A stretch of DNA of 64,000 nucleotides from IMG/VR virus record IMGVR_UViG_3300010163_001518, positions 8,671-72,670 of that record, one strand, 5' to 3'. Source of the stretch: a virus. Taxonomy: Duplodnaviria > Caudoviricetes. How positions within the stretch are numbered: the first letter of the stretch is position 1; each line of letters starts with the position of its first letter. This document shows, piece after piece, positions 1-64,000 of this stretch. The notes beneath the pieces were generated by a model that saw nothing but the letters and a program-made list of their open reading frames with translations, had not been told where the DNA came from and made no database searches. Both the position numbers and the translations under genes were made by a program.

Positions 1-1764
1 GGAGACGAATTTGTCCTTGATCGCTGTGAGCTTCCCGCCTGTCAAATTGTCGAGGAAGGTATAGCCCGCCGTGTAGATGCCCTTCACGCCCTCGATCGCG
101 GCGGCGGCTGCGCCCCGGATGCCCCCGCCGTGGGACTCGTAGGCGGTACGCATATTGTCGAGCTTTTCCGCGACGGTGTCACGGGCCGCGCCCATGACGG
201 AGCCGATCACGTTGCCGATGCCGGAGAAGACGGCCTTCGCCGTCTCAAGGGCTGCGCCGAGCTTCTCCTTGAAGAAGCCGAGGATATTGTTGACGAGATT
301 TCGGAACCATTCACACTTGTTATAGAGCAGCACGATCGCCGCTATGAGGGCCGCGATGCCGATGACGACCCATGTGACCGGGTTCGCCAGCAGCGCCGCC
401 GTGAAGCTCCAAACGCTCGATATGAGCGGCGCGAGTGCTGCCTTTGCTATCCCGAAGCCCGCCTTGAGCAGCTTGAAGGCCGAGACGGCCTTCGTGATTG
501 CGAGGCCCGCGCCGCCGACCACGACGGCGATCGTGCCCGCCACGGTGAGGAAGCCTCCGATCGCGAGGACGATGAGCATAATGACCTTGACAAGCTCTTG
601 ATTTTCCTCTATCCACGACGCGACTTTTGTGAGCACGACCTCGCCCTTGCTCATGAGGTCGTTGATCGTGGGGAGCAGCGCGTTCCCGATAGACTCCTTG
701 ACGTTCTGGATGCGCTGCGTGAGGCGCTCGAACCGCTCCGGCTCGGTCTCATTGATTGCGTTCGCCATCTCGGTGGCGACGCCCGTCCCGGAGCCGAGGG
801 CGTCATACATATCGAGGATATTGTTCTGTAGGTCTCCCGTCTTGCTGTAGAGGAGGTCGATGAGGGCCACGGCCTCGGTGTCCCCAAAGGCTTTTTGCAG
901 CTCCATCTTTTCGGCGGCGTCCATGGTGTCGCCGAACTTCCCCCGGAGTAAGTCCAGGATTTCGGGCATAGACAGGAGTTGATTGTTCGCGTCCGTGAAG
1001 GACAGGCCCAGGGCCTCGCCGCCCTTCGTCGCCGACCGTAGGAACGCCTTGTACTTCGTGCCCGCCTCGCTGCCGCTCATGGTAGCCTGTAGCATACCGA
1101 GGATGGAGAGCTGCTCCTCGAGGGGGACGTTCGACGTCGTCGCCGACGCGCCGAGGGTCTGGATGGCGCTCGCCATTTGCGAGCCGTCCGTCTTGAACTG
1201 CTGCACCGACCGGGCGATGCCCGCCGAGAACATCTCGCCGAACTCAATGTCGGTGAGGTCGTCATAGTAGCCCTTGTAGATACCGTAGCCTGTAGCAAAG
1301 AGGGAGGTCATCTCCCCGATCGTGGACTTTGTCGCCTTCGCTGTGAGGCCCGCGAGCTCCGTGTACTCGGCGACGCCTTCGTCGGATAGGGAGGCGATGC
1401 CGCTCTTGATGTCGTAGGCTGCGCTTATGAAGTCGGCCTTCGTCGTTCCGGCCCATTGGTCGGAGAAGCTCCGGGCCGCGTCTTCGACCGCCTCAAGGTC
1501 TTTGACGCCCTGGGAGGCGAGCTCGCCGATCGCCCGGCGCGTCTCGAAGGTGGCCTCAACAGGGGCGAGGACGGCCCCGGTGATCTGTGCGCCCGCTTCC
1601 TGCATGACCGCCCCCGACTTTGCAATATTGCCGAAGCTCGCGCCGAGGGCGTCCATCTTGGACACGTCGGCCCCCACCCGGGAGGCGACGCTCGCCATGG
1701 GCCCGGAGAGGTTGTCGACCATGTTCATGACGAGGGATAGTTTGAAAACAGACTCTAAACTCAT
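1..1764 (-). CDS. Tail tape measure protein (TP901-like), runs off window start
   Basis: Open minus frame from ATG 1764 (MSLESVFKLSLVMNMVDNLSGPM...), Ala/Gly-rich with a hydrophobic segment; follows the tail chaperone; absent from the ORF track because there is no stop in the window. Confidence 0.9.
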   Translation of the reverse strand, partial: MSLESVFKLSLVMNMVDNLSGPMASVASRVGADVSKMDALGASFGNIAKSGAVMQEAGAQITGAVLAPVEATFETRRAIGELASQGVKDLEAVEDAARSFSDQWAGTTKADFISAAYDIKSGIASLSDEGVAEYTELAGLTAKATKSTIGEMTSLFATGYGIYKGYYDDLTDIEFGEMFSAGIARSVQQFKTDGSQMASAIQTLGASATTSNVPLEEQLSILGMLQATMSGSEAGTKYKAFLRSATKGGEALGLSFTDANNQLLSMPEILDLLRGKFGDTMDAAEKMELQKAFGDTEAVALIDLLYSKTGDLQNNILDMYDALGSGTGVATEMANAINETEPERFERLTQRIQNVKESIGNALLPTINDLMSKGEVVLTKVASWIEENQELVKVIMLIVLAIGGFLTVAGTIAVVVGGAGLAITKAVSAFKLLKAGFGIAKAALAPLISSVWSFTAALLANPVTWVVIGIAALIAAIVLLYNKCEWFRNLVNNILGFFKEKLGAALETAKAVFSGIGNVIGSVMGAARDTVAEKLDNMRTAYESHGGGIRGAAAAAIEGVKGIYTAGYTFLDNLTGGKLTAIKDKFVS

Positions 1765-1825
1765 TGTGACCGCTCACCTCCTTCGTGTTGTTTGGAGGCT
1801 GTCTATAGCGACCGCGCCGCCCGGG

Positions 1826-2059
1826 TCAATCCGAGGAGAAAACCTCGGAGATCGCCCGGGCGACGATGTCCTGCTCAAGCTGCTGAATGAACCGTGCCTT
1901 CGCGAGGAAGTCCAGCAGCACGTCGAGGTCGTCGATCGCTTCGGGGTCAAATTGCTCTAAAAGAGGCGGGGGGACATAGCGGTATATCTCAAGAAGGGCG
2001 CTTTCTGCAAAGCTCTCCCTTATCCCCGCGACCTTCTCTCTTAGAGCTTCTTCAAATTT
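1826..2059 (-). CDS. -1 frameshift extension of tail chaperone (G-T type)
   Basis: A AAT TTG heptamer at 2053-2059; -1 frame open to TGA at 1826-1828. Confidence 0.7.
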   Translation of the reverse strand, partial: KFEEALREKVAGIRESFAESALLEIYRYVPPPLLEQFDPEAIDDLDVLLDFLAKARFIQQLEQDIVARAISEVFSSD

Positions 2060-2409
2060 ACATCATTCCCGAGGCCCAGCAGCTCGCCGAGCTTGTTCCC
2101 GATCGTGATGGAGATGCCGGGATATTCCTCCATGTCGGAAACGAGCCGATCGCGGTCTTCGTCAACGACGGAGTCGAGGATGAAGGTCTTGCTCGCCTTG
2201 GAAATGCCGATCTTGGACATCGTCTTCACGAAGCGGTCATACACGGGGATGCTGGGCCGCTTGAAGAAGTAGCTGATCTCCTGCTCGTTCTCGTCGTCGA
2301 CGGGAACGGTGACGCCGACCTTGTAGACCTTGCCGTATTTCTGCTTCATGGCCTCGGCGGCGTTGTCGGTGCCGGGGGCGGCGGTCTCGTTCTTCTTCAT
2401 GCCTTCCAT
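2041..2409 (-). CDS. Tail assembly chaperone
   Basis: 122 aa between tube and tape measure; ends at slippery AAATTTG. Confidence 0.8.
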   Translation of the reverse strand: MEGMKKNETAAPGTDNAAEAMKQKYGKVYKVGVTVPVDDENEQEISYFFKRPSIPVYDRFVKTMSKIGISKASKTFILDSVVDEDRDRLVSDMEEYPGISITIGNKLGELLGLGNDVNLKKL

Positions 2410-2458
2410 GTGTTAATACCTCCGTTTTTTCTCAAATTTCTTGAGTCGGCGCGGCCCG

Positions 2459-2893
2459 TCAAACGGGCTCGACGCCGTCCTCCACGATGCCGCCGACGAT
2501 CATGAGGTCGATGTCGACGGAGAGGGTCTTGTCGCCCTGCGCGGCCTTATGGCTGCGCTTGACAAAGACGACTCGCTTGAGCTCGTCGATGCGGGTGCGC
2601 CCGCCGGGGTTGGCGTAGGAGACGACCACGGAGGGGAACTCCACGCCGTAGAAGGGCTTTCCCGTGGCCTTGCAGTAGTCCAGGACGTCGTCGAAGTCGT
2701 CCCGGTGCATGGACATCTTGCCGGACGCCTTGTAGTTGCCCTTGCCGTAGCCCCGGGGCCTGCTGCCCTTGCCGTAGGACTCCTCCATCTCCTGCTCGTC
2801 GTCGTAGCTGATCTCCTGGACGATGAGGTTCAGGCCGGGGACTTTGACGTCTACATCGCCCCACCCGTAGCTGATACCGTTTACTTTAATCAT
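2459..2893 (-). CDS. Tail tube protein
   Basis: 144 aa after sheath; INGISYGWGDV start, ISYDDEQE...YGKG..PRGYGKGNY. Confidence 0.8.
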   Translation of the reverse strand: MIKVNGISYGWGDVDVKVPGLNLIVQEISYDDEQEMEESYGKGSRPRGYGKGNYKASGKMSMHRDDFDDVLDYCKATGKPFYGVEFPSVVVSYANPGGRTRIDELKRVVFVKRSHKAAQGDKTLSVDIDLMIVGGIVEDGVEPV

Positions 2894-2912
2894 GCGGCTC
2901 TACCTCCTTCCC

Positions 2913-4397
2913 TTACACGCTGGGCCGACGCCGGGCGAGGTCAATGTAGACCTCGCGGATGTAGCCCCGGGACAGATAGCGGATTTTCGTCCGCATGGTC
3001 TCGTCCTCGATGAAGGTCTCCTCATGCCCGTCCATGAGAATGATCTCGGCGGCGCTGATTTCCTTCGCGTCGATCATACGCTGCAAGGGCTCAAAGAGGA
3101 ATTTGCATCGGGTCTCGAGCTCGCCTTGAATGTCCTCGAGGTCGATGTCGTCGTTCATGAGGTCGAGGCCCTTCTTCCGGGTCTCCCGAATGATCTTGTT
3201 GAGAACGCGGACGTCTTCCGCATAGCGGTAGTCGCTGCCGTCCGGGGAGAGCATCTTCGTGTGGTAGACGAAGTAGTCGTCCTTCCCGTCGTACTCCCGG
3301 AAGGTGAGGAAGCCCGCAAGGTCGAGCAGCTCGATGATGGCGTTGTCCAGCTCCACGGGGAGCAGCTCCTCGAGCTTCGTCTTGCGGATGCCGAAGCCCG
3401 CCTCCTCCCGGGTCTTGCCGATGGAGGTCTGGACGCTGGACTTCGCATAGAGGCCGGAGACGAGGCCCGCAAGGTTGACGATCTTCGCCGAGCCGTCCAG
3501 CTTGACGAGACGGCCCCACGCGGCGACGACCTGGATGTTGTAGTTCCTCACCTTCTTCGCCTTCGCCTCCATCTCAAGGGCCCAGTCGGTGAGATCGCCC
3601 TCCTCGCCGCCGCCTCCGAGCACGGGGCCAGCGCCGCCGCCCTCGCTGGGCGTGGGGAACGCGGCCTCCATGACGAAAAACATCGGCTTGTGGTAGGTCT
3701 CGAATAGCTGCGTCTGCGCCTCTCCGACCGCTTGCCAAAGGGCGAGATCGCTCTCGCCGACGATGTGGACGAACTCATACTCCTCGGCGAAGTTTTGGAG
3801 CTTCGCGATGGCGTTGAGGACGTCCCCGTTCGTCATGGTGGGGGCGGTAGTGGTGAAGGTGTAGGAGTCGTTCACAATGAACGAGCTCGGCTTCTGGTCA
3901 TCCTCCGTCGCCTCGGTGAACTTGAGCTTGAGCCCCGTCCCCTCGATCTCATACTCGCCCGTCATAGGGACGGTGATCTCGTCGGTGAAGTTGCTCCCGC
4001 CGTCAATAGACAGCACAAAGGCGGCGGTATTCAGCCCGCCCTGGGCGGTGATCTTGACGACGACCGAGAAGGCGTTCGTCGGGGAGCCGTCGACCGCCAC
4101 GCTTCCGCTGCCGTCGCCCTTCTTAGAAACGCTTCCCATCTCGCCCGCCGTGGTGGCGGAGACCGGGAGGCAGTAGATGCGGTTCGCGCCGAACTGGACG
4201 GAGTCCATGACGGCGTCGGCGAGGGGAGACAGGCCGAGGCGGCTCTTGATCTGTGCCGCGTCCATGGCCCCAGTCACGACGATGGGGGTGTCGGAGACCA
4301 CGGGGGAGACGCCGATCTTGAGGTGACGCCCGTCGCCCGTGGCGGTGGCGAAGCCGAGGTTCTTGTCTGTGATATGGTGCTTGACGTCTCGAAGCAT
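2913..4397 (-). CDS. Tail sheath-like protein (DUF2586-type)
   Basis: MLRDVKHHITDKNLG start; C-terminal YAEDVRVLNK..R; precedes tube. Confidence 0.85.
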   Translation of the reverse strand: MLRDVKHHITDKNLGFATATGDGRHLKIGVSPVVSDTPIVVTGAMDAAQIKSRLGLSPLADAVMDSVQFGANRIYCLPVSATTAGEMGSVSKKGDGSGSVAVDGSPTNAFSVVVKITAQGGLNTAAFVLSIDGGSNFTDEITVPMTGEYEIEGTGLKLKFTEATEDDQKPSSFIVNDSYTFTTTAPTMTNGDVLNAIAKLQNFAEEYEFVHIVGESDLALWQAVGEAQTQLFETYHKPMFFVMEAAFPTPSEGGGAGPVLGGGGEEGDLTDWALEMEAKAKKVRNYNIQVVAAWGRLVKLDGSAKIVNLAGLVSGLYAKSSVQTSIGKTREEAGFGIRKTKLEELLPVELDNAIIELLDLAGFLTFREYDGKDDYFVYHTKMLSPDGSDYRYAEDVRVLNKIIRETRKKGLDLMNDDIDLEDIQGELETRCKFLFEPLQRMIDAKEISAAEIILMDGHEETFIEDETMRTKIRYLSRGYIREVYIDLARRRPSV

Positions 4398-4639
4398 TAC
4401 TTCCTCGCCTCCTTCTTGTGTGCGGCCCCGCTCATGGGGGCCGAGGTGAACTTCTGAACCGCCCCGAGGAACTCGGCCTCGGTGACGGTCTTCCCGGGCT
4501 TCCAGCCCTGCGCGGCGCACACGCCCGCAAAGACGGCCCGGGAGATCTTCTTCTCGCTGCGGAGCTGCTCGATCGTGAAGATCTTCGCGGCCTCCGCCTG
4601 GGCCGGGGCCGAAGCCTCGGCGGTTTTCTTAGTAGCCAT
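4397..4639 (-). CDS. Small hypothetical tail-region protein
   Basis: 80 aa, start/stop coupled to neighbours. Confidence 0.65.
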   Translation of the reverse strand: MATKKTAEASAPAQAEAAKIFTIEQLRSEKKISRAVFAGVCAAQGWKPGKTVTEAEFLGAVQKFTSAPMSGAAHKKEARK

Positions 4640-5152
4640 TTACAGACTCCTTTCCGTTGTTCTTTCGATGGCTTCGATCTCGACGTGAGTCAGCGGGCCG
4701 AAGTCGGTGTCCCTGTATAGCCCGCCCTGGAAGGTGATCGCCACTTGAACGGCGACTTGAGCCTTGAGGATGGAGTCGTCTTTGTTGACCCAGTCCGCCC
4801 CCTCGACCTCGATCGGGACAAAGTCTCCATTGACGTAGATGCCCCGATCGAGGCTTGCGAGGAACTTCTCGAACATGGTCTCGACCGTGTCGTCGTTATA
4901 GTCGCCGATCGTCACGGTGAAGGTGAGGTTCCGGTTGAAGACCTTCCGCCTCTTTTTCCGCGCTCCCTGTTGGTCTTTATAGTAGGTTTTGGAGCCGTTT
5001 CGGGAGATGGCCTCCTCGTCGAATATGACCGCGCCGACGTGGCTCTCTTGGCTTTTCTCGAGGCCCTTGATGGTGGTGTAGGGCTTGGATTTGAGCCCCG
5101 CCTCCTTGAGCTTCGCGAGCAAGTACGCCTTGCTCTCCGCGTATAGTGACAT
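4640..5152 (-). CDS. Putative tail terminator/completion protein
   Basis: 170 aa, position between morphogenesis gene and sheath. Confidence 0.6.
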   Translation of the reverse strand: MSLYAESKAYLLAKLKEAGLKSKPYTTIKGLEKSQESHVGAVIFDEEAISRNGSKTYYKDQQGARKKRRKVFNRNLTFTVTIGDYNDDTVETMFEKFLASLDRGIYVNGDFVPIEVEGADWVNKDDSILKAQVAVQVAITFQGGLYRDTDFGPLTHVEIEAIERTTERSL

Positions 5153-5649
5153 TAGTCCTCACCTCCGACGAACTCCTCGACGGTGTCCTTGATCTCGTCC
5201 ATGTCCTCGCTTGAGAGGCCGAGGAAGGGGCGGGCGGGGATTTTGACCTTGACCTGTTTCTTTGTAATCCATTTCCCGCCCACTTGGAAGCGGAGCCCCC
5301 TCGAGGTCTTTGCCCGGATAGTCCGCCCCGGCTCGCCGAATTGGTGGGTCGCTCCATGTTTGACATTAGTGCCGACCGCGAAGCCCGTCTCGTCCGCTCG
5401 GGACTTGATCGAGTTTCGGAGCTGCGACGTGTCGATCAGGGTCTTCCCGCCTACCGTCGCGGCCCGGATGGAGGTCTTCCACTTCTTGCCGTTCGGGCCT
5501 CTGCTCTGCCGGAAACGCTCGAGAGTAGACTCCCGGACGCCCTCGGCGAGGGCCGCGTTGAGGCCCTTTCGGTCGATCTCCGAGTAGCTCCTCATTTTGC
5601 GGAGCAGCGCGGAGACGTCGCCTTCGAGCCGTATGCTTGTACCGGGCAT
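5152..5649 (-). CDS. Virion morphogenesis protein (Mu gpG-like)
   Basis: GKTLIDTSQLRNSI, VGTNVKHGATHQFG, IPARPFLGLS motifs. Confidence 0.9.
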   Translation of the reverse strand: MPGTSIRLEGDVSALLRKMRSYSEIDRKGLNAALAEGVRESTLERFRQSRGPNGKKWKTSIRAATVGGKTLIDTSQLRNSIKSRADETGFAVGTNVKHGATHQFGEPGRTIRAKTSRGLRFQVGGKWITKKQVKVKIPARPFLGLSSEDMDEIKDTVEEFVGGED

Positions 5650-5653
5650 AGCC

Positions 5654-6115
5654 TCACATCCCCTTCATTTTGTCCCGGCTGAAAAGCCGGGGGTTCGACT
5701 TTGCGGCGAAGCCTGTCGCGGCGGCGGAGGCGGGGTCGTCGCCATCCGTGCCGGAGCCGACGTTCACCTTGCCCTCCGCGACGAGGGTGAGGAACTTGAC
5801 CGCCGCGTTGTAGCGGTTGAGGTAGTTCTTCTCGGCCTCGCCCTCGTCGATGCCGATGCGGGAGTAGAGGTTGTAGATCGCGATGTCCTTCGAGAACTTA
5901 TTGAGCACTCTCGGGACGGGGTCAAAGGGGACTCTGTAGCGTTTGGCGAGGTAGCCGTCGATCTCGGCGTCCGCGTCTGCGATCGCCATGTCGATGATCG
6001 GCCCGATCTTCGCCTCGCGCTCCGCCTCGTCCTCCTCGAAGGTGTCCCCGATAATTACGTTGAGGGCGTCGTCCTTGAGCATTTCGCGGACTTCGGCCCT
6101 TATGCTGTAGCTCAT
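5654..6115 (-). CDS. Head-to-tail connector (Mu gp36/DUF1320-like)
   Basis: AIADADAEIDGYLAKRYRVP; RYNAAVKFL. Confidence 0.9.
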   Translation of the reverse strand: MSYSIRAEVREMLKDDALNVIIGDTFEEDEAEREAKIGPIIDMAIADADAEIDGYLAKRYRVPFDPVPRVLNKFSKDIAIYNLYSRIGIDEGEAEKNYLNRYNAAVKFLTLVAEGKVNVGSGTDGDDPASAAATGFAAKSNPRLFSRDKMKGM

Positions 6116-6143
6116 GGCGCTCCCTCCTTATCAGGGTCGGGGT

Positions 6144-7034
6144 TTACGCCTGGGCGCTGCCGTCGCTGCCGTAGGCCATCTGCCAGAAGCCGAAGCCCGC
6201 GTTCCCCCGGGAGTCCGCGCCGTAGAGGAACTGCTTCTTCATGAAGACGTTGTCGTCGGTCTCGGCGGTCTTGCTCACGAACTTCGCCTTCTTGCGCTCC
6301 TGGTAGATGAGGGGCTTGACGGGGCGGGAGGTGCAAAGCAGATACCACGCCGTATCATGCCCGGCAAGCTGCGGGACGACGAGGGGCTTCGCGGTGCCCT
6401 GCATCGTGTTCCGGGTGCCGTTGATAAAGTCGGCGACGAGGATGTCCCGGGCCCGCGCCTCGAGGGCAGGAGGGACGACGAGGGTGTCGGGGATGAGGTT
6501 CAGCGCCCGGCCCTTCGCATTGGTGAGGCTCATGATCGCGGTACGGGCTGCGATGTACGCCTCAAGGGAGAGCTGCGCGGTGCCCATGTTGGAGACCGTC
6601 TTCTTGCCGATCTCGTGCTTGTCGGAGAAGAAGGGCTTCCCGTCGTAGCACTTCGCGGAGAAGCCGGAGGCCAGCAGCGCGAAGATGAGCTCGTCGGGGT
6701 GCTGGGCGGCGGACTGGGCCAGCATCTCGACCGAGGGATTGTAGAGGCCGATCTTGTCGTCCTCGATCGCGTTGCGGTCAATGCCGATGGTGAGCTCGAA
6801 GTCCTTGTTCCTGATCGCATAGCCGGAGGCTGCGAGGTTCTGGACTTCGCGGTCGCCGATCCACTCCCGCATACCGGGGATATCCCCGAGCCATGCGTAG
6901 GTCTCGACGTCGGTCGTGGACGGAGTGACGGTGGCGATCGTCTTGTAGAGGGGCTCGACGGTGGCGAGGGCCTTGTTGAAAAGGGTGTTGAAGCCCACAT
7001 AGATGCCCCTCAAGTTTTGGGGATTGACAATCAT
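6144..7034 (-). CDS. Major head subunit (Mu gpT-like)
   Basis: YAWLGDIPGMREWIGDR, NKDFELTIGIDRNAIEDD, YGADSRGNAGFGFWQMAY. Confidence 0.92.
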   Translation of the reverse strand: MIVNPQNLRGIYVGFNTLFNKALATVEPLYKTIATVTPSTTDVETYAWLGDIPGMREWIGDREVQNLAASGYAIRNKDFELTIGIDRNAIEDDKIGLYNPSVEMLAQSAAQHPDELIFALLASGFSAKCYDGKPFFSDKHEIGKKTVSNMGTAQLSLEAYIAARTAIMSLTNAKGRALNLIPDTLVVPPALEARARDILVADFINGTRNTMQGTAKPLVVPQLAGHDTAWYLLCTSRPVKPLIYQERKKAKFVSKTAETDDNVFMKKQFLYGADSRGNAGFGFWQMAYGSDGSAQA

Positions 7035-7055
7035 GATCTATTCCTCCTTCTTGTG

Positions 7056-7496
7056 TTAGGCCGAAGCGGCGGGCCCGGTGTAGCCGAAGCCCATCTCAAC
7101 GGCGACGCCTTCATCGTCCACACGGACGACGAGGCCAGCGATGGAAGCGCCTGTCGCGGCCTTGGTGACGGTCTGGTCGTCCTCGATGTAGCACGGGCCC
7201 AGCACGTCGGCGGCTGCGAGCTTGTTCGCGGCGGTGGCGGTGTTCTCAAAGACGAAAACGCCCCGCTTCACCCGGACGACGGCCTCGCCGTCCGCGCCGC
7301 TGTTCTCGATGGTCTCCTCGGCCCGGCCCGCCGCCTTGAGCCCCGCCGCCTTCTTGCCGGGGACGGCGAAGCCGTTCGCGTCGATCGCGACGATGGAGCC
7401 CTGGAAGATGGTCGTCGAGCCCTTCACGGGGAGCACGATCGAAGTCGCGCCGCTCATGATCTCATTGGTGTCTCTCGGTGCCTTCAATGCTGCCAT
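7056..7496 (-). CDS. Capsid decoration/cement-like protein
   Basis: 146 aa Gly/Ala-rich, between protease and major head. Confidence 0.65.
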   Translation of the reverse strand: MAALKAPRDTNEIMSGATSIVLPVKGSTTIFQGSIVAIDANGFAVPGKKAAGLKAAGRAEETIENSGADGEAVVRVKRGVFVFENTATAANKLAAADVLGPCYIEDDQTVTKAATGASIAGLVVRVDDEGVAVEMGFGYTGPAASA

Positions 7497-7500
7497 GGTC

Positions 7501-8535
7501 TTAGTCCTCCTTCATTCCGTACTTCATGACGTCCTCGGCGCTGATGCCGAGCTGCTTGCAGACGAACATCGTCGCCTCGTCGGGCTTGTTGCCCTTGAGG
7601 GCCACGTCGCCGGAGCCGACCACGTCGCCCATGGGTACGACCTGGGGGGCCTTCTCGACGAAGTCCTTGAAGTCGCCCGGGCTCTTGAGGGCGTAGCCCT
7701 TCGCCCATTCCCGCTGTGCCGGGGTGATCTTGCCCGCCTTGAGGGCCATCTCGACGGCCTCCTCGGCGTCCCGGTCGGCGAGCTTCTCCTTGAGGGCCTT
7801 GACCTCCTCGGCGAGCCCGTCGCCGCCCTTGAGGGCCATGATCGCCGCCGCGACGTCGGCGGTGGGGGCTCCGGCCTTGAGGCCCAGCAGCTCACAAACC
7901 TCCTTGTTTGCGACGACCTTGTCGCTCTCGGGCGGCTGCTGCTTCGCGGCCTCGGCGTTCTCCTTGAGGCTCTTGTTCTCCTCAAGGCAAGCCTTGAGGG
8001 CCTCGGAGACCTGCTCCTCGGTGGCGTCTTCGCCCAGGCCGAGCAGCTTCGCGATCTCTTTCAGAAAATCCATGTTGTCTTGTCCTCCTTCAAAATTGAG
8101 TGAGTTGACGATCGGGTCGATGTGCTCGATCGCCGGGGTGTTGGTGAGGGCGATCGAGTGGAGCCCCATCGCCTTGTTGTCCGACTTTCGGACGGTGATG
8201 ACCGGGGAATGATAGCGGTACTCACGGTTCTCGAGGTACTCCTTCGCCCGGGGCGTCCACTCGACCCGCGCCTTGATCTGCCCGTCGTCAAGGAAAAGCT
8301 CCTTGACCCATCCAGCGGCGGGGGCCTGTTCCCCGGTGAGGGTCTGGTGCTCGTAGTCGACGACGAGGTCGACGCCCCGCTGGGCGATCTGCGCCTTCAT
8401 GGCGGCGAAGCTCTCCTCGTCAACATCGAACTCCCCCTTCGCGCTCTTGACGTGGCCCATGGGGAGGACGGTGATGACCTCCGGGGCCCCGCTGATCTCC
8501 ACCTCGCCGCCCTTGAGGGTGAGAAAGTCCTTCAT
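7501..8535 (-). CDS. Prohead protease/scaffold (Mu gpI-like)
   Basis: VDYEHQT, APAAGW, YRYHSPV, ALTNTPAI. Confidence 0.92.
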   Translation of the reverse strand: MKDFLTLKGGEVEISGAPEVITVLPMGHVKSAKGEFDVDEESFAAMKAQIAQRGVDLVVDYEHQTLTGEQAPAAGWVKELFLDDGQIKARVEWTPRAKEYLENREYRYHSPVITVRKSDNKAMGLHSIALTNTPAIEHIDPIVNSLNFEGGQDNMDFLKEIAKLLGLGEDATEEQVSEALKACLEENKSLKENAEAAKQQPPESDKVVANKEVCELLGLKAGAPTADVAAAIMALKGGDGLAEEVKALKEKLADRDAEEAVEMALKAGKITPAQREWAKGYALKSPGDFKDFVEKAPQVVPMGDVVGSGDVALKGNKPDEATMFVCKQLGISAEDVMKYGMKED

Positions 8536-8575
8536 TTGCTCTTGTCCTCCTTCGCTTCCTTCTTGTTGTGGCCTG

Positions 8576-8596
8576 TAACGCCGTTAAACGGCGTTA
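8576..8596. promoter_or_regulatory. 21-bp palindrome in F-I intergenic region
   Basis: TAACGCCGTT-A-AACGGCGTTA. Confidence 0.45.
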
Positions 8597-8670
8597 TAAC
8601 GGCCCGTTCCCGGCTACCCTGTGAAATTACCCTCCCGACGTTCTCGGCTCGTCTGCGGCCTTTTACGGGC

Positions 8671-9378
8671 TCATGGTGAGGGGTTCTCCTTTTCTCGGTT
8701 TTTGTATGCCTTTATAAGCGGCTCGGGGTAGCCTGTGAGGTCGGGGGAGAACTTCACCTTCGCCGGGTTGGTGCCGAAGTGAGGGTCGGGCGCGATCGCT
8801 GGAAACTTGTCCTCGACCGTGAGCCCCCGGGCCTCGACTTGCCGCTTCGAGAGGGTTCGCACGGTGCAGCGGCATCTAAAGCCGTTCGGGGGGAACCAGG
8901 TATTCCAGATCGGATGATCTGCCGGATAGACCCTCCCGTCCATCGCGAGATGGCTCGGGCGCGTGTGGGAGTCGTTGACGGCGTCGTACTGCCAGTAGGG
9001 GCGGAGCTTCATGACGCTCGGGTCTGTCATCTGCTCATAGTGCCCCACGTTGTAGGCCGTCTGTATGTTGGTACGGAAGATGAGGTCGGCTTGCAGCGGG
9101 TCGAGCCCCTCATATCCCTCGCTCTTGAGGAAGGCGTTTATATGGGAGCGGAACTCCGAGAAGGTATTCCCGTCTTCCAGGGCGGCGAGTATCTCGTCAT
9201 AGAACCGCTTGAGGATTTGCGCCTTCGTGTACCCGCTGACGGTGAAGGCGAGCCCCCGGTATTGCTCGGCGATGCTGTAGAAGACGTCCGCCGTGACCGG
9301 GACGCGGCCCTTGAAGTAGTCGACGGCCTCCTCGAAGGTCATGTCCTTCCGGGAGAATACGCTCTCAATGCCGTCCAT
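8671..9378 (-). CDS. Minor head protein (Mu gpF/SPP1 gp7-like)
   Basis: IFRTNIQTAY, YDAVNDSHTRPSH, PPNGFRCRC. Confidence 0.92.
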   Translation of the reverse strand: MDGIESVFSRKDMTFEEAVDYFKGRVPVTADVFYSIAEQYRGLAFTVSGYTKAQILKRFYDEILAALEDGNTFSEFRSHINAFLKSEGYEGLDPLQADLIFRTNIQTAYNVGHYEQMTDPSVMKLRPYWQYDAVNDSHTRPSHLAMDGRVYPADHPIWNTWFPPNGFRCRCTVRTLSKRQVEARGLTVEDKFPAIAPDPHFGTNPAKVKFSPDLTGYPEPLIKAYKNREKENPSP

Positions 9379-10963
9379 GCTCGACCGCCCTCCCCTCGAG
9401 GTTGGCGTAGGTCATGACCTTTTGAAGCAGCTCCTCGACGTCGGTGACGTCCATCTCCTCGAAGACCTCCGCGACGGTGTCGGCGTCCTCCATCATCTCG
9501 CGGAGCTCCTCGAGGCTCCCGGCTTTCTCAATTAACTTGAGAACGGGGCCGAAGGCTTTTTTGAAGGTGCCCGCGCTTCTCTTGATGGCGGCGTCTGCAA
9601 GAAGATCGACGCGCTCTTGCGTTCCGTGCCCCGGTTCGGCCCCGGCCTTGAGGCTGATCGCGCCCATGGGCGGCGTCTGCTTGAAGGGGAGGCTCCCGAG
9701 CCCTGCGCTCGGTTGGGGCGGTTGGGCGATCTCCTCGTCGCCTTCCGGCTTCGGGATAGAGAACTTCTTGTAGATGTACGAGGTCGGGACTTTGAGCCCC
9801 ACCTTCTCGATGAGGGTGCCGATGATGTTCGCCGTCTGCTCGAGGTCTTCCGACTCCTCCGCGTCGAAGCGGATATAGGGGATGCGCTTGTCTTCCCCAA
9901 AGTTGAACAGGACGAGGGGGCGAATGAGGTCGCGCCGGAGTGTGGCGGCGAGAGCCTTGCAGTCGGCGACGGTGAGGTCGTGGCGGACGTCGTTGTGCGT
10001 CTTGCTCTGTGCGTAGCTGCCGCCGCCCGAGTCCGAGGTGAGGGTCTGCCCGAGGATGGCCTTGCTGATCTGCTCGTCGCAGTAGCGGGCGAGGCGCTCA
10101 TAGAGGTCGGTCGAGCTCGCCTTCTCGGTGTTCACGAAGTCGATCGTTGTGCCGTCCGGGAATATGCCCGCCGCGTCCGCGCCGATCTGCGCGAGGGCTT
10201 GCATGAGGGCCCGCTTGTCGTCCTCACTCGCGCCCGGCTGGTACTTGCCGAGGCGGAGCGGCATCCCGTAGACCTCGCAGAACGCGACCCAGTCCTTGAG
10301 GGTGTAATTCTTGAATAGGTACATCCAGGCGACCACGCGGAGGACTCCGGCCCGGGACGGGTGCCCGCTGCGGGCCTTGTAGCGGTGGAGGATGAACTTG
10401 TTCTTCGGGAGCTCTATCCCCTCGGGAGCTTCGTCCGTCCTGACCTTGAACTTGTCCTCGGTGTCCCAAAAGAACCGCTTTTGATGCCGGAAGCGGATGT
10501 CCCCGACGACGACGTGCCCCTCGTCATAGGCCCACATGATTTCACTGACCGAGAAGCCCTTGCCGACTGCGTCCAGGAGGTCGAGCATGATCTCCTCGAG
10601 CCCCTCGATGCCGTTGATCTGCGCCTCGACGAACTCCGCGATCTCCTTGTCCCTCTCGTCGTCGGAGTCGAAGGGGATGATCTCGAAGTCCAGGCCCGTG
10701 ACCGCGTTCTTCCGGGTCTGTAGCTGACTGAACAGGTGGGGGTCTTTCTCCTCCATCTCCTCAAAGAGCTCCGCTTGCCGGAGGATGTCGCCCGCGTCGG
10801 CCTCTTTGAATATCTCGGCGAGCCGGACAGGGGTGAGCCCGTTCGAGGGGTACTCACTGTATTTGTCCGTTACCTGGGCGACGGCGATCTCCCGGGTGTC
10901 CGGGCGATGCAGCGGGGGCGCTTGCTGCCGGTGTTGCCGTCGCTTGCTGTTCTTGCTTGCCAT
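9365..10963 (-). CDS. Portal protein (Mu gp29/DUF935-like)
   Basis: FCEVYGMPLRLGKY, ISKAILGQTLTS. Confidence 0.93.
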   Translation of the reverse strand: MASKNSKRRQHRQQAPPLHRPDTREIAVAQVTDKYSEYPSNGLTPVRLAEIFKEADAGDILRQAELFEEMEEKDPHLFSQLQTRKNAVTGLDFEIIPFDSDDERDKEIAEFVEAQINGIEGLEEIMLDLLDAVGKGFSVSEIMWAYDEGHVVVGDIRFRHQKRFFWDTEDKFKVRTDEAPEGIELPKNKFILHRYKARSGHPSRAGVLRVVAWMYLFKNYTLKDWVAFCEVYGMPLRLGKYQPGASEDDKRALMQALAQIGADAAGIFPDGTTIDFVNTEKASSTDLYERLARYCDEQISKAILGQTLTSDSGGGSYAQSKTHNDVRHDLTVADCKALAATLRRDLIRPLVLFNFGEDKRIPYIRFDAEESEDLEQTANIIGTLIEKVGLKVPTSYIYKKFSIPKPEGDEEIAQPPQPSAGLGSLPFKQTPPMGAISLKAGAEPGHGTQERVDLLADAAIKRSAGTFKKAFGPVLKLIEKAGSLEELREMMEDADTVAEVFEEMDVTDVEELLQKVMTYANLEGRAVEHGRH

Positions 10964-10975
10964 GGCCTCACCTCC

Positions 10976-12751
10976 TTAGTAGGCCCCGCGCCGGAAGCGG
11001 ACGGCGCGGCCTAATACTGATTTGTAGTCGACCTTCCGCCCGACTTTCACAGAGAGGGCCAGCGCGACCGCCATCTGCAAGGCGTCCGGCGCGTCGTCGT
11101 TCTTCCCCATGGGGTACTTGAGCATTTGGTCGATGAGGGTCTTGTGCTTCTTGCTGAATTTGATGTAGCCGTTCTTCACGAAGGGCTGCAAGCTCTGGAT
11201 GCGGGCGTCTTTGTTTTGGGTGCTGTTGATCTCCTCAATGGGGAGATACTCGCCACACTCCGCCGCCCGCTGCCGCATGATCTCGGCAAAGTAGTATTGA
11301 AACTGAACCGCCTCGACGCCGAACTTGTAGAAGGGCTTCTTGTATTCCCTCCGAAGTCTCCGGGAGTCGTCCAGGGCGTCGTCGATGATCTTGTCCGGCT
11401 TCCGTTTGGCGATGTCCGCGATCACGACGTAGAGGTAGCCCGTGGAGGTGTCCTTCGCGAGGCCGATGATCGCCGAGGTGTCGCTCTTGCGGTTCTTCCC
11501 CAGCGAGGGGTCGTTCGCCCCGATGAAGACGAACTTCGACTCGGAGAAGTCCGGGACGGTCTTCCCGTCGTCGTCGTAGTAGTCGAACCACTCCTCGGCG
11601 AAGGCGCAGTTCTCGGGGTCGATGGGTTCGTTCTGGATTTCAGAGGAGAAGGACGCCTCGCCCTCGGATATTCTCATAACCATGAGGGCATAGTAGGGGA
11701 GCTTCTCCTCCCACAAGACCGCCGTCCCTTCGAGCATGGTCTCCTTGTTTGCCTTGAAGAAGTCCTCGGCGTCCTGTTGGTGGGCCGGGTTCTCGAGGTC
11801 GGTGTAGATACGCTCCCATGCCTCCCATAGTTCCGTATGGGTGGCGAAGGAGATGACGCCCTTGTACCGGGCCGTCACATACTCGGGGTTCTTCGCCACG
11901 TTGGCGAGGAGCGCGTCGTAGTGGAGCAGCGTCCCGATGTAGACGATGTCCGTGTAGGTGTCGCCCGCCTTTGAGACTGCCTTGTAAAACCAGTCCCGGA
12001 GCTTCTTCCGCTGCTCGGGTGTGTTGACGTTCTCGTCGTTCTCAAGGTCGTCGCATAGGATGAGATCGGGACGCCATTGTTTGTGGCGTCGGCCTCTGAT
12101 CTTCTTCCCCGCGCCCAGCGCCTCGATCTTGACGCCGTTCGAGAGGAGGATGACCGACGCCTTCCAGACCCGGCCCTTGAGCTCGCCGAAGTCCTCCCGG
12201 AGCGCCGCGTTCTCCTCGAGCTCCGTCTTGAGGTCATTGAGGAAGCCCTCGGCCTGCTCGGAACTATCCGAGAGGATGATCTCGTAGTGCTTGTAGCCAT
12301 AGACGGAGGAGTGCAGCGAGTCCTTGAAGGTGAAGGTCGTCGACTTCGCGTGTCCACGAGGGGCCTCGACCGCCCTCCGGCATCCGTTCGCCCGGCTGAT
12401 CTCCTTCGCGTTGACGAGGGGGTTCATCCCCTTCATGACGCCCTCGCGGAAGATGCGGTCGAGCTCCTCGTGAAATGGGGGCGAGGGCCGGACGAAGTAG
12501 TGGGCGAGGTAGGCCCGCCCAAAGTAGCCGAGGTCGATCGCCCCGAGCTGCTTCCGTAGCCCCTGCGGGCCCGTGAGCGGGGCCCCGGCCCGGAAGTCCT
12601 TGAGGAGCTGCGCCCGGAGCTCGGGGAAGTTATCTCCGCGCTGAACGTATTCCTCGAATAGCTGCCGCTGGTATTCACTGTTTGCGACCGCTTCGCGGTC
12701 TTCCGGCTCCTCGAGCCGTTCGAGGTATTCCTCGAGGTCAATTTTCGGCAT
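10976..12751 (-). CDS. Terminase large subunit
   Basis: APRGHAKST Walker A, LILCDDLE Walker B, NDPS and DDAPDAL nuclease motifs; likely start MPKIDLEEY at 12751. Confidence 0.93.
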   Translation of the reverse strand: MPKIDLEEYLERLEEPEDREAVANSEYQRQLFEEYVQRGDNFPELRAQLLKDFRAGAPLTGPQGLRKQLGAIDLGYFGRAYLAHYFVRPSPPFHEELDRIFREGVMKGMNPLVNAKEISRANGCRRAVEAPRGHAKSTTFTFKDSLHSSVYGYKHYEIILSDSSEQAEGFLNDLKTELEENAALREDFGELKGRVWKASVILLSNGVKIEALGAGKKIRGRRHKQWRPDLILCDDLENDENVNTPEQRKKLRDWFYKAVSKAGDTYTDIVYIGTLLHYDALLANVAKNPEYVTARYKGVISFATHTELWEAWERIYTDLENPAHQQDAEDFFKANKETMLEGTAVLWEEKLPYYALMVMRISEGEASFSSEIQNEPIDPENCAFAEEWFDYYDDDGKTVPDFSESKFVFIGANDPSLGKNRKSDTSAIIGLAKDTSTGYLYVVIADIAKRKPDKIIDDALDDSRRLRREYKKPFYKFGVEAVQFQYYFAEIMRQRAAECGEYLPIEEINSTQNKDARIQSLQPFVKNGYIKFSKKHKTLIDQMLKYPMGKNDDAPDALQMAVALALSVKVGRKVDYKSVLGRAVRFRRGAY

Positions 12752-13310
12752 CTGTGAGCACCTTCTCCCTCGCCCTCGAGAGGACGTCGTGCAGCTCGCC
12801 CGCGAGCTCGGGGTGCTGTTTGATCGCCGCCATGAGCTCGGCCTCAAGTTGGTCGAAGGCGAGCTCGGCCTTCTTCTTCATTTCCTGCCGGACGCGCTTC
12901 TCATAGGTGGCGTTCCGGGACAGGGATGCAATAAGCCGCCCGGCCTTGTCGAGCGGCATCTCGGCGAAGTCGTCCTCCGCTGTGCTGACCCGCTGCATGA
13001 GGCCGTCCATGAGCACCATCGACGCCGCCTTCGTGTAGTCGAGGTCGGGGTGAGCTTCGACCGCCTGGGCGATCGCTTGGGTGCGCTGTAGGGTCTCGGC
13101 GACGCGCTGCGCCGCCTTCGTGCTGCGGATGGCGTAGCGCCCGATCGCCGACTTGCTGATCTCGTAGCCCTCCGACTTGAGCCACTCGGAGAGCTCCTCG
13201 TAGGTGTTGACCGTGTCCGCGAGTCGAAGGTCGAGCTCCGTCTTCACGTCGTCCGGGAGCCTGTCGACCGTCGAACTCACCCGCGTCCTCCGGCGCTCCC
13301 CCTTAGACAT
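12738..13310 (-). CDS. Small terminase-like protein (DUF3486/Mu gp27-like)
   Basis: STVDRLP, YEISKSAIGRY; directly upstream of large terminase. Confidence 0.8.
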   Translation of the reverse strand: MSKGERRRTRVSSTVDRLPDDVKTELDLRLADTVNTYEELSEWLKSEGYEISKSAIGRYAIRSTKAAQRVAETLQRTQAIAQAVEAHPDLDYTKAASMVLMDGLMQRVSTAEDDFAEMPLDKAGRLIASLSRNATYEKRVRQEMKKKAELAFDQLEAELMAAIKQHPELAGELHDVLSRAREKVLTDAEN

Positions 13311-13626
13311 CCACGCCCGGGTCGTCCGTCGTGCCTTCGACGAGATCGACCCCCGCCTTCGTGAGCTGAATGACGGCGTCCTTGCGGTAGGCGGTGTAGG
13401 CCGTGACCCGCTTGTCGGTGAACTCGATGTAGCCCCCGTCCGCGAGGTAGGAGAGCTGCTTCGAGATGTCGGGCACGGTGATGAGGTTGTCCGCGAGGAG
13501 GGCGTTCGTGATATGCCGGACGAGGAGCGAGTTGTTGCTCCCCTTCGCCAGGGCCCGGACGATGTAGCCCCGGATGGCCTTGTTCTGCTTGATCTCCTGC
13601 TCGGTGAGATCGTCGAAGATCGCCAT
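13303..13626 (-). CDS. Winged-helix-like protein (Mu gp26-like position)
   Basis: 107 aa, LSYLADGGYI...LTKAGVDLVEG. Confidence 0.65.
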   Translation of the reverse strand: MAIFDDLTEQEIKQNKAIRGYIVRALAKGSNNSLLVRHITNALLADNLITVPDISKQLSYLADGGYIEFTDKRVTAYTAYRKDAVIQLTKAGVDLVEGTTDDPGVDV

Positions 13627-13630
13627 TGTC

Positions 13631-13927
13631 TTATTCCTCCTTCCTCTCGCCCCTGTAGAGGAGCTTGTCGAGCTTGTGGTCGATGTTGTTGCTCACCCGG
13701 ATGAAGTCCTCCCGGGTGACGTAGATGAGCGGGAGGTCTGCCTTGAGGTCATTGAGATCGCGGGCGACCTTCGCGATCTCGTCGGCGTTTTCCTTGTCTC
13801 GAGCTTCGAGCTTCGTCATCGCCGTCTTGATCTCTCCGATCGCGTTCTTCACGCCCCATGAGGCGACCCCGATGATCGCCGTGATGATCGTCTGGAAGAC
13901 GAACATCGCAATAGTCGCGCCGTCCAT
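13631..13927 (-). CDS. Membrane-anchored coiled-coil protein (Mu gp25-like position)
   Basis: N-terminal TM; YVTREDF motif. Confidence 0.65.
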   Translation of the reverse strand: MDGATIAMFVFQTIITAIIGVASWGVKNAIGEIKTAMTKLEARDKENADEIAKVARDLNDLKADLPLIYVTREDFIRVSNNIDHKLDKLLYRGERKEE

Positions 13928-13939
13928 GGTGGCCCCCCT

Positions 13940-14452
13940 TTACTGCTCGGCGGCGGGCGCGGGCGTCTGTGTCCCCTCAATGCCCTCGAGCAGTTCCCCG
14001 GAGATGGTGAGATAGGGGTCGGCCCGCTTGACCTTGAGGACGGCGTCCTCGATGCACTTCGTCAAGTAGGCGTCGAAGCTGCCGAGGTTCTCGGTGATGA
14101 CCCGCTGGGCCTCCGGCGTGATCGCGGCCTTGACGTCATTGAAGACCTGACGACCGAGGGCAAGCAGCTCGTCGCGGTCTTTGACGCCCTGCTTCACGCC
14201 GTCCCTGATGGCCTGGGCCGTGGTCTGCTCCATGGCATTGACCGAGACCGTGGCGAGGTTGACGACGTCGTCGAGGGCGTCCTCGAGCACCTTCCGGGCC
14301 GACTCGTCCTCGATCTGCTTCGTCTGCGCCTTGACCCGGGCCCCGGCGAGCCGGATATAGTACACGGCGTAGGCGGCGGCGAGTCCGATCGCGGCGAGGA
14401 CGATGTTCGCGAGCGCGGTGCTCGCGGCGCTGGTGATGATCTCCATGTTCAT
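13940..14452 (-). CDS. Putative holin
   Basis: Single N-terminal TM; AVNAMEQ-like holin segment; first gene of late operon. Confidence 0.6.
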   Translation of the reverse strand: MNMEIITSAASTALANIVLAAIGLAAAYAVYYIRLAGARVKAQTKQIEDESARKVLEDALDDVVNLATVSVNAMEQTTAQAIRDGVKQGVKDRDELLALGRQVFNDVKAAITPEAQRVITENLGSFDAYLTKCIEDAVLKVKRADPYLTISGELLEGIEGTQTPAPAAEQ

Positions 14453-14473
14453 TTTCTACTGCCTCCTTACGGC

Positions 14474-14508
14474 AAAAAATAAGAGTATGAGCTATAGCTC
14501 ATACTCTT
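14474..14508 (-). terminator. Intrinsic terminator after mor
   Basis: AAGAGTATGAGC/GCTCATACTCTT stem followed by T-tract on minus strand. Confidence 0.7.
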
Positions 14509-14550
14509 GATTTTAGAGGCTGTTTTGTGAATGTTACATACGAAGCAGTT

Positions 14551-14892
14551 CTAAGAGTCGCCATCTCCGGCCTCGCCCGTCATGCCGTCCAGCAGCTCAA
14601 AAAGCTCGAGCTGCCCCTCTATCTTGCCGGGGCCGCATAGCTGCCTCACCCATCGCTCTGTAACGCCGTACTTCTTCGCGAGCTCCGGGTGATTGTAGCC
14701 GTTGAACTCGGCCTTGATGTGGGCGTCGCGGACGGGCCGGGTGAGGCTCTCGGGCTTCGGGATGTAGATAGTCGCCCCGCCGACTACTTCGGCGAGCCTG
14801 TAGAAGTTCTCCGGCCCGATCGCTTCGGCGATCTGCTTGTAGGGCCCCTCCGGGAGCATCTCGATTGTGAGCTCCTTGACGAGTCCGTCCAT
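14551..14892 (-). CDS. mor: Mor/C family transcription activator
   Basis: GGATIYIPK, EFNGYNHPELAKKYGVTERWVRQL. Confidence 0.9.
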   Translation of the reverse strand: MDGLVKELTIEMLPEGPYKQIAEAIGPENFYRLAEVVGGATIYIPKPESLTRPVRDAHIKAEFNGYNHPELAKKYGVTERWVRQLCGPGKIEGQLELFELLDGMTGEAGDGDS

Positions 14893-14914
14893 GCTGCGCC
14901 CTCCTTCCGCCGTG

Positions 14915-16270
14915 TTATATCCTGCCGAGGATGCCCAAAATCTCCCCTGCCGTCATGGTCTTGTCGAACCGGGTCTTCCAGTATTCCGGGGAGTTGATGA
15001 TGCCGCGCTCGACGAGGGCCTCGAAGCCCTCTTTCTGCCATGCCGGGGTGTTCTCGGGGTAGCCGTCGCTCTCGGGCTCGGGCTCCTCCGCCTCCGTGGC
15101 CTTGATCTGTTCCAGCAGCGCGACGATCTTCCCGCCGTAGCCCTTCCCCGGGACGGCCCAGCCGCGCCCCTGCGGGTTGTCCGACGCGCCCAGCCACTCG
15201 ACGAACTCGGAGCAGCCCCGGAGCACGAGGGAGAAGCGCGGGTCGATGCACTCATTGACGAGGGCGTCCGTCGTGGCGTATGCCTTGAGGTGCTGGATTT
15301 GCGCCCGGACGCCGGAGCGCGGGTCGGGGAAGCTCGCCGCCTGTCCGGCGCTGTTTCCGTTGAGGGCCCCGAGCCCTCCGTAGTTGTTCTGCGCCGGGAG
15401 GACGATGCCCCCGAACTTGAAGAAGCCTGTCTCGTGGAGGGATTGAGCGAAGGCCACGTCGCCCCGGACGCCCTCGGCCTCGCCTTCTGTGATGAACAGG
15501 CGGGCCAGCTCCTCGACGGTGCAGCTCGGGAGCCTGGGCTCCGGGTTCTTGCTCAAGCAGAACGCCGCCATCTGCCCGGCTGTCGCCTCGGCCTTCCCCA
15601 TGATCGGCGTCTTGCCCTCGGTGCTGGGCGCGGGGGCGGTGCTTCCGCTGATCTCGGCGAGCTTCGCGGCGACCTTCGCCTTGAACTGCTCCCAGTGGGG
15701 GAGGATGTAGAGAGGGCAGTTCTTCCGGGCTCCCTGGACGATCTTGTCGGGGTGTCCCATCCAGTGATTGTGTGTGTAGAGCTGCTCGATCGTGAGGCCG
15801 TACTTCTTCAAAAGGATGGCGGCGAGGAGGGCCCCGTTCTCCTCGGCCCCGAGGTCTTCCTTGCTCCCGGAGCCGTCCATGATGATCTCAATGGAGATCG
15901 TCGTCCCGTTGCCTGGGCCGTTGCTGCCGTCCCCGGCGTGCCATCCGACCTCTGTGTCCTCGAGGTTCTGCCATGCGTTGATGTCGTCGACGTAGTAGTG
16001 GACGCGGGCGTCGTTCATGTTGGCGTTGGGCCACGTCGCCCGGGTGTACTGCTCGGCGTCCTCCTCGACATTCTCGAGGTCGGTCGTGTTGTGGATGGTA
16101 ATGCCCGCGACCTTGCCCGTGCCCCCAGAGAGGCGCTTGTCGGCCTTGTACTTGTTCCCCTTCTTGTACTTCCCCGAGTCCTTGGGCCATACGGCCCCCC
16201 ACGGGATGATCTTCTGATTGATGACGAGGCCGTATTCCGTCCTCGTCGCGTCGGGTGTCAGTTTTGCCAT
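14915..16270 (-). CDS. Endolysin: amidase-2 plus glucosaminidase domains
   Basis: ITIHNT, VHYYVDD, GWHAGDG, HNHW; then AFAQSLHETG, QNNYGGL, GVRAQIQHL. Confidence 0.9.
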   Translation of the reverse strand: MAKLTPDATRTEYGLVINQKIIPWGAVWPKDSGKYKKGNKYKADKRLSGGTGKVAGITIHNTTDLENVEEDAEQYTRATWPNANMNDARVHYYVDDINAWQNLEDTEVGWHAGDGSNGPGNGTTISIEIIMDGSGSKEDLGAEENGALLAAILLKKYGLTIEQLYTHNHWMGHPDKIVQGARKNCPLYILPHWEQFKAKVAAKLAEISGSTAPAPSTEGKTPIMGKAEATAGQMAAFCLSKNPEPRLPSCTVEELARLFITEGEAEGVRGDVAFAQSLHETGFFKFGGIVLPAQNNYGGLGALNGNSAGQAASFPDPRSGVRAQIQHLKAYATTDALVNECIDPRFSLVLRGCSEFVEWLGASDNPQGRGWAVPGKGYGGKIVALLEQIKATEAEEPEPESDGYPENTPAWQKEGFEALVERGIINSPEYWKTRFDKTMTAGEILGILGRI

Positions 16271-16283
16271 GGTGTTTTACCTC

Positions 16284-16667
16284 CTATAGCTTCGTGATGG
16301 GGAGAATGACCTCGTCAATGAGCTCCCCGTAGGTGTACTGAACGCGGCCTTCTTCCTCAAGTTTTTTGAGAAAAGCGTTGTACTCGACCGCGAGCTTGAG
16401 CAGCTTGAAAACGCCGACCTCCTCCGACGAGACTTTCTCCATCTCCGGGCCCACCATGAAACCGATCGCCTTAATGAGTGAGACCTCGGCGAGGATGGGT
16501 TCGGACTTATAGAGGGTCTCAAACTCCGCCCAGGTCTCCCGGGCGAACTTCTTCCGATTGAGTCGGGGCTTGTTGGGAGGGATGAGCCCCTCCGCCTGGA
16601 ACATCTTCTTGAGGGCCGCTCTCTCGGCCTTCTCGCGCCGCGTGAGGCGCTTCTTTTGCTGTACCAT
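16284..16667 (-). CDS. Hypothetical protein
   Basis: 127 aa co-oriented ORF with basic N-terminus. Confidence 0.6.
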   Translation of the reverse strand: MVQQKKRLTRREKAERAALKKMFQAEGLIPPNKPRLNRKKFARETWAEFETLYKSEPILAEVSLIKAIGFMVGPEMEKVSSEEVGVFKLLKLAVEYNAFLKKLEEEGRVQYTYGELIDEVILPITKL

Positions 16668-16671
16668 GCAC

Positions 16672-16860
16672 TTATACCCTCCTCCGCCCGGACGGGCCTT
16701 GTGGGGCTCCGTAGCCCTCGACGTGGAGCTGCTCCGGGGCGTCCTCGGCGACGGAGATCACGCGGACGTCGCCCAGCGTCTCGAGGCGCATCGCGATGTC
16801 CTCCTTGACACCGATCGCGTGACCGGGCGGGGCGTTCACCTGGACGATGATCGTGAGCAC
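16672..16860 (-). CDS. Small conserved phage protein (homolog at 51571-51741)
   Basis: GTG start after GGAGG; VQVNAPPGHAIGVKEDIAM. Confidence 0.7.
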   Translation of the reverse strand: MLTIIVQVNAPPGHAIGVKEDIAMRLETLGDVRVISVAEDAPEQLHVEGYGAPQGPSGRRRV

Positions 16861-16861
16861 G

Positions 16862-17236
16862 TCACTCGCCTCCCTCCGGCTCGGGGTAGCCGTTCGGGCC
16901 GAGGAGCTCATAGCCCAGTTTGCCCCGGTAGACGTTCGCGGCCCTGATCGCCTGGGCAAAGGCCGCGTCGCTTGCCACGCTCGAGGCGATGTTTGCCCGG
17001 GCCTTCTCGGAGCCGTCGAACGCCGTCGCCCCCGGGATAGCTGCCACGGCGACCGGGTTGATCTCCGAGAGGCGGCGGGCGATGTTGCTCGGGAGGTTGC
17101 CATAATAGACCCGGAGGAAGACGAGCCCCGTCGTCACACACACGTCGAGCCCGCCCCGGATGGTGCGCTGCATCCGAACGATGCCTTCCAGCGCGGCGAG
17201 GACGGCGTCGTTGCCGCCTTGTGCTCCCGTGTTCAC
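16862..17236 (-). CDS. Hypothetical protein
   Basis: 124 aa co-oriented, overlaps stop of upstream gene. Confidence 0.6.
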   Translation of the reverse strand: MNTGAQGGNDAVLAALEGIVRMQRTIRGGLDVCVTTGLVFLRVYYGNLPSNIARRLSEINPVAVAAIPGATAFDGSEKARANIASSVASDAAFAQAIRAANVYRGKLGYELLGPNGYPEPEGGE

Positions 17237-17682
17237 TCTCGCCCCTCCTTCTGCTTCTGCCGGGCGAGGATGGCCTTGAGCCCCTCGATGACCTTCTCAC
17301 ACTGGGCCACGGTGAGCCATTCCAGGCGGTCGACGCCCGTCATGCGCTTCACGAAGCCCTGGATGCGCTGCGGGTTGTCATTCCACCCGAGGGCCTCGGT
17401 GAGGGCGTATATCTTCCGCCGCTGCTGGACGGTTCGGGCGTCGCCGCCCGTGTCGGTGCGCTTCGTGCGGACGTTGCCCGAGGCGCTGTCCTTCATGTTC
17501 TGCAAGACCCGGGCGACGGCGTTGATCTCGCCCTGCGAGAGCTTCTTGATGGACTCCTTGCCCGTCTCCCGGTAGACGACCGCGTGGAGGTCTTCTTCGG
17601 TGAGGGCGAGCTCGGGCGACTTCGCGATCGCCCAAAGGGTACGGATGGAGGCGGGCTTGCGGCCCGTCCGTGCTGCTGTCAT
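17233..17682 (-). CDS. GemA/Mu gp16-like protein (DUF1018)
   Basis: TGKESIKKLSQGEINAV; FVKRMTGVDRLEWLT..Q..KVIEGLK. Confidence 0.85.
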   Translation of the reverse strand: MTAARTGRKPASIRTLWAIAKSPELALTEEDLHAVVYRETGKESIKKLSQGEINAVARVLQNMKDSASGNVRTKRTDTGGDARTVQQRRKIYALTEALGWNDNPQRIQGFVKRMTGVDRLEWLTVAQCEKVIEGLKAILARQKQKEGRE

Positions 17683-17684
17683 AA

Positions 17685-18254
17685 TTACACCTCATTTCCC
17701 CATACATCCCACCCGGGGGAATAGCGGCGGGCAAAGAGCTCGAGGCGGGGAACGTCCCCGAACAGGGCCTCGATGCGCCGCCGAACCTCCTCCGGCTTCT
17801 CGCTGTGCCGCGTCCTCACGGCCTCGACGAGCTGCTGGACGTTGTTCTGTTGCTTGTGCTTTACCATGTGCCCCCGCGTCCCCATGAGGCAAAGCTCGCA
17901 GTTCTTGAGCGTCCAGGGGGCGAGGTTCGTGACATTCTTCCCGGTGACGGTCTTCTTGCTCCATACGAAGGCGACCGTTACATATCGGAAGCCCCACGCC
18001 TTGAAAAGCTCGAGGGCGTCCGGGAGGTGGGCGTCGGTGGCCCACATAAAGAGGGCCGCGTCTTCGTCGGCGAGGCGTCCGACGTCCAGCGCCTTGAGGT
18101 CGGCGGTCGTCATCGTGGGATAGACCGCCTCGAGGGGGACGAAGCCCGAGCCCCCGTTCCGGGGCTCGAAGGCTTCCTTGCTGCTGAACTTCCACGGCGG
18201 GTCGACGTAAATGACCCGGTACTTGCGGTTTGTCTCGAAGATGTCGACCCGCAT
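17685..18254 (-). CDS. MT-A70-family DNA adenine methyltransferase
   Basis: IYVDPPW, LFMWAT, WGFRY, HSEKP, RLELFAR, WDVWGNE. Confidence 0.92.
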   Translation of the reverse strand: MRVDIFETNRKYRVIYVDPPWKFSSKEAFEPRNGGSGFVPLEAVYPTMTTADLKALDVGRLADEDAALFMWATDAHLPDALELFKAWGFRYVTVAFVWSKKTVTGKNVTNLAPWTLKNCELCLMGTRGHMVKHKQQNNVQQLVEAVRTRHSEKPEEVRRRIEALFGDVPRLELFARRYSPGWDVWGNEV

Positions 18255-18272
18255 GAAGTCCGGCTCCCTCCT

Positions 18273-18794
18273 TTACTCGCCGTTCTTGATCTGCTCGAGC
18301 CGGGCGAGGTTGAGGTCGTAGCCGAAGACGTCCTTCTGCTTCCAGGTAGCCCCCACGGCGTTGACGGTGTCCTCGCCGTACTTCTTGAGGGCCTCCTTGC
18401 TGACCTCCTCCTTGACGACGATGCAGTCGGTCATCTGCCGGGCCTTGAGCTTGCGGATGATCTCCTCGAGCTTCTCCTTCGCCCGGGGGAGGGAGATCGA
18501 CGTCGAGAGGCGGAAGCCCACCTCTCCGAAGGTGAGGGCCCTCGACTTCGTCTTCCCCATCTCGTCGCGGTGCTCGGTGACGAACTCCTTGATCTCGCGC
18601 TCGAGGGCGGTGATGCGGTCATTATAGGGCTTGCTCTGCTGCTCGGCTACGAGCTGCGCTCCGACGACTTGCTTCTGCATCTCGCTCTGGATGTCGCCGA
18701 GGGCGATCGTCGCCTCTGCGATCTGCCGGAGGGCGTCGTTCACGTCCTCCCAGGAGTGGAGGCTCGGGGCCTCGATAACGCGCTTTCTTGCCAT
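18273..18794 (-). CDS. gam: Host-nuclease inhibitor Gam
   Basis: SWEDVNDALRQI, KSRALTFGEVGFR; likely start MARKRVIEAP at 18794. Confidence 0.88.
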   Translation of the reverse strand: MARKRVIEAPSLHSWEDVNDALRQIAEATIALGDIQSEMQKQVVGAQLVAEQQSKPYNDRITALEREIKEFVTEHRDEMGKTKSRALTFGEVGFRLSTSISLPRAKEKLEEIIRKLKARQMTDCIVVKEEVSKEALKKYGEDTVNAVGATWKQKDVFGYDLNLARLEQIKNGE

Positions 18795-19029
18795 GGTGTG
18801 ACTCCTTCCTTGTCGTTTGGTGAGTATCTGCCTCCTCCTCTGTGACCTCTCCGTCGTAGAGGAGGTAGGTGTCCGAGTAGAGCATATAGAGGCCCAGCGG
18901 GCCCACGAGGAGGGCGGCGGTCGCGTCGTTGTCTTCCGGCTCCGGCCCTCCATAGGAGGCCAGCAGCAGCATGAGCCACGCGATCGCGATGAGGGCGACG
19001 CCCATGAGCCGCTGTTTTCTCATTTTCAT
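18622..19029 (-). CDS. Small membrane protein
   Basis: Two hydrophobic N-terminal segments; tail overlaps gam. Confidence 0.5.
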   Translation of the reverse strand: MKMRKQRLMGVALIAIAWLMLLLASYGGPEPEDNDATAALLVGPLGLYMLYSDTYLLYDGEVTEEEADTHQTTRKESHHGKKARYRGPEPPLLGGRERRPPADRRGDDRPRRHPERDAEASRRSAARSRAAEQAL

Positions 19030-19048
19030 TGTCTCAACCTCCCGCCCG

Positions 19049-20029
19049 TTAGAGCATCATGAGGCTCGAGGCTTGCTCGATCGTCTTGAGGGTGACGAGG
19101 TTCTCGCCCCTCTCCTCGAGGATGCGCTTGACGTTGGAGAGGGTACGGTCGAGGAGGCGGAAGCATCCAGTCTGCATATTACAGGCCCGGGCCTTGAGCT
19201 CGACCATGGCGTCGGGAGCGACCTCGAACTCGGAGACGTACTTCTCCACCTCCGAGGGTTCGAGCCCCTTGAGGGAGATGTAGAAGTCGACCCGGTTCGC
19301 CATGCGGGCGAGGTAGGTCTTGATCGCGGCCTCGAGCTTCGGCTCCCCGGCGATCACGACCCCGACGTCGCTCTGGTCGAAGATCGCCCGGAGTATCTCC
19401 ATCTTCTTCTGCGTGTACTTCGAGACGAGCTTGTCGGCCTCGTCGATAATGAGGAGGTAGCCCTTGTTCGTGTTGAAGAAGTCCCGGATGCCGTTGACCC
19501 TGCGCCAGATCGTCCCGTAGCCGCTCGGGATGCCGAGGGACTTCTCGATCGCCTCCACAAGATCGCGGCTGCTCATGGTGTCGTCACACTCGATATAGGC
19601 GACCCGGGGGAGCTTCGCGTAGTGCCGGAGGCTGTAGGTCTTCCCGTAGCCGCTCCGGGCGACCACGATGCCGAGGCCGATGTACTCTTGACAGGATTGA
19701 CACACGCCCAGGACGTTGACCGCGTCCCGCGTCTCGAGGAAGGAGGGCTTCCGCCCGGTCTTCCCGGGCCGCTCCGGGACGTCCACGGTCTCGCCCGTGC
19801 GCCGGGCCAGCCAGTCGGCGAGGAGGGCCTCGATGGTGGTGATGTCCCCCTCATACTTCCCCGCAAGATAGCGGGAGATCGTCGGGCGGGAGTAGCCGGG
19901 GATTTCGTTCGCGAGGGTGGCGATGCTCGTCCGCGTGGCGGCGAGGTATTCGTTGATCTGCTGGGCGAGAGGCTTGCCCTGGGTATAGGTGGCGGTCTGC
20001 TCCGCCGCTGCTGCTGTTCTGACTTCCAT
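19049..20029 (-). CDS. Transposition AAA+ ATPase (MuB-like)
   Basis: N-terminal HTH, ARSGYGKT Walker A, LLIIDEAD Walker B. Confidence 0.93.
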   Translation of the reverse strand: MEVRTAAAAEQTATYTQGKPLAQQINEYLAATRTSIATLANEIPGYSRPTISRYLAGKYEGDITTIEALLADWLARRTGETVDVPERPGKTGRKPSFLETRDAVNVLGVCQSCQEYIGLGIVVARSGYGKTYSLRHYAKLPRVAYIECDDTMSSRDLVEAIEKSLGIPSGYGTIWRRVNGIRDFFNTNKGYLLIIDEADKLVSKYTQKKMEILRAIFDQSDVGVVIAGEPKLEAAIKTYLARMANRVDFYISLKGLEPSEVEKYVSEFEVAPDAMVELKARACNMQTGCFRLLDRTLSNVKRILEERGENLVTLKTIEQASSLMML

Positions 20030-20039
20030 GATGTTCCTC

Positions 20040-22106
20040 CTATTCGTTCATGGCCCTCAAACGGGCGAGGGCGTCGTCTGCCTTCTTGCCGAGGAACTCG
20101 TCCCCGGACGCCTTCTTCTTGTGGGCCCGGCTTGTGGCCTCGGCCCTGTATTCCTTATCCAGCGGGAGCGAGATGCACTTCGAGGGCCGCTCGGCCTTGA
20201 TCGTCAAGTCGATCATGCCGACCGCCTCGGAGGGCCGTCCGCCCTCCTCCCCCCGGAGCTCATAGGGCCGCGTCATGCTGTCCAGTATCTCGCGCATTTC
20301 GCGCTCCTGCCGCTTCTGATCGCGGAGGTGCTTCTCAAGTGCCGCTTGCGAACAGTGGGGCCCGAAGGCCAGCAGCTCGGGGGAGACGGCCTCGCATATC
20401 TTCCGGCCCTCCTCGTCGAAGACGTAGAGCTTCGTCACGTCGTCGATGTCCCACTTCACGCCGACCGTCTTCCCGACGTAGTGCGAGAGCTCGTAGTCGG
20501 TGTAGACGGTGCCGAACTTGTTGATGCCGTAGTTGTAGACCCGGGCCGTCGCTGCCTTCATGAGCAGCATCGCGGCGTATTCCCTGGGCGGTGCGGCCTT
20601 CTCGTAGCGTTCGCCGTTCTCAAAGAGCTCGATCGGCGTGACCCACTTCTCGCCCGCATCCTTGAGGCCCCGGTGTTCCCGGGTGTGGTACTTTTCGTTC
20701 TTCCACTTCGTCCAAACCTCGAAGAACTCCTCCATCGTGAGCAGCTCCCCGCGCTCGAGCATGGCGTCGACGTCCTTCTGCCGCTTCGCGTAGGTCTTGG
20801 AGCCCGTGAGGGTTCCGACGTAGGACTCGAACCACTTCGAGAACTTGGAGCAGACCGTCCCGAAGAACCGCTCGATCGGTTTGTCCCACGGCTGATAGGG
20901 GAGCGACCGTCCGACCTCCTCGATGCCGATTGACTGATAGAAGCCCACGGTCTCGGCATCGAAGCTGAACTCGATGTTCCGCTTCTTCCGGCTCTGTCCC
21001 GTCATGGTCTGCGCCGTGTAGTCCTTGCCGTTGTCGACGTGGAGGATGTGGGGGACGCCGCCCGGGTGGGTGTAGATCATCTTGACGAGGCTCTCCTTCA
21101 AGGTCTGACTGTTGGCGTCTATACAAGCGACGTCGCCCACGATCGCCCGGCTCCTCATATCCAGCCACGCGACGAGCTTCGGGCGGACGGCCTTGATCTT
21201 GCCGTTCGGGGCCGTCCACTGTACCCAAAAATCGAAAGTGTGCTCGTCGCCGACGACGTACTCCATGACCTTGAGGCTCGTCGCATCCCGGCGTCCCTTG
21301 AGCATCATCTTGTTCTTCCACTCCCTCGAGCCGTTGGCGGCGAGGTAGCGGGCCGAGGCCGCGCCCCGGCTGTCCATGAGATACTTGACATACCGGGCGA
21401 CGGTCTTGATGCTCGGGAACTCCGCCCAGCCCCGGCCCTCTGCGATCTCCCCGAACTTCTCGTAGAGCATCTCGATCGTCCCGAGGTTGGCGGCGAAGCG
21501 GCGGTCGAACCATATATTCTCGATGACCGCCCGCTGCTCCGGCGTGAGGCTTGGGAAGGTGTCCTTCTCCCGGGGCTTCCTGCATAGGGACAGGGCCCGG
21601 AAGTAGTCCCGGTTCTGCCCGTCCTCCTTTTCCAGCTTGAGCGCCCAGGCGTTCGCCTTGAGGACGTTGTCGACGTAGCGGTAGAGGGTCGGGAGGCTCA
21701 CGCCCAGACCCAGCGCGTAGCGTTCGGCGTAGGCCGTGCGGTCGGGGCCGTCGTAGTCGATGAAGTCCTGGACGCGGGCCGCGAGCTCGACGGCCTCGTA
21801 GTATGCCTTCTTGTTCTGCTCGATGTAGTGATTGAGGTCGGCCCCGACATACCAGGGGGCCACGTCGGCTCTCTTGTCTATGATGACATCCCTCCCGTCT
21901 ACCTTCTGCGCGGCCTTCCACGCCTTGCGCCCCTTCGGGGAGAGGGAGGAGACGGAGATCATAACCTGATCTTTGCCGCCGCCCTCTCGGGGCTGTGTTT
22001 TGGTCTTGTATTGCTGCGGGTTGCGTTTCACGCGCTTTTGAAAAGTGTCGTATGCGACCCCCTCAAAGGTTGCGGCCTCCTCGAGACCGATGAACACGTC
22101 CGGCAC
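20040..22106 (-). CDS. DDE transposase (MuA-like)
   Basis: VGDEHTFD, HVDNGKDY, KPIERFF catalytic motifs; Mu-type C-terminal domain. Confidence 0.95.
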   Translation of the reverse strand: MPDVFIGLEEAATFEGVAYDTFQKRVKRNPQQYKTKTQPREGGGKDQVMISVSSLSPKGRKAWKAAQKVDGRDVIIDKRADVAPWYVGADLNHYIEQNKKAYYEAVELAARVQDFIDYDGPDRTAYAERYALGLGVSLPTLYRYVDNVLKANAWALKLEKEDGQNRDYFRALSLCRKPREKDTFPSLTPEQRAVIENIWFDRRFAANLGTIEMLYEKFGEIAEGRGWAEFPSIKTVARYVKYLMDSRGAASARYLAANGSREWKNKMMLKGRRDATSLKVMEYVVGDEHTFDFWVQWTAPNGKIKAVRPKLVAWLDMRSRAIVGDVACIDANSQTLKESLVKMIYTHPGGVPHILHVDNGKDYTAQTMTGQSRKKRNIEFSFDAETVGFYQSIGIEEVGRSLPYQPWDKPIERFFGTVCSKFSKWFESYVGTLTGSKTYAKRQKDVDAMLERGELLTMEEFFEVWTKWKNEKYHTREHRGLKDAGEKWVTPIELFENGERYEKAAPPREYAAMLLMKAATARVYNYGINKFGTVYTDYELSHYVGKTVGVKWDIDDVTKLYVFDEEGRKICEAVSPELLAFGPHCSQAALEKHLRDQKRQEREMREILDSMTRPYELRGEEGGRPSEAVGMIDLTIKAERPSKCISLPLDKEYRAEATSRAHKKKASGDEFLGKKADDALARLRAMNE

Positions 22107-22127
22107 CTCGCTCCCTCCTTTCTGCCG

Positions 22128-22352
22128 TTATGCTGCGATGGCCTTCTCGACCTTCCTCGGGTCGAGGGCGAGGGCTGCGACGATCGCCGGGAGGTACTTC
22201 TCGCCGGAGCGAACGCCGTAGAGGATATAGCTCAAATACTGCGGCGACGTCCCGATCGTGTCGGCGAGCTGCGTCTTCGTCATGTCCTGATCGGTGAGCG
22301 CCTTGACGACGAGCTTCCCGAACGGGGTGAGCTTTCCGCTCTTGCGGTTCAT
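22128..22352 (-). CDS. Ner-like HTH regulator
   Basis: 74 aa HTH immediately upstream of transposase. Confidence 0.75.
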   Translation of the reverse strand: MNRKSGKLTPFGKLVVKALTDQDMTKTQLADTIGTSPQYLSYILYGVRSGEKYLPAIVAALALDPRKVEKAIAA

Positions 22353-22387
22353 CGCTGTCCCTCCTTCCTGTGATCTGTTTCTTAGAG

Positions 22388-22804
22388 CTACTTCCGGGCC
22401 ACGGCTCGGGCGAGGGCGACGCCCACGCCCACGAGCGCCGTCGCCTGGACGACGGGGTCGGGGAAGTTCAGCAGCACGGCGGCGGCGGCGAAGCCCAGCG
22501 CCGCCACGGCGGCGAGCCCGAAGACGATTGCCCCGTCCAGCAGCACGTCGGCGAACTTGACCGCCCGGCCCTTGAGCTTGAGCACGGCCTCGGCCCGTTT
22601 CCGGCGCTCCTCATTCTCAAGTAAATTGAGAACGAAGTCCGCCGCCGCGAGGTCGGCCTCCACCTTCTCAAACTGCGCCTCCCGTCCCGGGCGGGCCCGC
22701 ATGGGAGCCCGGGGGTCGCCGACCGCCCGCTTCTGCCGGAGCAACTCGAGCCGGAGCGACTCGGCCCAGGCCCGGGCCTCCTTCGTGGTGACGGCCTTGT
22801 TCAT
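22388..22804 (-). CDS. Hypothetical protein with C-terminal TM segments
   Basis: 138 aa co-oriented ORF. Confidence 0.6.
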   Translation of the reverse strand: MNKAVTTKEARAWAESLRLELLRQKRAVGDPRAPMRARPGREAQFEKVEADLAAADFVLNLLENEERRKRAEAVLKLKGRAVKFADVLLDGAIVFGLAAVAALGFAAAAVLLNFPDPVVQATALVGVGVALARAVARK

Positions 22805-24693
22805 GTCTGCCCTCCTTTCTGCGCTTGTGAGAGCCTTTTCTTTGTTACGGCTATAGGGAACTCCTCGATCTCACTCGCCCATAGACAGGTTTCGGGGCCG
22901 TTGAGCCGCTCCCATATCAGAGGAAAGCCCCCTATCCCGTCGAACAGGCTCGCCAGCGTCGGCGGGCGTCTATAGTAAGCAGAGAGCCGTCTTAATATCC
23001 ACGTCCACGGCGGGAGCGCGATGGAGTTGCCCAGGGCCTTGTATCGGGTGGTGTCGGAGCATTCCCGGGGCTTGCCCTTGCTGTCCACCCATGGGCCGAT
23101 GTCTGTCCACCCATCCGGGAAGCCTTGGAGGCGCTCGCACTCTAAAGGTGTCAGCCGGCGGATGACATCGCTTGTCTCGGGATCGACGATGATGTTCGCC
23201 TTTGTTGAGTCTCCTCCGCACGGAGTCCGCAACGTCGCACCGATGTCGCTCTCGTTCCACCATCCTGCGCCTGTGTTTTGAAAGGCCATGACAACGGGCT
23301 GCTCGTGATTGCAGTTGAGCGTCGGGGCAAGCCCCCGCATGATTTCTGTGTTCGCTTGCCCGGTCGCCATGATGAGCGGCGTATAGTCTGACACGCGGCC
23401 CGCGTGATCTCCGACAAGAGTACAAACGGTCTTTCCGTCGCCGTTTCCCCGGGCGTCATAGACGGCGGGAGTCTGCGCCGTGCAAAGCGTCGGGGACTTC
23501 TCGACGGTGTAATCAATTCCCGCTCCGGCTCCGGCCTGCCATTTGAACGTGGCACACACGACGGGTTGATGCCCGTGCTCTTGGGCCCGAAGCGTCCCCG
23601 CAAGCTCTACACACACATCCATAAACCGCCCGCCTTGATCGTTCACGCAAAAGAGAGTTTGGTCGTTGCTGCATTGGAGCGTCCCAGAGAGCTCCTCTTG
23701 AATTAGAGCCCCTTTTCCTCCTCCCGAACATCCACCGCGGACTCTAACCGTGAGCGCTCGAGAAGGGCTCGCTCGAGCTCGGGTGGCATCGGCTTTCCCC
23801 TCCTCCGAGATCGCCGGAGTATCCCCTTGCAAGCTCTCGCGCTCAAAGAGTATTTCGGGTGCGGTGAGTCCTCCAAAATCCACGACAAGCGCGATTCGAC
23901 GGCGACGTTGGGGGACTCCCCAAAACTGTGCATCAAGAACTCTGTAGGCAAGAGACCACCCGTCTCCATAGTAGGCGTCTGCCAGGGGCCAGCGACCCCG
24001 GGGAGGTAGTGGAACGTCGGGCGCGTCCGGTTCTGCGATACGGATTGTCTCCTCGAGGACGGCCTTAAAGTCCTCTCCTTTGTTGCTTGTGAAGGCTCCG
24101 GGCACGTTCTCCCACACCATGAACCGGGGGCGGATTTCTTGCCCCGTTCTGCCTCGTTTGATGTCTGCATCTCTAAGCTCCTTTACCAGTCTGATCTGCT
24201 CCATAAACAGGCCAGAACGGGCCCCGGAGAGCCCTTCCCGCTTTCCCGCGATGGACAGGTCTTGGCAGGGGCTCCCGCCGATGACCGCATCCACGGGCGG
24301 GGCGGTATAGCCAGATATGGAGGTAATGTCTCCCAGGTGTTTCATGTCTTCCTCCTTTTCGTGATCGCCTGGGTCGATAGCATCGGCGAGTCGGCTGAAC
24401 TGCTCCTCATACTGCCAACGAAGGGCGGAGGCCAGGCTCTCCTGCGTCATCCCCTCCACGGGGCCGAGGTTGGTGTAGTAGCCATTCACGAAGATGGCCC
24501 CCGGGTCTGTGGCGAGGATGGTCTTGATTTCCCGAACGTCGGCGGGGTCAAAGATGAACTCGTTGTTTTTGTCGATGTCGGGCCAGAAACAAGCGGCCTC
24601 CCATCCGCGCCCCTCCTTGTAGAGGGCAATCCAGGCGATGCCGTCCCGAGCTTCCTCGAGAACTTCCCGGGCTGTAGTTCTAAGACTTGCCAT
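22801..24693 (-). CDS. Circularly permuted C5-cytosine DNA methyltransferase with fused N-terminal domain
   Basis: GSPCQDLS (IV), WENVPG (VI), PQRRRR (VIII), RRLTPLECERLQGFP, YKALGNS (X); SLFDGIGG (I) and ASEIE (II) at the C-terminus; RBS-preceded ATGs at 24693 and 24345. Confidence 0.9.
   Translation of the reverse strand: MASLRTTAREVLEEARDGIAWIALYKEGRGWEAACFWPDIDKNNEFIFDPADVREIKTILATDPGAIFVNGYYTNLGPVEGMTQESLASALRWQYEEQFSRLADAIDPGDHEKEEDMKHLGDITSISGYTAPPVDAVIGGSPCQDLSIAGKREGLSGARSGLFMEQIRLVKELRDADIKRGRTGQEIRPRFMVWENVPGAFTSNKGEDFKAVLEETIRIAEPDAPDVPLPPRGRWPLADAYYGDGWSLAYRVLDAQFWGVPQRRRRIALVVDFGGLTAPEILFERESLQGDTPAISEEGKADATRARASPSRALTVRVRGGCSGGGKGALIQEELSGTLQCSNDQTLFCVNDQGGRFMDVCVELAGTLRAQEHGHQPVVCATFKWQAGAGAGIDYTVEKSPTLCTAQTPAVYDARGNGDGKTVCTLVGDHAGRVSDYTPLIMATGQANTEIMRGLAPTLNCNHEQPVVMAFQNTGAGWWNESDIGATLRTPCGGDSTKANIIVDPETSDVIRRLTPLECERLQGFPDGWTDIGPWVDSKGKPRECSDTTRYKALGNSIALPPWTWILRRLSAYYRRPPTLASLFDGIGGFPLIWERLNGPETCLWASEIEEFPIAVTKKRLSQAQKGGQT
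23703..24170 (-). CDS. Nested out-of-frame ORF, putative MTase beta subunit (M.EcoHK31I-like arrangement)
   Basis: AAGGAG 7 nt before ATG; LSWILEDSPHPKYSLSARACKGILRR resembles the L.DILE..KY.LS segment of C5 MTases. Confidence 0.7.
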   Translation of the reverse strand: MQTSNEAERGKKSAPGSWCGRTCPEPSQATKERTLRPSSRRQSVSQNRTRPTFHYLPGVAGPWQTPTMETGGLLPTEFLMHSFGESPNVAVESRLSWILEDSPHPKYSLSARACKGILRRSRRRGKPMPPELERALLERSRLESAVDVREEEKGL

Positions 24694-24722
24694 TTGCTGC
24701 TGCTCCTTCCTGTTGTGTGGTG

Positions 24723-24887
24723 TCAACCGACCGAGGCCGGGACGACTCCGATCTTGTCGGTGTGTTTGTGGAGGATGACGAGCTCGCCGTTCTGCTTCTG
24801 CTTGATGACGAGCCAGTTCTCCGGGGCAAGGCCCGCCTTGCCGAGCCTGATCTTCTGCTTCCGCGTGGGCTTCTTGCCGTTTCTCAT
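24723..24887 (-). CDS. Small basic protein, first early gene
   Basis: AAGGAGG RBS; MRNGKKPTRKQKIRL...PENWLV. Confidence 0.7.
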   Translation of the reverse strand: MRNGKKPTRKQKIRLGKAGLAPENWLVIKQKQNGELVILHKHTDKIGVVPASVG

Positions 24888-24969
24888 GCTGTGCCTCCTT
24901 TTCTGCTTCCCTTTTTGGGTGGGGTGTGGTATGCTGTGCTTGCTTAAAATTTTAATCTCACCATAGCCT

Positions 24970-24998
24970 ATTATATTTAACAAGTGAGGAATTGTCAA
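24970..24998 (-). promoter_or_regulatory. Early lytic promoter (Pe-like)
   Basis: Perfect TTGACA-17-TATAAT on minus strand; inverted 15-bp boxes at 24977-24991 and 25006-25020. Confidence 0.8.
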
Positions 24999-25046
24999 TA
25001 GGTTTTTCCTCGATTGTTAAATTAAATTTCACAAAGGAGGATTTCT

Positions 25047-25550
25047 ATGGAAATTGTATTCTCGGATGTTGGATGCAGGATTGCGGGACGCATCAAAGAC
25101 CTCGGCCTCAAGCAGTTGGACATCTGCAATAAAACAGGGCTTTCGACCACGGCCTTGAGCCAATATTGCACGGGGAAAAGAGTCCCTGACACGGTATCGC
25201 TCTACAAAATCGCGACCGCCCTCGGCGTGTCGATGGAGTGGGTTTTAACGGGTGAGGATTTAACGGTCGAGGACGTGCGTGACGCCGCGCTCGATCTCGC
25301 CCAAATCAAAAAAGAACAGGGGCTCACCTGTGACGGGAGCCCCCTCGACAACATCGAAGCCGATCTTGTCGCCATGTTCCGGCTTCTGCCCCCGTCCCAT
25401 AGGGAGGAGGTGTTTGACCTCGTCTACTTCAAGTACAAGCGCCACATAGAAGGGGAAAAAGAGTCTATCTACTGGACGTATTCCGACGAGAGCAGCGACG
25501 AAGGAAGCGGCCCCGCCGAAGGCCATAAGACCCACGATGAGACCGCTTGA
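25047..25550 (+). CDS. Immunity repressor (XRE HTH, c-like)
   Basis: HTH in N-terminal half; divergent from early operon; AAGGAGG RBS. Confidence 0.85.
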   Translation: MEIVFSDVGCRIAGRIKDLGLKQLDICNKTGLSTTALSQYCTGKRVPDTVSLYKIATALGVSMEWVLTGEDLTVEDVRDAALDLAQIKKEQGLTCDGSPLDNIEADLVAMFRLLPPSHREEVFDLVYFKYKRHIEGEKESIYWTYSDESSDEGSGPAEGHKTHDETA

Positions 25551-25589
25551 TTTTTTGCGCCTGTATGATTAAAAGATAAATCATTTCAT

Positions 25590-25694
25590 TGTCCGATTGC
25601 TTGAAGCCCCTCGGCGAGCGTTGAGAGCCCCGAAACCGTTGAAAACAGGGCAATCGGACAATCGGACACGGAAACGATGAAAATGTCCGATTGC
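25590..25694. repeat. Four copies of CAATCGGACA (two per strand)
   Basis: 25590-25600 (rc), 25650-25660, 25659-25668, 25684-25694 (rc). Confidence 0.75.
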
Positions 25695-25875
25695 TCCGGG
25701 CCGATTTTCGGGCGCTCGGGGCCCGGCGTCGTGCCCGTATGCACGGCTCGAGTAACGGCTTGTAACGGCCCCGCCCGGCGCGATCGCGGTGATGGAGGCC
25801 CTCAAAACGGCCTCTTTTGGAGTGCCGCCGTTAATTCCTGCACGTTTTAACGCCCCGTTCGCACACCTCGCCCCC

Positions 25876-25904
25876 TTGCCTTTTTTGGGGGCGTCTGCTA
25901 TAAT
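25876..25904 (+). promoter_or_regulatory. Sigma70-type promoter of candidate sRNA
   Basis: TTGCCT-17-TATAAT. Confidence 0.65.
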
Positions 25905-25908
25905 TCGA

Positions 25909-26041
25909 CCATGGGCCGCGAAGCCCGTCCTCTTGCGTCTGCTGCTGCTGCTGACTTCCGGGACGGGTGGAGCGGCCCTCTTGCCGTTTAGGGCCCTGTT
26001 TTCAAGGCTTTCGCGGCTCCGTGGCCTCGCACACGTCCAGC
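25909..26041 (+). ncRNA. Candidate structured multi-target antisense RNA
   Basis: Basal stem 25909-25925/26006-26024, stems CCCGTCC/GGACGGG and GGCCCT/AGGGCC; loops complementary to early-gene start regions. Confidence 0.6.
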
Positions 26042-26085
26042 GCCGCCGACGCCGTCCTGGGCCTGTCCTGGGCTCCCGAGGGCAT

Positions 26086-26110
26086 GAAAAAAGGACGCCG
26101 ACCGCGTCGA
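26086..26110 (-). terminator. Minus-strand terminator inside Mu end
   Basis: GACGC-GGTCG-GCGTC hairpin followed by CTTTTTT on minus strand. Confidence 0.45.
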
Positions 26111-26124
26111 CGCCCCGTCTCAAG

Positions 26125-26946
26125 TTATTTGACAGAACGGGCCCCGCTCGCGGGCCTGTCCCGGTTGAAAATGTCCTGTTTCCCGTTGAAATAGCGGGTT
26201 TTCTCACCCGTTCCCGCCGTGTCTCGGTTTATCCCGTGTTTCTCAAATATCCTGTCCCCGTACAATTTCTCTTTTTTGAATCGGTCCAGCAGCGCCTCCT
26301 CGACGCGGTCGCCGTACTTCAGCCCCAGCAGGAATACCACCGCGCCCAGCACGCCGATGGCCGCCATGGCCCCCAGCGGCAGCTGGATGGCCGAACTGCC
26401 CACAGCACATGCCACCAGCAAGCCCCAGGGGCGGGTCAGGGCCGTGATGATCAGGAAGCGGCCGAATTTGATGTCCGTCAGCCCGGCCAGAATACAGATC
26501 AGGTCGTCCGGGAAAAAGGGGAACAGGAACACCAGGATCAGCAGTGTGTCCCGCTTCCGCCGAATCAGCTCCAAATACCGCTCCGACACCCGCCTGCCCA
26601 CCATCCGGTCGGCAAATTCCTGGCCCAGCACCCGGGCCAGAAGGAACACCACCGCCGACCCCAGCAGCACCGCCCCTGCCGTCAGAAGAAACGCGGGCCA
26701 CAGCCCGAACGCCACCGCTCCCGCCGCCGCCGTGATATTGCTGGGGATGGGGGCCACGATCACCGAGGCCAGCTGAACGATAAAGTAGATCAGGTGCGAG
26801 TAGGGGCTGAAGCGCTCAATGTAATCCCGCACCCCGTCCAGTGATGCGGCAGCTGCAAAAAAACCCGTCTGATACAGAAAAATCAGGCCGCCCCCGATCA
26901 GCGCCACCGCGGCCACCAGCGTTCCAACCCATTTTTTCTGTCTCAT
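26125..26946 (-). CDS. Host TVP38/TMEM64 (VTT/DedA) membrane protein, 3' end replaced by Mu DNA
   Basis: Multi-TM; PIPSNITAAAGAVAFG, LFPFFPDDLICILAGLT; sequence after ...RFKKEKL is read from the phage end. Confidence 0.85.
   Translation of the reverse strand: MRQKKWVGTLVAAVALIGGGLIFLYQTGFFAAAASLDGVRDYIERFSPYSHLIYFIVQLASVIVAPIPSNITAAAGAVAFGLWPAFLLTAGAVLLGSAVVFLLARVLGQEFADRMVGRRVSERYLELIRRKRDTLLILVFLFPFFPDDLICILAGLTDIKFGRFLIITALTRPWGLLVACAVGSSAIQLPLGAMAAIGVLGAVVFLLGLKYGDRVEEALLDRFKKEKLYGDRIFEKHGINRDTAGTGEKTRYFNGKQDIFNRDRPASGARSVK
26150..26264 (-). repeat. Mu c-end with putative transposase-binding repeats
   Basis: Terminal TGTA; recurring GGGACAGG and TTTCAAC(C)GGGA(A)ACAGG motifs. Confidence 0.65.
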
Positions 26947-27127
26947 TCCAGTCTCAGCGCCCTTTACATTTTCTTTTCATTAGGCTACCACATTCCCCCT
27001 GCGTTTACCATAAAGAAACCATTAAATTTTTCTTCCTTTTTACAAAAAACCAGCGCGCCCGCTGATCAAACGGGCGCGCTCAACGCACTTGCGTGCGGCA
27101 TGTTCAGAAAATATATGATATGAAAAT

Positions 27128-27155
27128 AAAAAACCCACACCAAATGGTGTGGTTC
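27128..27155 (-). terminator. Intrinsic terminator after small ORF
   Basis: CCACACCA/TGGTGTGG stem plus T-tract on minus strand. Confidence 0.6.
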
Positions 27156-27175
27156 TTTCCAGCATTTTTCCTCAG

Positions 27176-27262
27176 TTACCGCTCACTGAAGATGACTGTC
27201 TCTTCCACGCCATAGATCATATCATCAATATCCTGCCCATTTACCACAAAAGACCATTTCAT
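27176..27262 (-). CDS. 28-aa small protein MKWSFVVNGQDIDDMIYGVEETVIFSER
   Basis: AAGGAGGA RBS, own terminator. Confidence 0.5.
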   Translation of the reverse strand: MKWSFVVNGQDIDDMIYGVEETVIFSER

Positions 27263-27513
27263 GGCTGCATTCCTCCTTTCCTTTTAGCTGTTATCAGTTT
27301 ACCATAATGTTCATGTGTTTGCAAGCATTTAATTGTTAACAAACCATTAAGTTTTCAGATTTTCTTGTTAATTCGTTCTATTTTTAGTTATTTTTACTAA
27401 ATATAGTCTTTTTCTACTATTCTATCCCTATATTTCGTGTGAACTCCCCCTCCCTCACTCCAAAAATCGGAGCAGGCGTCCAGACAAACGCCTGCTCCGG
27501 ATTCTGTCCTGTT

Positions 27514-27987
27514 TCAGTTCAGCAGCCACACGCCCAGATTCAGGTATGCGGCGAATGTGACCCAAGCAAGGTAGGGCACTTGCAGCCAGGCCGCCAAAGG
27601 GCTGACCTTGCGGAATGACAAGAGCATCCACAAAATCAGGCACCACAAAATGACCAGCCAGACCAGCGCAAATCCAAAGGCCTGGAGGTTAAAAAAGATT
27701 AGGCTCCAGCAAAAGTTGAACCCCAGCTGGACACCAAAGAGGATCAGACTGGCAGAGCGGGCCCCGGAAGCCGGCGACAGGGAAACAAGGGCGGTGCCGA
27801 TCCCCATCAGCGCGAACAGAATGACCCAGACGATGGGGAATACAATGCCGGGCGGCGACAGCGGCGGCTGTATAATGACCGTTTGATAGTACTCCATCCC
27901 GTCCCGAGTCAGCCACCCCGAGAGTCCCCCCACCGCCTCTGTAAGGACGATCCAAAACGCATATGATTTCCACGTGCGGCTTTTCAT
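27514..27987 (-). CDS. tspO: TspO/MBR tryptophan-rich sensory protein
   Basis: PPLSPPGIVFPIVW, QLGFNFCWSLIFF, LQVPYLAWVTFAAYLN. Confidence 0.93.
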   Translation of the reverse strand: MKSRTWKSYAFWIVLTEAVGGLSGWLTRDGMEYYQTVIIQPPLSPPGIVFPIVWVILFALMGIGTALVSLSPASGARSASLILFGVQLGFNFCWSLIFFNLQAFGFALVWLVILWCLILWMLLSFRKVSPLAAWLQVPYLAWVTFAAYLNLGVWLLN

Positions 27988-28215
27988 ACGATATCACCCG
28001 GGGATAGTATATGGAGGCAGCTGAAAATAATTCCCCGAGCCCCAGTGCAAATGCGGCCGGAAACGCTCACTTCCGCAGCCGCTGGCCGGCCCCGCCAAGC
28101 TTTAAGTATGGAGAACAGATTTTGTTCGCATTTTCTTTCCGTTGATAACAAAAAATGCTCCCAATTTAAAGCATATTTTTCCTAATTGAACGTAAGTTTC
28201 AAGCCCGAAAACGTG

Positions 28216-28332
28216 AGATTTAAGCGACAAGCCATAGCCGCCCATCAGAAGCAGACAAGTGGCAGACTGCGCCCGTTGCACACATAAAGCAAAACCCGGG
28301 AGCCAATACAATTACATTGGCTCCCGGGTTTT
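28216..28332 (+). repeat. Left copy of 117-bp direct repeat (integrase 3' end + hairpin terminator)
   Basis: Matches 62381-62497 with about 9 mismatches. Confidence 0.9.
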
Positions 28333-28336
28333 TCAT

Positions 28337-28359
28337 TGGTGCGGATGACGGGACTTGAA
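28337..28359 (-). other. tRNA 3'-end fragment (T-loop to CCA), att-like
   Basis: Minus strand TTCAAGTCCCGTCATCCGCACCA; no 5' half present. Confidence 0.7.
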
Positions 28360-28617
28360 AAAAAAATGACGCCCTTCATTTTCTCCCCATATGCAATCCA
28401 GCAAAGCACTGAAAATAAAGGTTTTTAATTTATCTTTATGGGTGCAAGCAGAAATATTTGCGCTCACTGGCCATATAGCGGATAATCAGCGGGTAAAACC
28501 AACTTCACAAAGCCTCTATTTCAACGCCGCCCGAGGCCCTGATAATATCGCTGTTAGCTTCCCGTAAAAGTACATCTCATGGAAGAGAAGTGTTCCTTCT
28601 GGACGCTTCAAAAAGCC

Positions 28618-29430
28618 TTACAGCAAGCCCATCTTGTCCAGCAGCGTAATGATCCGGCAGAATGTCTCATCCACCCGGATGGTATTGTCGGCGATGGTAG
28701 CCACGCTGCCGTCCTTGCCGCCGTCATAGCCCTTTAGAACGCCGCGCTCCATCAACTTTTTGACGCTGGGCTGGTACCAGCCCGGAACATCGTCCAGCGT
28801 CGGATACCACGCAGCTTCCTTCTGGCGCTCCAGCGCCTCTGCGATCATGGTCTGTACTTCCGCTTTGGTCATATCCTGTTCCTTTCTGTCCGCCGGTACG
28901 TGGCAGACAAAGTAGTATTTTACCTGCTGCTGCAGCAAGCTGATCTTGTTCCGCGCCCGCTCAGCTTTGGCGCTGGCCGGGTCGTTGATCAGGGCGTATT
29001 CCCCCTCTGTCCCGTACCAGAGGATGAAATGCCCGCCTCTGGTCCAGTTCCCCGGCCCCATGCAGGCAATGACTGCATCTCCGTTCTGGACCGCGGCCAG
29101 AGCGGCGCTGTGGTACTTTTGGGCCTCAGCCGCCCTCATACCGCGCAAATCGACCCAGTTGAGCTGCTCCCAGTCCAGACCATAGGCCCGTCCCTGGGGA
29201 CCGAAATAGGAGTAATACGTGCCGCTGTGGGGCGCTTTGTAGCCATTGCGCAGCGCCCACGCGCAGGTATCCGCCGGCGTGATCGACGGGGCGGCCAGCG
29301 TCGCGATGAGCATCGCCGCGCAGGTGGGACCGCAGCCGCTTTCCCGTATGTCGGTCTTCTCGCCCCTGGCGGAGTAGTCATTGCCGCCCCAGCGCGGATC
29401 ATACTGCTTATAATCGACCGGTTTATTCAT
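28618..29430 (-). CDS. Endolysin, C39-like cysteine peptidase
   Basis: YKQYDPRW, SGCGPTCAAM, GHFILW, INDP. Confidence 0.85.
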   Translation of the reverse strand: MNKPVDYKQYDPRWGGNDYSARGEKTDIRESGCGPTCAAMLIATLAAPSITPADTCAWALRNGYKAPHSGTYYSYFGPQGRAYGLDWEQLNWVDLRGMRAAEAQKYHSAALAAVQNGDAVIACMGPGNWTRGGHFILWYGTEGEYALINDPASAKAERARNKISLLQQQVKYYFVCHVPADRKEQDMTKAEVQTMIAEALERQKEAAWYPTLDDVPGWYQPSVKKLMERGVLKGYDGGKDGSVATIADNTIRVDETFCRIITLLDKMGLL

Positions 29431-29473
29431 CGCCGCCCATTAGCTCCTGGACCTTCTGGCTCTGGGTGCCAAA
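29347..29473 (+). repeat. Copy A of 127-bp holin-end/endolysin-start repeat
   Basis: Aligns with 30137-30263. Confidence 0.85.
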
Positions 29474-29527
29474 GATGTAGTCCATAGTTGACTCCTTTCT
29501 TAATTGGCCGATCATCTCAAAAAAGCC

Positions 29528-29561
29528 TTGACTTTCCATCATATGTACGCTATCATGTACA
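29528..29561 (+). promoter_or_regulatory. TA promoter with TGTAC(A) operator cores
   Basis: TTGACT-17-TATCAT; TGTAC at 29544 and TGTACA at 29556. Confidence 0.65.
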
Positions 29562-29586
29562 TATAATAAGCCATGAGGTGATCGTG

Positions 29587-29838
29587 ATGACAAATACAAA
29601 TATTACAGCTTTTCGAAAAAACGTGTTCGGCTATGTGGATCAGGCGGTAACCTTTGGCGATGTAGTCAATATCTCCACAAAAAACGGCAATGCCGTTATC
29701 CTCAGCGAGGCCGATTACAACAGTCTCTTAGAGACGCTGCATCTCGCTTCTATCCCTGGCATGGTGGACAGCATCAAGGCTGCCGACCAGGAGCCTCTGT
29801 CTGATTGCATCCCATACGACCCCAATGAGGTGTGGTGA
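29587..29838 (+). CDS. yefM: Phd/YefM antitoxin
   Basis: NITAFRKN, ISTKNGNAVILSEADYNSLLETLHL. Confidence 0.9.
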   Translation: MTNTNITAFRKNVFGYVDQAVTFGDVVNISTKNGNAVILSEADYNSLLETLHLASIPGMVDSIKAADQEPLSDCIPYDPNEVW

Positions 29839-30098
29839 TGTATCAGATTTTCTTCACGAAACAAGCTGCAAAAGACCGGCGGTTCATTGCCCAGGCGGGG
29901 CTGGAGCAACGAGCCAAGTCGTTGCTGGCTGTTTTGGCAGAGGACCCTTTCCGTAACCCGCCTCCTTGGGAGAAACTGGTGGGGGATCTGTCTGGATATT
30001 ACTCTCGACGCATCAATATCCAGCACCGGCTGGTCTATTCCGTGGACCAGAACGCAAAGGTTGTCAAGATCCTCCGTATGTGGACCCACTACGAATAA
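29838..30098 (+). CDS. yoeB: Txe/YoeB mRNA interferase toxin
   Basis: EKLVGDLSGYYSRRINIQHRLVY, WTHYE end; TGATG overlap with antitoxin. Confidence 0.92.
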   Translation: MYQIFFTKQAAKDRRFIAQAGLEQRAKSLLAVLAEDPFRNPPPWEKLVGDLSGYYSRRINIQHRLVYSVDQNAKVVKILRMWTHYE

Positions 30099-30136
30099 GC
30101 CGCCGCAGCAGAGACCGGGGAGCCCCCCGCCGACGC

Positions 30137-30263
30137 TATGTCGGTTCTCTCGCCCCTGGCGGAATAGTCATTACCGCCCCAGCGCGGGGCATCCTGCTTA
30201 TAATCGCCTGGTTTATTCATCGCCGCCCATCAGCTCCTGGACCTTCTGGCTCTGAGTCCCAAA
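30137..30263 (+). repeat. Copy B of 127-bp repeat, contains truncated endolysin 5' fragment
   Basis: Aligns with 29347-29473. Confidence 0.85.
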
Positions 30264-30416
30264 ATAGAACGCGATGATAACCGCATAAATGGTCATAAAG
30301 TCCTGGCTGATCTGCCCGGTGACCGACATATAAGCAAATACACAGGTGAGCGCCAGCGTCACAAGGCTCTTGACCGACAGCAGCGCTGCGATCCGCTTCA
30401 TAATCTTCTCGTGCAT
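30213..30416 (-). CDS. Holin
   Basis: Two TMs, VKSLVTL, IIAFYFGTQ. Confidence 0.8.
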   Translation of the reverse strand: MHEKIMKRIAALLSVKSLVTLALTCVFAYMSVTGQISQDFMTIYAVIIAFYFGTQSQKVQELMGGDE

Positions 30417-30530
30417 GTTATCCCTTTCCGGGCGCAAAAGCGCCCTGCCGTTTTGTGCTTGACAATTCACGGCAGGGTGCTTTTGCGCCGCTTCTTGTCA
30501 ATTTCGCCGCCCTTTCACCGGGCGGCTTTT

Positions 30531-30913
30531 TTACTGCCCCTGGCTCTGTCCCCAGAGCCCTCCGTTGTTGTGCTCAAAAATGTTTTCCAGCACCTTCAGC
30601 CCACTGGTGCCAAGAAGGGTGGTAATGGCCTGTTGGCTCAGCTCCACCACCGGGAAAGGCTGTCCCAACCGCACGGTGGAATAGATGGCGATGGCATAAG
30701 AGATGGACACCCATCCAATGGCCGCAATCTGGGTGGTGAGGAAGAGGATGCGGGTAACGGACCGCACCTTCCGCCTTGCCGATTCCTCATTGTCCGGCGT
30801 TCTGGGCTTCCTTTTCCTCCCGGCCCCGGGGCTTTCCCGGATGGTTGCAGCCAGCATTACCATCCCAACAAGGATGGATACCGGAACGATCAGCAGCAGC
30901 CATTCTGCCCGCA
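30531..30913 (-). CDS. Membrane protein of lysis region
   Basis: Several hydrophobic segments; start uncertain. Confidence 0.55.
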
Positions 30914-30916
30914 GCA

Positions 30917-31210
30917 TCATAGCCCCACCCGCGCCAGAAGAAACGCAATTACCGCCGCCGCCACCGCCCAGATGACCTTGTCCACCAATCCCTCCCACCG
31001 CTTCCGCGGCTTGTCTGTTAAGGATTTCATATCCTCTTTGATTTCCCCAACGTCTCGCTGGATATGCTCCTGCTCTTTCGCCAGAACTGCCACCGAGGAC
31101 ACCAGCTCGTCCAAATTATCCTGCCGCTTCTCAACTTCTTCCAGCCGGTGCGTATTGGACTTTGCCCGGCCTTCCACGGCGGTCAGCCGTTTCTCGTGAT
31201 CCAGATCCAT
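30917..31210 (-). CDS. XhlA-like coiled-coil/TM protein
   Basis: EKRLTAVEGRAKSNTHRL, C-terminal TM. Confidence 0.75.
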   Translation of the reverse strand: MDLDHEKRLTAVEGRAKSNTHRLEEVEKRQDNLDELVSSVAVLAKEQEHIQRDVGEIKEDMKSLTDKPRKRWEGLVDKVIWAVAAAVIAFLLARVGL

Positions 31211-31224
31211 CGGCCACCCCTCCC

Positions 31225-31425
31225 TTAATCTCCGGGATTCACTCCATCAAAAGGCTCTCCCATGTACTGTCCATACTGTTCCGCAGTGATGACTCCATCA
31301 GACATGTCCGCCCTCGCCAAGATACGCACGTCTTCTTTCACGTTTTCTGGGACAGCCGCAAACGTACGGACCCCTCGTTTCATGCTGCGCCAGTAACTAT
31401 GAGCAATTGCTTTCACCACCATCAT
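31225..31425 (-). CDS. Small phage protein (tail-end region)
   Basis: RTFAAVPENVKEDV motif. Confidence 0.6.
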   Translation of the reverse strand: MMVVKAIAHSYWRSMKRGVRTFAAVPENVKEDVRILARADMSDGVITAEQYGQYMGEPFDGVNPGD

Positions 31426-31799
31426 CCTCCCATCATTTCGTAAAGTTCCATCAGCGCCTCATCCTGCTGTGCGTTGATCGCTTCCTGCTCTGCATGCGCC
31501 TCATACAGGGCAATGGCGGCCTCGTCCGCTTGTGCCAGCGAATCTTCCAAGCCTGACACCCGTTCCTCAATCGTGGGCATTGCCGGGGGCTCCGGCAGCT
31601 TGGGCCGCTCAGTAGGCGTAATCCCCACCAGCACGCCGTCCTGGATATCCAGCACGCAGTAGCCCACGCAATCCCATGCCGCGTCTGCCAGCTCCGGGGG
31701 CACTGCAATCCACCCTTCCAGCCAGCACTCTTTTCTATGGCTCTGGCTCTGAAGGCCATGCCCACCGTCTTCTCCTGCAGCGATCTCGATAATCGTCAT
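31422..31799 (-). CDS. Hypothetical phage protein
   Basis: MTIIEIAA...GWIAVP...DEALMELYEMMGG. Confidence 0.6.
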   Translation of the reverse strand: MTIIEIAAGEDGGHGLQSQSHRKECWLEGWIAVPPELADAAWDCVGYCVLDIQDGVLVGITPTERPKLPEPPAMPTIEERVSGLEDSLAQADEAAIALYEAHAEQEAINAQQDEALMELYEMMGG

Positions 31800-31821
31800 A
31801 CACGTTCCTCCTTCCCATGTT

Positions 31822-31838
31822 GTGTCCGATTCGGACAC
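31822..31838. promoter_or_regulatory. GTGTCC-N5-GGACAC palindrome, copy 1
   Basis: GTGTCCGATTCGGACAC. Confidence 0.7.
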
Positions 31839-31842
31839 GTTT

Positions 31843-33114
31843 CTATTGTCCGTACCCGGATGCTAACAATTGGATCAGCACGGCTGGAGGGCGGTGGAAC
31901 GTCTTTGCCAGCTGAAGCAGTACATGATATCTCCATTCAGCAGGCCGCAGTTCCAGAGAAAACCCGCCCATCGGGATACTTTCATCTGTGAAAATATCCC
32001 ATGTCCGGATCAACGCCCTGTCTGCAGTCCGGACAATCGTCGAGACCTCTCTCTTCTGGCGCATCGCGATCTGCGTCTCCGTCAGCCCCAGCGCCAATTG
32101 ATACAGGACCCGTTTCTGTGGCAAACTCAGGCTCAGGCTCGTCTCGATCCAATTCCTAAAGTCAATCATCCCGTCGCTCAGAACAAACCGCCTTGCTGCA
32201 AGACGTTCAAATAAGACACGCTGCAGACTGTCCTTCGCCCTGCGCACAGCGTGAGATACCGAACTGGGGCATATCCCCAATTCTTGGGCAATCTCCGCCT
32301 GGGAACGCCCTGCAAAACTCAGGGACAAGCATTGTCGCTGGGCCCTGGGCAACCCCTTTATCGCGTTTTTCAAGCAGACGCTCAGCCGGGCTTTTTCGCC
32401 TGAATTTCCCTGCTGCATCTGCTCGATCTCGTCCCAGGTCATGCCATCCACCTGATCCCATGTGACCCCTTCCAGCGTATAAAGATCTGTCCGCCCCCGG
32501 CCCGGACGGCTCATCCGGTGCGCCTTCGGCCGCTCAACAGATCCAACCGAAGCGGCCGCTTCCACTTTCACGGCCACCCTTAACTCCCGTTGGCGTTCCG
32601 TCAACAGTTCAATATGGTAATCCAGCGCATCTTGTTCTTCCGGGGAGCGCACAGCGGACTGTCTGAGCTCCTGGAGCTCAAGTTCCACAGCGGCAAGTTC
32701 TTGCTGGCTGACAGTTGCCTGGGGCTCGATTTTTTCCACTGCTTGGTCTGGCTGTTCGTTATAGCAGGGCAGCGCCTCCCTTAGCCGCGCTTCCATTTCC
32801 GCCACCCGCTCCTGCAAAAGCTGGATGCAGGCGGCATTGTAGCGTGCTGCATACCCCTTTGCCCCATCAGGGTCGATTTGCCGTGCAGTCTCAACGCAGC
32901 CCCGCGCCATCTGCTTGAGCAGGGCGGCGTCAGACATCGTCTGATAAAAACTTGCGGTGCTCTCCCCCTCTGTAAGCGCCCGCAGCCGCGCGGATGCGCG
33001 CCGTCTCAGGGTGCGGGCTGTAAAGCGGTACTCATCCGCCCAGGCCCGCCGCGGGTCAACAGGTATATCTGGGATCTTTGCGATAGCCTCGGGCGTAATA
33101 GTTTCGGCAAACAT
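31843..33114 (-). CDS. Protein with coiled coil and two sigma70-region-4/LuxR-like HTHs
   Basis: LPRAQRQCLSL...SQAEIAQELGICPSSVSHAVRRA; LSLPQKRVL...TETQIA. Confidence 0.7.
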   Translation of the reverse strand: MFAETITPEAIAKIPDIPVDPRRAWADEYRFTARTLRRRASARLRALTEGESTASFYQTMSDAALLKQMARGCVETARQIDPDGAKGYAARYNAACIQLLQERVAEMEARLREALPCYNEQPDQAVEKIEPQATVSQQELAAVELELQELRQSAVRSPEEQDALDYHIELLTERQRELRVAVKVEAAASVGSVERPKAHRMSRPGRGRTDLYTLEGVTWDQVDGMTWDEIEQMQQGNSGEKARLSVCLKNAIKGLPRAQRQCLSLSFAGRSQAEIAQELGICPSSVSHAVRRAKDSLQRVLFERLAARRFVLSDGMIDFRNWIETSLSLSLPQKRVLYQLALGLTETQIAMRQKREVSTIVRTADRALIRTWDIFTDESIPMGGFSLELRPAEWRYHVLLQLAKTFHRPPAVLIQLLASGYGQ

Positions 33115-33292
33115 CCCCTACCCCCCTCGTATCATCCAGCATTTTATTCACAATGGCGATCTCAGCGGACAGCGCCAACCGGCGCCCTGCGCCGTTACAT
33201 GCGTCCATCTCCCGCTGCAGCCGCCGGCGGTACAGCTTCAGCCGGACCGCCGCATCCGTATAGCTTGACGCAAGCTCGCTCAACTTCGCCAT
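33056..33292 (-). CDS. Hypothetical protein
   Basis: 78 aa co-oriented, follows baseplate gene. Confidence 0.55.
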   Translation of the reverse strand: MAKLSELASSYTDAAVRLKLYRRRLQREMDACNGAGRRLALSAEIAIVNKMLDDTRGVGDVCRNYYARGYRKDPRYTC

Positions 33293-33294
33293 TT

Positions 33295-33882
33295 TTATAC
33301 TCCCTCTCCATGGACATAAAACGTCCCTTCAAAGTCGGCCCACCGAGGGAAGGTCTCTTCCATCTGCTGCCACGTAAGCCGCTCTGCTTCCAGGTCGCCC
33401 CAGCAGATCGGGCTTAAAACACACATCAGGTGGGCAGGCTTCAATTCCTCTATCGCTGCCAGCAGCTCCTCCGCGGGAATTTTGGCGAAACGGCTGCTTT
33501 TGTCCGAAAAATAGATGTGGAACGTGTAGTGCGCAGCGTCCTCCTGTACGGTAACGCTCCAACCGGTAATGGCCACCGCCACCTGGCGGATGGCCTCCAC
33601 CGTCGCCGTTCCAGCCGCCAGCATGCGCGACACTACGGCGCTCCGCCGCTGTGCAAAGTCCAGCCTGCTGTCCGATTGGATGCCCACCAGGCGCTCCCAT
33701 TCCGACAATCCCCATGTGGCCGTGCGGATGTTGAACTGCCGCGCTGTCTCGTCCAGCGCCTCAGCCGCCCTAAGCGACGCGTTGGTCAGCGCGTCGATCA
33801 AAGCTGCGCTCTCCGGGCTGTTCCTATGATAGTCCGGGACCTGCTCATAGGCTGGAAGGGCTGCCTCAAGCATGTTATCCAC
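33295..33882 (-). CDS. Baseplate wedge protein (DUF2313/XkdT-like)
   Basis: TATWGLSEWE, IEELKPAHL. Confidence 0.85.
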   Translation of the reverse strand: MDNMLEAALPAYEQVPDYHRNSPESAALIDALTNASLRAAEALDETARQFNIRTATWGLSEWERLVGIQSDSRLDFAQRRSAVVSRMLAAGTATVEAIRQVAVAITGWSVTVQEDAAHYTFHIYFSDKSSRFAKIPAEELLAAIEELKPAHLMCVLSPICWGDLEAERLTWQQMEETFPRWADFEGTFYVHGEGV

Positions 33883-34954
33883 CTCCTGCCGACACGGTGA
33901 CCTTCCCGACTACCGGCACCTGATTCGTGCTCAGCGCCAAGTTGCTCTGTCCGCCATTGACCAAAAAGCTCTTATAGTCCAGCACATGCTCACATACAAG
34001 CAGCAATGACAGCAGCCTGCTGTATCGGATGGTCTCGCCTGACGCAAACGGGATCGAAGACAGCAGCTCCGACACCGCCGCAGTCAATTCCTGCTCAATC
34101 GCCGTCAGGCTGCCCCCGTCGGTCAGAACCGTCGCCGTGATATGAATCGTCAGGATCTCTGCGCTCACCACGGTCACTGCCGCACCAACGGGCCGCAGTG
34201 CTTCAATATGGGCGGCGCACTCCGCCGTTACAGCACTGTCTACCGGCTGTTTGGAGGGAGATCCGACGACCACCTTAACGGTCCCCGGGCCATTCCACAG
34301 CGGCACGCATGCGGCATAGCCAATGCCGGGCGTCTCCTTGGCCCAGCGTACATAGTCAGCTGCGTTTCCCGAACTGGACGGGATGCTAAACCGCTCCTTC
34401 AGCCGGCGGTAAAAATCCACGTCGCTTTCGTCGTCGGTCCCTCCGGTGGCCCCTTCCGGATTCGTAACATTGGAAACGCCGGTAATGTTGATGCTCATAC
34501 TGGTCACCGTGTTCGGCCCTACGTTGTAGTCCGCGCCAATCTCGCTGGCTTCCGCTGCCACAACGGCCGCCCCTCCGGCGATGGTCACAGCTGCGGTGGT
34601 GGTAAACCTCAGCCCGCTGCCAGGCACATACAGCGCGGTCCCCTCCGGGATACCCACCCCATCCATACCGGAAAATTTGACCTGTACCGTCGCCTTCGTC
34701 CCCTTTGTGCGGGACATGCCCACATCCGAGGCCTTTGCGTCAATATAGTGCCCGGAAGTCTCATCCGGGACCGCCGCCAGCAGCAGCTCCGGGATCTTTT
34801 GATACAGCTTCCAGTTCTGATAAGCCGCCTGGCTGATCAGAATATCGGAATAACTGCCCTCCCTGACGTCAATGGCCGCGCCGCTCTCCTTCAGTTCAGA
34901 CAACATCTCCCTTTTGATGGACTCCGGCGTCACCTCATCATAGATCGTCTGCAT
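33875..34954 (-). CDS. Baseplate J/gp47-like protein
   Basis: DVREGSY, GGTDDESD, SGNAADYVRWA, PLWNGPGTVKV. Confidence 0.92.
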   Translation of the reverse strand: MQTIYDEVTPESIKREMLSELKESGAAIDVREGSYSDILISQAAYQNWKLYQKIPELLLAAVPDETSGHYIDAKASDVGMSRTKGTKATVQVKFSGMDGVGIPEGTALYVPGSGLRFTTTAAVTIAGGAAVVAAEASEIGADYNVGPNTVTSMSINITGVSNVTNPEGATGGTDDESDVDFYRRLKERFSIPSSSGNAADYVRWAKETPGIGYAACVPLWNGPGTVKVVVGSPSKQPVDSAVTAECAAHIEALRPVGAAVTVVSAEILTIHITATVLTDGGSLTAIEQELTAAVSELLSSIPFASGETIRYSRLLSLLLVCEHVLDYKSFLVNGGQSNLALSTNQVPVVGKVTVSAGGG

Positions 34955-35369
34955 GCAATGTCACCTCCCCATAGATCGTCTGGATCCGGACAGTTAGGTG
35001 CAGCTCCGCCCCCACCAGCTGAATCTCTGCCTGGGCCACCTCGGTGATATACGGGTTGACCTTCAGCGTCTCCCTGATATACCGCAGGGCCTCTTCCCGC
35101 CGTATCGCCTCAAGATACGGCTTTCCGGTCAGCTCCCGCAGGGCCTGGCCCAGCCCCCGGGTAAACACGGCGTGTGCGCCCCGCTCCGTGTGCAGCGCGT
35201 TCCACGCCCAGGCCTTTACCGCCTCTGCGCCGGTGGCAACCACCGGACGGCCATCCCGCCACACCGGCCGGTTCTCTTCATAGTTCCAGGCAATCTCCCG
35301 GTACAGCGGAAGGCCGCCGGATGCTGCCGCTCCGCCTTCCGGCGGCGTAATCAGTGGAAAAAGGCTCAT
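34938..35369 (-). CDS. Baseplate protein (DUF2634/XkdS-like)
   Basis: GAEAVKAW, AL.TER, YIRETLKVNPYIT. Confidence 0.85.
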   Translation of the reverse strand: MSLFPLITPPEGGAAASGGLPLYREIAWNYEENRPVWRDGRPVVATGAEAVKAWAWNALHTERGAHAVFTRGLGQALRELTGKPYLEAIRREEALRYIRETLKVNPYITEVAQAEIQLVGAELHLTVRIQTIYGEVTLHADDL

Positions 35370-35737
35370 ACCGTCACCACCTTGTCCACCACATAGTACA
35401 CTTGCTGGTCATCCGATGGGATCAAAAGCACCTCGTCCCCCTTTGCCAGGGCGGCCTCTGGAATACTCAGGTTAAATTCGCTGCTCACGGGATAGGGCAC
35501 CTTGTCCACCACTGTGACCAATCCTGTTTGGATGCAGAATTCGCGCTCCGGCAGCAGAAGGTGCCTGCACACTCTCAAGTCGTCCCCGCTCAGCTCCAGC
35601 CCTCCTGCCCGGATCGTCAGGCCCGGGAATGGGCTCAGCACCGTCCCAATGCATACGCCGGGGCGCGCACGCGCGCTGGCGTCCTGCCTCAGTTCGCTCA
35701 GAAGCCCAAGATATGGGTCTCTCCCTTCCATCGTCAC
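35366..35737 (-). CDS. Baseplate protein (DUF2577/XkdR-like)
   Basis: GTVLSPFPGL, LAKGDEVLL, YYVVDKV. Confidence 0.8.
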   Translation of the reverse strand: MTMEGRDPYLGLLSELRQDASARARPGVCIGTVLSPFPGLTIRAGGLELSGDDLRVCRHLLLPEREFCIQTGLVTVVDKVPYPVSSEFNLSIPEAALAKGDEVLLIPSDDQQVYYVVDKVVTV

Positions 35738-36702
35738 ACCTCGCTTCCTGCGCTGCTGCGCGCCGTCACGTTCCGGCAGTTCAGCGCCAGCTCGCAGATG
35801 TAAGTTCCCCGCCGCCAGATATGCCGGTCAGAGTCGATCCAGAACAGCCCCTCAAGCCCAGACGCCGCGTCTCGCGCCATCACAGTCTCCCCGGTGACCA
35901 GGCTGGCGTCGCCGCGAACACGCACGGTCACTGTGCTGTCCAGGGCGCCGTCCTCCAGCAGGTATCTGGCCTGAGCGTCCACATCCACGCTGTCGCGCTG
36001 CACCAGGTGCCGCTCCATCTGCCCATACAGCTTCACTGCCTGGGCCTCCTGAAGGGTGCGCAGCAGCTGCCCGTCCTTGCTGTAGATCCCCACGGAATTC
36101 GTCATGTTGACGATGCTCTTTGTGGTGCTGGCGCTGTATAGATTGCTGTCCGAACGCAATACCAGGCTGCTCCTGCTCTGCTCCCGGACCTTCACCAGCA
36201 GCCCGTCCGGCGTCATCCGCAGGGAATAGCGTCTCCCCGTCCGCGCTTCAGCCAGCGACCACACTGTGGCAAAGATCATCGCAATGGCCACGCCGGAAAA
36301 CTTTCGCCGCAGCTGTACCCCGGTGGAAGGCAGCGCCGCCACCGGAATGCCAAAGTCCGCGCACAGCCTTCTGGTAAACCCCTCCGGAGTCTCCCCGTCG
36401 CACCGCACGGTTCCGTCGTTGTTTTTCAGCCACATCCCCTTGTCGTAGGCATACCATGTCAGCAGAGAGCTTCCCGTCTGCGCCCGCTGCCACACTGCCC
36501 AGCCCTCAAACAGCCGCTGTCCCCCGTGGGACAAACGCAGAAAATCCCCGATCTCCACCTCCGGGCCGGCCTCATGCCGCAGCGTGGTCACATCCAGCCG
36601 CCTGGCGATGGTCCCCTTGTCTCCGGACCAGGTCGCCTGCTCCACCCGTTGTGTCATGGAAAAGCTCCGCCCACCGGCGGATTTGGTCAAGATCAGTTCC
36701 AT
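35734..36702 (-). CDS. Baseplate hub (XkdQ-like)
   Basis: WSGD, AYDKGMWL, LVTGETV. Confidence 0.8.
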   Translation of the reverse strand: MELILTKSAGGRSFSMTQRVEQATWSGDKGTIARRLDVTTLRHEAGPEVEIGDFLRLSHGGQRLFEGWAVWQRAQTGSSLLTWYAYDKGMWLKNNDGTVRCDGETPEGFTRRLCADFGIPVAALPSTGVQLRRKFSGVAIAMIFATVWSLAEARTGRRYSLRMTPDGLLVKVREQSRSSLVLRSDSNLYSASTTKSIVNMTNSVGIYSKDGQLLRTLQEAQAVKLYGQMERHLVQRDSVDVDAQARYLLEDGALDSTVTVRVRGDASLVTGETVMARDAASGLEGLFWIDSDRHIWRRGTYICELALNCRNVTARSSAGSEV

Positions 36703-36703
36703 T

Positions 36704-37366
36704 TCAGCCTCCCAGCAGCACGGACTCCGCCGGCACAGTGATCGTGCGTCCCGGATAGATCAAATGCGGATTGGCAATGCCGTTGTACTTTGCCAGCGCG
36801 TTGTAATAGGTCGCACTGCTCTTGCCATAGTACCGGCGGCAGATAGCAGACAGGGTATCCCCCCGGACAATGGTGTACTGCTGCTGAGCCGTCTGGTCCT
36901 CCCGCTCCCGGCCGGAACTGTCCCCTGCGCCGTCGCCCGCGGAAAACACCTCCGGGGCCTCCGGATCGACAAACTCCTCCATGGAAATGACGGCATAGAT
37001 ATCTCCGCTGCCATCCCGCATGCCATATCGGAATTCGCTGATCAGCACCCTGGCATTCACCCCTCCTCCGGCGACAATATAGCGCACAGGGGTCTTCTCC
37101 TTGGCCCATTTCTCAAACAGGGCCACATAGCTCATGGGATTCGAGGACGCCCCCGGCTGCATGAAGGGATAGTTATGGGCCGGGAACATGCACTCCAGCT
37201 TCCCGCTGTGCCGCCGCACGGGCCCGGGGAGCACAACTTCACCCAGCTCTGTCAGCGTCAGCCGCTCCACGCTTTTCCCCACCGACCACTCGTACTTTTC
37301 CGGGGTAACCGGAAGAACGGTCGTCGTACTGTTTGGGCCCAAAAAGCAAAAGCTCATCCCCGCCAT
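36704..37366 (-). CDS. LysM-domain tail protein (XkdP-like)
   Basis: LPVTPE N-terminus; YTIVRGDTLSAI...NPHLIYPG LysM. Confidence 0.9.
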   Translation of the reverse strand: MAGMSFCFLGPNSTTTVLPVTPEKYEWSVGKSVERLTLTELGEVVLPGPVRRHSGKLECMFPAHNYPFMQPGASSNPMSYVALFEKWAKEKTPVRYIVAGGGVNARVLISEFRYGMRDGSGDIYAVISMEEFVDPEAPEVFSAGDGAGDSSGREREDQTAQQQYTIVRGDTLSAICRRYYGKSSATYYNALAKYNGIANPHLIYPGRTITVPAESVLLGG

Positions 37367-37369
37367 TGG

Positions 37370-39400
37370 CTATCCCCCCATTCTCGCCAATTGGATCCGT
37401 GCCAGCAGCTCTGCCGCCACCCGGTCCACATCGGCCTCTTCCCGCACTGCCAGCTCCTGCACCGTGATCTGGATGGGCGCCGCCGCGCTCTGGCCTCTGG
37501 CCTCTCCGGCAGTCAGTACCCGCTCCCCCTCGTGCAGCAGCGCCGGGAAATTATCATAGGGGACCCGCCCCAGCCCGGTGGCATATCCCCGCACCCGGTA
37601 TGGCGAATTTGCCCCGGAAAACGCCCGGTCTACCGCCCCGGGATCCCATGCGCCGCCCAGCTGGCCCTTGGTCTTCGCCTGCTGAAGCTCAAAGGCGTTG
37701 CTCCATCCGCTCAGCGCCGCCGTATTATCCCGCAGCGCCTCAATCTGTTCTTTGCTCACGTCCTGAAGGGTCTTCACCATTTCGCTGGAGTCATAGGCGG
37801 CGGTGGCCATCGCCTCCGCCTGCTCCCGCAGCGACTCCATCTCCATGGCCGCCGCCCGGTCCCCCGTCTGGGCGTACCGCTCCGCGTTCTCCCGATAGGC
37901 CTCCCCCATGCTCGTCAGCTTCTCCGCCTCGTCCTCGCCGTACAGCGTGGTCCGCTCGCCCAGCAGCACTGCGCCCAGGGCTTCCCGGGTGTATTGCTCG
38001 GACAGGTTCTCCAGATAGGCCTTGTTTTCGCCGGCGATCTGGTTGACCTGCTTGACAGCCTCGCCCAGGGCCCCTTCATAGGCCTCCTGCTCGGCCTCTA
38101 CCCCGCTCTTCCTCGTCTCGTTATACCCGATGCCGTAGGATTCGTTTACATTGGCCATTACGTCGCCCAGGTTGTCTGCCATGGCGTCATAGGTCCCCAT
38201 CAGCTCCTCCGACAGCCCGCCAAAGGTCTTCTCGATATAGTCCAAAATGGCCTGTGCCGCCGTCTCTCCGGAGATCTTCCCCTTGGTCACCATCTTTGCG
38301 ATGGAGCTCTTGTTCGCTCCAGTGCTGTCGGCCAGCGCCTGGTACACGTCCACGCCGCGCTCGCTGAAGTAATTCAGATACTCCTGGGTGGTCTTTCCCG
38401 TGGTGCGCATGCGGCTCAGGCCGTTGATCATCATGTTCACGTCCCCGCTGCTCAGGTTCAGCCCGGCCGTGGCGTCAGACAGCTTCTGCAGCACGCCGAA
38501 CGTCTCGTCCGCGTCGTACGTGTTCAGCAGTTTCTTGCTGTATCCTGTGATCTCGTCAAAGGTATAGTTTGTATGGGCGGCCATGGCCTTTACCTGCTCC
38601 AGATAGTCCCTAGCGGCCTCCTCGCCGCCCAGCCGGTGGGCAAAGGCCTTCTGGGCCTGCTCCCGGCCGCCCGCAATGGACGAGCCGGCTGCGATCCCCT
38701 CTGCCGTGCGCTCCTTTCCTGTGTCGTACAGCCCGCCGTAGTATCCCTGGAACGCCTCGTCCCTGGCCTCATAGTTCTGCACCGCGCCGCTGACAAGCCC
38801 GGTGACGCCGCCCAGCGCCGCCCCTACGGCCGTACCGACGCCCGGCGCGATCATATTTCCCAGCATGGCGCCGCTGGCGACAGACGAGACCACCGAGGAC
38901 AGGATGCCGCCCCCAACGTCTCCCCACACGCTGCCTGCAATGGTGCCGATCCCCTGCTGGAGCATCGGCCCGAACAGGGTTCCCGCCGACGCCGCGGCTA
39001 CCGCCTCGATCATCGTCTTCATGCCGCTGGCCGCCCGGCTCTGGGCCGCCGTCTCTTCAAACGCCCGGCCCGTCCGCTGCATCTGCCGCTCCACGTTCCG
39101 GGCCTCCTTGTCCACCAGGGCCAGGTTCCGCCGGGCCGTCTCAAAGGTCAGCCGCTTCTCCTGCAGCGCCAGCCGGTCCGCCTCCGCCCCGGTCCGGGCG
39201 AATTGCTTCTCCGCCGCCCGCAGATCATTCTGGGCGCTTTTCGTGTCCACCTTCAGGGTGGACCGGGTCTTGTTCAATGCGTTCAGCTTGGCCTGCATCC
39301 CGTCCAGGTCTTTGGAAAACGCCTTCGACGCGTCCCGCATGGTCTTCATTGCATCAGAAAACCGGTCTGTGGCCTTGACCACAATGGATGCCTCTGGCAC
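37370..39400 (-). CDS. Tape measure protein
   Basis: 676 aa Ala/Gly-rich; C-terminal YATGLGRVPYDNFPALLHEGERVLT. Confidence 0.9.
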   Translation of the reverse strand: MPEASIVVKATDRFSDAMKTMRDASKAFSKDLDGMQAKLNALNKTRSTLKVDTKSAQNDLRAAEKQFARTGAEADRLALQEKRLTFETARRNLALVDKEARNVERQMQRTGRAFEETAAQSRAASGMKTMIEAVAAASAGTLFGPMLQQGIGTIAGSVWGDVGGGILSSVVSSVASGAMLGNMIAPGVGTAVGAALGGVTGLVSGAVQNYEARDEAFQGYYGGLYDTGKERTAEGIAAGSSIAGGREQAQKAFAHRLGGEEAARDYLEQVKAMAAHTNYTFDEITGYSKKLLNTYDADETFGVLQKLSDATAGLNLSSGDVNMMINGLSRMRTTGKTTQEYLNYFSERGVDVYQALADSTGANKSSIAKMVTKGKISGETAAQAILDYIEKTFGGLSEELMGTYDAMADNLGDVMANVNESYGIGYNETRKSGVEAEQEAYEGALGEAVKQVNQIAGENKAYLENLSEQYTREALGAVLLGERTTLYGEDEAEKLTSMGEAYRENAERYAQTGDRAAAMEMESLREQAEAMATAAYDSSEMVKTLQDVSKEQIEALRDNTAALSGWSNAFELQQAKTKGQLGGAWDPGAVDRAFSGANSPYRVRGYATGLGRVPYDNFPALLHEGERVLTAGEARGQSAAAPIQITVQELAVREEADVDRVAAELLARIQLARMGG

Positions 39401-39415
39401 AATCCCACCTCCTTG

Positions 39416-39444
39416 TTGACAGTCCCTTGGGATTGGGTTATAAT
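39416..39444 (+). promoter_or_regulatory. Consensus sigma70 promoter of moron
   Basis: TTGACA-17-TATAAT. Confidence 0.85.
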
Positions 39445-39461
39445 GAATTGAGGTGATTCAC

Positions 39462-39569
39462 ATGGATGAACATAACAGAGGAAGCAGCCTCAAGCCCCTG
39501 TTTATCACATGGGGCGTTATCCTCCTCGTCTTCTGGGGATTCGTCGCCCTCGGCGTCGCCTTTGGCTGA
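39462..39569 (+). CDS. 35-aa single-TM moron peptide
   Basis: GAGGTG RBS; MDEHNRGSSLKPLFITWGVILLVFWGFVALGVAFG. Confidence 0.75.
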   Translation: MDEHNRGSSLKPLFITWGVILLVFWGFVALGVAFG

Positions 39570-39589
39570 TTACGCCCATATCTTCTTTG

Positions 39590-39620
39590 ACCGCCGCCCC
39601 TTCCGGGGCGGCGGTTTTTT
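39590..39620 (+). terminator. Intrinsic terminator of moron
   Basis: ACCGCCGCCCC-TTCC-GGGGCGGCGGT followed by T-tract. Confidence 0.85.
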
Positions 39621-39780
39621 ATCTTTCTGTCTGTGTCGCCTCATGGGAGGCCAGCGCCCACACCAGGTCCCTTTCCCCCTGTCTCATCCTCCAGTACGCC
39701 TCCGGCGTCCAGTGGTGTACGTGGAACAGGTAGTATACCAGCCCCAGTTCCGGGTCGCTGCCCTCCCTCAGCCGTTTTTT
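39619..39780 (-). CDS. -1 frameshift extension of tail chaperone
   Basis: A AAA AAC at 39774-39780; -1 frame open to TAA at 39619-39621. Confidence 0.7.
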   Translation of the reverse strand, partial: KKRLREGSDPELGLVYYLFHVHHWTPEAYWRMRQGERDLVWALASHEATQTER

Positions 39781-40181
39781 ACCGTTTCAATGGTGCTCAT
39801 GCGGTATCCGCACAGCCGCTCCACTTCCCGGGACAGGTCGGCGATCTCGCCCGGCAGCAGCATGGCCTTCAGCATCTCGCCCGGCGTCACGCCGCCGTAC
39901 AGCTCCATCAGCCTGGGGTCCTTCAGGTCGGGCTCCTGGCATCCGGCCAGCAGGATGGCCACCTCCTGGTCCTCCTGCAGCCGGCCCAGCTCCTGCACCT
40001 TTCCATAGGGCAGTCCCCTCAGGGTGAACGCCACCTCCCTCCCCAGGGCCTTGCTCAGCCGCTTCAGCTTCACCTTCCGGGTGGGCGCGGCCTTTGTCGC
40101 GGCGGCCGCCTCCGGGCTCAGCAGCAGCTCCAGGACAGAGGGCTCCTGTCCCTCTTCCCGCCGTCTCATCTCTTCTTCCAT
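39768..40181 (-). CDS. Tail assembly chaperone (XkdN-like)
   Basis: EPDLKDP, LLPGEIADL. Confidence 0.85.
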   Translation of the reverse strand: MEEEMRRREEGQEPSVLELLLSPEAAAATKAAPTRKVKLKRLSKALGREVAFTLRGLPYGKVQELGRLQEDQEVAILLAGCQEPDLKDPRLMELYGGVTPGEMLKAMLLPGEIADLSREVERLCGYRMSTIETVKNG

Positions 40182-40196
40182 GTCCGCGCTCCCCCC

Positions 40197-40613
40197 TTAC
40201 AGATCCTGAAGGTCAGAAAAGGTAAACGGGATCTCCACAGACCCCAGCTTTGCCGCTTCCCAGTCCGCCGCCTTTACCTCGTCAAAGCTGACGCCGGACA
40301 CGGCAAAGCGCTGCACGTTGGGGTTGTCCGGGTCGTCCAGCTTGCTGATGATCGTATGGCGGAGGTCTTGGCCCTTCGCCAGGGCGGCAAGCTCCCGCTT
40401 CATCAGCTCGTCAGACACGCTGTAGATGCGCACCGTGCCCGTCCCGCTCATAGACGTCATCTTGTGGTCTGTCATCATCTGGCCGCACAGGGCCACTTCC
40501 GTCTTGTTCTTCTTCACCACGGCTGTACAGCCGTAACAGGCAGCCACCACCTCGCCGTCCAGCCACAGGCTGCCATGGGTGCCGCTGCGCACCAATTTTG
40601 CCTCCATTTTCAT
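40197..40613 (-). CDS. Tail tube (XkdM-like)
   Basis: GTHGSLWLDG, ISKLDDPD, EIPFTF. Confidence 0.88.
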   Translation of the reverse strand: MKMEAKLVRSGTHGSLWLDGEVVAACYGCTAVVKKNKTEVALCGQMMTDHKMTSMSGTGTVRIYSVSDELMKRELAALAKGQDLRHTIISKLDDPDNPNVQRFAVSGVSFDEVKAADWEAAKLGSVEIPFTFSDLQDL

Positions 40614-40627
40614 TCCCGTTCCCCCTC

Positions 40628-41689
40628 TCAGAACATCAGCACGATGTTGAAATCTTCCATTGCGTCCAGCAGCCGGCCCCGGAGTCGGATGAACACATAG
40701 CTTCCGGTGTTGGCCTGCTTCAGGTCGTCGTCGCTCATGCCGGACACGTCGGCGCCCTGCTCCTGCAGCCACTTCCGCTGTGCCGTCACGTCGACCTCCG
40801 CGTTCGAGCTGCCTTTCTCCAGCACGCCCTCGTCCTCCAAAGTGCCCAGGAAGGCCCGCACGGCGGTCAGCAGCAGACACTTGTTGTCATAGCTGTTGTA
40901 GTACTTCCCGATGTACTCGTCTTCCACGGTGGTCACCGCATAGTACCGAATCAGATCCACCGTCTCCACCAGCTTGATCTTCTTCAGGATCTCGCTCTCC
41001 TCCGGGCCGATGGTCACCTTGCTGGTAACCGCCCGGCCCAGCTTGCATTTTCTGCCGTCGTTAAACAGCACAAGCTTGCCCGCGTCCACCGCCGCGTCCA
41101 GCTCCGCCTTGCCCGGCGTGGTCACGTCGGTCACCTCGGGCATGGCGGCAAAGGTGGCGCTGCACCCGACCGGGGTACCCGCCAGCATTCCGGCTACCCG
41201 GCTTGCATACTGCGCCCCGGTAAAGGTCGCGCCGCCTGCCTGGATGCCGCTGGCCGAAAAATTGACCACGCCCTCGTTATCCGCCGCCTGGTCGGGCAGC
41301 ACAGCCTTGCCGATATACCGCAGCTTCCGCTTTTCGACAATGGCGTCGGCCAGCGCCTTGCCCTCAGCCGCCTCCATCACAGGCGGCCCCGCCAGGTAGT
41401 CATAGTCGTACACTGTCAGCAGCGCCAGCCCGTCCACAGCCGCGCCGGCGGCCGGGATCACGGCGGCCACCACTTTGCTGGGCCGGTTGATATAGCCGGT
41501 CAGCGCCCTTTGGATATACGCCTTGTTATCCGCGCCCAGTTCCCCGGGGATGTCCTCCGCCTCCGTCACCACGTGCACGCCGTTGGCCTTGGCGTCCTTT
41601 ACGATCAGCGCCACCACGCCCTGTTTGGTGCGCTGTGCGGCCTCTTTGCCGGCCGCTTCAAAACGGATCTTCAGATCAGGCAGTCCCAT
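40628..41689 (-). CDS. Tail sheath (XkdK-like)
   Basis: MGLPDL, SRVAGMLAG, KIKLVETVDLI, YIGKYYNSYDNK. Confidence 0.9.
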   Translation of the reverse strand: MGLPDLKIRFEAAGKEAAQRTKQGVVALIVKDAKANGVHVVTEAEDIPGELGADNKAYIQRALTGYINRPSKVVAAVIPAAGAAVDGLALLTVYDYDYLAGPPVMEAAEGKALADAIVEKRKLRYIGKAVLPDQAADNEGVVNFSASGIQAGGATFTGAQYASRVAGMLAGTPVGCSATFAAMPEVTDVTTPGKAELDAAVDAGKLVLFNDGRKCKLGRAVTSKVTIGPEESEILKKIKLVETVDLIRYYAVTTVEDEYIGKYYNSYDNKCLLLTAVRAFLGTLEDEGVLEKGSSNAEVDVTAQRKWLQEQGADVSGMSDDDLKQANTGSYVFIRLRGRLLDAMEDFNIVLMF

Positions 41690-42197
41690 CTTCGCTTCTC
41701 CTTTCTGTTCCGGACAGTTCCAGGCCTGGAAGGCCTTTCCCCGCCCCGCTTCCCATTAAAAAATGTTCCAGGCAAAGGGTCTTCGCCCGCTCTGCCTGGT
41801 CTTCCTCTGTCCCGTGGTTCTCGTCAAAATATTCGCACTGAAGGATCACCGCCGCCTCGTCCGGGGCCCGGCCGTCCAGCTTGGCCGCCAGCGTCAGCCT
41901 CCGCTCGCCCACCGCCAGCGGCCGCTGCATCAGCTCCAGCACCCGCGCCTCATCCTCCATCAGCCGCGAGGCGTGGACCTCATAGTGCTCGTCTGTCTCG
42001 TCAAACAGCGTCAGCGCCATCGTCAGCTGGTGCCGCACCAAAAACGGGCTCACTACTGTCTGCGCCGGTTTGATGGAGTGCAGCCAGAAGGACGGCCGGG
42101 AAAACTCCGCCGGGCATACGTCCACATATACCGCCCGATCCGGCCATTCCGCCACCAGAAGGTCGTTCACCCCGTTCACAATGTCTACAAACGTCAT
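41676..42197 (-). CDS. Tail terminator-like protein
   Basis: EFSRPSFW; position before sheath. Confidence 0.6.
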   Translation of the reverse strand: MTFVDIVNGVNDLLVAEWPDRAVYVDVCPAEFSRPSFWLHSIKPAQTVVSPFLVRHQLTMALTLFDETDEHYEVHASRLMEDEARVLELMQRPLAVGERRLTLAAKLDGRAPDEAAVILQCEYFDENHGTEEDQAERAKTLCLEHFLMGSGAGKGLPGLELSGTERRSEDGTA

Positions 42198-42652
42198 ACC
42201 GCTCTCCCGTCCAGCGCGCTCGCCAGCCGCTCTCCCAGCGCCTTTGCCTCCTGTTCAGCCAGCCGGTTCAGCTCAGCCCCCGTATCCCGGTACATGTACT
42301 TGCCGCGGACTGCCGCCGTCCGTACCCGGCTCCGGTATCGCTTGGCCTGTCCGGAGGGCCGCCGGATCCCGTGGCCCGACTCAATGGCATTGGTCACATG
42401 GCCCATGGAGTACCGGCTTTTCCCTCCGGCGGCCAGGTATTTGCCTGCTGCGGCCCGGACTGCGGCATATCCTCCGCCGGAGCCCTCATACACGCCCTGC
42501 CATCCGGCCACCCGGCCTGTGCCGCCGATCCGGACCGCCAGGACGGCCTTCGCCTGTTCGGCTATATTCCGCAGCGCATCCCGTCTCAGCTCCGGCATCG
42601 CTTCCAGCGCCCGGCTGATCCCATCCAGCGCGCTCAAATTGATCTCCTGCAT
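42194..42652 (-). CDS. HK97 gp10-like protein
   Basis: IESGH motif; position. Confidence 0.65.
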   Translation of the reverse strand: MQEINLSALDGISRALEAMPELRRDALRNIAEQAKAVLAVRIGGTGRVAGWQGVYEGSGGGYAAVRAAAGKYLAAGGKSRYSMGHVTNAIESGHGIRRPSGQAKRYRSRVRTAAVRGKYMYRDTGAELNRLAEQEAKALGERLASALDGRAV

Positions 42653-42773
42653 AGTACCTGCTCCTCCGGCCCTCTGCCGGACCCGCGGCGTGTTGTCCCG
42701 CCGCGGCCCGGAAATAGGAGGAAATCCAAATGCCCGGGCAAACGCCCGGCAGAGGGCCGGAACCTGTCGCTTG

Positions 42774-43391
42774 TTAAGCGTCTTCTTTTCTCACGATCTC
42801 ATATTCGTTTTTATAGGGGTCCAGGCCGTGAACCGCCTGCACTTCGTAGGGGCCGCCCCGCTGCCCGCCCAGCGTCACAAGGTCCCCCGCCTTCAGCAGG
42901 GGCACCGCCTTGGGCGCCACCAGCACCAGGGCGGCGCAGCTTACGCCGTGGCTCTCGTCCCGGTCATATGCCGCATACGTTTCGGTGACGCAGCCGGGAA
43001 AGCGCACTTCCTGCCTGGCCCCAATGGTAGGCCGGTTCCTGTCGTCCCGGCCCACCTCTCCCTCTGTCCTGGCCAGACATTCCGTCACTGGAACCAGCGC
43101 GGCCTGCCCTGTGATGCGGCCATGATCCCCCACCACCAGGCTGGTCAAAAACAGGTGTTCCCCCCGCCACTCCACCGCGTCATACAGGCTGATGGGCTGG
43201 GTCCGCATAACGATCTCCGCGTTCCTGGCCCCGATCCCTATGGAGGAAAACAGGTTTCGCCGTCCGTCCGGCGTCACCTTCATCCAGGCGGTGCGCTTCG
43301 TCGTCCACTCATACAGCCCCTTGACCCGCTCCGTCAGCTCAAGCACCCTGCAGCGGTCCTTCAAGTCCCCTGCGCCCGTCCAGCTACCCAT
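42774..43391 (-). CDS. Head-tail adaptor/closure protein
   Basis: AGDLKDR start; position after gp6-like gene. Confidence 0.7.
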   Translation of the reverse strand: MGSWTGAGDLKDRCRVLELTERVKGLYEWTTKRTAWMKVTPDGRRNLFSSIGIGARNAEIVMRTQPISLYDAVEWRGEHLFLTSLVVGDHGRITGQAALVPVTECLARTEGEVGRDDRNRPTIGARQEVRFPGCVTETYAAYDRDESHGVSCAALVLVAPKAVPLLKAGDLVTLGGQRGGPYEVQAVHGLDPYKNEYEIVRKEDA

Positions 43392-43707
43392 TCCCCGCTC
43401 CTTTCCCGGCGGTGTCCGAATCGGACACCGCCGGTTCCGACAGCTTCAGCTGGTGGATCAGCCGCCGGGCCGCAGGGTTTTCGCTGATCACGGTCCCTGG
43501 AGTCGTCATATCCCGCCGGTCATATGCGTCCAGCGTCAGATAGCACACTGCCAGCGCGTACTGCGCCTGCCGGCCGGGATCCTGCTCCGGCTCCCGCACT
43601 CCGGCATTTTCCAGATACTGCTGCGCCGCCTGGACCAGGGCAGCGATCAATTCGTCCTCCTCCTCGCCCTCCACCCGCAAATAGCGCTTTACCGCCGCCA
43701 GTTCCAT
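43384..43707 (-). CDS. Head-tail connector (HK97 gp6-like)
   Basis: VKRYLRVEGEEEDELI, AYDRR. Confidence 0.85.
   Translation of the reverse strand: MELAAVKRYLRVEGEEEDELIAALVQAAQQYLENAGVREPEQDPGRQAQYALAVCYLTLDAYDRRDMTTPGTVISENPAARRLIHQLKLSEPAVSDSDTAGKGAGNG
43406..43434. promoter_or_regulatory. Palindrome copy 2 (29-bp extended)
   Basis: CCGGCG-GTGTCCGAATCGGACAC-CGCCGG. Confidence 0.7.
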
Positions 43708-43736
43708 GGCGCTCAGCCTCCTTTACCGCTCTATGC

Positions 43737-44981
43737 TCAGCCGCCGCTCTTGGGCAGGGTCGCCACCACAATGCCGTGGTGGACGATCAGGTTTCCGCCC
43801 ACCATGGCGTCGCCCAGAATGGTATACATCCGCTCCACGCCCTTGATGGACTCATCCACCCGGATGGAATAGCCGCCGAACAGGCCCAGCTCATAGTTCA
43901 TGGGGTCGCCGTACAGCATGGTCTGGATATCCGCCCCTCCGGGGGCGGCGGTGGACAGGCTGGTCAGGTCGGATACGATGGTATAGGGGATGGCGTTGCC
44001 GCCGTCCTCGATTACGCCTACATTGGGGTTTCCGCCGTCGGGCCGGATCCGGTATACCCGTTCCTTGTCCCCGTTGCGCACCGTTCCGATGGCCTTCAGG
44101 TCGGCCTTGGTCAGGTACAGCCGGGCGTTCTGGCCAATGGCCTCGTCGCTGCCATAGGCAAAAAACAGCTCGTCCAGCAGGTTCTCGTCAATCCCCGCCA
44201 CCTTCGCCTGTGCAAAAATGTCCGCCCCCGCCTGGTTTTTGGCGTTCTTCATGCCAAACATATCCGGGGACGCCTGGCCGTCGCCGTTGACGATCAGTCC
44301 GGCCAGCTTCCGGCGCATGGCCCGCATGGCCATGCCATGGATCTTGGCGTAATAGTTGGCGGGCGAGAGCCGGCTGATATTCCGGTCCACATAGTTGGTC
44401 ACATTCAGCTCATAGGGGCTGATCTTGGCCACGCCGAACGTGGGGTCAACGGAGTCGGTCCGGGCCTTGCCTGCGTTGGCACGCACGCTGCCGCCCTTGG
44501 CGTCGCTCTCCGTGATCACATAGGGCTCCAGGAACGAACCCATGCCGGTCAGGTCCTGGACATAGACCTGGTCCACAATAGAGCTGACCACGTTGCCCAG
44601 GGGGTCCCGGATCCGGCTTCCCGCGCCGGTGGGCTGCGCCAGCGCCCCCTCTGCCAGCGTCACGGCCTTGCGGGCCTCCGCCAGCCCTTTGCATACCTCC
44701 TGGGGAGAAAAAGACACGGTCTCGCCCTTCTGCAGCATCTCGCCCCGCGTCTCCGCCTTGTCCTTCTCTTCGGCGGGGTCGGCGGGCTGCTCCATAAATT
44801 TCCGGTCCAGCTCCTTCACCAGGGCCTGGGCGCGCTCGATCGCACGGTTCAGATTGTCCACCTGCTCCATGCTGGACTTGTACGCACTCTCATCTCCCTC
44901 GCCATAGGCTTTGTTTGCCGCCTCCAGAGCGGCGGTGCGCAGCTGCATCTTGTCGATCAAGTCTCGTCTGGGGTCATTCAT
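43737..44981 (-). CDS. Major capsid protein (HK97 fold)
   Basis: N-terminal coiled-coil scaffold; position after protease; capsid-like C-terminus. Confidence 0.85.
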   Translation of the reverse strand: MNDPRRDLIDKMQLRTAALEAANKAYGEGDESAYKSSMEQVDNLNRAIERAQALVKELDRKFMEQPADPAEEKDKAETRGEMLQKGETVSFSPQEVCKGLAEARKAVTLAEGALAQPTGAGSRIRDPLGNVVSSIVDQVYVQDLTGMGSFLEPYVITESDAKGGSVRANAGKARTDSVDPTFGVAKISPYELNVTNYVDRNISRLSPANYYAKIHGMAMRAMRRKLAGLIVNGDGQASPDMFGMKNAKNQAGADIFAQAKVAGIDENLLDELFFAYGSDEAIGQNARLYLTKADLKAIGTVRNGDKERVYRIRPDGGNPNVGVIEDGGNAIPYTIVSDLTSLSTAAPGGADIQTMLYGDPMNYELGLFGGYSIRVDESIKGVERMYTILGDAMVGGNLIVHHGIVVATLPKSGG

Positions 44982-45681
44982 CGTCTGCTACCTCCATAAA
45001 ATGAAATTTTTCGGCTTCCAGGGCCAGCGCCGCCTTCGCCCGCCAGCCCATATCCTCGGGCGCCCTGCCCGGTGGACGCTTTCCTTCAGAGGCCTCCGCC
45101 CCGCCGTAACGCTTGGCCTTCACCACCCCGGCCTCTCTCTGGGCCGGCACAGCGCACAGGCTCACCTCAAAGGCGTCTTTCCCTCCGTCCAGATCCATGT
45201 GGCAGACCTGCCCGTCGTACTCCTGTCCGGGGAAATGCCTGCACAGCGTCGCCGCCTGGTCTGCGCCGCAGATGGAGCAGAGCACCCGCTCCACTGCGCA
45301 GCCCACGCTGCACTCCCTCAGGATCCCGCTCTCAATGGCTGTGATCGTATCTGCGGTCTGCGCAGTCCGGGGCATGTAGCACCGCAGCACCAGCTGTTTG
45401 ACCCCCTCCCGCATCTCCACCTCGGCGGCGTACACCCGGGCGGTCTGCGTCTCTGTGCTCCATTTGTGGTCCCGCAGCACCGGCCGGCCCACAAACGCCT
45501 TTGCCAGCTCCTCCAGCGTCCGCTCTGTAAACCGCTCATAGTCCCGGTCCACCTGATCGTCGCAGGCTGCAAGCCGGAACAAAAACACCTCGTCCGCCGC
45601 CAGCTCCCGCAGCGTCTGCCGGTTGACCAGCGCAAGCTCTTTGTCGTTGACCGCCGTCTTCTCCAGCCGCGCGGCCTTCAA
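44974..45681 (-). CDS. Prohead protease
   Basis: VDRDYERF, DHKWS, ECSVGC, FEVSLCAVPAQ. Confidence 0.85.
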   Translation of the reverse strand: MKAARLEKTAVNDKELALVNRQTLRELAADEVFLFRLAACDDQVDRDYERFTERTLEELAKAFVGRPVLRDHKWSTETQTARVYAAEVEMREGVKQLVLRCYMPRTAQTADTITAIESGILRECSVGCAVERVLCSICGADQAATLCRHFPGQEYDGQVCHMDLDGGKDAFEVSLCAVPAQREAGVVKAKRYGGAEASEGKRPPGRAPEDMGWRAKAALALEAEKFHFMEVADDE

Positions 45682-45689
45682 GATCCCGT

Positions 45690-46988
45690 CTATGGCTCAT
45701 CCCTCCCTCTGAAGTACTCCGCCCGCAGGCGGCTCAGCTCTGCCCACATCTCAAGGGGCACATAATTCAGATTGGCCCGCCTCTGGTTCCCGCCCGGGAC
45801 GCCAGGCATGTCCTCCAGCGCCAAAATGTCGTTGGGGCTGAACGCGCTCAGCTCCGCCATGACCCGGTACCAGGCTCCCCGGCTGGCCGTGTCGCCCTTC
45901 AGCTCTGCCAGCAGGTTAATCCGGATCTCCAGCCCCTTCTTCAGCTCCGAGTCCGTCAGCAGCTTCCACGTCTGCTCCTCCTCATACTGGGTCACCGTGG
46001 GGTGCAGCGTGCCCACAACATACTCAATGGCGTTCTGCTCGTTGGAGCCATAGGCCTGCTTCCCCTCCTGCAGCTTGTACAAAGGCACGCCGAACAGCCG
46101 GGCGATATCCCGGACAGATACCTCCTTGTTCTCCACAAACTGGGCCTCCTGGTTGTTGGCTGCAATGGGCTTATAGTCCAGCCCCAGATCCAGTATGGCG
46201 ATCCTGTGGCTGTTGCTGGGCCCCGCGTGGACCTTCTCCCAGTCGGCACGCAGCCGGTCCTTCAGGGTCACCGGGCTTCCGTCCTTCCGGACGACCGGAT
46301 CCCCGTCTTGATCCCTCAGCAGTCCGGACAGGTCAGATTCTGTGCGCAGTACGCCTGCCGGCTGGCCGCCGCTCTGATAGAACGCCAGCTCATACTCCTG
46401 GGCGGCCCGCGCCGACGCGATGACCTCGCCGCCCCGCTGCAGCACTGAAATGCCCAGCAATCCGTCGCGTGTGGCCCCCTTGTAATGGCACATGTCCTGG
46501 TTGGGCAGCACCATGGGCTCGCCGGTCACGGGGTGGCTCACTGTGTACCAGACCCGTCCCGCGAGATCCCGCCAGGGGGTCACCAGCCGCCAGGGCACCG
46601 GAATCAGCTCAGTGACCCTGCCGGAGGCGGGGTCGCGGATGATCCAGTCATACCCGTTTCCGCCCTCCAGCCGGCTGGTCTCCAGCACCTTCTTCCGGAC
46701 CGATGGGGTCATGGCCTCGTTTGGCCTGACGTTGAGGACCTGAAGCAGCGGGTGGTCCGCCAGCCGTTCACGGGTGCGCCCGTCCATGATAAAATTCGGC
46801 AGCTTGCTCATGCTGTCGCTCAGGATCTCCATACACCGGTCTACCGCGCTCAGTTTCCGGGCCGTCTCCGCCGACGTGCCCGCTCCTGCCGCCGGGTACC
46901 CGGCGCTTGTCAGCGTCGCAACGGATACGCTTTTCACATGGGGGGACGGCCGTCCCACCGCCGCCCGCAATCCCTTGCCCAGGCTCAT
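45690..46988 (-). CDS. Portal protein (HK97 family)
   Basis: VRPNEAMT, GGNGY, IARLFGVP, SNEQNAIEYV. Confidence 0.93.
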   Translation of the reverse strand: MSLGKGLRAAVGRPSPHVKSVSVATLTSAGYPAAGAGTSAETARKLSAVDRCMEILSDSMSKLPNFIMDGRTRERLADHPLLQVLNVRPNEAMTPSVRKKVLETSRLEGGNGYDWIIRDPASGRVTELIPVPWRLVTPWRDLAGRVWYTVSHPVTGEPMVLPNQDMCHYKGATRDGLLGISVLQRGGEVIASARAAQEYELAFYQSGGQPAGVLRTESDLSGLLRDQDGDPVVRKDGSPVTLKDRLRADWEKVHAGPSNSHRIAILDLGLDYKPIAANNQEAQFVENKEVSVRDIARLFGVPLYKLQEGKQAYGSNEQNAIEYVVGTLHPTVTQYEEEQTWKLLTDSELKKGLEIRINLLAELKGDTASRGAWYRVMAELSAFSPNDILALEDMPGVPGGNQRRANLNYVPLEMWAELSRLRAEYFRGRDEP

Positions 46989-47164
46989 TTGTCGTCACCG
47001 CCGCCCAGGCTGCTCAGCACCGCCCCGGCCACGGCCAGTACCCCGCCGGCGATCAGTCCGGCCGGGATGTACACCATCCCGGCGCCCACTGCAATGGCAG
47101 CCGCGCCCGCCAGCAGCACCAGGTCGGTGGCGTACTTGGCCAGCGCCTGTCTCAAACGTTTCAT
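46985..47164 (-). CDS. Small membrane protein between terminase and portal
   Basis: 59 aa with two hydrophobic segments; TGA overlaps portal ATG. Confidence 0.7.
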   Translation of the reverse strand: MKRLRQALAKYATDLVLLAGAAAIAVGAGMVYIPAGLIAGGVLAVAGAVLSSLGGGDDK

Positions 47165-47202
47165 ACCATACTCCTTTCTGTGCCCGCCCCGACCGTCGGC
47201 CC

Positions 47203-48999
47203 CTACAGGCTGAATTCCCTGCGCTCCAGCGCAGCGGCCAGATCCGGCTTCTGGGCCCGTTTCACCATGGCCGTGGCCATCGCGATGATCCAGGCAACTG
47301 CGATATCAATCCGCCCAGTGCTCCGGTTTTTCATCGGCTTCATGTTCTCGTTGCCGTCTATGGCACACCGCACGTTGCCAAAACACCACCGGGCTGCCGT
47401 ATTGTGCTCATGCAGCATTTCATGGCTTCGGATCAGCCGCTCCAGCTCTTTCATGGCCGGGGACATAGACGGCATGGTCTGCGGGATCTCCGCCACCGCC
47501 ACGCCCAGGGCCATCAGCCGCTGGGTCAGCGTCCGGCTGATGTAGGGGTCCACTCCCAGCAGTTCCATCTGATAGGTGCGGTGGGCCTGATACACGGCCT
47601 CCACCACCTGGGTAAAATCGATCATGTCGCCTTCGCACAGCTCCAAAAAGCCCGCCCGGGACCAGTCTTGATATGGAACATGGTCTCGCTCCGCCGCCTT
47701 CAGCGCCGTGTCCTTGGGGCGCCAGGCCTGGAACAGTGTTACCCATGTATCCAGGCCCGGCTGCGGCGGGAACAGCAGCACAAAGGCGGTCAGATCCGTG
47801 GTGGTGGACAGGTCCAGCCCGCCGTAGCACACCTTTCCGCGCAAAAGCGTCCGGGTCGCCGCTCTTCGGGCCGGCCCCCGCAGCGGCTCAAGCACCGGCG
47901 GGTTCCACTGCGTCTTGTCGTACAGCGTCAGGGGGATCCACCCCACCGCTTTGACGGCGATCCACTGGTTCAGCCGCAGCCAGCGGAACAATCGCTCTGC
48001 CGCCTCGCTCTTCCTGGCGACCTGGGCCTCCAGCCGCAGCGTCCGCAGCGTCAGGTGCCTGCCCAGGGACGGGTTCAGCTGATACCACAGCGCCTCGTCC
48101 CAGATATCCACCGCCGCCAGGTCGTCCGGATCGTCGCCGAACTGGGCGGTCAGGCCGTACAGAATCGGCAGCCAGGTGGAAATATCCCGGTTCAGCAGCT
48201 CCTGCTGCGCCTGTTCCAGCTCGTCGTCCGCCTTCTTCCGCAGGGACAGCACCTGTCTGGGGTCGCCCCCCTCCGCCAGGATGCGCCGCAGCTGCCGGGC
48301 GTCCCGGATCTCCACCGCCTGCTTGTGGATCTCCCAGCCAATGCTCTTTCGGTCCGGGTCGTCGCCCGCTGTGGTCAGCACGATCCATACCGGCTGGTCG
48401 TGCGCCGATCCGGCCGCGCCTGTCATAACGTCCCACATCTCCCGGTTGGGCTGCGCGTGCAGCTCGTCAAAGATCACGCAGGATGGCTTATAGCCGTGTT
48501 TGGAAAAGGACTCCGAGGACATCACCGCCATCACGCCCACGGTCAGCCACCGCACCGTTCCGTTCTCCGCCCGGATCTGCTGGCGGTACTCAATCCGTTT
48601 TTGGGACCGGATGATCTTCAATTCCCCCCGGGCCACCATCTTTGCCGTCCATGGGGCCGATTCCAGCATGAATACAGCGGCCCGGAATACGATGCCGGCG
48701 TTCTCCTTGTCCGCCGCGCACACATAGACCTCAGCGTTCAATTCTCCGTCCCCAAACAGGTGGTACAGGGCCAGCGCGGCGGCCAGCTCGCTCTTCCCGT
48801 TCTTTTTGGGGATCTCCAGATAGAGATACTGATACTGTCTCAGCAGCCGTCCTGTCTCGTCATCCAGCTCCATGGTGGAGTAGAATTCCATCAGGGCGTC
48901 CCGCTGCCAGTCATACAGGCAGAAGGGTCTTCCTGTACCGGTGGTAGGCAGCCGCTCAACAAAGCTGCATACAAACCGCCCATCTTCCTGACAGTACAC
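47203..48999 (-). CDS. Terminase large subunit
   Basis: IPKKNGKS, VIFDELH, GGLDLS, RIDIAVA. Confidence 0.95.
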   Translation of the reverse strand: MYCQEDGRFVCSFVERLPTTGTGRPFCLYDWQRDALMEFYSTMELDDETGRLLRQYQYLYLEIPKKNGKSELAAALALYHLFGDGELNAEVYVCAADKENAGIVFRAAVFMLESAPWTAKMVARGELKIIRSQKRIEYRQQIRAENGTVRWLTVGVMAVMSSESFSKHGYKPSCVIFDELHAQPNREMWDVMTGAAGSAHDQPVWIVLTTAGDDPDRKSIGWEIHKQAVEIRDARQLRRILAEGGDPRQVLSLRKKADDELEQAQQELLNRDISTWLPILYGLTAQFGDDPDDLAAVDIWDEALWYQLNPSLGRHLTLRTLRLEAQVARKSEAAERLFRWLRLNQWIAVKAVGWIPLTLYDKTQWNPPVLEPLRGPARRAATRTLLRGKVCYGGLDLSTTTDLTAFVLLFPPQPGLDTWVTLFQAWRPKDTALKAAERDHVPYQDWSRAGFLELCEGDMIDFTQVVEAVYQAHRTYQMELLGVDPYISRTLTQRLMALGVAVAEIPQTMPSMSPAMKELERLIRSHEMLHEHNTAARWCFGNVRCAIDGNENMKPMKNRSTGRIDIAVAWIIAMATAMVKRAQKPDLAAALERREFSL

Positions 49000-49002
49000 C
49001 GC

Positions 49003-49518
49003 TTATCCCCCCATCGCTCTGGCCTGTCTCGCCCGGAGCGCTCTGGTAAATTCGTCGGTCTCGTCTGTCTCCGCCGCGGCTTCGACCACCGCCGGCGGGA
49101 TCACCAGCCGGCACCGCGACGATACCGACAGTCCCATCACCTCAGCGCACTGTCTGCACTGCCGGAAATAAGCCGCCTGAATCCCCGTCCACTCCTTCGC
49201 CAGTTTCTCATCCTTGTCCCGAATGGCCGCCGACGCCAGCTTGTCTGCGCGCATCCAGCGCTCCCGGGAGACCAGGAACTGGGCCAGCACGTCCCGGTCC
49301 AGCTCGGCATACAATCCCGACAGCCGCAGGATCTCGCCGATCTCCCGAAATTCCACCCAAAACTTCTTGGCCAGCCATTTGGGCGGCTCTGCCTGGTCGG
49401 GGGGAGAGATATGGACCTCCCGGTCGCGCCGCTCGTCTTCCTCCGCCCGGGTCAGGTGCTTCCGGCCTTTCGCCGCCACCAGCTCTGTGGGCTGCCGCGC
49501 CCCCGCCATTTTCCTCAC
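49003..49518 (-). CDS. Terminase small subunit (P27-like)
   Basis: PPKWL; MGLSVSSRCRL. Confidence 0.85.
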   Translation of the reverse strand: MRKMAGARQPTELVAAKGRKHLTRAEEDERRDREVHISPPDQAEPPKWLAKKFWVEFREIGEILRLSGLYAELDRDVLAQFLVSRERWMRADKLASAAIRDKDEKLAKEWTGIQAAYFRQCRQCAEVMGLSVSSRCRLVIPPAVVEAAAETDETDEFTRALRARQARAMGG

Positions 49519-49519
49519 C

Positions 49520-49620
49520 TCCGCCCCACGTTCCCCGTGGGGAAATTTTTTCTCGCCTATGAGGCCTTGCGGTCTTGCCTCACTCTGATCAAACTCTCAC
49601 ACCCCGGGGGGCGGTCAGTA
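49520..49620. other. Probable cos packaging region
   Basis: Between HNH and small terminase; C/G run and AAAAAATTTCCCC tract typical of HK97-type cos regions. Confidence 0.4.
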
Positions 49621-49708
49621 CGCCGTAGGCGTCCTGCATGTGCGCCCAGGCATGATGCCAGCCCGCACCTGCGCCCAAGCGTTCGGCAGGAATCCCACGC
49701 TGTCTCAA

Positions 49709-50080
49709 TCACAAACGACCCGTTTTTCGTCGTCTTTGCGCCAGCGACTGCACCGTCTTGCGGTTGTGGCACGACTCGCATAAGCTCTGCAGGTTTTCTC
49801 GATCCGTAAAACGGGACCAGTCCCCCTCGTGATCCACGATATGGTCAACCACCGTAGCCCTGGTACGCACGCCACGTTCGGCGCACGCCCTGCAAAACGG
49901 TTCCTTGAGCAGCTGCGTCGGGCGCAAATCCTTGAGCCACACCGGCGTCAAATACATCCAGTGCCATTCTGCTGATTGTTTCTTTTGCGGCCGCAGCGGC
50001 CTGTGCTCCGGGCAGTATCCCTCTTTGGTCAAACGGCCGCACCCCGGATGTCTACATGGTCTTAGCGGCTTATCTGCCAC
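49709..50080 (-). CDS. HNH endonuclease (packaging-associated)
   Basis: PFCRAC, VVDHIVDH, NLQSLCESCHNRKT. Confidence 0.92.
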   Translation of the reverse strand: MADKPLRPCRHPGCGRLTKEGYCPEHRPLRPQKKQSAEWHWMYLTPVWLKDLRPTQLLKEPFCRACAERGVRTRATVVDHIVDHEGDWSRFTDRENLQSLCESCHNRKTVQSLAQRRRKTGRL

Positions 50081-50150
50081 AGGCTATCACCTCCGGGCAA
50101 AATAAAAACAACGCCTGAGCCATGATACCCCCTCTCGGGGATTCATCGGC

Positions 50151-50354
50151 TCAGGCGCTGGTCTCTTTGGACGCTGGCTCAGGCGCATCGATATTCACGA
50201 TCGTTTCTTGCCCGCACCGTTTGCACTTTCTGGGCAAGTTTCGCGCACTGGATGTCGGCAAAACTTTCAGCAGTTTGCCTTTCCCGCACACAGGACAGAT
50301 TACCCATCCGCCCTCTACAGTTAGTATTTTACCACGTTCTGTCGAGCAGTTCAA
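50151..50354 (-). CDS. Small Cys-rich zinc-ribbon protein
   Basis: CPVC...CKRC. Confidence 0.65.
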   Translation of the reverse strand: MNCSTERGKILTVEGGWVICPVCGKGKLLKVLPTSSARNLPRKCKRCGQETIVNIDAPEPASKETSA

Positions 50355-50447
50355 TACTTTCTCCTCCGATTCTCTAAAACGTGTCTAATTTTCCACTAAG
50401 TTTCAAGATTGACGCGCGCGCGTGCGCGCGCCCAGGCGCGCGACATA

Positions 50448-51212
50448 TTAAAAAAGAAAACTGTCAGGCTTCTTTTTGATATAGCTTCCATAATTATACG
50501 CACCGAAATCATTCACACAGCAGCCCTTCCTGGACCACATCACACCATCCGGGATCTCAACACGTCCGCTTCCCTCTCGCCACCGCTCCAGCGGAGGCAT
50601 CTGCCCGGTTAAGCTTCTGGAACAGCTCCATGGGTGCCGGCCGATAGGGATCACATACCCATCCGTACGTTCTTTGTTGAAATACTCCGCCAAACGCCGG
50701 TATCCACCTGCAGACAGCAGTACCGGCTCATCCCACGCTGCTCCACCAGTCCAAAGGCACCGCACAGCTGCTGGCGGAACCTGGCTGTCACGGAACACAG
50801 AGTGAATGTGGTATCGGTGATCTCCGTGTAACCCTTCGATACAATAAATCCAGTCAAACGGCTCCGCCCTATTCCACCGGCGTACCCGGGCCATGAATGC
50901 CCGGAGCGCACCCCGGACCCCGGCAAAATCCCGGGGCAAATGCTCCTCGTCAAACGTCAGCGTATGATGCGAGCCCTCGTAGCCAAACAGAGCAAGACGC
51001 AGCTCTAGCCGGTCTGCCTGCGTCCGGCACACGGCCGAATGAGGTGACTTGATAATCTCGTTCTTCCGTCTGCGGTCTTCATCTGAATCGTCCTTCAACA
51101 GGCGCGGACGCAGGGACCGGCACTCTTTGACCAGCGGCCCGGCACGTTGGCGCACACAATACCATTGCGCTTCCGTCATAGAGACCCCCAATGCCCTTTC
51201 AGGAGGGCACAA
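50448..51212 (-). CDS. HUH endonuclease (rolling-circle Rep-like)
   Basis: HTLTF (motif I), RYHIH (motif II), LAEYFNK (motif III). Confidence 0.7.
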   Translation of the reverse strand: MCPPERALGVSMTEAQWYCVRQRAGPLVKECRSLRPRLLKDDSDEDRRRKNEIIKSPHSAVCRTQADRLELRLALFGYEGSHHTLTFDEEHLPRDFAGVRGALRAFMARVRRWNRAEPFDWIYCIEGLHGDHRYHIHSVFRDSQVPPAAVRCLWTGGAAWDEPVLLSAGGYRRLAEYFNKERTDGYVIPIGRHPWSCSRSLTGQMPPLERWREGSGRVEIPDGVMWSRKGCCVNDFGAYNYGSYIKKKPDSFLF

Positions 51213-51411
51213 GCTGTACGCGGAGCACTGCGCCAGCCTCGATTTCAGGGATCGCCGCCTGGATAAGTTCCCTTACCTGCGGCTGTGTCTCCACAAGAAA
51301 TCCCATCAGATTATGCGGCATTTCACCGCTGCATACGCTGGCATAGATCACCGCCTCATTTCTCTGGATCCCGCTCGCCATCAACAGCTTAATCATACGC
51401 TTACGCTTCAT
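51199..51411 (-). CDS. Hypothetical protein
   Basis: MKRKRMIKLLMA, ATGA overlap with upstream ORF. Confidence 0.55.
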   Translation of the reverse strand: MKRKRMIKLLMASGIQRNEAVIYASVCSGEMPHNLMGFLVETQPQVRELIQAAIPEIEAGAVLRVQLVPS

Positions 51412-51430
51412 CGACCTCTCCCCCCTTCCT

Positions 51431-51447
51431 GTGTCCGAATCGGACAC
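51431..51447. promoter_or_regulatory. Palindrome copy 3
   Basis: GTGTCCGAATCGGACAC. Confidence 0.7.
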
Positions 51448-51570
51448 ATCTTTATTCCCGGATGTTCCAGCTGCATCAGCCGATACAGCGCCCGGTATAC
51501 TTTTGGGGGAAGAACAGAAAGATCCACCCCCTCTATCCCCCATGTTCCATTTGCGCCGACCTGTGTATAC

Positions 51571-51741
51571 TTATTGCTTTCCATATGTTCCTCCCCTCAG
51601 GAATTCCATTTGCTCCGGGACGATCTCCTTCACCTCGGTTACCATGGCGTCCCCGAACCGTTCCAGATACATCGCCAGGTCCTCCTTGATCCCGATGGCA
51701 TGTCCCACCGGCGCATCCACCTGCACCGTGACCCTCAGCAT
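51571..51741 (-). CDS. Small conserved phage protein (homolog at 16672-16860)
   Basis: VQVDAPVGHAIGIKEDLAM. Confidence 0.7.
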   Translation of the reverse strand: MLRVTVQVDAPVGHAIGIKEDLAMYLERFGDAMVTEVKEIVPEQMEFLRGGTYGKQ

Positions 51742-52019
51742 GTCCCCTCCATGATCTGCCGGTACCGCTGTTCCAGCTTCCCGTCTGCATAGTCTGCATC
51801 CGCCTCGTCCAGCAACGCGCCGTATTCCTCAATGGCCTGCTCCATCGCGTCCCGGAACTCAGTAATCCGCTTCGGGCCAAAGCCGAATGTCTCATTCAGA
51901 GCGACTGCGGACGCCTGATATACCGTGGTAAGACACCGGTGTACGATCTCCGCCCGCTCCGCCTGGCTCAGCCTGGCCTTCTGCGCCATCAGCCGGCTCG
52001 CATATGTATTCCTGCTCAT
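51735..52019 (-). CDS. Hypothetical protein
   Basis: 94 aa; ALNETFGFGPKRI. Confidence 0.65.
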   Translation of the reverse strand: MSRNTYASRLMAQKARLSQAERAEIVHRCLTTVYQASAVALNETFGFGPKRITEFRDAMEQAIEEYGALLDEADADYADGKLEQRYRQIMEGTC

Positions 52020-52071
52020 TGGGCTGCTCCTCCATCATGGAGCGCTAAGAAGTCCTCTATCGTGTACTTCT

Positions 52072-53376
52072 TCATTCCTTTTCTTCCCCTTCCCCGGGTG
52101 AGTCCGTCCGGCAAAACAGATAGTCCAGTGAGCACCCTAACAAATCTGCGATCCGTACCAGACGCAGGGCTGTACCCAGCATGAAGCCGTATCCATAGGG
52201 CAGCGGGGTATCTGTTGTAAACTTCGCCTCCAGGTGTTCCATATTGGCGACTTTCTCGTCATCGGTACAGGCCCAGTAGATATCCATGGCCTCATAGCAT
52301 TCCTTAACAGTCTTGTCCGCCGCATTCCGCGCTTCTCCAAACCGCTGCCAAAACTTCTGAATCTGATTGATAACCGGGCGCTCTTTCTCTTCCTGGGCCA
52401 GTCTTTCCTGCTGGCGCTGGGCTTTGGCATCAAGGCGGAGCTGTTTTACCTTCTCAGCCAGCATAGGGCAGGCGTGCTTACACTTGGCCAGTTCTTCACA
52501 TTTGTCGCAGCATTTATCGCAGTAATCCGCACGATAATTGAGATTCCGATATGCAGCTTGCTCGCGTTTGGCAGCGATATTAGCGCATGGGAGCCCTTTT
52601 TGATCCCCTATCTTACAAACCAATCGGTCAATAGCTGCAAACGATTTCCCCAGGCGACAGGCTTCACCTTCATAAAACCAGTTGGTCCGCGCGCCTGCGG
52701 ACTTGCGCGCCTGAAAAATGCTCCTTTGGTGTTCTGCCGGCATCTTGGCCAGCGTATAGGCGGTGGACTCAGCCAACTCGCCTTTTTCATAGCTCTTTTT
52801 CCAGATATTATCCAGGTTGTCCCGAATCACTTTCAGGCGAGCCAGCTTGGTCTTGCTCACCTTGCAGGCCTCTGCCACGTGGTCCCGCATCCGTCCCGGG
52901 AAATCATACCCTTCCTCTTTCAGTTCATAGAGCAGAGCCTCCACCCGTTCTACCTGCTTGGAAGTCTCCGCTGAAGTCATTCGACGGGTATCACTGTTGG
53001 CGTAAATCAGGCGCAGCTCCTGCAAAGCGGCGGAGCTTTCTCCCCGTTCCCAAATACAGGGGACTTCCCTTAGGTCCGTTCTTCCGCACTCCACCAGCTT
53101 TCGGATTGCCGCACACCGCCGGTGCCCCGATACGATGATGGCACGGCAAGAATCTTCTGGATCGGCCCTAATACAAATGGGCTGTTGCAGGCCAATCAGT
53201 TCAATGTTTTCCGCCAGTGCATCGATACCGCTGAGCTCATAAAAGTTATTTGGGTCGTCAACAAGGCGGTCAATATCAATATACTCGATCTGCCGCCGGC
53301 CATGGAGGCCGCCGGTGTCCAATTTGGACACTTTCCCCTCTGCAATCAGTTCTCCCAAATTAAATTTACCGGCCAT
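52072..53376 (-). CDS. parB: ParB-like protein
   Basis: DPNNFY, IGLQQPI, IVSGHRR (CTP-binding box), HTH region. Confidence 0.85.
   Translation of the reverse strand: MAGKFNLGELIAEGKVSKLDTGGLHGRRQIEYIDIDRLVDDPNNFYELSGIDALAENIELIGLQQPICIRADPEDSCRAIIVSGHRRCAAIRKLVECGRTDLREVPCIWERGESSAALQELRLIYANSDTRRMTSAETSKQVERVEALLYELKEEGYDFPGRMRDHVAEACKVSKTKLARLKVIRDNLDNIWKKSYEKGELAESTAYTLAKMPAEHQRSIFQARKSAGARTNWFYEGEACRLGKSFAAIDRLVCKIGDQKGLPCANIAAKREQAAYRNLNYRADYCDKCCDKCEELAKCKHACPMLAEKVKQLRLDAKAQRQQERLAQEEKERPVINQIQKFWQRFGEARNAADKTVKECYEAMDIYWACTDDEKVANMEHLEAKFTTDTPLPYGYGFMLGTALRLVRIADLLGCSLDYLFCRTDSPGEGEEKE
53315..53331. promoter_or_regulatory. Palindrome copy 4 (variant), inside parB 5' end
   Basis: GTGTCCAATTTGGACAC. 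Confidence 0.6.
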
Positions 53377-54148
53377 CCAGCATCTCCTCCTTTTCCATCA
53401 GTTCCCGAACCCATGCCCGGAAATCCCTGGCAGCGGAACTGAACGGGCTCCACGACTGGACCGGCTCCTTTGCCCAGGTGGACTCGATCACCTTGTCTGT
53501 GCGGCGGATCATAGTCTGATAGACCGGAACAAGGGGATCATCCCGCATGTAATTGGCGGCGTCGATCACCACATCGGCATTGTGCCACTGGTTGATCAGC
53601 ACGCCGCCGACCTGGACAGCCGGGTTAAATTCCTTCACGCTGTCAATCTGGCGCATCAGGTTTGCCATGCCCTCTGCCGAAAACGCATCAGCCAAGACGG
53701 GGATCACAATGCTGTCTGCGGCGTTGATGGCGGCGATGCAGGCCGTGGAGAAGTTCGGCGGGCAGTCTATGATCATCACGTCATAGGCGTCATCCATCTC
53801 CAGGGCCGACCGAAGGTCTTTCAGACTCCGGAAAGACCGGTGGCCGTCCGAGGTAATCAGGGCAAGATCTATCGCCCAAAGGCTGTCGCTGGCGGGAAGG
53901 ACGTCCAGGCCTGTGACCGTCGTGTGCTCGATTACTTCCGCATAGCAGCATGCTGTGCCGGACAGCAGTGCCCCCAGGCCGTCGTACTCTCTCCGGGGGA
54001 GCAGCAGCTGTGTGGCGTTCGCCTGGGCGTCGGCATCCACAAGCAGTACCCGCTTCCCGTGTTCTACCGCCAGGTTGTACGCCAGATTGATGGCCGTGGT
54101 GGTCTTGCCAACACCGCCCTTCATGTTGAAAATCGGGAATGTCCTCAT
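53366..54148 (-). CDS. parA: ParA/Soj family ATPase
   Basis: KGGVGKTT deviant Walker A, VDADAQAN, IIDCPP. Confidence 0.92.
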   Translation of the reverse strand: MRTFPIFNMKGGVGKTTTAINLAYNLAVEHGKRVLLVDADAQANATQLLLPRREYDGLGALLSGTACCYAEVIEHTTVTGLDVLPASDSLWAIDLALITSDGHRSFRSLKDLRSALEMDDAYDVMIIDCPPNFSTACIAAINAADSIVIPVLADAFSAEGMANLMRQIDSVKEFNPAVQVGGVLINQWHNADVVIDAANYMRDDPLVPVYQTMIRRTDKVIESTWAKEPVQSWSPFSSAARDFRAWVRELMEKEEMLDGR

Positions 54149-54165
54149 TGTCAAATCCTCCTGCT

Positions 54166-54387
54166 TCAAAATTTGAACCCCTCGTGCAGCACATAGCCAT
54201 TAAGCTCGTATCGCACGTTATACCACCGGTGCCTCCGGTTGATGTAATCAATTCGCCCTGTAACGGTGCGGGGGGGCTCACTCCTGCCCCGCGCCTGTTC
54301 CGGTTTTTTCTTACTGCTCCCGGCTTGCTCCCCCGTGAACGCCGCGGGGGCAAAGCGGACGAGCTGCCCATAACAGATACCAGCCAT
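54166..54387 (-). CDS. Hypothetical protein
   Basis: 73 aa; GRIDYINRRHRWY. Confidence 0.55.
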   Translation of the reverse strand: MAGICYGQLVRFAPAAFTGEQAGSSKKKPEQARGRSEPPRTVTGRIDYINRRHRWYNVRYELNGYVLHEGFKF

Positions 54388-54401
54388 TGTCTCACCCCCT
54401 T

Positions 54402-55772
54402 CTAAAACGGCAGCTCAGAGTCGGCCCGGCCCGGCCGGCCGGCTGCAGCTGCGGCATGGTTTGCCGCCTTGATCTTCTTCCCCTGATCCACCAGGCGGCG
54501 CTGGATGTCTCCGCCGCCCGGGGCCGGGGCGTCTACTGCGGACTCGTAAAAGCGCTGATGCGTCCCGTCAAATACGGCATAGATCATCCCCCGGGTGCCC
54601 TCTTTGTTTTTGGCCACCTTCAGGATCCGCCGGCTGTCTTGATCATCGGGGGCCTCCAGATAAAGCAGCAGGATGGCGTCCGCGTCCTGCTCGATCTGCC
54701 CGGACTCCCGCAGGTTCGACATCGAGGGGGAGACTTCGTCGCCTCCCTTGGTCCGCTCCGCACGGGACAGCTGAGACAGCGCGACCACCGTGATTCCGTT
54801 CCCCTGCGCCAGCTGGTGCAGGGAGATGCTGATCCGGGCCACCTCTTCCTGACGGTTGAAGTTCCTGGTCTGTGGCTCGATCAGCTGTAAGTAATCCACA
54901 AAAATAACCTGGTATCGGTGGGCGACAGCGTCTGCCTGGATGTCGGCCACCGTCCATTTTGCCGCCTCGATCAAGTGCAGCGGAGGCTGACTGGCCGCCT
55001 CGCTGCGCTGGGCCGCCCGTTTCCACTGCTCCTCCGAGATCTCGCCGCGCTTGATGTTCCCCATCGGGATCTCAAACAGATCTGCAAACAGCCGGTCCGC
55101 AAGCTTGTTCCGGTTGGTCTCCAGGCTGTAAAAGCCCACGCGGTAGGTCTGCGCCAAATGCCAAGCAAAATTGATGGCCAGCGCCGTCTTGCCGGCGGAA
55201 CTGTACCCGCCCAGCACCAGCATGTCCCCCAGCTCGATGTACAGCATCTTGTCCAGCTTTGGCATGCCCCAGCTCAGATAGGTGTGCGGGCTGCTGTGGC
55301 GCTCGAAAAAGCTCATGACTGCCCCCTGCATGTCAGTGCGCCGGATATCCGGGCGATTCACCTGAAGAGCGTTCAGCTCGGACAGGATAGCGCCTGCAGC
55401 GTCAGGCTCTGTAATGCCGCTCAGCTGTACACCCAGCGCCCTGATTTGACACAGCCTGGCCTGTTCGCGCATCAGCCCCACATAGGCGTCCACGTTGTTG
55501 GCCGTGGGCGTGACCGCCATGGCGTCCATGATCCACTTTCCCCACTCATCTGCGCTGCCGTCCGCCGCCACCCGATCCCGTACGGTCACCGGATCCACTG
55601 GGCCCCCGGCGGAAAACTGGGCCCTGATGGCCGAAAACACCATCCTGCACCTGGGATCTGTGAAGTCTGTAGCCTTGACACGTCCCAGGACCCGGCCGAT
55701 CACAGCCTCGTCGATCAGCATACTGCCCAGCACGGCCACCTGCGGCGTCAGCATATCCGAAAGGTCTACCAT
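54402..55772 (-). CDS. dnaB: Replicative DNA helicase (DnaB-like)
   Basis: GYSSAGKT, IFVDYLQLI, LSQLSR, LRESGQIEQDAD. Confidence 0.93.
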   Translation of the reverse strand: MVDLSDMLTPQVAVLGSMLIDEAVIGRVLGRVKATDFTDPRCRMVFSAIRAQFSAGGPVDPVTVRDRVAADGSADEWGKWIMDAMAVTPTANNVDAYVGLMREQARLCQIRALGVQLSGITEPDAAGAILSELNALQVNRPDIRRTDMQGAVMSFFERHSSPHTYLSWGMPKLDKMLYIELGDMLVLGGYSSAGKTALAINFAWHLAQTYRVGFYSLETNRNKLADRLFADLFEIPMGNIKRGEISEEQWKRAAQRSEAASQPPLHLIEAAKWTVADIQADAVAHRYQVIFVDYLQLIEPQTRNFNRQEEVARISISLHQLAQGNGITVVALSQLSRAERTKGGDEVSPSMSNLRESGQIEQDADAILLLYLEAPDDQDSRRILKVAKNKEGTRGMIYAVFDGTHQRFYESAVDAPAPGGGDIQRRLVDQGKKIKAANHAAAAAGRPGRADSELPF

Positions 55773-56620
55773 ACCGGCAGCGCCTCACGCTCGATCACAC
55801 GGCGGTGCTGTGGGGCGGCGGGGGCCTCTGCCTGGTCCAGCTCGGCGGCGTCTTCCCATCTGGCCCCGTTCAAAAACGTGGCCACATAGGGGATGCCAAC
55901 CCCCCGCTGCCAATCATCTGTGGCCTTTAGCGCCACCAACGCCCTGCCGATCTTGGCGATCAGTTCGTCATCCGGGCGCAGCTTGTCCCATGCGTCCATA
56001 GCAGCCTGCTTGTTCTTCCGCCCCTTCTGGGGGTAAAACTCCCACAGTCCGGCAAAGCGCTCCGGCTTCCACTCCGGTGCAAACCTTGGCTCTTTCCGTT
56101 TCCGCCCGCGCTTGTCCCCCTTGGGGGGTAGGGGGGTGTTATTATCAATACCGTTCTGTTCTTTTATACCGTATATCTGTTGTGGCGACTTTACCGGCGC
56201 CGACGTTACCGGCGCCGATAAATTAGGACACGGTGCCGCCGTGTCCGAAAAATTAGGACACGGGCCTTCTTCCGCTGCTCCCTCGCCGCCCGCATCGGCT
56301 TCCGCCTGTTCCGGAGCCATAGGGGTATCCGAAATCACATAGACCGCCTTGGCAAACCTGCCCTCGCTCTCATGGTCCTGAATGCGCTTGAGATACCCGC
56401 CGCGCTCCAGCTCCCGCATGTACTTCGACATGGTGTCCTTGGATATGCCCAGCATGACGGCCATCCCCCGCACGGAGTAATCCCACCCCTCCCGCATGCT
56501 CAGCATGGCGATCAGGGTAAACCGGGCCATGGGGCTGATATTCCCGTCCCAAATAATGCTGTTTTGAATCGTGGTCGTATTGGGCAGCGTCCTTTTGATG
56601 ACGATCTTTCCGTCTGCCAT
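55766..56620 (-). CDS. Replication initiator (replisome organiser)
   Basis: N-terminal wHTH; C-terminal FAGLWEFYP...K..A..AW, PYVATFLNG.RWED. Confidence 0.8.
   Translation of the reverse strand: MADGKIVIKRTLPNTTTIQNSIIWDGNISPMARFTLIAMLSMREGWDYSVRGMAVMLGISKDTMSKYMRELERGGYLKRIQDHESEGRFAKAVYVISDTPMAPEQAEADAGGEGAAEEGPCPNFSDTAAPCPNLSAPVTSAPVKSPQQIYGIKEQNGIDNNTPLPPKGDKRGRKRKEPRFAPEWKPERFAGLWEFYPQKGRKNKQAAMDAWDKLRPDDELIAKIGRALVALKATDDWQRGVGIPYVATFLNGARWEDAAELDQAEAPAAPQHRRVIEREALPVW
56191..56263. repeat. Iteron-like repeats inside initiator gene (probable ori)
   Basis: TTACCGGCGCCGA x2, AAATTAGGACACGG x2. Confidence 0.65.
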
Positions 56621-56747
56621 TGTTATTTCCCCCTTGTCCTCCGCTTGGCGGATGTGTTCTAATCAAGCTGTCCTCATGGTCAAACCCATGAATGAAAGCC
56701 CCCTGCCGACGGCCCCCTGCGCCGGCAGGGGGCTTTTTTGTCCCATG

Positions 56748-57041
56748 TCAGTCCACCCTGCGGATCTTGCCGTATCCCTCCGCCCTGCGTGGTCTTTCGT
56801 ACTCCTCCGTATCGCCGGGCCACTCCGGCTGCTTTTCCTCCCGGGGCAGCTGATAGCCGCTGGCCAGAACTTCCATCAGCGCGTCCACGTTGACCAGCTT
56901 TTTGCGTCCGCACTCCAGCACCGGCACCGCCTTTGCCTTGATCATCCGGCGCAGGTAGCTGACCGTGATAGCCGTTCCGGGGTCTACTTTTTTGATCTCT
57001 TCCAGCGCTGTCTCTGCTGTTCGCATTCTGGGCATCGTCAT
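56748..57041 (-). CDS. Excisionase-like DNA-binding protein
   Basis: ITVSYLRRMIK, GRKKLVNVDAL. Confidence 0.7.
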   Translation of the reverse strand: MTMPRMRTAETALEEIKKVDPGTAITVSYLRRMIKAKAVPVLECGRKKLVNVDALMEVLASGYQLPREEKQPEWPGDTEEYERPRRAEGYGKIRRVD

Positions 57042-57044
57042 CTG

Positions 57045-57503
57045 TTATCCCTCCCGTTCATTCTTGCAAAACACTTCCAGTTCCAGGCTGGAGCGCACGA
57101 TCTCCCGCAGGTCCGCCACGATCTTGTCAAATACGACCCGCTCGTCATCATCGATCACTCCGTCCTCTGCCAGGGCCAGCAGCCGGCCCACGCTGTCCGC
57201 CCGCTGAAACTCGGCCATGCGGTTATAGATCCGCACCGCCACCTCCAGCAAGCTCCGCTCTTCCAGCCTGGGGACCACGCGCCCCATCAGCACATTGGTC
57301 TCCTGCAGGTGCTGATAGGCCAGGTACTGCGCGTTGTAGCATACGCTCATCAGCAGCACCACGTCGTTGGGCGGGACCCTCTGGTCCGTCTCATAGGCGC
57401 GGAGGCTTTCCACGCTGATCCCCAGCTTTTCCGCTGCCGCTTCCTGCGTCAAACCGGCAGCCCGCCGGGCGGTTTTGTAGATATTCCGGTATTCATCCTG
57501 CAT
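57045..57503 (-). CDS. XRE HTH regulator
   Basis: ARRAAGLTQEAAAEKLGISVESLRAYE. Confidence 0.85.
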   Translation of the reverse strand: MQDEYRNIYKTARRAAGLTQEAAAEKLGISVESLRAYETDQRVPPNDVVLLMSVCYNAQYLAYQHLQETNVLMGRVVPRLEERSLLEVAVRIYNRMAEFQRADSVGRLLALAEDGVIDDDERVVFDKIVADLREIVRSSLELEVFCKNEREG

Positions 57504-57693
57504 GGCTTTTCTCCTCCTCCTGAGGTACACTTTTTCCGGGGGGCCTCTCCGCTGCTGCGCGGTTCCACGCCTCCGGGGGCGGGTCGTGCAGCTCGAACAG
57601 CAGCATTGGCGGAAACTTCCCCCACGGGTCGTTCCAGATCCCCGCAAATCTCACATTCCGGCTCTGGGCCAGACTTCTCCATAACTCCTCCAT
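57493..57693 (-). CDS. Hypothetical protein
   Basis: AAGGAGG RBS, 66 aa. Confidence 0.45.
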   Translation of the reverse strand: MEELWRSLAQSRNVRFAGIWNDPWGKFPPMLLFELHDPPPEAWNRAAAERPPGKSVPQEEEKSHAG

Positions 57694-57706
57694 GCGCCCC
57701 TCCTTC

Positions 57707-57772
57707 TTGACACGACATATTACGTCGTTGTCTATTCGCCTGCATTATGACATATTGTGTCGTGTATGTCAA
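57707..57772. promoter_or_regulatory. Promoter/operator region of second switch
   Basis: Minus TTGACA-17-CATAAT; plus TTGACA at 57707; two 17-bp boxes ACGACATATTACGTCGT and ATGACATATTGTGTCGT. Confidence 0.6.
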
Positions 57773-57793
57773 GAAGTATTTAGGAGGCGTCTT

Positions 57794-58024
57794 ATGTTTG
57801 CTCATCGGTTGAAACGCGCACGAATGCAGGCAGGATTCACACAGCAGCAAGCCGCAGAGGCTCTTAATCTATCCACCAGATCTTATCAGCGCTATGAGGC
57901 AATAAACGGCCAGTGTGAGCCGCCATTGGGCACATTGGTAGATATGGCGGACCTCTTTGATGTCTCTACTGATTGGCTCCTGTGTCGGGACGCATTTCTC
58001 TCAAAACACGTTGATGGACGTTAA
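57794..58024 (+). CDS. Small XRE HTH protein
   Basis: AGGAGG RBS; RLKRARMQAGFTQQQAAEAL. Confidence 0.85.
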   Translation: MFAHRLKRARMQAGFTQQQAAEALNLSTRSYQRYEAINGQCEPPLGTLVDMADLFDVSTDWLLCRDAFLSKHVDGR

Positions 58025-58178
58025 ACAGATCTTCCAAAGTATCCCACAGGTCAATCGTACCGCAGACCGCGCCAGTTTCGACTCGCTGGTATTCACGCGA
58101 ACTGATCCCCAGCTTGTCCGCCATGGCCTTCTGTGTGAATCCTGCGGCCTGTCTGGCCGCTTTTAGGTTCATTCTCAT
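57966..58178 (-). CDS. Small XRE HTH protein, convergent and overlapping
   Basis: LKAARQAAGFTQKAMADKLGIS. Confidence 0.8.
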   Translation of the reverse strand: MRMNLKAARQAAGFTQKAMADKLGISSREYQRVETGAVCGTIDLWDTLEDLFNVHQRVLREMRPDTGANQ

Positions 58179-58193
58179 CGTCAGTCCTCGCCC

Positions 58194-58382
58194 TTAACTC
58201 ATATCCGGCTCGATCAGCACGATCTGCCCATCCTGGCGGCAGATCGCGGTATAGATCTCCCCGCCCCGGCCGATCAGGCGCATGGCGTTGCGCACCGTGC
58301 CGATGGTCTCCAGCGCGCTCCAGCGCCTCTGGTTCTCCGGGCTGGCCGCCCAGGCCAGAATTTTAAGCTGTTCCGGCGTCAT
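58194..58382 (-). CDS. Hypothetical protein
   Basis: MTPEQLKILAW, 62 aa. Confidence 0.5.
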   Translation of the reverse strand: MTPEQLKILAWAASPENQRRWSALETIGTVRNAMRLIGRGGEIYTAICRQDGQIVLIEPDMS

Positions 58383-58596
58383 CCCGTTCTCTCCTTTCAC
58401 CCCGCTGCAACGAAGGACCATCATGTGAGCTGATCGGTCTGGTTTTTGTCTCCAACAGTCTCTGCGCCGTACACAGCTCGCTGCCTGCCTGATAATAGGT
58501 GACGCCGCTGTGTACCAGCAGCGCCACAATGCGCTCTGCCAGGGCGACGGTCTTTGCATCCGGTTCATCCGTTGTATAAGGAAACTTCAAACCCAA
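58363..58596 (-). CDS. Hypothetical protein
   Basis: 77 aa after cro. Confidence 0.5.
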   Translation of the reverse strand: MGLKFPYTTDEPDAKTVALAERIVALLVHSGVTYYQAGSELCTAQRLLETKTRPISSHDGPSLQRGERRERDDAGTA

Positions 58597-58613
58597 CTTT
58601 CATACCTCCTCTC

Positions 58614-58820
58614 TCAGCTGGCCTCTGCCGGATCTGTTGTGAATAGGTCGTTGATGGTACAGCCCAGCACCTGAGCCAGCCGGGGAAGATCCCGCGCCTT
58701 AGGCAAAGCCACCTCAGTCTCCCAGTTGGAGACCGCAGACTGTAAAACACCCATATCCTCAGCAAGCCGTTTCTGGGGAATGTTTTTCTTTTCACGCAAT
58801 TCCCGTATTCGCATAACCAT
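58614..58820 (-). CDS. Cro-like XRE repressor
   Basis: IRELREKKNIPQKRLAEDMGV.QSAVSNWE; divergent from cI. Confidence 0.85.
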   Translation of the reverse strand: MVMRIRELREKKNIPQKRLAEDMGVLQSAVSNWETEVALPKARDLPRLAQVLGCTINDLFTTDPAEAS

Positions 58821-58860
58821 ATTTCTTTCCCTCCTTTCAAGAATATTGATTTCAGTAATA

Positions 58861-58889
58861 TTATTACCACAATCAATGTCATATGTCAA
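58861..58889 (-). promoter_or_regulatory. Lytic promoter (PR-like)
   Basis: TTGACA-17-TAATAA on minus strand in AT-rich cI/cro spacer. Confidence 0.55.
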
Positions 58890-58954
58890 TATAATATTAC
58901 AATAATATTGAAATTTAATTTTTAGCTTGCAGAATATCAATTATTTCAATATTC

Positions 58955-59587
58955 TTGATATATATTAACGGCGCGGGGATGGTGAACATGAACAGGCTTA
59001 GAGAACTTCGAAAGTCAAAACGCATGACCCAAACAGAGGTCGCTAAAATAGTTGGTATTGGACAAAGTGGATACTCATTTTGGGAGAATGGACGATCCAA
59101 AATAGATAACGCTTCCCTACAGAAATTGGCTGAGCTATATGGAGTTACAGTTGATTATCTCCTTGGAGGCGATTCTCTCCAACAGACGAAATCCAGTATT
59201 CAGATTCCTGTCCTTGGCAATGTGGCCGCCGGCATCCCTATTGAAGCTGTTACAGACATTGTGGACTATGAAGAAATCGACGCCGCTATGGCCGCTACCG
59301 GTGATTTCTTCGCGCTGCGCATCAAGGGCGCCAGCATGGAGCCGCGGATGAGGGACGGCGACGTAGTCATTGTCCGCAAGCAGGAGTCTGTCGAAACCGG
59401 CGACACTGTGGTCGCTATGGTCAACGGGGACAGCGCCACAGTAAAAAAGATAAAAATAGGCCCGGACGGGATCTCGCTGATCCCGACCAACCCGGCCTAT
59501 GACCCGATGTTCTATACGCCGGCAGAGGTGGAACGCCTGCCCGTCCGCATCATCGGTCGCGTGGTAGAGCTGAGGGCAAAATATTAA
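58955..59587 (+). CDS. CI-like repressor with S24 autopeptidase domain
   Basis: XRE HTH, VAAG cleavage site, GASM catalytic Ser, TVKK catalytic Lys. Confidence 0.93.
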   Translation: MIYINGAGMVNMNRLRELRKSKRMTQTEVAKIVGIGQSGYSFWENGRSKIDNASLQKLAELYGVTVDYLLGGDSLQQTKSSIQIPVLGNVAAGIPIEAVTDIVDYEEIDAAMAATGDFFALRIKGASMEPRMRDGDVVIVRKQESVETGDTVVAMVNGDSATVKKIKIGPDGISLIPTNPAYDPMFYTPAEVERLPVRIIGRVVELRAKY

Positions 59588-60445
59588 ACGAGAGGAGAAT
59601 CGACATGGTAACAGTTCCCGCAAAAGTGAAGACCAGACTCTTGGATGGGGTAAAGAAATTTCAGCCCATTGTGCGCAAAGCTCAAGCCAAGGATATTAAC
59701 GAAAGCGACACCGTCACCATTATCTCCGATATTCTGTCTGACGTTTTTGGCTATGACAAATACACTGAGATCACCTCAGAATTTGCCATAAAAAAGACAT
59801 TCTGTGACCTGGCAATCAAGCTGGATGGGATGCCCAAACTGCTTATTGAAGCCAAGGCTGCCGGCTTGGAACTGAAAGACCAGCATATTCGTCAGGCCGT
59901 GGACTATGGCTCAAATTCCGGTGTGGAATGGGTCGTCTTAACGAACAGCGTGGTCTGGAAAATATACAGCATTACATTCGGAAAACCTGTTGTTGCAGAG
60001 CTTGTATACGAATTTGACTTCTCTTCCATTGCCCCCAAAAAACAAAGCGATCTGGAAATGTTGTACTACCTCACAAGAGAGGCCATGACAAAAGGGAATA
60101 AGACATATCTTGATGAATTCCACAACCAGCAGCAGTTGGTCAACAAATTCACGATCAGCCAGATCTTACTGTCCGACGTTGTCTTGGATGCCGTCCGGCG
60201 CTCCCTTAAGAAAATGGCTTCTGACACCAAAGTCTCCAACGAGGAAATCCATAAAATTATTCTTGATGAGATCATCAAACGGGATGTGCTGGATGACGAA
60301 CGGACCGCAGATGCCAAGAAAAAAGTCTCTAAAGCCCTAAAGCCTGCCGCAAAACCTGCTCCTAAAGTCGATTCTGAACCAACAGAGTCTTAACACCACT
60401 CAGGGCATCTACTCCACGCGGCAAAACTGAGGGCAAAATATTAAA
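59570..60445 (+). repeat. 19-bp direct repeat CTGAGGGCAAAATATTAAA flanking nuclease gene
   Basis: Copies at 59570-59588 (cI 3' end) and 60427-60445. Confidence 0.8.
59605..60393 (+). CDS. Stand-alone HsdR-N-like PD-(D/E)XK nuclease
   Basis: NESDT, FGYD, CDLAI...LLIEAK, LTNSVVW. Confidence 0.8.
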   Translation: MVTVPAKVKTRLLDGVKKFQPIVRKAQAKDINESDTVTIISDILSDVFGYDKYTEITSEFAIKKTFCDLAIKLDGMPKLLIEAKAAGLELKDQHIRQAVDYGSNSGVEWVVLTNSVVWKIYSITFGKPVVAELVYEFDFSSIAPKKQSDLEMLYYLTREAMTKGNKTYLDEFHNQQQLVNKFTISQILLSDVVLDAVRRSLKKMASDTKVSNEEIHKIILDEIIKRDVLDDERTADAKKKVSKALKPAAKPAPKVDSEPTES

Positions 60446-60470
60446 ATGTGTCCGATTCGGACACATTTTA
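60442..60470. promoter_or_regulatory. Palindrome copy 5 (29-bp extended)
   Basis: TAAAAT-GTGTCCGATTCGGACAC-ATTTTA. Confidence 0.7.
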
Positions 60471-60485
60471 GTGGAGGGCACACAA

Positions 60486-60923
60486 ATGAAGAAACGATCT
60501 GTTTTACTGATCCCCCTTCTTGTATGTCTCATTGCAGGATGCGCGTCTTCCGGAAAGGACTCCCCCGCAGAAATTTTAGATACGCCCCCCGCCCATGCCT
60601 CAGCGGAAATCATACAGACAGCAGAGCCGACATTCACTCCCGCACCAGCTTCTACGCCGACTCCCACGCCAACTCCAACTCCAACTCCAACGCCTACGCC
60701 GACTCCAACCCCGACTCCCTCACCAACCCCGATGCCTACGCCTACGCCAACGCCAGTCTATTCAGTTTCCCTGACATACATTGGCAATGCAAATACCAAA
60801 AAGTTTCACTATCCAGACTGCTCGTCTGTGTCTAAAATGAGCGAGAAGAATAAAGTCACCCTCACATCAAGAGACGCTGCAATAGCACAAGGGTATGTTC
60901 CTTGTAAAAGATGTAACCCATAA
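60486..60923 (+). CDS. Lipoprotein with Pro-Thr linker and Ada-like metal-binding domain
   Basis: Lipobox IAGC; PT repeats; YIGNANTKKFHYPDC...YVPCKRCNP. Confidence 0.85.
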   Translation: MKKRSVLLIPLLVCLIAGCASSGKDSPAEILDTPPAHASAEIIQTAEPTFTPAPASTPTPTPTPTPTPTPTPTPTPTPSPTPMPTPTPTPVYSVSLTYIGNANTKKFHYPDCSSVSKMSEKNKVTLTSRDAAIAQGYVPCKRCNP

Positions 60924-61001
60924 AGAGAAAACCGCCCCCGGCGGGGCGGTTTTCTTTCAACCGCGAAATCGAACATTTGTTTTTATCCGGAGGGATCAGA
61001 C

Positions 61002-62402
61002 ATGGCAACCATCAGAAAGCGCGAGGGCAAAAAAGGAGTCAGCTACTCGATTCGTTCCTCTTGCGGGTACGACTCAACCGGGCGGCACCTGGAACGCTCT
61101 ATCACCTGGCGGCCGGCGCCGGGGATGACGCCGCGGCAGATCGAGAAAGAGGTGAATCGTCAGGCCGTCCTCCTGGACGAAGAAACCGCTGTCTATGGGA
61201 TCGGATGCGGACAAATCAAGTTTGAGACCTTCGCCCGGCAGTGGTTTATCAAATACGCCGAACCCAATCTTCGCCCACGGACTGTAGCGCGCATGCATCA
61301 GCTGGAGCCCCGTACTTACGCAGCGCTGGGGCACATCCGCCTGGACCGGCTGAGAGCACGGCATATCCAGCTCTTTATCGACAACCTGGGCGAGACCGGC
61401 ATCAGAGAGCGCAAGATTACCGCACGGCCAAAGGACGATATTGCCGCCCTGCTCGCCGCTCAGGGGCGCACACAGAAGGATTTGGCCGCTGCCAGTCATA
61501 TTTCCTGCTCCACCATCTCAAGCCTCTGTAGGGGGAACTGTGTATCCATACACACCGCTGACGCTGTAGCCGCAGCTCTGGGCCGAACCACAAAAGAACT
61601 CTTCAGCATCCGCCGTGATGAGAATGGGCAGCTCTCCCCCAAGACAATCCGTCACTACCTGTCTTTCATATCAGATGTGCTGGAATACGCATACCGCTTT
61701 GAGCTGATCCATGAAAACCCATGCCGGCGCGTCATCGCCCCGTCTGCCGTGCAGAGCGAGCAGGACTGTCTCAGTCTGGCTGAGGCCCAGGCGTTCCTGG
61801 AGAGTCTGGAGGACGCGCCGCTCCTGTACAGAGCCTTTTTCACGCTGGCTATATACAGCGGTTGCCGCCGCAGTGAGATGCTGGGGCTGGAGTGGCGCGA
61901 CATAGACTTTACCCAGCAGATCCTCTCTGTGCGCCGCACCGCCCAATACCTCAAAGGGCGCGGAGTCTATGTGGACGGCACTAAAACTGCAAAGAGCAAA
62001 CGCACGCTCAAATTGCCCGCGCCAGTCTTTTCTGTTCTGGATCAGCTCCACCAGGAGCAGTTGAAGATGCAGCCCTTGCTGGGCGACCAGTGGCAAAATT
62101 CTGGACGAGTATTCGTGGGGCCGTTCGGCGCCCCCATACATCCCAACACTCCCTACCACTGGCTCTCCCAGTTTTGCCAGAAAACCGGACAGCGCTTTCT
62201 GGGGATCCACGCTTTCCGCCACCTCAACGCCTCGCTCCTGATTGCCAGTGGGGCTGACATCAAAACTGTCTCCGCATCCCTCGGGCATTCGCAGGTAACA
62301 ACTACGCTCAATATTTATGCTCATGCGTTCGCAGAGGCCCAAGCCAAAGCCAGCGATGCAGTTGCCAACCTGCTGCAACAAGATTTAAGTGACAAGCCAT
62401 AG
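61002..62402 (+). CDS. Tyrosine integrase with inserted XRE-like HTH
   Basis: SGCRRSE, HAFRH, LGHS, TLNIYAH catalytic motifs. Confidence 0.95.
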   Translation: MATIRKREGKKGVSYSIRSSCGYDSTGRHLERSITWRPAPGMTPRQIEKEVNRQAVLLDEETAVYGIGCGQIKFETFARQWFIKYAEPNLRPRTVARMHQLEPRTYAALGHIRLDRLRARHIQLFIDNLGETGIRERKITARPKDDIAALLAAQGRTQKDLAAASHISCSTISSLCRGNCVSIHTADAVAAALGRTTKELFSIRRDENGQLSPKTIRHYLSFISDVLEYAYRFELIHENPCRRVIAPSAVQSEQDCLSLAEAQAFLESLEDAPLLYRAFFTLAIYSGCRRSEMLGLEWRDIDFTQQILSVRRTAQYLKGRGVYVDGTKTAKSKRTLKLPAPVFSVLDQLHQEQLKMQPLLGDQWQNSGRVFVGPFGAPIHPNTPYHWLSQFCQKTGQRFLGIHAFRHLNASLLIASGADIKTVSASLGHSQVTTTLNIYAHAFAEAQAKASDAVANLLQQDLSDKP

Positions 62403-62497
62403 CCGCCCATCAGCAGCAGACAAGTGGCAGACTGCGCCTGTTGCGCACATAAAGCAAAACCCGGGAACCAATGCAAATGCATTGGTTCCCGGGTTTT
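62381..62497 (+). repeat. Right copy of 117-bp direct repeat incl. terminator
   Basis: Matches 28216-28332; hairpin AAAACCCGGGAACCAATGC/GCATTGGTTCCCGGGTTTT. Confidence 0.9.
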
Positions 62498-62718
62498 GTC
62501 ACTGTCTATTCGGGACGAAAAAGATGTTTTTGCGTTTTTTGTATGTGGATTTGAACCCTCGCACTGCTTAAAATTTTAAAATAAATTTGCACTTTTTCTA
62601 TTTTGAGTCCAGATGATAAAAACATAAAGCGCCCTCGAAAAGCCGCATAAATCAGAATTTATAAAGAAAACACCATTGATTCTAACCCTTGGGAGTTCAG
62701 ATTCAATGGTGTCTTCAT

Positions 62719-63720
62719 TTATTTAAGTATAGCTATTTGAATTTGATCACGCAAACTATTAAGGCATTCAAACAGTTGATGTTTGGCTTCAGCATATTCC
62801 AAATGAAATGCCTTTATTGTAAGCCCTTTTAACAAATCTGTACTTAATATTTCGTCCTCCGCTAAGCATTGTCCCAATCCATAATGGGCAAGGCAATTTC
62901 GGAATGCTCTGTTGTGCATAGAGTCATTTATAATCAGTCTTGTACCTTTAGTTGTATTTATTTTTTTTACAAAATCACACAGATAATAATACTGAAGATA
63001 TGCGAATTTGAACTTCTGAGGTATTTCTTCTGTAAAATAGTGTTCAATAAAAACAGTGACATAATTTATATTACAGAGTATCGAAAACAATACAACGCCT
63101 AATTCTGTTTTTTCTTTGAGCGGACAGTTATTGAAGAAATGATAGTCTTTATATTTTACAATGTTTTTATCGTCGTCATATTGATATGTCGGAAATGACT
63201 TGCATTCAAAAAAGGCGGCAAGCTTGCCTGCTATAACACTTATATCTCTTATTGTTACACCAGCATCCTGATTTCCCAGAAGTGATATGGGATTATGAGC
63301 TGCACAAAGAATCGTATTTCCGCAGTATTTCCCATTGCAAAGATCTGTTCCTACATTGTAGTATCCAAGTATTTTCTCTCGGAGACTTCTAATACTGTAG
63401 AAGTAATTATCACTTTCTTCGAGTTTTTTCATTAATAAACTAGCATACTCAACATATGTTTTTTCGAGCAACTTGTGGCTTTGTCTTAATGCGGTGTAGT
63501 ATACTTTTTCCCTTTCATTAAAATTGGGCGCATCCAATCCTATTTTTTTACACCATTGCTCTGCGCCATCGGCAAAGACTCCAAGGTATGGTTGGCACAT
63601 CATAATATAGTTGCTGTTAATATTTCTTGCTTTTTGACAAATATCGGCGAGTGTACACAGAAATCGTGCATCTGATTGAATTAACTCATATGCTGCAGTT
63701 TGTATCTTATTCATTTTCAA
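62719..63720 (-). CDS. AT-rich protein with HEPN-like RxxxxH motif, candidate defence RNase
   Basis: C-terminal FRNCLAHY; much lower GC than flanks. Confidence 0.6.
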   Translation of the reverse strand: MKMNKIQTAAYELIQSDARFLCTLADICQKARNINSNYIMMCQPYLGVFADGAEQWCKKIGLDAPNFNEREKVYYTALRQSHKLLEKTYVEYASLLMKKLEESDNYFYSIRSLREKILGYYNVGTDLCNGKYCGNTILCAAHNPISLLGNQDAGVTIRDISVIAGKLAAFFECKSFPTYQYDDDKNIVKYKDYHFFNNCPLKEKTELGVVLFSILCNINYVTVFIEHYFTEEIPQKFKFAYLQYYYLCDFVKKINTTKGTRLIINDSMHNRAFRNCLAHYGLGQCLAEDEILSTDLLKGLTIKAFHLEYAEAKHQLFECLNSLRDQIQIAILK

Positions 63721-64000
63721 CTGTTGAATCGTCCTCTACTTCCATTCTCGAACTGGTAAAATACATATGGATTTGAGTAAAAAAGAGTGAATTTCTCGCG
63801 AAGTTCACTCCAAAACAGCTATTATTACATTATTAGTCATATGGAAAAAGAGACAAACAGGTCTTTTGTGACTTGTTTGTCTCTTTTGGCTCCATGCTAT
63901 AAAAAGGCTTTTTGACTGAAAACCATTGCGCCGCAACGAACTTGACCATTGTCCTATAAGCCAGAGGCTGTCAATGTCTTTTTTGTTTCTTCCATGTCCT

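Follow-up and report, generated by a model that had tools for sequence, protein, structure and literature searches.

Does the C5 methyltransferase (MTase) gene of this prophage encode a second protein in another reading frame, and if so, does that protein serve the enzyme? In the window (i.e., the entire 64,000-nucleotide stretch of DNA analysed here), an ORF of 155 aa plus stop, hereafter N, is found on the minus strand at 23703..24170, in the +1 frame of the MTase and wholly inside the main ORF (22801-24726, minus strand). It starts with an ATG at 24170-24168 and stops with a TAA at 23705-23703. A sequence-only reading had pointed out this nested ORF on the same strand, and its coordinates and translation bear the description out, as does the Shine-Dalgarno sequence AAGGAG (24178..24183, minus strand; i.e., 24183-24178) that lies 7 nt before the ATG at 24170. 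In the host frame, the same AAGGAG forms the K-E codons of a conserved I/V-K-E-M/L-R. Read from the sequence, a +1-frame TAA at 24183..24185 (minus strand) closes the nested frame upstream; a stop is found at the homologous place in most homologs, and the stop-to-stop nested frame begins 172 nt past the MTase start in most loci. The peptide LSWILEDSPHPKYSLSARACKGILRR is present in the translation of N and, as had been suggested, absent from the main frame, which after motif VIII reads IALVVDFGGLTAPEILFERESLQGD without any LSWILEDSPHPKYSLSARACKGILRR-like segment. At the junction (23703..23726, minus strand), N stops (CGGGAGGAGGAAAAGGGGCTCTAA) and the host frame reads GGGKGAL.

The host gene (22801..24345, minus strand), which has its own AAGGAGG-ATG start at 24345, encodes a C5 cytosine MTase (PF00145, E 1.9e-33; TIGR00675, E 8.4e-34). 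The earlier designation as a C5 methyltransferase needs refining, as the enzyme is a circular permutant that carries an in-frame fused LPD15 domain (Pfam PF18828, E 5.5e-26, aa 13-115), encoded upstream of it (24346..24726, minus strand). Catalytic motifs IV (PCQ; 24253-24279), VI (ENV; 24097-24114), VIII (Q.R.R; 23896-23910), IX (23107-23160), X (23017-23031) and I (F.G.GG; 22924-22950), followed by motif II, are all present in the permuted order of IV, VI, VIII, variable region, IX, X, I and II. The homologs begin at the Met of the 24345 start and have the same motif order. The main chain carries RRLTPLECERLQGFPDGW (motif IX) and GNSIA (motif X), both of which are invariant in the homolog alignment. 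All ten C5 motifs are found in the main chain and, therefore, nothing canonical is missing from it.

The sequence-only reading was to be given up if the nested frame were interrupted in homologs. None of the 80 homologous loci interrupts the frame, and in each of the 66 loci tested the +1 frame stays open across the corresponding 110-183 codons. When host-frame codons were shuffled synonymously as a null, the mean number of stops was ~2.5 and the probability of an open frame ~0.05 per locus. As controls, ~5 stops interrupt the +1 frame in the 55 codons upstream of the overlap, and ~5.5 interrupt the +2 frame within it. Of 74 loci, 65 have an ATG at the place homologous to the N start, and 55 have an SD-like purine run before the start. 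Lower synonymous variation across homologs, which had been named as a check on the nested gene, is also observed: the host frame has a third-position entropy of 1.01 bits within the overlap vs. 1.49 and 1.47 bits outside it, and for conserved-amino-acid columns 0.87 vs. 1.39 (Mann-Whitney p 1.8e-7). This suppression is confined to the overlap. All four segments of N exceed their null identity. A phmmer search with N gave 2488 matches at E<=1e-3 among 1.8e9 representatives. The copy of N in the window has every invariant column of the N-family alignment, and shares with the family a +1 ORF that spans motifs VI-VIII and ends after the LS.ILE..KY.LS..AC.GILRRA..RGK.LP domain, as well as its own start and SD at the host-frame I-K-E-M-R site.

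That N is a chance open frame whose conservation is a mere shadow of the conserved MTase frame is very improbable and was rejected: although several N motifs result directly from reading MTase motifs in the +1 frame (F-M-V-W-E-N-V-P-G gives W.GKT.PE and Q-F-W-G-V-P-Q gives SFGESP), the frame is open in every locus, the +1-frame pairwise identity is 52% vs. 26% in the synonymous-randomised null, control regions of the same genes are without such excess (34 vs. 30 and 30 vs. 28 null), and over the last 50 codons the nested frame (68% identical) exceeds the host frame (48%; null 22%) in conservation. These comparisons show that N is a genuine overlapping gene, which purifying selection maintains along with its start and ribosome-binding site.

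By tblastn, N was also found in C5 MTases of ordinary, non-permuted order, among them those of Caulobacter phage DMCA, Streptococcus phage Javan422 and P1 (dmt). Each of these three genes holds in its +1 frame a nested ORF that stands alone and has a start of its own; in P1, this ORF is at AF234172 66713-67201. The sequence-only reading had expected annotation pipelines to miss the nested gene, and it is indeed unannotated in these three records. In pneumophage MM1 (GenBank DQ113772.1), orf14 lies in the +1 frame within orf13, the annotated alpha subunit, and is itself annotated as "C5 methyltransferase beta subunit"; it is similar to N of DMCA (E 6e-15) and weakly so to N of the window (E 2e-4). 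Given that MM1 orf14 is homologous to the nested proteins, a member of the family had already been annotated earlier. As in the window, the MM1 beta chain is encoded inside the MTase gene, in its +1 frame. The MM1 MTase, however, is of ordinary motif order and falls in a subfamily of more classical type (ENVKG, QNRER), whereas the window gene is permuted, and the MM1 nested protein stops directly after RYFLS, without most of the GILRRA..RGK..LP helices. Full-text literature searches on overlapping genes in C5 MTases turned up no specific report. The N-bearing clade is large and made up of phage and mobile-element C5 MTases of both permuted and ordinary order, and selection retains N in all the relatives studied, as far as coliphage P1.

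The C-terminal helical domain of N (aa 94-155; 23706..23891, minus strand) follows the pattern LS.ILE..P.PKY.LS..AC.GILRR..RRGK.P..L..AL and was modelled by AF2 as three helices with pLDDT of 85-96. It is the best-conserved part of the overlap (third-position entropy 0.52-0.65) and is coded where the MTase frame has only a variable linker after motif VIII. The N-terminal 93 residues (23892..24170, minus strand), which overlap MTase motifs VI-VIII, are extended or disordered in the model of N alone (pLDDT ~46-59); the identity of this part is 0.38-0.47 vs. 0.25-0.30 for the null. No family in Pfam, NCBIfam or PHROGs matches N, and no match to Pfam DNA_methylase was found at E<=1. A PDB sequence search with the C-terminal 66 aa of N gave nothing at E<=10, and a PDB profile search with the N alignment matched only the MTase parts of long rows. 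With the N model, Foldseek (pdb) and VIA-align returned generic two-helix matches only (Z <=5.6), and ESM Atlas returned solely small unnamed "hypothetical protein" clusters. N had been said to resemble the L.DILE..KY.LS segment of C5 MTases. The location agrees, as hhalign places the N domain on residues 308-337 of E. coli Dcm, in the segment after motif VIII; the likeness itself is weak (E 0.045, probability 1%), and neither Pfam, NCBIfam, PHROGs nor the PDB lends it support.

Natural fusions of N to the half that contains TRD, IX, X, I and II are found in L052, L076, L090, P0125 and other relatives, in which the catalytic half is a separate chain. In the tract-free fused lineage L052/L090, the separate catalytic ORF has a dN/dS of 0.06 at dS 0.94 and the fused part a dN/dS of 0.22. 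Both chains are under purifying selection; the two-chain form of L052/L090 is therefore functional, and N is physically part of it. It should be noted that the N-fused forms result from shifts of frame at a single locus, in several cases at hypermutable homopolymer tracts; a fusion of genes that were unlinked would make a stronger "Rosetta-stone" argument. The AF2 model of the N-fused protein (L052 ORF) was poor (mean pLDDT 55), with no docking visible.

Relatives carry poly-G/poly-C tracts of 7-11 nt at or near the N/host junction, which decide the frame that continues into the TRD half. It is improbable, but worth weighing, that the +1 frame is an alternative module expressed only via frame shifts (by the ribosome, the polymerase or tract length), its products joining, for example, the catalytic N-terminus to the C-terminus of N, or N to the TRD half, and the ORF in the window being a by-product. 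Consistent with such a role, poly-G/C tracts of at least 7 nt are ~7-fold enriched in these genes (0.345 vs. 0.049 per kb) and cluster near MTase codons 108-132 and 197-207, i.e., at both ends of the strongly dual-coded part. Two pairs of 100% identical loci, L026 (8G) vs. L053 (9G) and L044 (11G) vs. L046 (10G), with identical stretches of 1399 and 1519 nt, differ solely in tract length, and fused, N-fused and neither-frame states are all found among the relatives. One isolate that carries a poly-G tract is Gemmiger sp. An87 (L033). The window and most other loci, however, are tract-free and yet retain the frame, the ATG and the SD, and the ordinary-order MTases of P1, DMCA and Javan422 keep a standalone nested ORF. 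The window gene contains no G/C run of at least 7 nt and, therefore, no phase-variable tract of this kind. A programmed ribosomal frameshift at GGGAGGAGGAAAAGGGG of the window was also set aside, because the relatives change their tracts at the DNA level and N of the window has a start and stop of its own. The relatives of the window gene share intragenic poly-G tracts of 8-11 nt with phasevarion-type phase-variable MTases. They differ in that two of the three tract phases give a long product (fused or N-fused), since two frames are open, rather than plain on/off switching; the window gene itself differs from phasevarions in being tract-free.

Taken overall, a real overlapping gene that acts as a small partner chain of the MTase is the explanation that we favor, if only slightly. 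N would be translated from the MTase mRNA via internal initiation and would work with the MTase, its helical domain docking at the boundary between the catalytic domain and target recognition, where many other C5 MTases carry a similar-looking main-chain segment. The enzyme in the window would be the one-chain form, in which the catalytic half is fused to TRD-IX-X-I-II, together with a separate 155-aa N; in some relatives, the same DNA would yield two other chains, the catalytic half by itself and an N-TRD-IX-X-I-II fusion. We infer this role in the enzyme from the confinement of N to MTase genes in everything examined, its natural fusions to the TRD half and the precedent of EcoHK31I. Points on the other side are the complete main chain, the lack of a Pfam, NCBIfam, PHROG or PDB match to N, and a Dcm likeness that is not significant. 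Of the two-subunit phage MTase that the sequence-only reading had proposed, the nested frame stands, being evidently genuine, conserved and separately initiated; unlike M.EcoHK31I alpha, the main chain has motif IX and all the other motifs.

The same evidence of selection would be expected if N were an independent accessory protein rather than a subunit needed for methylation, which we regard as possible but doubtful. Phages often overprint new genes on existing ones, and N, so overprinted on the MTase gene, could tether the enzyme or other cargo to the replisome, regulate expression or serve counter-defence. The main chain with its motifs I-X is a complete MTase, N matches no known MTase model, and two thirds of N are predicted to be disordered, disorder being typical of overprinted proteins. 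In addition, a beta-clamp-binding-like motif, Q[LVIM][STD][LIMFW]F, is found in 20 of 67 distinct N-termini of relatives, vs. 0.02 expected from shuffling; this motif, however, is absent from N of the window. Also against an independent role, N was seen only inside C5 MTase genes in everything examined, across phyla and both motif orders, the strongest constraint on it falls exactly after motif VIII, and its in-frame fusion to the TRD half is maintained in lineages under purifying selection.

The precedent for a partner chain is M.EcoHK31I, a heterodimer reportedly described by Lee, Kam and Shaw in 1995. M.EcoHK31I (E. coli HK31, YGGCCR) is a heterodimeric C5 MTase that requires a beta chain encoded in another frame inside the alpha gene; alpha lacks motif IX, which beta is said to supply, and the long N-terminal part of beta matters for association, although tethered chains tolerate the loss of up to 67 of its residues (PMC2836561). 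The analogy drawn by the sequence-only reading holds for the layout, as N too is a second polypeptide wholly within an MTase gene in another frame. Like EcoHK31I beta, N has a long N-terminal part, and, at ~17 kDa, it is in the same size class as the ~23 kDa beta suggested by the clone names M38 and C23. That N may also be related to EcoHK31I beta in sequence is hinted at, indirectly, by the annotation of its MM1 homolog as a beta subunit. The analogy fails with regard to motif IX: the main chain in the window keeps it along with the rest of motifs I-X, and N has no recognised motif. Unlike the gene of M.EcoHK31I, the host gene in the window is also circularly permuted and fused to LPD15.

The two-chain form of the relatives is comparable in its split position to naturally or artificially bisected C5 MTases (M.AquI; split M.HhaI, M.SssI and M.MpeI), for which complementation is efficient at that position (PMC5944983). 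In contrast to the bisected enzymes, the chains here overlap by ~140 codons in different frames, the second chain begins with the N domain, and the window itself has the unsplit form.

C5 MTases are among the commonest phage counter-restriction genes, and N sits in such a gene uncalled by annotation pipelines. Outside small viruses, conservation of long same-strand overlapping genes across bacterial phyla is, to our knowledge, very rare. It is tentatively suggested that thousands of C5 MTases of phages, prophages and conjugative elements, including P1 Dmt, might consist of two proteins, the second chain being read from the same DNA with a shift of one base, and that in many lineages the poly-G tracts at the dual-coded ends might form a three-state switch (one chain; two chains, i.e., a catalytic half plus an N-TRD half; and off). 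If N is a subunit, heterologous expression, specificity assignment of the REBASE type and engineering have been carried out unaware of two proteins, and recoding that leaves the MTase sequence unaltered (e.g., codon optimisation) would abolish the second one unnoticed. The poly-G tracts may represent a new kind of phase variation that swaps protein architectures rather than only switching a gene off.

With regard to the host gene, engineered "Type B" circular permutants, cp62M.MpeI and cp58M.SssI, have been made (PMC5944983). As in these permutants, the N-terminus of the host MTase lies between motifs II and III, and motifs I-II are at its C-terminus. The permutation of the host MTase is natural, and the likeness concerns the host gene rather than N.

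The nested ORF inside the C5 cytosine methyltransferase (MTase) gene, here named N, occupies positions 23703-24170 (-) of the window and has the structure read from the sequence before: an ATG at 24170, a TAA at 23705-23703 and 155 aa in the +1 frame, with AAGGAG 7 nt 5' of the ATG. Upstream, this frame is closed by a +1-frame TAA at 24185-24183, just before the AAGGAG. In phmmer searches of 1.8 billion representative proteins, the 155-aa product had 2488 matches at E<=1e-3 and 633 at E<=1e-10. Given that such matches alone could be a shadow of the conserved host (MTase) frame, we compared the DNA of 80 homologous loci from species-representative genomes, mostly of Clostridia plus Heyndrickxia and Niallia. 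Interruption of the nested frame in homologs, which the sequence-only reading held would count against a gene, was not found: the +1 frame was open across the homologous stretch in every locus fetched, while synonymous-codon shuffles that held each host protein and codon usage constant predicted ~2.5 +1 stops there (P of an open frame ~0.05 per locus). The 55-codon stretch immediately 5' of the overlap contained ~5 +1-frame stops and the overlap itself ~5.5 +2-frame stops. A homologous ATG, ~15 codons 5' of a W.GKT motif and preceded by purine-rich host-frame K-E-M-R codons, was present in 65 of 74 loci.

The reduced synonymous variation across homologs that the same reading had proposed as a check was also observed. 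Across 32 unbroken genes aligned by codon, the host-frame third-position entropy was 1.01 bits in the overlap vs. 1.49 and 1.47 in the flanking parts, and 0.87 vs. 1.39 in columns of conserved amino acids (Mann-Whitney p 1.8e-7). The lowest values (0.52-0.65) fell on MTase codons 151-195, a stretch in which the host protein itself varies. In pairwise comparison the +1 translations were on average 52% identical, vs. 26% with synonymous codons randomised, and the null was exceeded in all four segments of N; two control regions gave 34 vs. 30 and 30 vs. 28. Over the last 50 codons of N, the nested frame was 68% identical and the host frame 48%. The +1 matches as a mere shadow of the host frame are ruled out by the 52% vs. 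26% identity, by the control regions, which lack such an excess, and by the last 50 codons, where the nested frame is the better conserved. The open frame, the start signals, the synonymous constraint and the nested-frame identity above the null show dual coding under selection, and N is very probably a real, selected and separately initiated overlapping gene.

N had no family or fold match in Pfam, NCBIfam, PHROG, PDB sequences or a fold search. AlphaFold2, run with a 62-sequence alignment, predicted residues 1-93 with low confidence and residues 94-155 as three helices (pLDDT 85-96), with the consensus LS.ILE..P.PKY.LS..AC.GILRRA..RGK.LP..L..AL. In the DNA coding this helical domain the host frame is merely a linker, and several motifs in the N-terminal part of N result directly from reading MTase motifs VI and VIII in the +1 frame. 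N had been likened to the C5 MTase segment that follows motif VIII; the best hhalign alignment of the helical domain indeed fell on that segment (residues 308-337 of E. coli Dcm), but with E 0.045 and a probability of 1%, so that the possible resemblance is a lead only. Among relatives, 20 of 67 distinct N-termini contained Q[LVIM][STD][LIMFW]F, vs. 0.02 expected. These beta-clamp-binding-like motifs (QVSLF, QLSLF, QISLF) lie at N residues ~6-12 of nested ORFs in loci L003-L082 (e.g., L006:3186, L019:3182 and L051:1650). The motif is missing from N of the window, where the host-frame peptide GRTGQEIRPRF is kept and its +1 reading is changed.

In the main ORF (22801-24726, -; 641 codons), Pfam matched LPD15 at aa 13-115 and, downstream of it, a C5 MTase in four pieces. 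Its motifs follow the order IV (GGSPCQDLS), VI (ENV), VIII (QRRRR), variable region, IX (RRLTPLECERLQGFPDGW), X (GNSIA), I (LFDGIGGF) and II (ASEIE), which indicates a circularly permuted enzyme with C-terminal cofactor-binding motifs; the closest database homologs, ~60% identical, have the same order. The MTase part (22801-24345, -) is a naturally occurring permutant of 'Type B', in which the N-terminus falls between motifs II and III, and all of its ~120 best homologs are permuted in this way. Engineered C5 MTases of 'Type B' topology were fully active, and this topology was apparently missing among natural C5 MTases (PMC5944983). LPD15 (24346-24726, -) is joined in frame to the MTase here, while most homologs begin at the internal Met of MKHLGDIT (24345). 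Given that this Met retains its own AAGGAGG, two main-frame isoforms, with and without LPD15, may be made from separate starts. The variable region (22801-23700, -), from GGGKGAL to motif IX, is of widely differing length in the homologs, whose proteins range from 430 to 620 aa, and is seemingly made of repeated cassettes (GTLRAQ.HGHQP, AGFK..AGA..IGY, ARGNGDGK and PTLNC.HEQP), recalling the multiple target-recognition modules of multispecific phage MTases.

The nested frame is also found in other phages, as tblastn searches matched 48 GenBank phage records with N of the window and 149 with the copy from Caulobacter phage DMCA. In DMCA (L083; MTase CDS 1182-2858, nested +1 ORF 1324-1848), Streptococcus phage Javan422 (L084; 1155-2582 and 1474-1854) and coliphage P1 dmt (L087; 1921-4185 and 2222-2710), the MTase motifs run in the ordinary order, I to X, and N is matched in the +1 frame, so the nested gene is old and independent of circular permutation. 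The C-terminal domains of N in the window and DMCA are ~60% identical, while the host frames over the same bases are about a quarter identical. That annotation overlooks the nested ORF holds for P1, DMCA and Javan422 but not for pneumophage MM1 (L086, DQ113772.1 7631-8056), the sole annotated case among the GenBank records examined, in which the host orf13 is labeled "alpha subunit" and the nested orf14 "C5 methyltransferase beta subunit." The nested gene has hence been noticed at least once before. MM1 orf14 matched N of DMCA with E 6e-15 and N of the window with E 2e-4, and N belongs to a widespread nested-gene family that includes this annotated member.

Numerous database proteins begin with the N domain, continue in the same frame through the variable region and motifs IX, X, I and II, and lack motifs IV-VIII. 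At the DNA level, the catalytic frame of such N-fused loci ends a short distance past motif VIII and the nested one continues. Examination of 82 loci found 65 fused as in the window (i.e., catalytic half in frame with the TRD-IX-X-I-II half), 5 N-fused, 11 with the frame broken elsewhere and 2 unclassified for want of a C-terminal match, although these counts add up to 83. Two N-fused lineages, L052/L090 and L076, have no homopolymer at the junction. L052 and L090 share a junction and have diverged since, with dN/dS of 0.06 (dS 0.94) in the catalytic ORF upstream of the overlap, 0.22 (dS 0.51) downstream of it and 0.19 (dS 0.22) in the host frame inside it. These low values indicate that both chains are maintained, and a two-chain enzyme with N covalently joined to the TRD half is a working arrangement. 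C5 MTases complement well when split at the matching position (PMC5944983).

Mainly because this two-chain lineage is maintained and N occurs exclusively inside MTase genes, we lean slightly toward N being a partner of the methyltransferase. We infer such a role rather than read it directly, since the main chain of the window carries every canonical C5 motif. The same completeness would suit an independent accessory protein, a reading that we consider rather unlikely and that the confinement of N to MTase genes speaks against. Outside the tract-free lineages, every frame change falls at a run of 8-11 G or 9-11 C. These runs cluster around MTase codons 108-132 and 197-207, at either end of the strongly dual-coded part. 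Tract density is 0.345 per kb in the MTase genes vs. 0.049 per kb in their flanks (~7-fold). L026:3346 and L053:3346 are identical over 1399 nt except for 8 G (in frame) vs. 9 G, and L044:3339 and L046:3339 over 1519 nt except for 11 G vs. 10 G. Related loci include L003:3602 (7 G, fused), L001:609 (8 G, N-fused) and L041:3620 (11 G, N-fused), and L091:2860 also bears a tract (7-11 nt poly-G or poly-C). With two open frames, long products result from two of the three possible tract phases. The length changes probably represent phase variation, switching the gene among fused, N-fused and off states, although homopolymer assembly errors could mimic it in consensus sequences. That N is expressed only via such frame-switch fusions is improbable: the window junction where N ends (CGGGAGGAGGAAAAGGGGCTCTAA) has no homopolymer tract, which fixes the gene there in the fused state and leaves N free-standing.

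The sequence-only reading had compared this proposed two-subunit phage MTase to M.EcoHK31I, a textbook C5 MTase in which another frame within the gene for the first chain encodes the second (PMC2836561). The gene-in-gene layout is the same, and the small chain likewise has a long N-terminal part. The parallel fails at motif IX, which the alpha chain of M.EcoHK31I lacks and the beta chain supplies, whereas the main chain of the window has it. The window gene would work like a two-chain, dual-coded MTase and is a candidate member of the M.EcoHK31I family.

In the window, taken from a 72.7-kb viral record, the MTase gene lies second in the early leftward operon of a Mu-like prophage. Its neighbors are DUF6906 (24723-24998), a MuA-like transposase (20040-22106), a MuB-like ATPase (19049-20029), Gam (18273-18953) and a divergently oriented HTH repressor (25047-25550, +). 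The same operon encodes an MT-A70-type adenine MTase (17685-18254, -), which with the C5 MTase gives the phage two DNA MTases of different chemistry.

Follow-up and report, generated by a model that had tools for sequence, protein, structure and literature searches.

By comparative sequence analysis, the left end of a Mu-like gut prophage was found to carry a plus-strand structured RNA element whose loop has conserved complementarity to the mRNA of the transposition gene MuB, beginning at the start codon. The element is probably a MuB-directed small regulatory RNA of Mushu-type transposable phages. All positions are given for the stretch of DNA that was analysed (64 000 nucleotides, here called the window), which is part of a 72.7 kb virus record.

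Judged by its sequence, the prophage is related to Faecalibacterium phage Mushu, the closest named phage, and the entire left end of Mushu aligns to positions 25480–26264. Mushu is a Mu-like phage for which replication by transposition has been demonstrated (PMC5883640). The features of a Mushu-type transposable prophage were found together, namely a MuA DDE transposase with a MuB ATPase, a terminal ...CA and flanks that vary between copies. The early operon was located using Pfam; it is encoded on the minus strand and runs leftward from ∼25 000. It contains a DUF6906 gene (Pfam), a C5-methyltransferase ORF with its start at 24693, a Ner-like HTH gene and MuA (20040–22106; Pfam Mu-transpos_C and DDE_2), which lies just upstream of MuB in the same operon. 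The target gene itself, at 19049–20029 on the minus strand, encodes a MuB-like AAA+ ATPase of 326 residues (Pfam AAA_22 and TniB). A repressor gene of the HTH_3 type (Pfam), homologous to the annotated Mushu repressor, occupies 25047–25550 on the plus strand; the RNA is encoded on the same strand, downstream of the repressor.

Some further observations were made on the early genes. A perfect TTGACA-17-TATAAT sequence (12 of 12 matches; 24970–24998, minus strand) precedes the first early gene, the real start of which is the ATG at 24886; it is likely to be the early promoter and is only ∼50 bp from the repressor start. The minus-strand frame at 22801–24726 encodes a 641-residue protein in which an LPD15 domain is fused to the C5 cytosine methyltransferase. 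Behind the 5′UTR that precedes this gene in the window, the relatives carry an unrelated gene of no known family (MRKIKKING...), for which a Pfam search returned no families; from the sequences, the two genes are a mosaic swap of an early gene. Relatives of the repressor were not found by a peptide-pattern search of viral contigs, an exact-protein look-up of the repressor returned no record and a scan for tRNA and tmRNA genes gave none.

The left terminus of the phage (26140–26264) contains repeated GTTTC/ACGGG motifs and ends ...CCCCGTACA at 26264, with host DNA from 26265. Related phage ends, 57 in all, were collected from viral contigs in two pattern searches, one of them with a pattern of 15 nt. 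Homology among these ends (47–57 sequences) stops exactly after ...CCCCGTACA or ...CTCCCCACA and the flanks are all different, and the end of the phage in the window was therefore assigned to 26264, and not to a position near 25900. An earlier reading of the window made from the letters alone (the sequence-only reading) had correctly recognized the region as a non-coding phage end. The candidate RNA sits 350 bp inside the phage, within a 714 bp non-coding left end; its homology to Mushu and to the 57 phage ends indicates that the element belongs to the phage and is a conserved module.

Across the terminus, the minus-strand ORF at 26125–26946 is a host membrane gene of the VTT/DedA family whose 3′ end has been replaced by phage DNA. 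Its similarity to host homologues covers residues 1–227 and begins at 26265–26278; the last 46 codons are phage DNA. The other phage end was not found in the 72.7 kb contig, and a search for the empty insertion site in relatives of the host yielded no flank that could be aligned; in the nearest genomes (Pseudoflavonifractor and its relatives) the VTT gene is only ∼70% identical. An intrinsic terminator directed into the phage (26086–26116, minus strand) consists of 11 pairs, seven of them G–C, and a T6 run, and its hairpin and A/T run are kept in the relatives. It probably insulates the prophage from host read-through, in this case from the disrupted VTT gene, and has no action on the plus-strand RNA.

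A promoter directed towards the phage end is present on the plus strand at 25876–25904, as the sequence-only reading had proposed (TTGCCT-17-TATAAT). It comprises a −35 box TTGCCT (25876–25881), a 17-nt spacer and an extended −10 box TGcTATAAT (25896–25904); the boxes match at 10 of 12 positions, with TG upstream of the −10 box, and transcription is predicted to start at ∼25911. Both promoter and hairpin are conserved in the 57 related phage ends. The −35 and extended −10 boxes are kept in all homologues, the spacer between them is variable and the −10 bases G, T, A, A and T are invariant (39 sequences). The element thus appears to have a promoter of its own that is conserved among homologues, as would be expected of a small RNA gene. 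Immediately upstream of the −35 box, a further element (GCACG-N3-TAACGC-N2-CGTT-N-GCAC; 25843–25868, plus strand) is kept in all homologues; it also served as a search pattern and retrieved further members of the family. This element may be a protein-binding site. It resembles the ACGGG...AAAAC repeats near the phage terminus, and if MuA binds to it the transposase could influence the promoter of the RNA.

The conserved hairpin of 66 nt (25913–25978, plus strand) was defined by covariation and folding. It is built from a basal stem (25913–25919/25972–25978), a small internal loop, an upper stem (25923–25931/25960–25968) and an apical region (25932–25959). Folded alone, it has an energy of −41.1 kcal mol−1 (z = −4.74), which was reached by none of 200 shuffles, and in 13 of 14 representatives the same 66-nt hairpin is also the fold of lowest energy. 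Pairing was assessed in 22 distinct sequences using RNAalifold and pair counts: 98.3% of the cells in the stems are paired, and sliding the partners as a control lowers pairing to 25–54%. Compensatory changes were found at four pairs in these 22 sequences (G–C/A–U at two, C–G/U–A at two), compared with 0.4 expected, and none of 500 shuffles reached this number. An RNA structure at 25913–25978 is established by this covariation among the homologous sequences.

The structure proposed in the sequence-only reading was larger, with a basal stem (25909–25925 paired with 26006–26024) enclosing two hairpins. Its first hairpin (CCCGTCC/GGACGGG) is present and is 96% paired on 39 aligned homologues. On the same 39 homologues the basal stem is 70.7% paired and the second hairpin 24–39%, and neither is conserved. 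The fold of the proposed 141-nt structure is no better than chance (z = −1.59; 16 of 200 shuffles). Stem conservation in the homologues was found for the single hairpin 25913–25978 and not for the large basal stem or the second hairpin.

Several of the stem pairs are G·U and one is U·G in all 22 sequences. Such pairs point to an RNA transcribed from the plus strand, because the other strand or duplex DNA would give C·A. They bear directly on the alternative that the element acts as DNA, the inverted repeat and the motif shared with MuB being sites for MuA or another protein, or forming a cruciform at the phage end. The element does lie within the transposon end region, among repeated motifs, and in our own reading the conserved upstream element is similar to the repeats nearer the end. 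A function at the DNA level is nevertheless very improbable, given that the stems tolerate G·U pairs, that the compensatory changes keep pairing and not sequence, that substitutions on the MuB side obey the rules of wobble pairing and that the promoter is conserved at the correct distance.

That the region codes for a small protein on either strand is scarcely credible. Open frames do cross it in this G+C-rich DNA, and a GenBank hypothetical protein, AUV61513.1, is annotated on the opposite strand of Mushu (L073, MG711460; 43–363). The ATG at 25912 is, however, not a start codon, as it is AAG in many relatives; indels of 1, 2 and 4 nt break the frames, and the open frames differ among relatives, the longest opposite-strand frame of L106 having 28 residues. 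A Pfam search of the CDSs at the left end of Mushu returned no families, and the CDS at 43–363 would run through a conserved terminator. Coding on either strand was rejected on the grounds of the indels, the shifting open frames and the non-conserved ATG, and AUV61513.1, which overlaps the hairpin and a terminator on the opposite strand and whose frame the relatives do not keep, probably does not represent a gene.

Beyond the hairpin, the 3′ part of the RNA is variable. In the window (25979–26024, plus strand) it comprises the second hairpin of the sequence-only reading and a weak terminator-like GCCCUG-UUUU-CAAGGC, followed by UUUCG; a scan of the plus strand of the window gave no terminator-like site before 26182. 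A strong intrinsic terminator is present in the Mushu group (with a U6 tract), in L084 and in L085, where an RNA of ∼120 nt is predicted, and the terminator arms of L084 show compensatory changes. In the near relatives of the window a U-rich tract comes after the hairpin itself. Terminator candidates in the window and in these near relatives are all weak, and the 3′ end in the window is uncertain.

Expression was examined in unstranded Logan contigs of RNA libraries, which were compared with L090, a record identical to Mushu over the 236-nt stretch compared. In two studies, contigs from RNA libraries of the lysogen extend from the repressor region across the homologous hairpin, with the strand unreadable and carry-over of DNA possible. 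Their ends, at L090 positions 1025 and 1028, fall within the 5′ arm of the terminator predicted there. A contig from a third study (X10) ends at L090 1110, which is the predicted start. Runs X10 and X13 of one study gave no contig over the hairpin, and such holes prove nothing. No contig covers L090 2100–2340, and loose contig ends there match the Mushu record, which suggests that L090 differs from the lysogen's copy at 2100–2340. The RNA-library contigs give a weak hint that the hairpin RNA is expressed in the lysogen.

The same contigs have to be weighed in considering whether the hairpin is mainly the 3′ end (a terminator or 3′UTR) of the repressor transcript and no independent small RNA exists, in which case any pairing with MuB would be made by the long repressor mRNA or by a fragment processed out of it. 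The hairpin lies downstream of the repressor on the same strand, the RNA contigs are unbroken from the repressor gene through the hairpin, and several relatives have a U-rich tract, for example UUUUUU in L115, behind the G+C-rich basal stem. This origin is quite unlikely in view of the promoter with conserved boxes immediately upstream of the hairpin, and of the stretch from the repressor to 25827, which is non-homologous in window-like relatives while promoter and hairpin are homologous. That one RNA contig (X10) stops at the predicted start also speaks against it, although this is a weak point. Transcription with the repressor would in any case alter the origin of the RNA and not its pairing partner.

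The pairing partner was identified from the apical region. The loop segment UCUGCUGCUGCUGCUGACUUCC (25938–25959, plus strand) is near-invariant in 39 aligned homologues and is complementary to the MuB mRNA. Its target site in the window, GGAAGUCAG-AA-CAGCAGCAGCGG (20005–20027, minus strand), extends from the G of the AUG (20029–20027) through codon 8. The loop of the relatives reads ...CUGCUGCUGUGACUUCC; that of the window has an extra CUGC, the MuB gene of the window has an extra AGA codon, and a pairing of 9 + 12 bp around a 2-nt bulge is retained.

Among the related phages, MuB starts ATGGAAGT(C/T)ACAGCAGC..., the exact complement of the loop, in all of 21 related MuB loci except three, which have ATC at codon 3. 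When 17 related MuB loci were scanned, the longest complementary run on the opposite strand was the MuB start in 14, with 16–19 contiguous nucleotides. The exception is the L092/L107/L115 lineage, in which the sequence GAA ATC introduces an uncompensated A·C mismatch and 12 + 4 bp are left. In the paired MuB codons the only synonymous variants seen are GTC/GTT and GCA/GCG, and either change retains pairing, as G·U; the MuB codons right after the paired site diverge freely. The seed and its complementarity to the orthologous target thus both appear to be conserved, as would be expected of a trans-acting small RNA.

Start regions were ranked as possible targets using the interval from −25 to +35. 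Of 41 start regions in the window, that of MuB ranks first (−43.1 kcal mol−1, compared with −33.7 ± 2.9 for shuffled loops; 1 of 200 shuffles), and it is also the best start region in L113, L098, L206, L103 and L202 (0 of 200 in each; z of −3.2 to −5.7). An earlier test on the interval −25 to +21 was not significant (p of 0.11–0.13) because this interval cut the MuB site of the window. A duplex scan of the whole phage without accessibility was uninformative because G+C-rich coding regions give many energies near −47. The match to the MuB start noted in the window is thus one instance of a family-wide antisense pairing that far exceeds chance. The dimer of small RNA and mRNA is predicted to be more stable than the two monomers by 11.5 kcal mol−1 in the window and by 6.3 kcal mol−1 in Mushu. 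The 5′ third of the loop (CCUCUUG) is unexplained by the pairing with MuB, and one relative, L189, retains the RNA despite a deleted MuB.

The sequence-only reading had proposed an immunity RNA whose loops would silence five genes, namely MuB, the first early gene, the methyltransferase, ner and MuA. All five matches are literally present in the DNA at the coordinates given, but as a five-target scheme only the match to MuB goes beyond chance; those to the first early gene, ner and MuA are at chance level and are not conserved. The match to the first early gene lies in the second hairpin, which the relatives lack, and is absent from L189 and Mushu despite the presence of the same gene. Its 11 of 11 matching positions are ordinary, as the 135-nt region shares exact words of at least 11 nt with at least four other places in the phage, away from starts. 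Tested against the start regions, the loop of the second hairpin performs no better than shuffles (p of 0.3–0.47). The match to ner covers 8 nt and that to the MuA start falls where the sequence is variable; among the relatives examined, neither match is kept.

The match to the methyltransferase stands partly apart from these. It covers the ribosome-binding site and spacer of this gene (GGAAGGAGCAGCAGCA; 24695–24710, minus strand) and shares the motif GGAAG-N2-3-(A)CAGCAGCA with the MuB site. The homologous 5′UTR in the relatives, before the MRKIKKING gene, keeps GGAAG-N2-3-ACAGCAGCA, and its start region ranks second to third in L113, L098 and L202. The methyltransferase start region is second of 41 in the window, yet it is within the range of the shuffles there. 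The recurrence of this match at the homologous 5′UTR therefore stands, but inside one genome it is not distinguished from shuffled controls, and by sequence the ribosome-binding site of the methyltransferase is a possible second target. Comparison of the start regions with shuffled controls supported MuB but none of the other proposed targets.

For an RNA with many targets there are, in addition to the MuB pairing and the recurring methyltransferase site, two observations on the relatives: the 5′ part of the loop can pair with codons 3–6 of the MRKIKKING gene, and a G/U difference in the loop accompanies ATC/ATG in that gene. The poor pairing of the second hairpin, the absence of the first-early-gene match where the gene is present, the lack of conservation of the matches to ner and MuA, the further exact matches away from starts and the position of the methyltransferase site within the shuffle range together make such an RNA improbable.

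In the mechanism that is proposed for the MuB-directed RNA, the extended −10, constitutive-looking promoter would transcribe towards the phage end from ∼25911, and the RNA would start directly with the long G+C-rich hairpin 25913–25978. About 17–22 nt of the apical region would form a duplex with the MuB mRNA, reaching from the start codon up to and including codon 6–8; this mRNA is made 5.9 kb away and on the other strand, so that the RNA would be trans-encoded. MuB is the ATPase that activates MuA and captures target DNA. The duplex is predicted to lie within the 30S footprint and would for this reason be expected to block the initiation of MuB translation; a site for RNase III in the A–B mRNA may arise from it as well. 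As an expected outcome, transposition that is leaky or early would be damped in the lysogen, or the A:B ratio would be set. The RNA may be produced by initiation at its own promoter, by the repressor transcript reading through or in both ways, and a weaker second target may be the ribosome-binding site of the first large early gene, which is the methyltransferase here.

Both partners are strictly conserved and the substitutions keep wobble pairing, which would fit self-regulation more than a weapon of exclusion, since a weapon should drive its targets to diversify. As a rather doubtful extension, the RNA of a Mushu-type prophage might silence both MuB and the first large early gene (GGAAG-N2-3-ACAGCAGCA), in its own genome and in superinfecting relatives of other repressor specificity. 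If true, the RNA and the MuB start would together be a family-wide lock, adding RNA-based cross-immunity on top of the protein repressors.

Among known systems, RNA-OUT of IS10/Tn10 is similar in that it, too, is a stem–loop RNA of ∼70 nt from a transposable element, with a loop directed at the mRNA of a transposition gene, where it pairs at the extreme 5′ end or around the start and blocks ribosome binding; for the phage RNA, this pairing and block are predictions. RNA-OUT is cis-encoded and overlaps its target, whereas the phage RNA is 5.9 kb from its target; the RNA gene (25911–25978) and the target (20005–20027) do not have the opposite-strand overlap of a cis-antisense pair. RNA-OUT targets the transposase and the phage RNA the MuB ATPase, and the complementarity is ∼35 nt in RNA-OUT and 16–22 nt in the phage RNA. 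The pairing of a stem–loop with the start region of its target, as in RNA-OUT and sar, is predicted for the phage RNA as well.

The c4 RNA of P1/P7, the sar RNA of P22 and the CI RNA of P4 are likewise phage antisense RNAs that restrain lytic functions through loop pairing at ribosome-binding sites. The c4 and CI RNAs are processed from the same transcript in which their targets reside, and the sar RNA is of the cis-antisense type; none of the three is known to target a transposition protein. The arrangement of c4, in which the target lies downstream in the same operon, was not found, the target operon of the phage RNA being on the opposite strand. A search of the whole window with Rfam at gathering thresholds returned no family, C4 included, and a search of 25500–26200 at E ≤ 10 returned only noise.

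The trans-encoded small RNAs that act in the five-codon window are comparable in having a short conserved seed in an accessible region and a site from +2 to ∼+20, with an expected block of the 30S subunit. Their seed is at the free 5′ end, whereas that of the phage RNA is in a hairpin loop. The host of the phage is of the Clostridia type (Oscillospiraceae), for which Hfq dependence is not known. As reported for ISPpu9 (PMC8450116), Asr9 and Ssr9 are also small RNAs of a mobile element that lie beside its transposition gene and control expression of the transposase; ISPpu9 is an insertion sequence of Pseudomonas, and the arrangement and target given there differ from those of the phage RNA. By analogy, the phage RNA would work like RNA-OUT and the phage immunity RNAs, but it is not a member of either family.

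Mu-type transposable phages are a textbook example of control by proteins only (repressor and Ner). Neither an RNA regulator of the transposition machinery nor a small RNA was found for Mu-like phages in the literature searched, and a MuB-directed RNA brake on transposition would be a variant of antisense control that is absent from that literature and from Rfam. In recent papers, Mushu-type phages are reported to be very widespread in human guts and highly conserved there. The RNA described here lends itself as a test case, with its definition by sequence, its one clear target and its conservation among Mushu-type phages, and it makes it possible to test what keeps these prophages silent in important butyrate-producing bacteria. 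The analysis also flags the hypothetical protein annotated at the left end of Mushu as probably spurious.

Repeats were noted on both sides of the RNA gene. The stretch just downstream of the repressor gene (25590–25693) holds TGTCCGATTG in four exact copies with an inverted arrangement. At the same place Mushu has three exact copies (0.18 expected) of a different word, TGTAGAATTG, with one more copy, containing a mismatch, elsewhere. These repeats look like phage-specific protein-binding sites; none were found between the repressor and the early promoter. An inverted repeat of 27 nt (25625–25651/25993–26019; 89% complementary) flanks the promoter and the hairpin. Its arm at 25625–25651 is 85–96% conserved in Mushu-like phages and holds CCCGAAAC, which recurs in reverse near the terminator. 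The two arms may be transposase-binding sites or form a long-range RNA stem; a role as a processing stem was considered and set aside, the arms not being kept as a repeat in Mushu in our reading of the alignment.

Only one relative, the IMG/VR contig L189, is homologous over the left end in its entirety (76% identity). Its MuA is truncated, with 430 residues, and MuB is absent, with head genes directly next, ∼3.3–5 kb from the RNA gene. L189 is a deleted prophage in which the RNA gene is still kept.
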